A stretch of DNA of 37,638 nucleotides, from the NCBI RefSeq assembly GCF_001194135.2, contig NC_068998.1, forward strand, positions 14,179,594 to 14,217,231, read 5' to 3'. Shown here one piece after another: positions 1 through 37,638 of this stretch (its first letter is position 1; every line of letters begins with the position of its first letter). A program made the translations under genes and the position numbers. The DNA comes from Octopus bimaculoides. Lineage: Eukaryota. The notes beneath the pieces are model-generated. The model was not told the DNA's origin and did no database searches. It saw only the letters and a list, made by a program, of their open reading frames with translations.

Positions 1-1317
1 ATATATATATATGTGTGTGTGTGTGTGTGTATGTATGTGTGTGTGTGTGTGTGTATACGTATATTTATTTACAGACAGCTTGTTGGATAGATTGAAGGAG
101 AGAGACAATCAATAATATATTAAATTTAGGTTGACGCTTGCATTTACCGTTGCACTGAATATTATACAACGAAATAATACAACAAAAACGATTCTGATAT
201 AAGATACTATCACTAACGCTTTTGTTTGAAGAAAAGACAAATACCGCTAGGAGAATATTAACTAACTCATGGAAAGTAAATCAACTTACATTACTCGACA
301 AAATCTGTTTCACTGGAAACAATCAATTCTATACATTTTAATGTGTATCACGCACTCAAAATTTATAAAGCTTTTAGGTATCAAAATGATACCAGATTAG
401 TTCTGTAGCGCGCTAATAGATGGCAGTACCCGGTTGTTTGCACAGTGAGAGCTAGCAGCTACCTTCATAAGGCAGTGTGCTGAGTGACATCGCTTTGTTT
501 ACTTCGCAAGTTATCTCAACGAATTTTCTATAGAAATCAGAGCCAACACTGAAAGTTACGACGTTTCGTATACGAATACATCTATGTAAACAATGCAATG
601 GACGAGAGAAAAATAGGTATTGGGTGTATATGCATATTTCAGGAAATATCGCTCCTTCTTCAGCATCACATCCAACCCATTAAACATTCACGAAGACATT
701 ACCTATATAGCCACAAAATCTAGCGGTGTAATACATTTGTATATACTAATTTTACCATTAAACATTCCTGGAAATTGGTAATTTAATATATTTGGTAGTA
801 TACTGTGGTTGCATAGCGAAATATGATGGCACTATCAACTATTATATGTACGCATTGGTTATTATGAATGTGCTTAATATATAAAATTGGGATACACAAC
901 TGTGTAACATCGTTAAATTTAGTGGCTATTTAAACAATTGCTACCAAGCTTATTTCAGACTAATAACAGAGGAAAATTACTCTTCGAACAATGTCATATT
1001 TATACACCCAAAAGAGATCGTACTACTAATGCATAAATCGCTGCATATAAATACGCAACAATATGCAATTAATGCAATCGAAACACGTGTCTAGCAATTA
1101 TTATGAATAAACCAACTGTAAATAAACGTAAAGTTTGAATGTTCAAATTCTTCATTCTCCTTCTTATTATACTTTACACTCTAAGTAGCCTGGAAAAGAT
1201 CTATAACATCGGATGGGAGTTAAAGAAAATTTACCATAAAACGCAACATCTGAAGGAAACACCCTTGGCATTTTACATAGAGACATTCGGTATCTGCCTA
1301 GATATTATATCCCTCCT

Positions 1318-1367
<50 letters not shown>

Positions 1368-1710
1368 NNNNNNNNNNNNNNNNNNNNNNNNNNNNNNNNN
1401 NNNNNNNNNNNNNNNNNNNNNNNNNNNNNNNNNNNNNNNNNNNNNNNNNNNNNNNNNNNNNNNNNNNNNNNNNNNNNNNNNNNNNNNNNNNNNNNNNNNN
1501 NNNNNNNNNNNNNNNNNNNNNNNNNNNNNNNNNNNNNNNNNNNNNNNNNNNNNNNNNNNNNNNNNNNNNNNNNNNNNNNNNNNNNNNNNNNNNNNNNNNN
1601 NNNNNNNNNNNNNNNNNNNNNNNNNNNNNNNNNNNNNNNNNNNNNNNNNNNNNNNNNNNNNNNNNNNNNNNNNNNNNNNNNNNNNNNNNNNNNNNNNNNN
1701 NNNNNNNGCG

Positions 1711-1744
<34 letters not shown>

Positions 1745-2926
1745 CACACACACACACACATGTATATCACCACTGTAAGCAGTTGGAGCACTGCGAATTT
1801 AACGCGTACTTTGTTCTTTTATCATACTGAGTTCACTTCCACATGTAGAAAAAGGGTATCTGCAATAGGCCAACTTTCTCTTCGATGGAGTGAAGAAACG
1901 AGATTTATCTGTCAATCGATTAACGTGTTGGAATTCGAAGGTAAAGCTGCACAGTAGCCATTTTGACCCCTGTTCTTCATATCTAGATTTATTTTAATTT
2001 CATTTCAAACTTCAATAATTGGTGAAAGTGTGATATCCATATCAAGTTTCTTTACAACATAAAAGTCACTACGTCTTTTTCTACTTTACTGAATTGATCT
2101 TGATTACAAAAATATACCTATGCCTTCTATTTGAAGCCATATTCAGAAACTATGACAAAAAGAACCAATTAGTATATATATATATATATATATATATATA
2201 TNNNNNNNNNNNNNNNNNNNNNNNNNNNNNNNNNNNNNNNNNNNNNNNNNNNNNNNNNNNNNNNNNNNNNNNNNNNNNNNNNNNNNNNNNNNNNNNNNNN
2301 NNNNNNNNNNNNNNNNNNNNNNNNNNNNNNNNNNNNNNNNNNNNNNNNNNNNNNNNNNNNNNNNNNNNNNNNNNNNNNNNNNNNNNNNNNNNNNNNNNNN
2401 NNNNNNNNNNNNNNNNNNNNNNNNNNNNNNNNNNNNNNNNNNNNNNNNNNNNNNNNNNNNNNNNNNNNNNNNNNNNNNNNNNNNNNNNNNNNNNNNNNNN
2501 NNNNNNNNNNNNNNNNNNNNNNNNNNNNNNNNNNNNNNNNNNNNNNNNNNNNNNNNNNNNNNNNNNNNNNNNNNNNNNNNNNNNNNNNNNNNNNNNNNNN
2601 NNNNNNNNNNNNNNNNNNNNNNNNNNNNNNNNNNNNNNNNNNNNNNNNNNNNNNNNNNNNNNNNNNNNNNNNNNNNNNNNNNNNNATATATATATATATA
2701 TATATATATATAATTGGATTGCACAATGCTGTGAACTAAAAGTGACAATATTTGCTGAATAATCGACTCAAAAGCGTTATGCTACATTAGTATATAACGA
2801 AGTGTCTTCAATCGTGCTACTACCAACTTTAGCTTAACAAAACATGCATGTGTGATATACTAATATGTATGTATGTCTGTATGTATGTATAATTATGTAT
2901 ATGTGTGTATGTATGAATAATTATGA

Positions 2927-2992
<66 letters not shown>

Positions 2993-3620
2993 TTCGTAGA
3001 TGTAAGATATATCAGTATAAGTTTTACTAGGTCACTGTATTAATGTAATAGGATATAATATAATAATTGACTTTCGTATATATAGGGTACCGAGTCGACT
3101 GAGTACCGAACGAACCAATCAAGAGATCAATGGCTTGCCTCGCATCACCGGTTTGTGTAGCGTATTTGTAGCTATTACATTACTAAGACAAACTCCAATT
3201 GTTCTCAGAAGGAAATCTCTTTTGCTGAGAATGGTAGGGTTTCATCCACAGAATTTTTTTCTTTCATTCGTTTTACTGACAGAAGTTATAGACAGGCTTC
3301 ATGAATTTGTGATTCGAAAAAAAAAAACAACAAAAAATGGAATTCGTGCTACAAAAGTGGAATACATGTAGCTGGACATGATAACAATAGAGTTTGCAAC
3401 GAAGATGATATTCATCTTACGATGCACAAGACACAATGCTGACAATGCTGATGATAAGAGGAGCGTGATGTTGTCTTGGAGGAAGAGGAAGAGGTTGATT
3501 ATGATCAGGGTATGACGAGGAAGTGAAGAGAAGCAGATAATGTTGTTGATGAGGCTCACGAAGACTATGATGCCAATGATTACCGGGGAGAGAGACGGTA
3601 AAAAATATGTAGCAGCTTCC

Positions 3621-3621
3621 A

Positions 3622-3692
<71 letters not shown>
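3621..3692. repeat. (ACT)24 trinucleotide microsatellite
   Basis: Direct reading; explains the poly-Tyr ORF. Confidence 0.95.
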
Positions 3693-3954
3693 ATGATTAG
3701 AGTGAGTCTAGCAGTAAAGCAACGATAAAGGCATGTGGCCAATTTAAAGTAAAAAATATGTTTTTTGTTTGTTTTGGCTGAGAGTCGTAGCTGGTTGTTG
3801 AAGCAAGGTATCATCTGTCAACCAAGGATTCATGGGTTTCCCTAGTAAAATGGTACGCCGTGAAGTCTTTCTAATTTTATCACAAGGCCAGCAATTTGGA
3901 AGGCAGGGCGTTATTCAATTACACCGATTCCAGTAATTGATTATTTTTTTTTTA

Positions 3955-4171
3955 TCATTTCGTTTCTGTCATTTGACTGCGACCATGCTGGAGCACCACC
4001 TTTAGTCGAGCAAATCGACCCCAGGACTTATTCCTTGGAAGCCTAGTACTTATTCTATCGGTTTCTCTTGCCGAACCCGATAAGTTACGGGGACGTAAAC
4101 ACACTAGCATCGGTTGTCAAGCGATGTTGGTGGGTGGGAGGACAAACACAGACACACAAACATATACACAC

Positions 4172-4258
<87 letters not shown>

Positions 4259-4425
4259 TACATATATACGACGGGCTTCTTTCAGTTTCCGTCTACCAAA
4301 TCCACTCACAAGCCTCTGGTCGGCCCGAGGCTATAGTAGAAGACACTTGCCCAAGGTGCCACGCAGTGGGACTGAACCCGGAATCATGTGGTTGGTAAGC
4401 AAGCTACCTACCACACAGCCACTCC
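3955..4425 (-). mobile_element. Near full-length tRNA-headed SINE, family S-C, with CORE-like motif and internal (TA)n/(TG)n
   Basis: Minus strand ggagtggctgtgtggtaggtagcttgc...ccgggttcagtccc (A/B boxes), ggcaccttgggcaagtgtcttctactatag, internal microsatellite, tail ...ggtggtgctccagcatggtcgcagtcaaatgac; homologous to other copies in the window. Confidence 0.9.
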
Positions 4426-4598
4426 TGAGCAATTTTCTCCAGGTTCTACTTCTAGATTCGGCTGTTGCGTGTGAGAATTAATGCGAATCAGATATAATCA
4501 GAGTTTATCGACTCAAAGCGTTCATTGGCAGTGTCGTTCGAACGTAGACCAGAAAGCTTTGCCATTTTCATTCCAGCTGTCTGTGCTCTTAATACAAA

Positions 4599-4662
4599 GC
4601 CAAGTTTTTCTCATCCTTTCAATACAAATCATGTAGACGCCAAGTTTTTCTCATCCTTTCAA
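4599..4662. repeat. 24-bp direct repeat, period 40
   Basis: gccaagtttttctcatcctttcaa at 4599-4622 and 4639-4662, within a decayed S-B-like tail. Confidence 0.9.
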
Positions 4663-4701
4663 GGTTGATAAAAAAAAGTGCTAGTCGAGTATTATGGTAT
4701 A

Positions 4702-4840
4702 AAGGCACGTAGCCTCGTGTTAGGGTGTTTCACTCACGATCGTAAGACAGTGATTTCAATTCCTGGACTGAACAGTGCATAGTGTTCTCGAGCAGAACAC
4801 TTCATTTCACATTACTCCAATTTACTCACCTGTAAAATTA
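4702..4840 (+). mobile_element. tRNA-headed CORE-like SINE, family S-D
   Basis: aaggcacgtagcctcgtgttagggtg...cactcacgatcg...gatttcaattcc (A/B boxes), then gtgttctcgagcagaacacttcatttcac...cctgtaaaat, similar to the CORE domain. Confidence 0.7.
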
Positions 4841-5813
4841 GTTCCATTGATCGTCTTACTGTATTCTAAAATATACCTGTAAAGTATTAACCTCCCCAAA
4901 GTAGAGATGCTGTGTACGGACAAATAAATGATAAGTTGAAAGTGCTCTCAAAATGGAATAAAGTATTTGGTTGTGACTAAGAGAAACCTTCTAAGGTTTT
5001 TGATAGAACCCATCCTCAAGGAGAAAAGAGAGAAAGATATAAAACACCAAAACAATATCAACGAACTTAACTTCACCAAATGAATAAGTCAATAAATTAA
5101 GAAAATGAAAGAAAGCAAAGAGGAAACAATTAATCATTTTTGTTCAGCTTTCTTCGACGACGAGTTCCGCCCTAAATGTTAGACCATTAGGCTTCTTATC
5201 CTCAGGGCAAACTAATTAATTCCATTTGCGAATTTTGTGTATTTACCCCATACTAAGCTAAAATGGAATCTGATAAATTCTGCACTGCATGGCTTATATA
5301 ATCGTTGATAGCATGAATTTTCATAAGCGGCTGAAATTCAATTTAAGTTCAAGACCAATGGCTTGCGTATATTCGAGGCACGAAAACACACCCTATTGAT
5401 TTACTATAAATCAATGTTTCATGCAGATACTATGTCTGGTTTCAGTTAAAGGCAATATGCTAACCAATTGTTACTTTCACTCCTTCCCTTTATCCCATCT
5501 CTCTCTCACTCTCTCACTCTTTGTCTCTCAACATACGCACGCAGACATACACATATGCATTTCCGGTTTACCTCAAATTAACGTTCAAGATAACATTTTC
5601 AACAAAGCTGTATTGACGACTTTTATTGTTTTGTACTGCGAAATTAACTAAAAAATTATGTATATATGTGTGCGAGTGTGTAATTGTGCATGCGTGCGTG
5701 TGTGTGTGTGTGAGACCGTTCGCGTACGGTCATTACTCTGTTGAATCGCGTCTCTGCAACCTGAGAAAAAGAAGTAAATATTTGCAGTCAAAATAGGAAA
5801 GACAAAAAAGGTT

Positions 5814-5819
5814 GCTTAC
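5814..5819 (-). other. 5' splice donor ending the OPR TM1-6 exon (phase 1)
   Basis: Minus strand reads GCT CAA A|GTAAGC, a consensus GTAAG donor located between TM6 and TM7, where VP/OT-family receptors have their conserved intron. Confidence 0.85.
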
Positions 5820-6795
5820 TTTGAGCTGAGCTCAACTCTACATCGTAAGTTCGAGCCATGAGAACAGTAAAAAATGGCGTATAGCATATGATAAAACATG
5901 CCACGACAGAAAAAGTCAGTTTGATGGTTTTGATCTTTGATTTGGAAACACCACGACAGATAGCTCGCGGGTTGCGTGATGAATCTTTTTCCCTTGCGTC
6001 CGAGTAATTCTTCACTCGGTTCTCCGACGACGTTTGGGAGGAGATCCGGCATTTGATCGGCTTGCGTACGTATCTTGATGCCGAGCTACCGACTGACTGC
6101 GTGCATTCACGACCGCGCATGCTCTGCCACACAACGAAGCATATTCTACCATAGAAGAAGATCAACAGAAGCAAAGGAACAAAGAAGACGGAACAGAAAG
6201 CCCACCAGCTGTAGGCGATGTTTGCAAGTTCTGTGGTGAGGTTGGGTCGGCATAATTTTCCACCATGGAAATCGACAAGTACTGCATCCAGTTGTGGCAA
6301 TGAACACATCAGGGCCAAAAACAAAGCCAAAGCCGTGGTCATATGAACTCGTCGATTGGTCCACATGTGGGCAGCAAGTGGGTGACATATAGAGATATAA
6401 CGATCCAAGGCGGTGACAATGAGTACGAATGAAGAAGCGTAAAGTTCGGCGACGGTGATAAACTGATACACTCGACAGGCAGATATGTCTCCGAGGAAAT
6501 AGACGTTGATTTTGAGAATAATAGTAGGAAGAATATGGAAGAGAGCTACGGAAATGTCTGTAACGCTCAAATACACGATCAAAAGCTGCATTCGAGTCAG
6601 AGTTGTTTTCTTGATGCGTAGTACGATTAATACGACTGCATTTCCGAACAGAGCCATGAAGCATAGAATACACAGGACCATAATTTCAAATTTACCCAAT
6701 TCGTCATCGTATTGAGGAAATATTGTGACGTTGTTGTAGACACGTGTTGTTGTACTAATCCAAGGACGGAGGTTTTCTTCTGTGAAGTTTTCCAT
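5820..6795 (-). CDS. OPR: Octopressin receptor (vasopressin/oxytocin-family class A GPCR), large coding exon covering N-terminus to ECL3 (TM1-TM6, 325 codons + 1 nt); TM7/C-tail exon not found in the window
   Basis: Six hydrophobic helices with class A motifs: GN in TM1 (LFGNAVV), D2.50 (LSVTD), C3.25, DRY (ALDRYISICHPL), SLPQL in TM4, P5.50 (FFVP), CYTP in TM6, and the KSKIKTIKLT segment typical of VP/OT receptors. N-glycosylation sequons at N3, N22, N185. Kozak-like caaagATGG. The N-terminus MENFTEENL..W..TTTRVYNNVTIFP.YDDELGKFEIMVLCIL matches my recollection of the Octopus octopressin receptor (no database search run). The ORF-track tail SKQPFLSFLF is intronic read-through. Confidence 0.9.
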
Positions 6796-6885
6796 CTTTG
6801 CTTCCGATTAAGTGTGAAGATGAGGAACGTTAACGTTCGAAGAATTTAACAGAATTTAACCTGCAAAAATCCAAAAAGAAAAGCA
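6796..6885 (-). other. 5' UTR part of the OPR exon (6796-6860) and upstream 3' splice acceptor (AG at 6862-6861)
   Basis: Minus strand ctgcttttctttttggatttttgcAG|gttaaattc...: polypyrimidine tract plus CAG, 65 nt before the ATG, with no upstream ATG in those 65 nt. Confidence 0.7.
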
Positions 6886-7170
6886 GTATAAATATAAGAT
6901 AAAATAAAATCAAGAATTAAAAAGAAAATAATAATTAAGAGAAAATATTTTTAAAAAATTGCGAAGAAATGATTACTTAAATTGTAGTTATTTGTAGTTT
7001 GCTGGTATGGTTTAGAGTTAATTGCAATAACGTTTGTTATAATTACACAATTAAACGTGTACATAAACACCCACTCTGAAAATATATTAATTATACATAA
7101 TTTAATAATTATATAGTTACAACACTACGTAATATTTTTTTACATTATCGAGTTTAGGATGAAAGTAAAA

Positions 7171-7290
7171 TACACACGCATACATACGCACATACACGCA
7201 TGCACACACACACATGCACACACAAAGACGTATTCGCACACACACGCACATACATGCATGCACACACACACACATGCACACACACACATG

Positions 7291-7327
<37 letters not shown>

Positions 7328-7360
7328 TCACACATATAGACACACTCATACACACAGACT
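7171..7360. repeat. Compound (CA)n/(CT)n microsatellite
   Basis: Direct reading. Confidence 0.9.
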
Positions 7361-7650
7361 CAAAAGCACTAACAAAAATCACTTTACATAAGATAAGTCA
7401 TAACGGATCGAACTGATAGTGTGTAGGACAACCAGCCAAATAATCGATACTTCGTATATTCACTTATCGCAACGATTGGCTTTGTGTAAATGATAATGAC
7501 TTTTAATCCGAGATTATTGAAATAAGTTTGCAAAAAAAAAATTTCCACCTTCGGAAGATATATTTCACCTGTTCAATCTGCGATTCTTCTGTTGTAAAAC
7601 TAATTTATTTTAACTAATAACAAGGGTTCTATAATTCATTGGGGAATTGT

Positions 7651-7706
7651 TTGTGTGATGTTCAAAACTTTCCTAGGGCGTTGTGTGATGTTCAAACCTT
7701 TCCTAG
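7651..7706. repeat. 26-bp direct repeat, period 30
   Basis: ttgtgtgatgttcaaa(a/c)ctttcctag at 7651-7676 and 7681-7706, one mismatch. Confidence 0.9.
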
Positions 7707-7899
7707 AAGTGTAAACTAACTTCATCCAGGAATTAAAACTAATTTCTCAATGCTCTTTGGTACTATTTTATTCCCAACTTGCGGTGCTGGGTTCATATCT
7801 GCCCACAAAATGTCAAGCAACATGAAATTACTCCATAATATTCTCTCTGATGGGTTAATACATGAATGTTTTCAAAGAAATTTAAAGTGCCTACGTGAT

Positions 7900-7925
7900 A
7901 ACAGTAGGTCTACTTTTGGGTCACG

Positions 7926-7928
<3 letters not shown>
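7900..7928. mobile_element. Isolated Tc1/mariner-like terminus
   Basis: ...ctacttttgggtcacgctg|TA(TA)n resembles cagggtgacccaaaa-type TIRs; no partner end found. Confidence 0.3.
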
Positions 7929-7972
<44 letters not shown>

Positions 7973-8352
7973 GAGGTTTGAATTTTCTAGAGCATTTTTC
8001 CTTTTTATTACGATGTGACTGAAAGAAATTTAGTTGATTTCTTTTGAGATCAGTTCACCACATTGTATTAAGGTGTGTGAAATTGAGTGGTGTGAAGTTC
8101 AATTTCTCAGTGACACCTTCACAACCTTAGTGTAGAGATGAATGAAAATGAAAGTACAATATGATAGCAGGGGTGAGGTCATTGCATCTTGTGCCATAAC
8201 CCTTTGAATAGATGTACCGTATCTTATAAACCAATGAGGATTTCATCTTCAGTTTCTGTCGTTGTTGCTGTTGTTTAACCCAAGCTCAGCTCTGACTGAG
8301 TTGATATATGATCAAAAATAGTCTACCCGTGAACTTGCCACCTGTTTCTCCC

Positions 8353-8386
<34 letters not shown>

Positions 8387-9198
8387 NNNNNNNNNNNNNN
8401 NNNNNNNNNNNNNNNNNNNNNNNNNNNNNNNNNNNNNNNNNNNNNNNNNNNNNNNNNNNNNNNNNNNNNNNNNNNNNNNNNNNNNNNNNNNNNNNNNNNN
8501 NNNNNNNNNNNNNNNNNNNNNNNNNNNNNNNNNNNNNNNNNNNNNNNNNNNNNNNNNNNNNNNNNNNNNNNNNNNNNNNNNNNNNNNNNNNNNNNNNNNN
8601 NNNNNNNNNNNNNNNNNNNNNNNNNNNNNNNNNNNNNNNNNNNNNNNNNNNNNNNNNNNNNNNNNNNNNNNNNNNNNNNNNNNNNNNNNNNNNNNNNNNN
8701 NNNNNNNNNNNNNNNNNNNNNNNNNNNNNNNNNNNNNNNNNNNNNNNNNNNNNNNNNNNNNNNNNNNNNNNNNNNNNNNNNNNNNNNNNNNNNNNNNNNN
8801 NNNNNNNNNNNNNNNNNNNNNNNNNNNNNNNNNNNNNNNNNNNNNNNNNNNNNNNNNNNNNNNNNNNNNNNNNNNNNNNNNNNNNNNNNNNNNNNNNNNN
8901 NNNNNNNNNNNNNNNNNNNNNNNNNNNNNNNNNNNNNNNNNNNNNNNNNNNNNNNNNNNNNNNNNNNNNNNNNNNNNNNNNNNNNNNNNNNNNNNNNNNN
9001 NNNNNNNNNNNNNNNNNNNNNNNNNNNNNNNNNNNNNNNNNNNNNNNNNNNNNNNNNNNNNNNNNNNNNNNNNNNNNNNNNNNNNNNNNNNNNNNNNNNN
9101 NNNNNNNNNNNNNNNNNNNNNNNNNNNNNNNNNNNNNNNNNNNNNTATATATATATATATATGACAATAAAATATATATATATGCATGACAATGAAAT

Positions 9199-9409
9199 AT
9201 TGGTTTCAAATTTTGGCACAAGTCCAGCTAGATCAGGGGAGGGGTTAATTGATTTCCTCGACCCCAGAGTTCAACAGGTACTTATTTTATCGAACCCGGA
9301 AGGGAAGAAAGGCAAAGTTAACCTCAGCAGAATTTGAATTTAGAACGTAAAGACGGAAAATATGCCGTTAAGCATTTTGCTCGGCGTGCTAAAGATTCTA
9401 CCTGTTCGC
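9199..9409 (-). mobile_element. SINE S-B, near full length
   Basis: Homologous to 29495-29693 (tcgacccc, gtacttattttatcga, aaaggcaaagt.aacctc, gaatttgaa, cgtaaagac, taagcattt) and ends in ttgtgccaaaatttgaaaccaat. Confidence 0.85.
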
Positions 9410-9859
9410 AACATTGTGACAATAAAGTATTAAAATTAGAAACGCTAAAATGGAATGCCACATCATATTATTAGCTTGAACGATGCACTTGTCTGGCAAG
9501 TGATTTGATGGGAGATTGTGTGTCGAAACTAAAACAATTACGGCATGGGAAACATATATTAGTCATTAAAAAACACAGAAGCTGTTATCTTCACTTTGGC
9601 ATTCATTATTTGGTGTGAAATTTTTCGTTTCAGTGACTACAACCTGGTCACTGGTATTGTAAACAATAGAACTATGTCAATGACCCGTTCACAGTTACTG
9701 AAACGAAAAGTTTGATGCCAAATAATGGATGTTTAAGTGAAAAATCACAGTTTTGGGAGTAATTTTGAGTGTCTAATACGTAATTGCTATTCACGGTATC
9801 GGCCAGACTATCGGGTGTTGTTTCACATCGCTGGTCACAATGCGCTTCGCATTATTTTT

Positions 9860-10082
9860 GCATTCGAATGATGCCACCCCGCTGGCTAGGCAAACATGTC
9901 AATATTACCCCTAATCGGAAGGTTAGCCCATTGCAGGGTTACCCATTTACAGTTGAAAGGACTGGAGCAGCGTGAAATGAAGTGTCTCGCCCAAGAAAAC
10001 AGCTCGCCGCTCAGTCCGGGTGTCGAACTTATGAGCTAGCGATCGTGAGTGCAGCACCCTAACCGCTAGGTCATTCGTCTTC
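9860..10082 (-). mobile_element. tRNA-headed CORE-like SINE, family S-D
   Basis: Minus strand gaagacgaatgacctagcggttagggtgctgcactcacgatcg...gttcgacacccgg...cttgggcgagacacttcatttcacgctgctccagtc...ctgtaaatggg; shares blocks with 4702-4840. Confidence 0.75.
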
Positions 10083-11438
10083 ACTATTTGCTATTATGAG
10101 TGATGAAATTCTTTAAATCACCCATCTCAAAATCGTAGCGATGATGTATATAGATAATGTTACTAAAATTTTCCATATATATCTCCCACGCAAACAACAC
10201 AATAACGCAAATAATTTCGAATTGTTAGAACATTCTTTGGCTGTGTCTACCCACATATCATCATTCCAATTAATTTCTGTTTCCTAGTTCACCAAATGTT
10301 AGTGTCTCTTTCTCTCTGTCTCTTTCACACTTTCTTCTTCTTTCTCTATGGAAGACGCCTTATGTTTCACAGATTTACAAACATTACACATTTTCGATGA
10401 TGCATTTTATCTCAAGTTTCTTCAGCTGTATCCCTTATATTTCCTCTAATGTTTCATAGAAACATTCTTGGAAAGATTTCTACGACGAGGAAAGAAAGCT
10501 GTTGTGATGTGGGTTTTGGGTTTTAAGGTTTGGAGTTTACAGTGAGAGTAAAGAATCGGATAGAAACAAAATAACAAGCACTTGGGGGGTATATTTACAT
10601 ATCGTCATACCATTTATATTTATTTGTAATCCGAGGCGTTTCTTGTAAAGTTGATATACCATATGTAAAAATACAATAATAATAATAATCTTTTATGTTG
10701 TATCTCCACTCTCTTTCCCGCTATCTTAGTCTATGTAATATAGATTTACGTACGTATGAGCAAGATTATGTGTTTACTTGGGTGGATGTGTTGTCTTGTT
10801 TTGTCTTCTCTCAACTATCGTGGTAAGAAAGTTAGGTTCAAATAGCTACCCAGCTGTTGTAAATATTGATAGATAGACGGCTGGCTGTGATAAACAAAAG
10901 GGAGGAAAAAAATAACCACGAAAAACCGAAATACTACCGTGAGAGCACGCACATACATTCCTTCTGTTCCTTTGTTCCATATGCATACATACATACATCA
11001 ACTCACGCATATACACACATATACACAGATATTCAATCGCACGTGTATATATGTATGAAAAGCACAGAGCACAAGTAATCTCAAATGTACACGCACACAC
11101 ACGCATACACACACAAACATAAAAAAATGACTGTTACGTTAAATATATATCCAATGTATGCATATTTGGAAGTGTATGCGTGTGAATGCATGTATATATG
11201 ACTGTACTATTGTATTTATGAGAATGACTGTGTTTTAATGTATAAGTCTGGTCCGTGAATATAGACACTGACGTTTCAGTTGTTTCATGTATTTATTATT
11301 ATAATAAGGTGGTGAAGGCAAAAGAAAATAAGAAACAGTGCCAATCATCCAACATAAGATTTTATAAGAGTAGAAGTAAGAGACTGATAGAGGGTAGTAA
11401 TTGTTTTTATTTTTATTTTACACACACACGCACACAAA

Positions 11439-11532
11439 GTCGGCGAGCTGGCAGAAACGTTAGCATGCCGGGCGAAATGCTTGGTGGTATTTCGTCTGCC
11501 GCTACCTTCTGAGTTCAAATTCCGCCGAGGTC
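11439..11532 (+). mobile_element. SINE S-B 5' part
   Basis: gtcggcgagctggcagaaacgttagcatgccgggcgaaatgc...ttctgagttcaaattccgccgaggtc is the reverse complement of 29598-29693. Confidence 0.85.
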
Positions 11533-11603
11533 TCAATAAACACGACGCCGAGTCTGGGAATCGAAATTGCGATTCTATGACCCTTAACCACTGGGCCATT
11601 GCG

Positions 11604-11608
<5 letters not shown>
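11532..11608 (-). mobile_element. Truncated SINE S-A head
   Basis: ctcaataaacac...gtctgggaatcgaaattgcgattctatgacccttaaccactgggccattgcg matches 29078-29171 with an internal deletion of about 13 bp. Confidence 0.8.
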
Positions 11609-11665
<57 letters not shown>

Positions 11666-12094
11666 CATATATACATATATATACATATATATATATATAT
11701 ATAAATATACATGCATATATATATACATATATATATACACACATAATATACATACACACACATACACACTCATACACACAGAGGCAAACTTGACGCCCCG
11801 TTTCGATCCCAGTGCGTGGCATCTTAGAGAACTGTCACGTTACATGCTAAACTTGGAGCGGATAATCCATTTTATCTAACAACGACGGAGATCCAAGGAA
11901 ACCATCAGCACAACCATCACCACTATACACGCACATAGACTTTATTTGTATATATTTATGTATCTATAAATATATATACCTATATGTTCAGAGCTGTTAT
12001 TTCAATTCGATGATGGCCATCGTTTGTATGCATGTATGTATGTATGTATGCACGCATGTATGTATCTATTTATGTATACACATATGTACTAAAT

Positions 12095-12178
12095 CCAGGG
12101 GTAGATTTCATCGACTAAAAAGGCGGTGCTCCAGCATGGCCACAGTCAAAATGACTGAAGCAAGTAAAAGAATAAAAG
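12095..12178 (+). mobile_element. SINE S-C 3' tail fragment
   Basis: ggggtagatttcatcgactaaaaaggcggtgctccagcatggccacagtcaaaatgactgaagcaagtaaaagaataaaag is the reverse complement of 3955-4025. Confidence 0.85.
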
Positions 12179-12456
12179 GTGAAGACTGAGAAGGTGAATG
12201 ACAAGGACCTTTTTGTGTGCACAGTCTGTGACAGACCATGTCTGTCCTTGGCTGGCCTCAAATCTCACCTGCGAACCCATGGAAAACAAACCTCACCCAG
12301 CTATTCTGATTATATGTCTGTGCACACGTTTGAATGTGGTGTGTGCCAGAGGGTTTGCAAATCCAATGGGGGTCTTAAAAGACATGTTAGGATCCACAAT
12401 GAGCAGAATTTACTTGCAGGTATTGGTAGTGCAAATCAGAGGTGCAATCTGTGTGG
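12179..12456 (+). mobile_element. C2H2 zinc-finger-coding fragment, most likely the 3' end of an RTE-clade LINE ORF
   Basis: Open for 92 codons up to a gap: CTVCDRPCLSLAGLKSHLRTH, CGVCQRVCKSNGGLKRHVRIH, then CNLC. The C..C.R.C.S..GL..H.R.H pattern and absence of TGEKP linkers favour a LINE C-terminal finger. It begins immediately after a SINE tail, with no ATG or acceptor. Confidence 0.55.
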
Positions 12457-12637
12457 NNNNNNNNNNNNNNNNNNNNNNNNNNNNNNNNNNNNNNNNNNNN
12501 NNNNNNNNNNNNNNNNNNNNNNNNNNNNNNNNNNNNNNNNNNNNNNNNNNNNNNNNNNNNNNNNNNNNNNNNNNNNNNNNNNNNNNNNNNNNNNNNNNNN
12601 NNTATATATATATGTATATATGTATGTACACACACAC

Positions 12638-12679
<42 letters not shown>

Positions 12680-13858
12680 ACACTCACACACTCACACACT
12701 CATATATATACATGCCTCTACATACACATAAGCTAGAATAGATAAGCCTGCCTATCTCTGAAGTCAAATAGTGTTTTCCTATTGTAGATGGGACTTGATT
12801 ACTTGACGTATCTCAGCATTTTGTTGAAGCATTACAGATAACTATGTCTGAAAGCAGAATGTTAAGAATTGGCAAAGAAACGAAGATATGAAAAGTACTC
12901 AGTGCTATCTGGATTCACTTTTAGTCTGAACCGATTCCTATTGATCGTTTTATTGCATTACATAACTTTACATTGTAGGAAATTGGAAAAGCTGTGTGTC
13001 TATAACAGTATGGAGCGGATGATTTGCTTTATACGTAAGATCTCAAACATTTATAACGAATCAGCTACTACAGAATTGGTGTTGAATATTTTCGAAAGCA
13101 GCTTTCGAATCAAATAGTTTTTTTCCCCTATAAAACATCAGTCTGATTCTATAACGAATGATAGCTGACATACAGAATGACTTAAGATAGGTGGATATAG
13201 ACAAATACATCAAATTATAAAATAAGTATTAGAAAATAAAAATCTATGTTAGAGTGAAGGTACGTTTAGTGCAACATAAGTAGGATGATTTTGAAACTTT
13301 TTCTAACCTAATCAATAGTTCTTTTTGTCTTACGGTACGCCTAACAAGACTAGGCCAATAAGAATGTTTTCTAAGGTACTACAATACAGGACATTACCGT
13401 TTATTCAGTTATCGATTCAGCCAGCTGTTATTCATATCTGTACAATGTATCGATTATGTTATATGACGTGCCTTCTAATCCCTTTGTAAATAAACTGATG
13501 TACCGTTGTTAGAAAGTCACGCAGCAATCTTGATTGGAACTAACATGAAATATTATGCTTAATAATAATATAAACGATTTATTCTATTAATTTAAAATAG
13601 TAAGAGGTGAGATAGCAAACCACTAGATTTAACTAAAAGGAGATGATGAGAAGTGGCTAGAACGTTGTGTCCAGGCTGGTAATCAGTTGATCTAGCAAGT
13701 TGGGGGTCTCACATCAGAAAGGAGTGGTGATGCGGATATGCATTAAAGTCATCAAGTCTTCGAAATGGTGCACATTCTCTCCTGATGATCCCGCAAACCT
13801 ACTAGCGTCCAGTATACGGATTTATTAGCTGATAGCACTTGCATCTGCATTTCGCTTC

Positions 13859-13980
<122 letters not shown>

Positions 13981-14299
13981 TAATTCTAAAAAAACAATAT
14001 CACATTACAGAGTTTGTGTCTTTACTTCAAATTAATGGACATTTTACTAGTAAAACTTCTGCTTTGTCAGTCATATTTACAGAATCTCAAACCAAGATTT
14101 ATGAGCTGCTAGCAGAGACTACCACCTATTGAGATGCATATTTCCATACAACCGAACAGTTTGATTTATCTCACGGTTTGGGGTGAACATGGGTCAAAGA
14201 CTGACGCCTATTGCCTACGATATTTCTCGAGAAACAATGGAGGTTACGGTAAGTGTACAGACAAACCATGACAACCTGTATAGCATTTGTGGAAGGTAT

Positions 14300-14480
14300 G
14301 AATGACCATGTCGCTGGGGCAGAGCCTTGAAGGGCTTGCCTGAACAAATGGACACTAGTATTTATTCCTGTTAAATCTGGTATGTATTCTACCGGTCTTT
14401 TATTGCCAAGCGGCAATAAAACGTTAGAGGACGTTAACAAACCAACATCCCTTGATAAGCATTGGAGGACAAACACAGAG
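14300..14480 (-). mobile_element. Degenerate SINE S-C 3' half
   Basis: Recognisable blocks gaccatgtcgctggggcagagccttgaaggg, tattctaccggtcttttattgcc, ggacgttaacaaaccaacatc, ggaggacaaacacag. Confidence 0.5.
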
Positions 14481-14548
14481 GGGCGCGCCACTCCCATCCC
14501 TATATGTGTGTGTGTGTGCGTGCGCGCGTGTGTAAATATATGTGCATC

Positions 14549-14872
14549 CTTTTATTCTTACTAGTCTCAGACATTAGACCCCGGCCATGCTGGGGCACTG
14601 CCTTGAAGAATTTTAGCCCAGTACTTATTTTTAAGCCGCGAGGTTACGGGGGACGTAAACACACCAACACCAGTTGTCAAGCGATGGTGTTGAGGAAACG
14701 CACAAACACACACACACATGATTGATTTCTTTCAGTTCCCATCCACCAAATCCACTCACAGGGCTTTGATCGGCCCGAAGTTATAGTAGAAGACACTTGC
14801 CCTAGGCACCAAACAGTGGAACTGAACTCAGGATCATGTGATTGAGATACAAACCTATTACCACACAGTCAC
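14549..14872 (-). mobile_element. Diverged SINE S-C copy
   Basis: Shares ggccatgctggggcactgcc, gttacgggggacgtaaacacacc, ccaaatccactcacagggctttgatcggccc, tatagtagaagacacttgccc and ccacacag with 3955-4425. Confidence 0.85.
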
Positions 14873-15057
14873 AATTGCGCATATATATANNNNNNNNNNN
14901 NNNNNNNNNNNNNNNNNNNNNNNNNNNNNNNNNNNNNNNNNNNNNNNNNNNNNNNNNNNNNNNNNNNNNNNNNNNNNNNNNNNNNNNNNNNNNNNNNNNN
15001 NNNNNNNNNNNNNNNNNNNNNNNNNNNNNNNNNNNNNNNNNNNNNNNNNCATACATA

Positions 15058-15278
15058 CAAGGGTGTGCTGAAAAGTTCCTGGCTTTAAGGGTATCGCAAA
15101 AGGATTGGTTGGAGATTCAACCTTCCGAGTTCTTTTACAGGGCTTAGAAAAACTGAAGGAACGCTGCAATAAGTCTGTGTGTGGATCTTAGAGAGGAATA
15201 TGTTGAATAAAATAAGAATTAACTGATCCTCCTGTATTTTCTTTTACCCAAAGCCAGGAACTTTTATGCACCCACTCA
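15058..15278 (+). mobile_element. Mariner-derived MITE (221 bp)
   Basis: TA|caagggtgtgctgaaaagttcctggcttt ... aaagccaggaacttttatgcacccactca|TA gives imperfect TIRs and a TA TSD. The internal GLEKLKERCNK....RGICxx-like segment resembles a mariner transposase C-terminus (..RGEYVE*). Confidence 0.8.
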
Positions 15279-15304
15279 TATGTCTCTCTCTCTCTCTCTG
15301 TATG

Positions 15305-15335
<31 letters not shown>

Positions 15336-15337
<2 letters not shown>

Positions 15338-15489
15338 GACATGTTTTCACACAGTTTCGGTCTTCCAGATTCACTCATTATACATTGGTCGGCCTGGGCT
15401 ATAGTAGAAGGCATCTCACTACGGTTGCACATAGTGGGATTGAGCCCAAAACTACGTGGTTGCAAAGCAAACTTCTCAACCACACCGCC
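15336..15489 (-). mobile_element. Diverged SINE S-C 5' half
   Basis: ttggtcggcctgggctatagtagaag...agtgggattgagcccaaaactacgtggttgcaaagcaaacttctcaaccacac aligns to the head of 3955-4425. Confidence 0.75.
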
Positions 15490-16007
15490 TTGATGCTCGA
15501 GATATATTCACAGAACCATGCCTGTATATTTGTAATCTTTCTTTACAGAAGTTTTCGATCAAAACTGCACGTTGAAATGGAAAAGCCGTAAGATAACATG
15601 TTAGTGTGCAGAATTCGATATTATATAAGAAAAAAACATTGTAAGTTAAGTAGAATCACCCCCACAGAGCCAGCCACATCCGAAAACAAAATCTGTACAA
15701 ATAAATGCAACGCAAAATACCATGAATAAAAAAAGGACAAAATGCTATTCAAACTGACAAGCAATAAAATTAATATCCATCTATTTAAATCCAAGCAGAC
15801 GTTATCAAACGATGTTATCATATTTTATGATATATTACACGGAAGATTTGATATATTTATATACACTTATTTTTTTCCTTTTTCTGAAAGCCACGCTAGC
15901 TGAATGAATGAAACGCTAAATTTGAGAGGATTTATTAAAGTCTGAGAAATAGAAGCATTTAACAAAAAATTATTCGTACAAACACGTACAATGTATATGT
16001 ATTTATC

Positions 16008-16067
<60 letters not shown>

Positions 16068-16165
16068 NNNNNNNNNNNNNNNNNNNNNNNNNNNNNNNNN
16101 NNNNNNNNNNNNNNNNNNNNNNNNNNNNNNNNNNNNNNNNNNNNNNNNNNNNNNNNNNNNNNNNN

Positions 16166-16199
<34 letters not shown>

Positions 16200-16383
16200 G
16201 TATGCATATATATACATATATATATTTGTATGTATCTATACATATATATATGTGTATATATACATATACATGTATTGTTTTATATATCCATGAGTATATG
16301 CTGGAATGTGCGTATAAAAGTTTATGACAAACTGAAATAAGGCAGGTATGTATAATGCATGCATGCGCGCGCGCGCGAGTTTG

Positions 16384-16533
16384 TATAACTGAGAATGTTT
16401 GTCTGTCTGTGTGTCTGTATGTGTGCATCACTAAAACTCGAGAACTACCCAACCGATTTCATTCAAATTTTACACATGTCTTACTTAGGCTCCATGCAGT
16501 GTCATGGGTTAAAAATAATTCAACTTCTTGCCT
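16384..16533 (+). mobile_element. Helitron/Helentron-associated (DINE-1/HINE-like) non-autonomous element fragment
   Basis: gagaatg(tgtc)n...actaaaactcgagaactacccaaccgatttcattcaaattttacac resembles the microsatellite plus aactact..accgatt...gaaattt core of DINE-1/HINE elements. Confidence 0.45.
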
Positions 16534-16929
16534 TATGTACATATGAATATATATATAACAATATAAATATTATTACAATACAATAATATTATTTTCCAGC
16601 GAAAATATTATATTTTAATAATATTTACATTTTTATATAAAACATTTTCTCTGATCTCGTTTCTGTTTATGCCTAGGGCTATTGGCCGAGTATACAAGCA
16701 TTCAACCAGCGGATATTTTCAATTCAGTCTTTTCGTTAGACCTAGCTAATGAGGACCAATCAGTTTTACGATAAGAAACGTATTCTGAAAGTTCGAAACT
16801 CGAATACTAGGTTGTCTATTTCTCTGGCATTCTTCTTAGAGGTAAGACCAAAATTTGTATATTCGCCGCCCGCACATACTTTCTTTAGCTATTTTAATAG
16901 CTACAAGAAGTGCTGTGTTCATGTTAATA

Positions 16930-17270
16930 GGCCAATTCATTTCCAGGAACACCATGATAGATTAAGACAGTTTCAATGGTAATGCAAACCTGTGATAATA
17001 TATAAGGCCTTCAGATCTAATAAATTCATTTATACATTGTCTCAATGGCTCAACTTTTAAAGTGTCTGCTTTTGATAATTTACCACTGCGTTTCTTGTTC
17101 ACAATGTCATGACTTTTCCTAAAAGGCCCCAGTCATTAATCACTTGCCTTAACATTTAGAGCTACGTGTCTTCCAAGAATTTCACATGCATATTTCAGCT
17201 GGAGAATTCGTACAATAACACCGCTAGATTTCTGTTGAATAACTGCGTTTACAAATTTGCTTTTATGTCT
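16930..17270 (-). mobile_element. Possible RNase H relic of a non-LTR retrotransposon
   Basis: HGVPGNELA at 16956-16930 resembles the H.G..GNE.AD motif. Weaker upstream matches (FVNAVIQQKSSGV, CEI...HVAL, KVMTL*T) occur in the expected order. Heavily decayed. Confidence 0.35.
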
Positions 17271-18347
17271 TCTTCATCTTGTGCAACTTTCATGCGTTCT
17301 CTACTGTACAGTACAGAGCCACATTAAGTGCTAGCAATATTGTATCTTAAAGAAAACTGTTGAAATTCACTTTAATTTCACACGCATTCTTTGAACTTCT
17401 CTGTCACCTGAAACTATTTGAAATTGTTAGGATTGTAAAATGTTTGAAAAATTAAAATAATAAAGAAATAATTAATTTACCTTCTTCGCATATTTTTTCA
17501 ACTATAGTTGAGCTGGTATTTAGGTAAACAGAAATATGTATTCATCTAGAGGCAGGAATGACTTTGCTTGCCTGATAACTTTTAAATAAGCAGTAGTATC
17601 CTGTCAACTCAGAAATAATGAGAGATACATGGTGTTGTGGTTTTGGGGGATTCTACTTTCCTCCACTAAAATATGAAAATTTATCGCCACAAGAGATAAA
17701 TGATGATCTGCAAACCCATCACTCTTGGACACTTCATACTTAAAAACCCTCGCCAACAATCATGATTTCTACAAAACTTGTCCAACATAAGCCCCTTCCC
17801 CAAAGTGCACAAAATTTAATCTAACTTTCTCGCACTTATAAACCATTTGGTATAATCTCATTGAGACATACGTTCGAAGGGCGCTCTCGCATAAGAAAAA
17901 GGCCGTTCAATTGCTTTTTTCCAAATGATCCACTCTCAAAGGCATAGCATTTAAATTCAAATTCTAGCTTCAGCAACAATATTTTAAAGTTTACCTCTCT
18001 TCTTGCTTTGTACTTTTCCAAGGTTCACTTAATTAAGAATATTATCATGCCTGTGCTCGCATTTTCCTGCTAACCTAGTCTTATTACAAGGAAGGATTTT
18101 ATAGATAAATAGCAATTGTTATGGAGACAAAAATATAAAAACAAAAAAATTCAGTTCCTTCAAAAAATTTAAAACTATAGTTAAAAGTAAATTTTATACA
18201 TTGACAACAATCAAAAATGCCAGTGACAAACCCAAAAAACAAAGGAGAAAATACTAATAAAACACAGATAGATCGAATGAAGCCAGTGAGAAATCTGTAC
18301 AGCAAATCTGAGTCGACCAGTGTGCGGCGAAGAAGTTTCATCATGCT

Positions 18348-18530
18348 AATATTCTCGAGAAACATTGTAAGTTTCTTCATAGAAGAGGCTCTAGGTGCAC
18401 TTGATGGAATTATTACAAACCAAGTACCACATGGCCAGCTTGAAATTTAAATATTGTCCAGTAGAATATTCCGTTGGCGTTTGGCATCTCTTCTGCTCTC
18501 TCCTTTATTGCTTTTGCCGCATTCAGACAT
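18348..18530 (-). pseudogene. Degenerate histone H4 pseudogene covering about residues 1-65
   Basis: Minus strand from ATG 18530: MSECGKSNKGESRRDAKRQRNILLDNI* / (4-nt deletion) KLAMWYLVCNNSIKCT*SLFYEETYNV / (11-nt deletion) LEN. H4 reads [28 protein letters not shown] / [27 protein letters not shown] / LEN. About 27 identities in 58 positions by hand, with no gaps inside the blocks, two stops and two frameshifts. Confidence 0.8.
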
Positions 18531-19265
18531 GATGATCAGTAGAAGAGTGATAGAAAAATGAGCATAAGAATGACTGAAAATCGTTATGTAAAAGTTATAA
18601 AAAATCTCCTGAACCAAAAGATCTTATATAAAGTTTTATAATATTGAAAAGAAAAAAAAAAAAAGGATTTCTCCATTGATATTCAAATGCAAATGATCAT
18701 TGCTGAAATCATTGAAATAAAAATATTTCTATAAAATGAATTTGGTAATTATAAATTTTTAATGTCTATTTCTAGTGTTTTATTAAATTCAAAATATATT
18801 TGACGAATGTTTGCTAATATAATTCAGAATCATAAATGTAATGCCAAGCTCTCGTATTTATTTTAATTATGAATTTTATGCATTTATTAACTTTTAGAGT
18901 TTGGTACATAAACAAATATAGAAAACAATCACTGACATTGCAATTATTGAATACATCTATTTTGAAAACGACAAATGAACTATTAATTGAGTTTAAATTT
19001 GTATATTTATGTTTTACATCTAAAAATAATCTTATTTTCAAATGGTCCTGGAATTTTTATTAAATTTGAAAGAAAATATCTTTTGCACTTTTACATGCAC
19101 CCAAAATATCATTTTTGCACCTAAAAGTTGCATTAAAAACCAATTTTTTCACCTAAAATTCGCTCTCTACTTATGAATTATTAAATAAACATGCTTTTAA
19201 AATATTAGAAAATTGGAAGATTTTTAGATGTGCAACGCTATCTTCCAAGTTCACATCATACACAC

Positions 19266-19365
19266 ATCTACAATAGCCTTCTACAATAGCCTTCTACAAT
19301 AGCCCTGAACCTACCAATGACTTATAAATGAATTTGGTAGACGAAAACTCTGTGGAAGCCCGTCG
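19266..19365 (+). mobile_element. SINE S-C 5'/central fragment containing a 13-bp triplication
   Basis: (ctacaatagcctt)x3 at 19268-19304 derives from the SINE motif cttctactatagcc and is followed by atttggtagacgaaaac...gaagcccgtcg, then (CA)n. Confidence 0.7.
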
Positions 19366-19366
19366 T

Positions 19367-19407
<41 letters not shown>

Positions 19408-19581
19408 TATAAAGCATAAATGATGAGCTTTACACGTTTCTTTATTTGTGCATTTTTGACTTACAGCTGTTTTTGATATGCATTAAAGGTGTGTTTATGG
19501 TTGCGTTTACCCAATCGGTCTAATGATCGATTGAAAAATATTGAACGATTTTAATAAATGCTATCATCATCGGAATATATA

Positions 19582-20399
19582 CAGGGTGTCCCATAAGTAC
19601 CTGATGGGTTTCAATTTTTAATAACCTCCTTAACTTTAGAAATAAATGCATGAAATTTTGATACAATATAAAGGACATAATGGACATTAATATGCATAAT
19701 TCAAATTTTGCAACACCACTACATCCCAAATGAAATATGACATCGCTTAAATGGCAACCATTTTCGGCTTTGCACGGCCGTGCACATTCCAAAACTTTCC
19801 AGGGTCTCCGGTTTGTTGACGTAAACCCTCTATTTCAGGTTTCCCCACAAGAAAAAATACGGGGGTTTTCAAGTCTGGAGAAAGTGAAGGCCATTCAAAG
19901 TAGACCTCACATATGGTTCCAGCAAGATGGGGTAACTGCTCAAACTGCAAGAGAAACAATGCAGTTGTTATGGCAGTGCTTTGGAGAGAGAAAAATATCC
20001 CGAAGCGGCAATGAAAACTGGCCTTTATGTTCCCCAGACTTGACAAGCCCGGATTTTTCTTGTGGAGATAACTGAAAGAGAGGGTTTACGTCAACAAACT
20101 GGAGACTCTGGTGCAACTGAAAGAGAACATCAATTGAGAAACCAGAGAAGTGGGGTCTGAAACTCTTGAGGGTATTATGGTGCAAGTTTTGGAAAGAGCA
20201 CGAGCGCGCGAAACCGAAAATGGCTGCCATTTAAGTGATATCATATTTCATATGTGATGTAGTGGTGTTGCAAAATTTGACTTGTGCATATTAGTGTCCA
20301 TTATGTCCTTTGTAATGTATCAAAATTTCATGCATTTATTTGTAAAGTTAAGGAACTTATCAAAAATTGAAACCCATTAGGTACTTTTGGGACACACTG
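19582..20399 (+). mobile_element. Non-autonomous fold-back Tc1/mariner derivative with very long inverted arms
   Basis: Left end TA|cagggtgtcccataagtacctgatgggtttcaatttt; right end aaaattgaaacccattaggtacttttgggacacactg|CA (TA mutated). Inverted similarity extends about 315 bp (left) versus about 385 bp (right). The plus strand carries a DDD-domain remnant: WFQQDGVTAQTARETMQLL..WPLCSPDLTSPDF / LKERVYVNK..TLVQLKENI..ENGCHLSDIIF. Confidence 0.9.
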
Positions 20400-20478
20400 C
20401 ACATGCACACATGCACGCGCGCACACACACATACGTATGTGTATGAATGTTTCTATGTGCGTATTATATTTGTTCTCT

Positions 20479-20570
20479 ACCACCGCTTGATCACATCATT
20501 GGGGGGTTGGTTTGTTTACGTCCCCGTAACCTATTTGACAAAAATACCGATGGAATAAGCACCAGACTTA
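20479..20570 (+). mobile_element. SINE S-C 3' fragment
   Basis: accaccgcttga...gtttacgtccccgtaac...ccgatggaataagcaccagactt is the segment that follows the internal microsatellite in S-C. Confidence 0.7.
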
Positions 20571-21012
20571 ATAAAAGGTATAAGAAAATTATCCCGTTTA
20601 AAAATTGCATCTGTGCGCTGCTTTGTTTCATTCTGCCAATTTTCTGTTACAATATCTCATATTTTATGACCTTAAACACGTTGAATTCGTTCAAGAATTG
20701 AATTAGCTACAGGGCATAGACATACACACAAAAAGTAATTGTTCGCTTAAGAATATTATTCACACAGTATAATGGGTAAATGATAATTTACTACTGTTTT
20801 AAAGAAAATTATACTTTGTCAGAGTTATATAATTCATAACAATGTTGCTTCTTTTATATTTCTATACAGTCTAAGATATGAAAAAAATTTTTTTATAAAA
20901 GTTATAGAAACTAGTCTCAAAGTGTGAATCTGCATAGAATATTCATCCATTTTACTAGAATAAGCACATTATTCCCAAAATAATTCAATTCATAAGCTTT
21001 ATAAATATTTAT

Positions 21013-21053
<41 letters not shown>

Positions 21054-21635
21054 CACACACACAACTGTATATATATATATACAGACACACACGCATATAT
21101 ATATATATATATACATACGTACATATATATGTATGTATATATNNNNNNNNNNNNNNNNNNNNNNNNNNNNNNNNNNNNNNNNNNNNNNNNNNNNNNNNNN
21201 NNNNNNNNNNNNNNNNNNNNNNNNNNNNNNNNNNNNNNNNNNNNNNNNNNNNNNNNNNNNNNNNNNNNNNNNNNNNNNNNNNNNNNNNNNNNNNNNNNNN
21301 NNNNNNNNNNNNNNNNNNNNNNNNNNNNNNNNNNNNNNNNNNNNNNNNNNNNNNNNNNNNNNNNNNNNNNNNNNNNNNNNNNNNNNNNNNNTAAGCACAG
21401 ACATAAATACCCACATAATTCTATAATTTTCACATGTAAAACTTTACTAAAAATGTTCTTTAATAATTTCCTTTATTTTATGTCTGTATGTAGAAATTTT
21501 AGAGATCTGTGTTTCTTCATCATCTAAATAAATAACAAAAGAAAAGCGCAGCGCACACACACACACACACACACAGACACACACACACACACATACATAC
21601 ATACATACATACATACATACATACATGCATACATG

Positions 21636-21672
<37 letters not shown>

Positions 21673-22293
21673 CTATCCATGTATATGTGTGTGTAAGTGC
21701 ATAATTTTATATTGAATATATTCTTATGCACTGAGAATAATATGAACACAGGATTCAATAATTCGATTCCATAATATGTCACTAAATTCCGAAATATTTT
21801 TAGCTTGATACAATAGAAAAGACTTCTATGATATTGCATAATCTTCAAAACAGGCAAAATCCAATGTTCAGAGCAGAATATCTAGAAGAATAGAAAGCAT
21901 AGATCTGTCAAATACTTCATTTGTTATGCTCCACAGCTTTTTCGGCAATCCATATGAAAACATTGTCAATATATAAGAGTTAAATAACTAACTGTAATTA
22001 TTAAATTCTTGTCTTTGAATATTAGAAAACTGTTCCTGATGAAATGGTTTTCATACCACATTTAAGTACAATGAATTATGTAATTATTATGTAGTTGCTA
22101 TAATTGATGATATCTTAACGGTGGTAATAAACACATTCGAAGAGTACAACAAATACAATTTTTGAAATATCATGAAGATTGCTTTGCTTTGCTTTTTTTC
22201 TTCCACACACATACGTCCGTCCGTCCGTCCGTCCATCCATCTTTCCATCCATCCATCTGCATATACATACATTATATATATATATATATATAT

Positions 22294-22336
<43 letters not shown>

Positions 22337-22921
22337 AACACACACATAAATCCATATATAGTAAAGGCTCAGCCTGAATGAAATGAACAGCAATGCATAT
22401 TAGGCTAACCACCGAGGTGCTCGCCTAATTCATGATCCCTATCTAGATCCCGATCTATGCTGTTGTTTGGGGAGTGATCCAGAGAGAAGTTGGCTTATCG
22501 TGAAGCGGTATGTCAAGAGAGACCCTCTCTGAATCTTTTATTCGCACATCAGTTATATAGAAAGAATCTGTTTACATTCTTATTTAATTTACAGTGAGGT
22601 TTTATAAAACCTGAATTTATTTCACGTCTGATTTACGCTCTGTTGGGTATAAATACTTTTAATTAATGACAAATCGTCAAAGGTAAGAGCATGCAAATTT
22701 GGTTATTCACCACGTTGTTAGCCTCAATCAAGTCTGTTATTGATTGGGGAAATAAACTGAGCGCATCTTCTCTAGAGAACGATCAAGAAACCGTGTACCT
22801 TCCGTTAGGAAGTTTCTTCACTCGTTTTCTGCACACCATGTGTATAGTGAGACCTAGTTTACAGTCTTATTTAACAAATAGCGGAGCTTTATAGCATTTA
22901 AAACTTACTTCAGTTCTGTTG

Positions 22922-22954
<33 letters not shown>

Positions 22955-23062
22955 CATACATACAAACGTACATACACACATACAAACAGACAAACAGACA
23001 GAAAAACACACACCTACACACATGCATGCTAACATACATGCACAAATACATACATACATCTA

Positions 23063-23631
23063 CAGCGGGTGTTTGGGTTACATTCGATGATATTTTATGA
23101 TTCTTCAAGAATAACTTGATGTTTTAGTGAAATGTCAACAGCGTTATAGAATATGGAGATTAAAGTTGTAGTTGAGAAAACGTTAACTGAAATGGAGGAC
23201 AGGAAGTCAACTGAATATTGTAAAAGAGTTGCCTGTATCAGAGTAATTAGTTTCGGTTGTCGTAGAATTTCTACGGCTTCATTAACCTCAATTTTTGGTT
23301 CCCTAATTACTCCGATTGTAATTCCACGGATTACTATGTGTAGGGCGCGGTCGAGAAATACATCAACCACTCTGCCTGCAACACCAAGACCGAACTCGGG
23401 CAAGATCAAGGAGGTGTTCGGAGATCTTCCTAGAGGCGCAGTGAGGGATGTGTGCACCAGGTACCGGAGCTGTCTCGAGGCCCTGGTGGAATGTGAAGGC
23501 TGCTATTGTCATCTCCCAGCCATAATCTAATTCATATTTGTTGATTTTTCAAAATGCTTTTATTTGTCGATAGGTTATTGTATTTTCTTTTCCTTTCATG
23601 CAAACTATCAAATTTTATCCCGAACATCCTA
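23063..23631 (+). mobile_element. Internally deleted Tc1/mariner (maT/DD37D-like) element
   Basis: Ends TA|cagcgggtgtttgggttacattcgat and atcaaattttatcccgaacatccta|TA are degenerate TIRs. 23293-23509 translates with a stop and a frameshift as FWFPNYSDCNSTDYYV*GAVEKYINHSACNTKTEL / KIKEVFGDLPRGAVRDVCTRYRSCLEALVECEGCY, the WPPxSPDxNPxDY..W motif plus C-terminus. Confidence 0.85.
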
Positions 23632-24241
23632 TATATATGTCAGTATGTTTTCTTAATCATAATCATAAGAACTGTCTTCATGAATAAATATATATTTTTA
23701 TATTCTAATTACGTTACTAAGTACTTTTAGACCTTTTAAAGACGTGATTTAATTGCAAAATGTATTAATTGCGAATAAATATTTGCGTTTCAATTTTTAA
23801 AAAAGTAGTTGTTATAAATTTCTACGTTTCCTTTTTATTTAAGTGAAGGTAACTTTCATAGATCCTGTTGTGTTTTAAAGTATAAAAACACTTGTGAAAA
23901 CTACGTTTGTGGTAAATAACATATGTTGAAACGTGATTGTTGTCGCTTTTTGAAGTACAAGAATAAATATGCACCGTATGAGTGATACCAGATTGAGTAT
24001 GGTGGATAGAATGAACGTGCATATCTGTTTACATTATCACGTGAATAAAAAAAGTCGTTTTTATACAGCCGAAGTCCTTTTGTGAATATCACGTATACGT
24101 CAATTTTGAAATTAAGACTAACAAGCCAGGAAATTTATTCTAGCTGATATATATATCTCGTAATCGGAGAAGGGATACACAAGTTGAATTGTAACTCATC
24201 GGTTGAAGAAGACAGAAAAAAAAAGAAGAATGTTGTAGATA

Positions 24242-24446
24242 GAGTATCTTCAAATTTGTCTCATAATATCGCATCAACCTCTTCGGGATTTATACTCCGA
24301 TCTACGTTTTATTATGAGGCATCATTTTCAACACTTATTGCTCTTCAAGAGCAAATACAGAAACCTATTGCAGGTCGTAGTCTTACGTTGTGCAACGACA
24401 CAGTAATGGAATTGCAGTTAAAAAGCAGTTCCAAGTGTCTCATTAA
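24242..24446 (+). mobile_element. hAT (Charlie/Buster, ZBED5/GTF2IRD2-like) transposase C-terminal dimerisation-domain relic
   Basis: Three frames join as EY.NLSHNIA...STFYYEASFSTLI / FKSKYRNLLQVVVLRCA / VKKQFQVSH*. This matches the family pattern EYP.L...A....F.STY.CE..FS.L..IK.KYRN.L.....LR.A....KKQ...SH*. Confidence 0.75.
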
Positions 24447-24770
24447 ATTTTGTCATAATACCTTACTTTTTTGAAATCTAAATAATTTTTTTATAATTTT
24501 ATATTTCAGTTGCAGGAGTTTTGATTTTATGATACCAATAAATTTCTTATATTCTTATATTTGTTTTTATGAAAAAATGTCATGTATATGAGCGTTGCAC
24601 AAAGAGATTTTCTTGATAATTTATATGCTGATTTAGTTATAATATGATTTTAAAAGTATATTCAAAAGGATATGTGAGGTGTACGTACGGTGGTGCATGA
24701 AGCAGAAGTAATGGGCAACACTCACCTCCCTACTCACAGGCACACACAGACAAAGGCACATACACACAAG

Positions 24771-24813
<43 letters not shown>

Positions 24814-25216
24814 GCAGACACACACACACACGCACACACATATATATATATACATATACATACATATATATATATATATATANNNNNNNNNNTATATACA
24901 TATAATAATAAGAAAGGAGTTACGACGCAAAAACGTATATATTAAATGAACATATTTATCTTCTTCAATATATACTTCAGTATAAAGAATTCATTAAGAG
25001 ACTTAATTAATCAAAATTACTTTACACATCTTCAGGAAAAAATAAATATAATACCAGAAAAACACACTCGGGTTAAAAATACAATCCGTTCATGGCGAAA
25101 ATTTCACATACATATGTATATATATGTGTGTATGCATATGTATATTTAGATGTATGTTCAAGCATACATTCAAGCATCTTTTGCCATTGAGTTACAGTCT
25201 CAAACACAGATGTTTG

Positions 25217-25460
<244 letters not shown>

Positions 25461-26537
25461 GCTTATGTACGTATGCATATACATATACATGCAATATCAA
25501 TATATCAAACTGATATTGTAGGTGTATAGAAAAGAAGCGTGTGAAGGACAAGGAGTGGAACATTTTTGGTGGATCTAAACTCCATTAAAATTCTTTAATA
25601 TTGTTCCAAATTTTCGGAATATTGTTGGAATCGTTTATTTGAAAGTACTAAGTTAAAACGTAACATTACAGATCTTTCTTTTAGTCCATGAGTGTCTTGA
25701 AATAAGATTAATAACTTACGGTATAGGCAAGCCTTACAGCATATCTTTGAACGAAAGTTCTTGTGTCCGTATAAAAAAGCATTTAAAAGCATTGACGATT
25801 TCATTTTAAAACGAATCAGACTTTTTGGAAAAATCATATGTGATAAGAAAGTCTTGTAAAAAATCATTTCTTCACTTTTGGAATGAATGAATGCATTGAT
25901 AAAAGGAACATTAAAGCAGTTGCAGGCTAATCCATTATAAGGTATATGTATAGTGTTATGATCTTGATACAATATATTAAGGCCTTCAGAAGAGAATTAC
26001 CGTTAAGGGAGCAATTATTTGACGATGAATATAGCGATATAGCCCTGTCAAAAGAAATATTTATCAAAATAAGAGTTTTCGTTGTTGAAAGGAGTTTCTT
26101 TAAAGTGTTAACGACAGAGAAATATATTATAGTCATTATTATTGCTAATGTTTAAATGTCAGCGCCATGTAAGTTACGATGAATGGAAAGACATATTCTC
26201 GAAATATACTCAAGAGGAGTCCCCCCCCCCCAAAAGACGTTCTTAGAATGAAAGGTTGTTCGTCCATTTTGGAGATAAATGTTAAGGAAGATGATACGTT
26301 GAAGGATTCGAATCTGTAAATGGAAAATACATGCAGAGTGACCTGTGGTGGTTGTTATTAAATAATTCATTTCACTTTTGCTCGAATAAGTCATCCATCA
26401 ACATACTACCTGAATGACATTAGTCTCATATTTTGTTGTGGAAGCGGAGTACTCGAAAACTTTTAAACACACATATGTCAATATGTGTGTAAATACATAC
26501 ATCCATAATACATACATACATACATACATACATACAT

Positions 26538-26600
<63 letters not shown>

Positions 26601-27069
26601 AACCATAAAAGTCAGGCAGTATGAAAGATGAATTTATTTATTTAACCACTTAATATCATAAGAATTACGGCTGTTTCGCAGCCTACGTTATATTATACAC
26701 ATATTTTCAGTGTATAATAAATTATTTTACATATATGTACCTCCATGCATGTTTCGCCTTGTAAAGAACAAATTAATGAGGATAAAGGAGCTCTTCAGTT
26801 AACCAGAACATCATGATTACACAAATGCTTCAGCCGGGTCCACGACAGGAGCTTTCTGTGCTAGCTACAAGATTCTATGATTCCATATATAACACTACAG
26901 ATATGTATGTCTGTATGTATGTCTGTCTGTCTGTCTGTCTGTATGTATGTATGTATGTATGTATGTATACATCTGTCTATCTAGCTTTCTATATGCATAT
27001 TTGTGTGCACAGGTATGTCTGTATCTACGTCTTCATTTATTTACACATAATTATTTCTGAATGCGAGCG

Positions 27070-27128
<59 letters not shown>

Positions 27129-28864
27129 GCAGACACATACATTTGTGTGTCTTCTCTTCTGCTTTGTTACAGGTTAATTGTGATTTATGAACAATTGGTG
27201 ACAATAACTAATTCAGAGTGAAATATATATTATCAACGACATCATCTACACTGATGAGGATGAGGGCGGCGATGAGGAGCATAGTGATGCATACACATAC
27301 ATGTGTGTATATATGTGTTCATATCTGTGACTGAGTATGGGGGGGGGGCTTCTGTGTGTAAGTGCGTTTGTGAATACATATATATTACGTATGTATTGTA
27401 TGAATGCGTGTGATGACTCTTTAACCTTATAAACGCGTCAGCATTTAGTGAGGTTTCGATAGGTTTCCTTGTAGTTAATTGATTGACTATAACAGCGTAG
27501 TTGAATGGATCATTTATCGAACATGAATGAGTCATAACCATCGTAAGTTATAGCCAGCGTGAGTATGTGCATGTGGGAGTATGTGTGTGTGTGTGCTTAT
27601 GTTAATTACTGTGTATACATGCATGAATGTGTAACGCAAAATGCTGGTAGATTCCTATATCAGCACAAATGAAGCGTTGCATTTATTCTTACGCAATAAA
27701 ATCGATTAAATTGGCCCCGGAATGATGAAAGGCAATAATTAACCCGATGGGATTACACTCACTGCAGAATGAGATTAGTTAGAAAGAGCAACCAAACAGC
27801 GTCTTAACAAAGGAAGGAGAGAATCCTTGATACACTTACCACGTCTATTTTAAAGGCTACATAAGCTCTCTTGTATTCAAGCAAATGAGTTTATGCCGTT
27901 CCAGAAGAAGGAACTGCATATGCATATTGCTGGTTTTGATGAACTTTTGCCAAGAACCGGTTAGTGAGAAATGTTTTCTCAGTTGCTCCAAGTTGTGATC
28001 ATGGCCGATGGTAAAACATAGTGGAAAAGCAGCTAATTCATCTTTTCGCACCCTTTCCATCACAGTGAATTTCATACTCCCTGGTGTACAGTACAAAGTA
28101 TATTGTAGAAAGAAAAGCANNNNNNNNNNNNNNNNNNNNNNNNNNNNNNNNNNNNNNNNNNNNNNNNNNNNNNNNNNNNNNNNNNNNNNNNNNNNNNNNN
28201 NNNNNNNNNNNNNNNNNNNNNNNNNNNNNNNNNNNNNNNNNNNNNNNNNNNNNNNNNNNNNNNNNNNNNNNNNNNNNNNNNNNNNNNNNNNNNNNNNNNN
28301 NNNNNNNNNNNNNNNNNNNNNNNNNNNNNNNNNNNNNNNNNNNNNNNNNNNNNNNNNNNNNNNNNNNNNNNNNNNNNNNNNNNNNNNNNNNNNNNNNNNN
28401 NNNNNNNNNNNNNNNNNNNNNNNNNNNNNNNNNNNNNNNNNNNNNNNNNNNNNNNNNNNNNNNNNNNNNNNNNNNNNNNNNNNNNNNNNNNNNNNNNNNN
28501 NNNNNNNNNNNNNNNNNNNNNNNNNNNNNNNNNNNNNNNNNNNNNNNNNNNNNNNNNNNNNNNNNNNNNNNNNNNNNNNNNNNNNNNNNNNNNNNNNNNN
28601 NNNNNNNNNNNNNNNNNNNNNNNNNNNNNNNNNNNNNNNNNNNNNNNNNNNNNNNNNNNNNNNNNNNNNNNNNNNNNNNNNNNNNNNNNNNNNNNNNNNN
28701 NNNNNNNNNNNNNNNNNNNNNNNNNNNNNNNNNNNNNNNNNNNNNNNNNNNNNNNNNNNNNNNNNNNNNNNNNNNNNNNNNNNNNNNNNNNNNNNNNNNN
28801 NNNNNNNNNNNNNNNNNNNNNNNNNNNNNNNNNNNNNNNNNNNNNNNNNNNNNNNNNNNNNNNN

Positions 28865-29171
28865 ACGTGCAAGTGGCTGAGCACTCCACAGACACGTGTA
28901 CCCTTAACGTAGTTCTCGGGGATATTCAGCGTGACACAGTGTGACAAGGCTGACCCTTTGAATTACAGGCACAACAGAAACAGGAAGTAAAAGTGAGAGA
29001 AAAGTTGTGGTGAAAGAGTACAGCAGGGTTCGTCACCATCCCCTGCCGGAGCCTCGTGGAGCTTTTAGGTGTTTTCGCTCAATAAACACTCACAACGCCC
29101 GGTCTGGGAATCGAAACCGCGATCCTATGACCGCGAGTCCGCTGCCCTAACCACTGGGCCATTGCGCCTCC
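28865..29171 (-). mobile_element. tRNA-headed SINE, family S-A (3' end runs into a gap)
   Basis: Minus strand ggaggcgcaatggcccagtggttagggcagcggactcgcggtcataggatcgcggtttcgattcccagaccgggcg has an A box (tggcccagtgg) and B box (gtttcgattcc), followed by a non-tRNA body of about 230 bp. Not a tRNA gene. Confidence 0.85.
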
Positions 29172-29494
29172 ACATGAATGGCGAGTAAAGTGAAGGAAGG
29201 AAACAAGAAGTGAAGAACGGGTGGTTGAGAGATAGAAAGCTTTGCAGAGGACAGGAAAGAATGCAGATTAGAAGAAAAGAGACCAAGATCTATATGTGTG
29301 TCTGTGCTGGTATGTAATGCTTCGATCGTTCATTGCTTTGTTGATCAAGTTTATGGCGGCCAAATTTAATAACATGTATTGCAGCCATTCTTTTGTCAAG
29401 ACGAAATATGCCTGTATTTCCCTTGTGAGACATGTAACTTGTATGGCAAGCACCGCGTTAGTAACAACAACAATGACAACAACAACAACAACAA

Positions 29495-29693
29495 CAAGGC
29501 CTGAATTTTTTTGGGAGGAGGGGGATAGTCGATCACATCAACCCCAGTACGCAACTGGTAACTAATTTATCGACCCCCGAAAGAATGAAAAGCAAAGTCA
29601 ACCTCGACGGAATTTGAACTCAGAACTTAAAGACACACGAAATACCGCTAAGCATTTCGTCTGGTATGCTAACAATTCTGCCGGCTCGCCGCC
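29495..29693 (-). mobile_element. SINE S-B, near full length, with (GTT)n tail
   Basis: Minus strand ggcggcgagccggcagaattgttagcatacc...ttctgagttcaaattccgtcgaggttgactttgc...tggggttgatgtgatcgact...aggccttg, then (GTT)n. Confidence 0.9.
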
Positions 29694-29712
29694 TTTATAA
29701 TAATAATAATAA

Positions 29713-29794
29713 TCCTTTCTACTAAAGGCACAAGGCCTGATATTTTGGGGNNNNNNNNNNNNNNNNNNNNCATCGACTCCGAAAGGATGAAAGG
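29713..29794 (-). mobile_element. SINE S-B 3' fragment containing a 20-N gap
   Basis: tcctttctactaaaggcacaaggcctgatattttgggg is identical to the start of 29918-30035. Confidence 0.7.
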
Positions 29795-29802
29795 AAAAAA
29801 TG

Positions 29803-30035
<233 letters not shown>

Positions 30036-30045
30036 AACGTAGCCA

Positions 30046-30124
<79 letters not shown>

Positions 30125-30146
30125 AATAGTAATGATGATGATGATG
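30046..30146. repeat. Compound (TAC)n-(TAA)n-(TGA)n trinucleotide array
   Basis: Direct reading. Confidence 0.9.
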
Positions 30147-30269
30147 TGTAAGCGTACACTATCAAAGTTTTCCTATATCAATAAACGGATTGTCAGCTAT
30201 CGCAAACGCAGTCACCTAATAGCAATGGATGAAGGCAACAGTTGGCTTCTGAACATGCACTCTAGAAAA

Positions 30270-30317
<48 letters not shown>

Positions 30318-30339
30318 AACACACACAAACACACACACA

Positions 30340-30532
30340 CTAACACACACACACACAATAAATATATGTATACACACATTCCTACATGTAGGTCAACGTA
30401 TATATACAAAAGTACACTCACACACACACACACACACAAACGCACACACACAAACACACACTAACACGCACACACAATAAATATATGTATACACACATTC
30501 CTACATGTAGGTCAACGTACATATACAAAAGT

Positions 30533-30536
<4 letters not shown>
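30340..30536. repeat. Tandem duplication, period about 119 bp
   Basis: caataaatatatgtatacacacattcctacatgtaggtcaacgta(t/c)atatacaaaagtacac occurs twice, separated by CA-rich sequence. Confidence 0.9.
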
Positions 30537-30564
<28 letters not shown>

Positions 30565-30837
30565 GTATATATATACATGCATACATTTATTTATGCATAT
30601 TTACATACACATGTGAGTATTGGAAGAACTCAATTATGCATATACAGTAGCGTTATTTAATTTATAGCTAATAGTACATTTATGATTACATGTTAATTAT
30701 TTTCGTTCATTTAGTTACAATTCAAGCAACATGCAAATGGAAGAAACATTTTCTTTTCTCTTTTAAATGATATAAAGTTAAATATATTGGCGTTTTGTTT
30801 AGATTATTTGTTGAATAAAATTTATTGAAAAAAAACC

Positions 30838-30863
30838 CTGCAATAATTATGCACCAACCTATT
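30838..30863. mobile_element. Isolated mariner-type TIR
   Basis: ctgcaataattatgcaccaacctatt resembles the Hsmar1/MADE-type TIR (gcaattacttttgcaccaacctaata); no partner end identified. Confidence 0.4.
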
Positions 30864-31291
30864 AATTGTTCACGATATTGATAATGCTACAAAATTAACA
30901 TTTATCACATATAATATATTTTTTGAAATTAAATATGTACTTTAAACTCGACATATATGAGTCATGTGGTTCCACTATTTAGTTGGGTAACACAGCTATG
31001 AAGAATCATCTATAATGCACCATTGATGTGTATCTGCAATCTATGATTTCGTTGAAAAAATTTTTTTTGCAACAACTCATCTTTTGACTTTTAATTTTTA
31101 CGTGTGTCAGTCATCATATTGCAGACATGCTGGACATTGCGTTGACGGGTTTTAGTGGAAAGATATCAGTAGCTAACTTCAATCTGTCCCTTGCGCATGC
31201 GCACTAATTAGGTACTCGACACTTCAGTATGGTTCGAGGTGAACCCACGACGAGACAGATTGTACTTTTTGCTCTTGGAATTAACCTCAAC

Positions 31292-31522
31292 ATGGAGAAA
31301 CAAAGCGAATATCATCGACACAGCATAGTTTTATATTTGAAAAAAGGCAAGAAACCGGTGGAAACTTGCAGGAAGATATTCGCTGTGTATAGAGAAGATG
31401 TTGTTATGGAACGTGAGTGCCAGAAGTGGTTTACAAGATTTCGATCGGGAAATTTTTCGGTTTAAGACGCACCCGACTCTGGCCGGGCAGCTGAGATTAA
31501 TTGCGACAAAATAGAGTCAGTC
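31292..31522 (+). mobile_element. Mariner transposase N-terminal HTH remnant
   Basis: MEKQSEYHRHSIVLYLKKGKKPVETCRKIFAVYREDVVMERECQKWFTRFRSGNFSV*DAPDSGR matches the Mos1/Hsmar-type N-terminus (F.KG.....C....YG......R.CQ.WF.RFRSG.F...D.PRSGRP), with one in-frame stop. Confidence 0.85.
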
Positions 31523-31659
31523 GACGCCAGGATGCTCGGAGACATTTCCCAAATATTCAAATTGAGTGTTGAGAAAATCATCTGGTTTCCGTTCTGCAAG
31601 CACATTCACAGAGATAACACTCTGTCTCCTAGCATTACCAGCCGAGTTGTAACGGTAGT

Positions 31660-31935
31660 AGACTGACGGTTGTGATGGTAATGGGTTGATAGTGATAGTA
31701 TGAGGTGTAATTGTGATAGAGGCAGAAGCCACGGGGATGATGGTGGTGATGGTGGTAGCTGAAGAAGTCAGGGAATTGGTGATAGTAAGCGATTTGAAAG
31801 ACAGTGGTAATGGTGGTAGAGGGGTAGGCGGTGAAGTCAAAGGTATTGATGGTGGTGGCATCAAAAGTTTGAATGGTGTCTGTATGGCAATTGTGGTGGT
31901 GATGGTGGTGGTACTGGTGATTGTGATGGTTGAAA
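31660..31935. repeat. Degenerate (GGT/GAT)n low-complexity tract
   Basis: Repeated tggtggtgatggtg and gtgatagtg units; explains the Thr/His/Val-rich ORFs. Confidence 0.75.
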
Positions 31936-32218
31936 ACAATCAACAGAAAAAGAGAGAGGGAGAGAGAGGGAGAGAGAGAGGGGGGAGAGAGAGAGAGAAA
32001 GAAAGAAAGAAAGAAGCCAGACAGAAAAAAATTGTACCGACTTCTGAATGGGAAGACAAAAAATGTTGTTTATCATGCAGCTTTGCAATAAGTTCCAAAT
32101 TGTTCATTGCGTGAAAAATATTGGTCAAGTTTAATAAAATTTAATATGTACTCAATGCATGAAGTGTTATTTGGGCCCAATGCCCAATGAAGACCCGATA
32201 GGGCCACTTTAAAGCTAG

Positions 32219-32348
<130 letters not shown>

Positions 32349-32553
32349 GAACACACATACATACATATTACATGTACATATATTCATAATGCTCGCATTT
32401 AGACATAGGCATCTACTTTGTGAAGGACTCCTTTCATACCAACATACACGCACGAGCGCATATAATTCAGTTAACTGTTCTTTGCTTTTCGTTTTCTTAG
32501 TAGGTGCTTAATTATAAGAACGTATTCTTTCTCCGCCTCCGAAACATGTTATC

Positions 32554-32554
<1 letters not shown>

Positions 32555-32617
<63 letters not shown>
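32555..32617. repeat. (TAA)n array
   Basis: Direct reading; source of the poly-Asn ORF. Confidence 0.95.
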
Positions 32618-33889
32618 CATTCAAAGAGTATGCAGATCATTCACGAACGTGAGTGTACAAAATTTATGTTTACATTATTCCACATTCTAAAGCAAATGTC
32701 TGTAACATTTGTTGGTATTGTGATATTTGAAGGAGAAAAGAAATGCATATTTATCGCTTTGAATTATTTAAATTTTCTTCTGGTCATTTCAAATTATCTG
32801 TGACTCGCTTTCATCTTAATGAACAATACACAGCGCATTGTCGCAGAGAATATTAGCATTGTAATTTTTAATAAAAGCAATGGTTTGCAATTCCTCATAA
32901 TACATTTGTTGGTGCATATTAAACAAATCTAATACGTTGAAAAATATAATTTCCTTCAAGAATCGAATTTGCAACTATTATTCTATCTCGGTTTATAGAG
33001 TCTAGGAATTCAGTTTTGTAGTTTCACTAAACTTTCAGCCAAAACACTTCATACTTCGATGCTTAATGCCGTGTTTACAAGGATTTGACATGAAAAGAAA
33101 ATATAGTATTTCGAGACCTGAAACGAGCCCTTCACAAAGTAGACGCCCATGATGGAAAGGAAAAGTCACGAAGAGTGGCGGTATAAAAAATCTCTATAAC
33201 GAACCGGCACTTGCATATTCATTTTATCTGTAACCCAAACTTGAATTCAAAGTCATATGATCAGTTTCTTGTATCGTTATTATGTATCGAACTCTCACCA
33301 GCAAACTAGTATTACAAACGGCCTTCACTCCTAACATATCATATTCTGGATCAATTAACCCAGTATATTCATCCGATTTTTAAGGTTGAGTGTACTCCCA
33401 GGACATTTTGACTGGATTTTACTAGAAGGCCGAGTGGCTGCACAAACATTCTTTCGTTGGGCGGCATATGACCAATAGATCTAGGACTGGTAAGTTGGCG
33501 AACAAAAACGTGAAGGGAAGGATGAAAAAGAACACCGATATGATAATATAACAACATAGTCTTTTTGTAAATCTTCAAGTTGAAAGAGGGAGAATTTTTC
33601 TGGTCATAGGCGAAAGTACTCGATTAATATGATTTTTCAACTTTTTGCCAAGAATTATTTTATGTATATAGAATGCAAATAGGCGATCGAGAACCGTTGA
33701 CCGAAAAAAAAAAAGACTGATCGGAATAATTAATTGTACGATAGCAAATATTAAATTAATATAATAAGGTAATATGATCAGGTTTTAATAACATAATCTT
33801 TTTTATTTCTGGTTAAAAGCGGGTATGTTTTGTGCAAAAATGTGCATATTTACGCTCTAGAAACATCGCAGACAAACACATAGCACGTA

Positions 33890-33932
<43 letters not shown>

Positions 33933-34204
33933 TTGCAGTTGCATATAACATGAGATTGTATTTTGTATAACACAGATAAATAAAAGGAAGTTCTTTTAAT
34001 AAAACGTAACAATATAAATTTTTACAGTTAACTTATTTTCATATTTCGAATACTTTCTTATAATTCGACTAACTGTTGATTCGAAGAACTGTTTTTCTTC
34101 TAAACCGCTTTATCGAACAATTGAACGATGTTGCGTACATTCCGTAAAAATACTTTGGATGAATTACTACCAAACCGATGTGTCTTATACACACTCCATT
34201 GAGT

Positions 34205-34427
<223 letters not shown>

Positions 34428-36094
34428 AGTTATCTTGGGTAACAAGGTGGAAGTTAAACACTCGACAATGAAAGGTCACTTTCTCAGTTCAATCTGATAT
34501 ATGAACGGATTTTGATATTTGTCTTTCGGCAGCCATTATCAAAAAGTTACCAAATTAATTTTTGACAACAGAAGATTACATTCTGGACCTGCAGGCGGTT
34601 TTCATTTATAACTCCACAAGTCTGCTTTTTTTTTTTACCATTCACAAATAACTCATTATACTTTTTAAAAAGTTACTTCCATTAAAAAGTAAGTCCGTCA
34701 TGTCATTTTATTACATGATTTTAACAACTCAACTAGTTAGTTATGCCGTTGCTGTTATTGTTTTGCATCAAATCATCCCTGAGATATTTGACCTATGATC
34801 AAAAAGACTTGCAGCTATGACTACTCCCGTCTCTGGGACGTCATTATCCATGCGTTCTTTCTTTTTCTTTTAAACATCTTAAAGACTAATTTTTTGTTGA
34901 AATAGACTAATTTTGAATCAATTTGAAAATAATGAAGAATTTACTTAGATGATTTTGCCATCGTTAATCTGTTATTTGGAACACAATTGATATGAGACTT
35001 CCATAGAAAGTTTTAATTCAAACAAAATTAATTAAATGAAATTTAATTGAAAAGTTCTCTTTGAATTAGGAAGTTAGTATCATATAACCAAGGGCAATCT
35101 CTGGTGGTTGGCTTCAAAAGGAAACCAACCTTTTTGAAAGCAAACGAAATGGCAGTGTTACTTGAGAACTACTACTTCTAGTCAATGCGGGTTCATGGTA
35201 CATGGTAAGGTGGTTTGACCATTTGACTGGCGGTTGCAACCTTGCATAAAAGCCAAAAATACCAAAAATTCCCACGAGATATCGTTTAATATATTTGTTT
35301 TAAATCTTTCTCTAAGATCGATAAAATCGATAGGAAAAATTCTGGAGAATTTTTAGTAGCAATTATTATTCATAGTCAGTTGTGGTAATAACGATTACAT
35401 ATGTTCATGTTACTGTAGTTATCAGCGGCGCATTTATTCTTATTGCTTTTGTTATTGCTGCTGTATTGTCAGGCGTGATCGAAATGACTTTATTCAAAAG
35501 TGTAGAAGTCGTAATCGTAGCTCTTTTTTTTTCACGTCGTAAAATTTTTTAGAAAACGATTTAATAGTGGTTCTCTGTGTGCTCGACTGTGTAGTGCACA
35601 ACAAATCAGATTTCAAATTAAATTTACTGGCACCGGTCGCATCGAAAGTTTTTTATTTTTAAAATATGCTTTAGAGTTAAAAAATTAGAAAAGAAATTGT
35701 TGCTTATCTTCATTTATTAATCTTGCTTGCGTGTAAAAAAATTATGAATTATACATTTTTCAAGGTGTCCAAGTATTAGTTGAAGTTTTTTAAAGCTATG
35801 AATTATATTTCTAAAAATCTTCAGCGTACTTTGATACCCCTTAAGAAGTACTGTGAGTGTACGCATTGTAAGAGATAGATTCAGCTGCTATTACTGTGAA
35901 TTCGAAAAACTGTGCAAATCCTTTTCTTAAAATCACTTTGTTGTTGTTGGGTTTAATGGTGGTGGTCTTAGTGGTGGTTATGGAAGCAATGCTAGTATTT
36001 CTGTCGGCGCTAACATCAATGACAGAAAGCGGTGAGGTAGCAGAGTTGTTAGAGATTTGCAATAAATTACTTTTGGGTATTTGATCCAGTGCTT

Positions 36095-36252
36095 AATATT
36101 CTAAGTTCAAAACATGCTGAGGTTAACTTTGATTCTCATTCATCCAAAGTCGATGAAATAAAATATCAGTGAAGTACACGGGTCGATGATATCGACTAAC
36201 CTCTTCGCATCAAATTTTCTGGCCTTACGTCTAAATCAAAGACCGTTATTAT
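36095..36252 (+). mobile_element. Diverged SINE S-B 3' two-thirds
   Basis: ttctaagttcaaa...gaggttaactttg...gtcgatgaaataa...gggtcgatgatatcgactaacc...ctggcctt...ttatt. Confidence 0.7.
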
Positions 36253-37177
36253 CAATGACGAAATAAGTGTAGTGGGTTGTCAGATTGGAAACAACGTTAA
36301 ATAGCATACGTTTTGGTATTTATTCTGGATCTTTACGCTCTGAGCTAAAACCACATCCCGATCGACTTTATCTTTCATCTTTTTGGATTCACTAAAGTCA
36401 AGAACTAGTCAAGCTCTGGAGTTGGTTTAATCGACTCGCCTCCTTCCTCCTAATTACAGACCTTCTGCCTAAATCAGAAATTATTAGTATTAAGGCATCA
36501 CATTTGTAGAGTCACATTAGTGTATCAATAAATAAATTGCAGTATTTTTCTGTCTTTACATTCCGAGTTCGATATTCGCCGAGATCAAATTATGTCACAC
36601 TTGGAACCAGAAGTATTTCGGAGTGATTGCTTGTTGTTAACTATAAAATGGGACAACTTGGTTATAGACCTATATTTAAACACGTTACACAATTACATTC
36701 CATAATGCAGCTAATAACATGTTGATAGTTGTAGGTTCCGTGTCACACTACATGTAACAGTTGCATTTTCGGAACATATCATTTCTCACCAAAATAACAT
36801 TGCTTATTACATGTTAATTTCAGCTTGATAACTATATCAAGCAGGTTACATATTGCTGCAAGTTTTCACATTTTCATTTTATGCGAAACCACAAAGCATT
36901 ATTATTTTTTAAACCTACATTTTTCTAAAATTGTCCATTCGTGATGTGTCTGTCAATCGATAAATCATCGGAATTTGGAATTGTTTTTGATTTCTAAATA
37001 TCGCATAAAAGATTATCAACTCCATCTACATTCCACATTCAAGCACCACCAAGAGGGATCTCGTCTTTGATCCATGCATATCAAACAAATGGAATAAGAT
37101 CTATGTAGTACTGAGTTGATTTACATTCTTAGTAAACATATTTTGGTGGTTCTTGTGCCAATGCATAGAATAATATA

Positions 37178-37596
37178 TCTATATAATAAAGCTCAACGTC
37201 TGTGTGTTTGTATATCTATAGGACGAAAGGGAGTAGAAAATATATAAAAACAAAGTATGTGTTCTCATGTAAAATTTCACGAGAAAGACGATAAGCTACA
37301 TAAAATTTACTTTCCATTGCGGTTAGGGGGCTTCAAGGGGGGCAAACAACACCTGTGAAATTTGAAATACCTCAGAGTTCAATGAAAATAACAACATAAC
37401 TACTAGGTACTACATAAAGACGATTTCCAACATTTCACCATTTTACAATATTATTTAATCCCCATAAAGGGGTTTATAAAACGGGACAGAGCCTCTTCGA
37501 AAGTGCAAATACATTCACTTTTTATGGAAGATACATAAAATTTAAGTATGTGTTCTTGGAATAAGTGTACTACAAAACTTCAACAATGCATATCTC

Positions 37597-37598
<2 letters not shown>
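37178..37598 (+). mobile_element. Putative non-autonomous Helitron 5' portion
   Basis: A|TCtatataataaagctcaacgtctgtgtgtttgt is a typical Helitron-N 5' end (TC start after A, TATAATAAA, tgtgt run); no 3' hairpin/CTRR identified. Confidence 0.35.

Positions 37599-37638
<40 letters not shown>

What the first reader, a model, noticed from the sequence alone, without database searches (positions are those of the whole stretch)
19582..20399. Fold-back transposon built from an inverted duplication of a Tc1/mariner 3' end
Seen: the left arm (19582 to about 19897) is the reverse complement of the right arm (about 20016-20399), including transposase-coding sequence (gtttgttgacgtaaaccctc pairs with gagggtttacgtcaacaaac). 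Only about 120 bp around the QQDG motif is unpaired. The left arm lacks about 69 bp bounded by the microhomology ggtgcaa (20110-20116, 20179-20185). No normal 5' end or HTH region is present. Inference: a two-right-ends element made by template switching during gap repair. If transcribed (e.g. within an OPR 5' intron) it would form a hairpin of about 300 bp, a potential ADAR or siRNA substrate that could target its own transposase family.
Basis: partly seen in the sequence, partly recalled or inferred. Interest (0 to 1): 0.7.

Follow-up and report, generated by a model that had tools for sequence, protein, structure and literature searches.

The report
Fold-back mariner-type transposon remnant, multi-copy
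This 818-base stretch is a dead, non-autonomous Tc1/mariner (DD41D 'rosa/Visitor' type) transposon made of two inverted copies of the element's 3' end. The same rearranged element sits at two or more other loci elsewhere, so it is an old mobile fold-back family of a kind already described, not a fresh local accident.

Summary
Window 19582-19893 is the reverse complement of 20019-20399: 310 aligned positions, 87% identical. It lacks a 71-nt stretch (20113-20183). A 125-nt centre is unpaired.

The right half encodes the decayed C-terminus of a DD41D Tc1/mariner transposase. The left arm carries the same coding sequence in antisense, so it is a true second 3' end and not a natural TIR. Conventional relatives (L019, L009) have 22-36-nt TIRs; L009, L018 and L002 share a separate 5' UTR piece.

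The junction sits on a 5-nt microhomology, GGCCA (19889-19893).

New finding: two further, mutually diverged copies share this exact junction. They come from independently assembled Logan contigs (L005-7 and L016-17), and both occur in run SRR11869384. Both keep the 71 nt. L016's 1.07 kb of flank does not match the window. So the rearrangement happened once, long ago, and the product was then moved as a unit.

The structure and inferred mechanism match the published Goblin/Ozma MITE model: template switching in gap repair, then microhomology joining. The hairpin potential is real (-471 kcal/mol, z = -38). Transcription, ADAR editing and siRNA roles are untested.

Verdict: a real but ordinary feature, a new member of a known kind.

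The parts
19580..19581 (.). TA, left target-site duplication
   Evidence: Read directly from the sequence. Relatives end ...CCCTGTA|flank (L003, L002, L004, L005, L016).
19582..19614 (+). Left terminal inverted repeat, CAGGGTGTCCCATAAGTACCTGATGGGTTTCAA
   Evidence: Pairs with 20367-20399. It resembles the termini of conventional copies L019 and L009 (TACAGGGTGTCCCAAAAGT...) and the published rosa DD41D TIR AAGGGTGTCTCAAAAAGAAC (PMC5490172).
19582..19893 (-). Left arm: an inverted copy of the element's 3' end (TIR, 3' UTR and the last ~80 codons in antisense)
   Evidence: tblastn of P0002 aa 123-155 and 180-203 hits the minus strand at 19899-19727.
19797..19798 (.). Point of the copy-specific 71-nt deletion in the left arm
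   Evidence: Alignment gap. Copies L005 and L016 keep the stretch.
19889..19893 (.). Junction microhomology GGCCA. It is the reverse complement of the Trp-Pro codons TGGCC (20019-20023) and also the start of the + partner (Ala codon GCC at 19890)
   Evidence: The + partner start is confirmed by L019 (GGCGATTCAAGG) and by tblastn starting at P0002 Ala82.
19894..20018 (+). Unpaired centre (loop), holding WFQQDG with the second catalytic Asp codon at 19926-19928
19890..20257 (+). Decayed C-terminal ~120 codons of a DD41D transposase. It has a 1-nt deletion at the third catalytic Asp codon (20052-20054), in-frame stops at about 20067 and 20137, and the natural stop TGA at 20255-20257
20019..20399 (+). 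Right arm, the 3' end in normal orientation
20113..20183 (+). 71-nt stretch missing from the left arm, bounded by GGTGCAA repeats at 20110-20116 and 20179-20185
20258..20399 (+). 3' UTR and right terminal inverted repeat (20367-20399)
20400..20401 (.). CA, a degenerate right target-site duplication (TA with a T-to-C change), abutting a CA-rich microsatellite

Best explanation
Window 19582-19893 plus 19890-20399 is one copy of an old, non-autonomous fold-back element derived from a DD41D (rosa/Visitor-type) Tc1/mariner transposon with a DUF4817-type N-terminus. Its left end is not a 5' end. It is about 387 nt of the 3' end in inverted orientation, joined at the microhomology GGCCA to about 510 nt of the 3' end in normal orientation.

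The most likely origin (inferred) is a single event during repair of an excision gap or break. A nascent strand that had copied one TIR switched onto the complementary TIR at the other end and copied inward. The product was closed by microhomology-mediated joining. This is the model proposed for the Goblin MITE of Aedes aegypti.

The product kept two functional-looking termini, in fact two right ends, and was then mobilised in trans by the family's transposase to several TA sites (shown: three or more loci share the junction). The window copy later lost 71 nt from its left arm and decayed to 87% arm identity.

It encodes nothing functional. If transcribed, it would fold into a dsRNA of about 310 bp (computed), but no transcription or function is shown.
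For: Structure.

DD41D family: there are 41 residues between the Asp of QQDG and the Asp of SPDF, in the window copy and in intact relatives such as P0002. Relatives carry PF16087 DUF4817 and PF13358 DDE_3 and are named Tc3-like transposases. The TIR resembles published rosa TIRs.

The left arm is not a native 5' end: conventional copies L019 (652-1215, 31-nt TIR, TA) and L009 have short TIRs. L009, L018 and L002 share a distinct 5' UTR piece, and in L002 it leads to ATG MEKYSMQQRIQVAK. The relative in L001 has 35-nt TIRs.

Single ancestral event plus mobilisation: L005/6/7 and L016/17 carry the same junction (win GTGAAGGCCATTCAAAGTAGACC; L016 rc GTGAAGGCCATTCAAAGTAGACC; L005 GTGAAAACCATTCAAAATGGATT). 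The two Logan copies are only about 70% identical to each other, yet both occur in run SRR11869384. L016 has a complete arm ending ...TGTA|TA, and its 1.07 kb of flank has no match to the window flank.

Host relatedness: these contigs share interspersed repeats with the window.

The arm identity matrix is star-like, with no left-versus-right clustering, as expected if amplification followed soon after formation.

Published precedent and mechanism: PMC3814204.
Against: No autonomous parent of this clade was recovered, so the parental sequence at both break points is inferred from arms and relatives. Only three fold-back copies were found, and the host genome itself could not be searched. The organism of the Logan runs is unknown. 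The + partner begins within 2 nt of the deletion junction of conventional MITE-like copies (L019) and within 25 nt of four others. The simple 'directly from the autonomous parent' story does not predict this. The right TSD reads CA, not TA. Template switching cannot be told apart from other microhomology-based routes using sequence alone.
Confidence: 0.7

Rival explanations
1. The ancestral fold-back arose from two independent copies that inserted head-to-head close together. A microhomology-mediated deletion then removed both 5' parts, and the composite was mobilised from its two outer 3' ends.
For: It gives the same final architecture. A GGCCA microhomology at the junction fits an MMEJ deletion as well as a template switch. 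The arms show no left/right-specific shared substitutions.
Against: It needs two insertions plus a precise deletion. The published one-step gap-repair model explains the same structure. L002 may show a second, shorter replacement of a 5' end by an inverted 3' end in the same clade. That would point to a recurrent process tied to the ends rather than to chance neighbouring insertions.
Confidence: 0.15
2. The long arms are the natural long terminal inverted repeats of the autonomous parent, as in the LTIR/Lsra DD40-41D clade.
For: A long-TIR clade (about 460 bp) related to rosa DD41D exists in aphids (PMC5490172). The start of L002 matches the reverse complement of the 3' UTR up to about 109 nt from the terminus.
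Against: The left arm contains antisense codons for the transposase C-terminus, including the SPDL..PDFF catalytic region. Conventional family members have 22-36-nt TIRs, and three of them share a different 5' UTR piece. In the aphid LTIR elements the size arithmetic leaves room for the ORF between the TIRs (2307 bp total, 466-bp TIRs, 370 aa).
Confidence: 0.03
3. It is an assembly artefact: a chimeric or folded-back join in a gapped short-read scaffold.
For: The window has ten N gaps and many microsatellites.
Against: There is no gap inside the element. The arms differ at 39 of 310 positions plus a 71-nt indel, whereas an artefact would give identical arms. The same junction occurs in five independently assembled Logan contigs from four runs.
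Confidence: 0.01
4. The copies spread by segmental duplication, or are orthologous loci, rather than by transposition of the fold-back as a unit.
For: The right flanks of the window copy and of L005 are both CA/TA-rich and superficially alike. Only three copies are known.
Against: L016's 1.07 kb flank has no similarity to the window flank, while the element itself is about 81% identical. L005's left flank is also different. Homology stops exactly at the termini, next to TA. Two copies that are about 70% identical coexist in one sequencing run.
Confidence: 0.05
5. The element has been co-opted as a hairpin-RNA locus (an endo-siRNA or ADAR substrate) that acts on its transposase family or on the neighbouring vasopressin/oxytocin-type receptor gene.
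For: It is predicted to form a dsRNA of about 310 bp (-470.9 kcal/mol, z = -37.8). Perfect duplex runs of 26, 25 and 21 bp exist. The receptor exon lies 12.8 kb away.
Against: There is no expression, small-RNA or editing data. No Rfam family matches. The arms are decaying at about the rate of other copies, with transitions roughly equal to transversions and no sign of constraint. The other copies are even more decayed, with L005 arms about 68% identical.
Confidence: 0.05

Closest known systems
Goblin MITE derived from the Tc1/mariner element Ozma in Aedes aegypti (Yang et al. 2013, PMC3814204)
   Same: It is a non-autonomous Tc1/mariner derivative. The sequence next to the left TIR is an inverted copy of the right subterminal region. 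The break points are microhomologous sites in inverted orientation on the parent. It is multi-copy. [quoted passage not shown]
   Different: Goblin is 213 bp with 54-bp TIRs, non-coding, young (98.4% intrafamily identity, 15 copies) and comes from a DD37E element whose parent copy is known. The element here is 818 bp (about 890 before the deletion), has ~387-nt arms that include about 80 antisense codons, and is old (68-87% arm identity). It comes from a DD41D element, and its parent was not recovered. Microhomology is 5 nt (GGCCA) against 6 nt plus a 1-nt insertion.
rosa / Visitor (DD41D) family of Tc1/mariner, e.g. Crmar2 and Apismar4 and their MITEs (PMC5490172)
   Same: The spacing between the second and third catalytic Asp is 41 residues. 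The TIR starts (A/C)AGGGTGTC.CAAAA.. There is a TA target. Internal-deletion MITEs of 350-580 bp are known in the family.
   Different: Published rosa MITEs are simple internal deletions with 28-32-bp TIRs. No two-3'-end fold-back derivative is described in the papers read here. Phylogenetic placement was not tested.
Fold-back-type MITEs with near-palindromic sequence (C. elegans PALTA, CeleTc2 and Cele7; plant Hairpin), as listed in PMC3814204
   Same: The whole element is essentially a hairpin with Tc1/mariner-type termini and a TA target.
   Different: Those are short and non-coding, and their parents are mostly unknown. Here the coding origin of both arms is still legible.
Drosophila Foldback (FB) elements
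   Same: Long inverted arms.
   Different: FB arms are built of tandem subrepeats (from my own knowledge). Tandem Repeats Finder shows none in these arms. The elements are unrelated.

Membership tests
Tc1/mariner, DD41D (rosa/Visitor) family | 41 residues between the second and third catalytic Asp | tested here: met
   There are 41 residues from the D of WFQQDG (19926-19928) to the D of SPDF (20052-20054) on the conceptual reading of the + copy. The spacing is the same in intact relatives such as P0002. The third Asp codon in the window copy carries a 1-nt deletion.
Tc1/mariner, DD41D (rosa/Visitor) family | First catalytic Asp and an N-terminal HTH DNA-binding domain | tested here: not met
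   These are absent from the window (tblastn). They are present in relatives only: DUF4817 in L001 and P0118, and the MEKYS... start in L002. The window copy is therefore a derivative, not an autonomous member.
Tc1/mariner, DD41D (rosa/Visitor) family | TA target-site duplication and short TIRs of the family type | tested here: inconclusive
   The left side has TA and the right side CA. Relatives end at TA. The terminal 20 nt match the published Apismar4.1 TIR at about 16 of 20 positions.
Tc1/mariner, DD41D (rosa/Visitor) family | Phylogenetic placement of the transposase within the DD41D clade | not tested
   No reference DD41D sequences were on hand. Only source names (Tc3-like) and Pfam DDE_3/DUF4817 hits were available.
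Template-switch fold-back MITE (Goblin-like) | Both subterminal regions derive from the same (right) end, in inverted orientation | tested here: met
Template-switch fold-back MITE (Goblin-like) | Junction at short microhomology whose two sites are inverted on the parent | tested here: met
   GGCCA at 19889-19893 equals the reverse complement of TGGCC at 20019-20023 and also the start of the + partner. The parental sequence is inferred from relatives, not from an autonomous copy.
Template-switch fold-back MITE (Goblin-like) | Several copies at different loci that share the junction | tested here: met
   The window, L005-7 and L016-17 share it. Flanks are unrelated, and two copies occur in one run. 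The true copy number is unknown.
Template-switch fold-back MITE (Goblin-like) | Identifiable autonomous parent in the same genome | not testable with these tools
   The host genome is not searchable here. Only fragments of the clade were found (L002).
Natural long-TIR DD40-41D clade (LTIR/Lsra) | Long non-coding TIRs flanking an intact ORF in the autonomous element | tested here: not met
   The arms contain antisense coding sequence. Conventional copies have 22-36-nt TIRs.
Drosophila-type Foldback elements | Arms made of tandem subrepeats | tested here: not met
   No tandem arrays occur in the arms.
hpRNA / endo-siRNA or ADAR-substrate locus | Transcription of the hairpin, plus 21-23-nt small RNAs or clustered A-to-G changes | not testable with these tools
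   Only folding potential could be computed.

The most novel reading that the evidence does not exclude
The fold-back family is transcribed in the host, for example from the upstream region or a 5' intron of the vasopressin/oxytocin-type receptor gene. Its ~310-bp hairpins would then act as endogenous dsRNA: a source of siRNAs that silence the DD41D transposase family, or a hyper-edited ADAR substrate affecting the neighbouring gene. A second possibility is that this family is unusually prone to replacing 5' ends by inverted 3' ends, because two right ends transpose better.
Probability: 0.07. Interest if true: 0.6.

Novelty: new member of a known kind. Interest (0 to 1): 0.3.

Why it matters
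The element is a clear, still-legible example of how a Tc1/mariner element can turn into a long-armed hairpin MITE. Both arms still read as transposase C-terminus, the junction microhomology is visible, and sister copies show that the product was mobile with two right ends. This supports the template-switch model proposed for Goblin, now in a different family (DD41D) and a different animal lineage. It also gives a concrete family in which to test whether two-3'-end elements are good transposition substrates. For annotation, it warns that this stretch is repeat-derived. Any hairpin RNA or editing signal mapped here has at least two paralogous sources elsewhere. It has no demonstrated function for the host.

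Tried and rejected
1. Pfam on the conceptual C-terminal peptides gave no significant family. The family assignment came from homologues instead.

2. A six-frame pseudo-protein joined with XXXXX spacers, meant to fish DNA-level relatives, returned nothing and cost one of the three protein searches. The spacers probably spoiled candidate selection.

3. My first reading of L002 was that the parent has a natural TIR of 110 nt or more. I downgraded it after L019, L009 and L018 showed 22-36-nt TIRs and a shared 5' UTR piece. L002 may be a second, shorter 3'-end replacement.

4. A JGI metagenome scan with the conserved 19-mer AAGAGAAACAATGCAGTTG gave six chance hits only.

P0139 alone found only P0139, P0032, P0101 and one spurious tandem-repeat protein, P0200.

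6. Exact look-ups of window ORFs, to link the window to the Logan runs, found nothing on record.

7. Paper searches for the SRR and SAMN accessions did not identify the organisms.

8. I checked orthology of L005 or L016 with the window locus. It is rejected for L016, which has no flank similarity. It is not supported for L005: the left flank differs, and the right flank is only a CA-rich microsatellite.

9. There is no Rfam family and there are no tandem subrepeats in the region.

10. Other Logan/ENA hits at about 60% identity belong to other DD41D lineages, not to this clade.

Full report
**Setting.** The window is a gapped scaffold of an animal genome. It has ten N runs, GC of about 0.30-0.39 outside the gap-bearing kilobases, and very many (TA)n and (CA)n microsatellites. 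The only clear host exon is ORF 5788-6795 on the minus strand. It is a rhodopsin-type GPCR whose best solved relatives are vasopressin V1a and oxytocin receptors. The organism was not verified. The finding lies 12.8 kb from that ORF's start codon, on its upstream side.

**Checking the observation.** The inverted repeat is real and sits at the stated coordinates.
- Ungapped arms are 19577-19797/20184-20404 (221 nt, 88%), 19799-19856/20054-20111 (58 nt, 90%) and 19854-19893/20019-20058 (40 nt, 78%).
- A gapped alignment joins them into one arm pair, 19582-19893 against 20399-20019. It has 39 mismatches in 310 positions: 19 transitions, 20 transversions, K2P 0.14.
- The left arm lacks 20113-20183, which is 71 nt.
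The left-arm junction reads CTGGAAAG, so a clean repeat slip needs one more small change.
- The quoted 20-mers are at 19811 and 20080.
- The centre, 19894-20018, is unpaired.
- As RNA the element would fold to -470.9 kcal/mol, against -201 +/- 7 for shuffles (z = -37.8), with perfect duplex runs of 26, 25 and 21 bp.

**What the sequence is.**
- On the + strand, from the Ala codon at 19890, the sequence reads AIQSRPHIWFQQDGVTAQTARETMQLLWQCFGERKISRSGNENWPLCSPDLTSPD. After a 1-nt deletion it continues FFLWR*LKERVYVNKLETLVQLKENIN*ETREVGSETLEGIMVQVLERARARETENGCHLSDIIFHM*, with the stop at 20255-20257.
- tblastn with an intact relative (P0002) aligns aa 82-203 to 19890-20254 on the + strand. It aligns aa 123-155 and 180-203 to 19899-19727 on the minus strand. 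The missing 24 residues correspond to the 71-nt deletion.
- No N-terminal or helix-turn-helix part exists anywhere in the window.
- Homologues are fragments named Tc3-like transposases from arthropods and from metagenomes. Where Pfam domains are recorded, they are PF13358 DDE_3 and PF16087 DUF4817.
- Counting from the Asp of QQDG to the Asp of SPDF gives 41 residues, in the window copy and in intact relatives. This is the DD41D signature of the rosa/Visitor family.
- The terminus CAGGGTGTCCCAAAAGTACC resembles the published rosa TIR AAGGGTGTCTCAAAAAGAAC (PMC5490172).

**Is the left arm a natural TIR?** No.
- DNA-level relatives were recovered through read-through ORFs. In the ENA metagenome REYS20-1, L019 is a conventional 565-bp MITE-like copy (652-1215) with 31-nt TIRs and TA flanks. 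L009 starts TA-CAGGGTGTCCCAAAAGTCAC. L009 and L018 share a 5' UTR piece...AATTATTTAACCTTTT.
- In L002 (CHAS20-1, the sequence closest to the window's right arm at 86%), that same piece leads 62 nt later to ATG GAA AAA TAC AGC ATG CAG CAA CGT, which is MEKYSMQQRIQVAK, the start of a DUF4817-type transposase.
- A more distant relative in L001 has 35-nt TIRs.
- So normal members have short TIRs and a distinct 5' end. The window's left arm, which carries antisense codons through the SPDL..PDFF catalytic region, is a second 3' end.
- The aphid LTIR clade with ~460-bp TIRs is not a model for this. By size arithmetic its ORF fits between the TIRs: 2307 bp in total, 466-bp TIRs and a 370-aa transposase.

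**The junction.** The left arm ends ...GTGAAGGCCA. This is the reverse complement of the Trp-Pro codons at 20019-20023. In other copies the site is the palindrome TGGCCA. The + partner begins GCCATTCAAAGTAGACC. The two overlap in GGCCA (19889-19893), a 5-nt microhomology whose two parental sites are in inverted orientation.

**It is not a one-off.** This result changes the interpretation.
- Protein P0139 (Logan runs SRR11869385, SRR11869384 and SRR11869394; identical contigs L005-L007) turned out to be a read-through ORF across the same fold-back. It has the left arm in antisense and the same junction (GTGAAAACCATTCAAAATGGATT against the window's GTGAAGGCCATTCAAAGTAGACC), followed by the loop, right arm and terminus ...CCTGTA.
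- This copy keeps the 71 nt that the window's left arm lacks. It has lost the outer ~60 nt of its own left arm.
- Protein P0154 (runs SRR11869391 and SRR11869384; contigs L016 and L017) is a third copy. The contig starts in the loop, crosses the identical junction (reverse complement GTGAAGGCCATTCAAAGTAGACC), and runs through a complete arm that includes the 71 nt, to ...TTTGTA|TATGG. A further 1.07 kb of flank has no similarity to the window.
- Copies two and three are only about 70% identical to each other, yet both are present in run SRR11869384, so they are paralogues.
- These contigs share other interspersed repeats with the window: L005 1-60 with 12122-12178 and 3945-4000, and L016 1457-1520 with 9239-9301. 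They therefore come from the same or a related host.
- It follows that the rearrangement occurred once, in an ancestor element. The fold-back was then moved as a unit to several sites. The 71-nt deletion is a later event private to the window copy.
- An assembly artefact is excluded by the arm divergence and by five independent assemblies of the junction.
- The identity matrix of arms is star-like: winL-winR 86%, winR-L016 81%, winL-L016 82%, and L005 68-76% to everything. Left arms do not cluster against right arms. This fits amplification soon after formation and independent decay since.

**Mechanism.** What is shown:
- two inverted 3' ends;
- a 5-nt inverted microhomology at the junction;
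- termini that stop at TA (the window's right side reads CA);
- three or more loci.

What is inferred: the product arose during repair synthesis. A nascent strand that had copied one TIR re-annealed to the complementary TIR at the other end and copied about 387 nt inward. It was then joined at GGCCA to a strand carrying the last ~510 nt. This is the model drawn for Goblin. Goblin is a 213-bp MITE of Aedes aegypti whose internal sequence is the right subterminal region of its DD37E parent Ozma in reversed orientation, with a 6-bp inverted microhomology (PMC3814204). A single switch at the palindromic GGCC during leftward synthesis would give the same product.

The main rival for the ancestral event is two head-to-head insertions trimmed by a microhomology-mediated deletion. 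Sequence alone cannot separate the two. I give the repair-synthesis route the higher weight because it is one step and has a precedent. L002 may also record a second, shorter replacement of a 5' end by an inverted 3' end in the same clade. Its contig starts with 28 nt that match the reverse complement of the 3' UTR about 81-109 nt from the terminus (25/28 against the window's left arm). It then switches at A(A/C)ATTAAT into the 5' UTR.

**An unexplained point.** The 5' limit of the + partner is nearly the same in independent kinds of copy:
- 19889 in the fold-backs;
- 19887-19889 in the conventional MITE L019 (GGCGATTCAAGG);
- 19900-19902 in L009 and L018, which look like L019 with a further 15-nt loss;
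- 19907 in L008;
- 19913 in L004.

Only L003 (19980) and L002 (20030) break elsewhere. Either the fold-back was built from, or shares an ancestor with, an already miniaturised element. Or the GGCC/TGGCCA motif just upstream of the WFQQDG codons is a preferred stop or switch point. I could not decide between these.

**Function.** Nothing suggests a present function. Both coding remnants are broken by frameshifts and stops, and the arms decay with transitions roughly equal to transversions. Sister copies are more decayed still. No Rfam family matches. The hairpin potential is large, so if the region is transcribed it would be a plausible Dicer or ADAR substrate. Transcription, intron location and editing cannot be tested here.

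**Verdict.** What needs correcting is the scale. This is one decayed member of an old, mobilised fold-back family derived from a DD41D rosa/Visitor-type element. It is a new member of a kind already described for Tc1/mariner MITEs.

**Limits of this work.** The host genome could not be searched, so the copy number is a lower bound of three. No autonomous parent of the clade was recovered. The organisms behind the Logan and ENA samples remain unidentified.

Noticed in passing
window 5788-6795 (-): A 335-aa open reading frame encodes a rhodopsin-type GPCR (7tm_1, E = 8e-31). Its best solved relatives are vasopressin V1a and oxytocin receptors. The fold-back lies 12.8 kb on its upstream side.
   Followed up: partly
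window 12179-12454 (+): An ORF with C2H2 zinc fingers runs into the N gap at 12457-12602. It could be a host ZNF gene fragment or transposon-borne; this was not resolved.
   Followed up: partly
window 12122-12178, 3945-4000 and 9239-9301: Short interspersed repeats are shared with the flanks of the Logan contigs: L005 1-60 at 82% and 78%, and L016 1457-1520 at 81%. This links those runs to the same or a related host genome.
   Followed up: partly
L019 652-740, L009 1-75, L018 1-60, L008 1-60, L004 340-380, against window 19887-19913: The 5' break points of independent 3'-end fragments of this family cluster within about 25 nt, just upstream of the WFQQDG codons. L019's deletion junction is within 2 nt of the fold-back junction. 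This is unexplained.
   Followed up: partly
L002 1-110: The contig begins with 28 nt matching the reverse complement of the family's 3' UTR (about 81-109 nt from the terminus). It then switches at an ATTAAT microhomology into the 5' UTR and the transposase start codon. This may be a second, shorter replacement of a 5' end by an inverted 3' end, or a long-TIR subfamily. The contig is too short to tell.
   Followed up: partly
L001 3587-4632 and 4861-5327: A 1.15-Mb ENA contig carries a 1046-bp internally deleted DD41D element with 35-nt TIRs and a DUF4817 N-terminus. Just downstream is a separate 193-nt inverted repeat (89%) with an 81-nt spacer, which is another hairpin-type repeat.
   Followed up: no
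window 23095-23530, both strands: Two long overlapping ORFs on opposite strands (120 and 125 aa) have no Pfam family.
   Followed up: partly
window 19368-19401 and 20400-20447: CA-rich microsatellites lie about 180 nt left of the element and directly against its right end. The right one may have obscured the TA duplication, which now reads CA.
   Followed up: partly
P0114 (ENA contig, not fetched): In another DD41D lineage, an ORF joins the N-terminal MEKYS...HTH directly to the ...IISRNGDVDWPPR C-terminal part. This suggests that internal-deletion derivatives may be common across the family.
   Followed up: no
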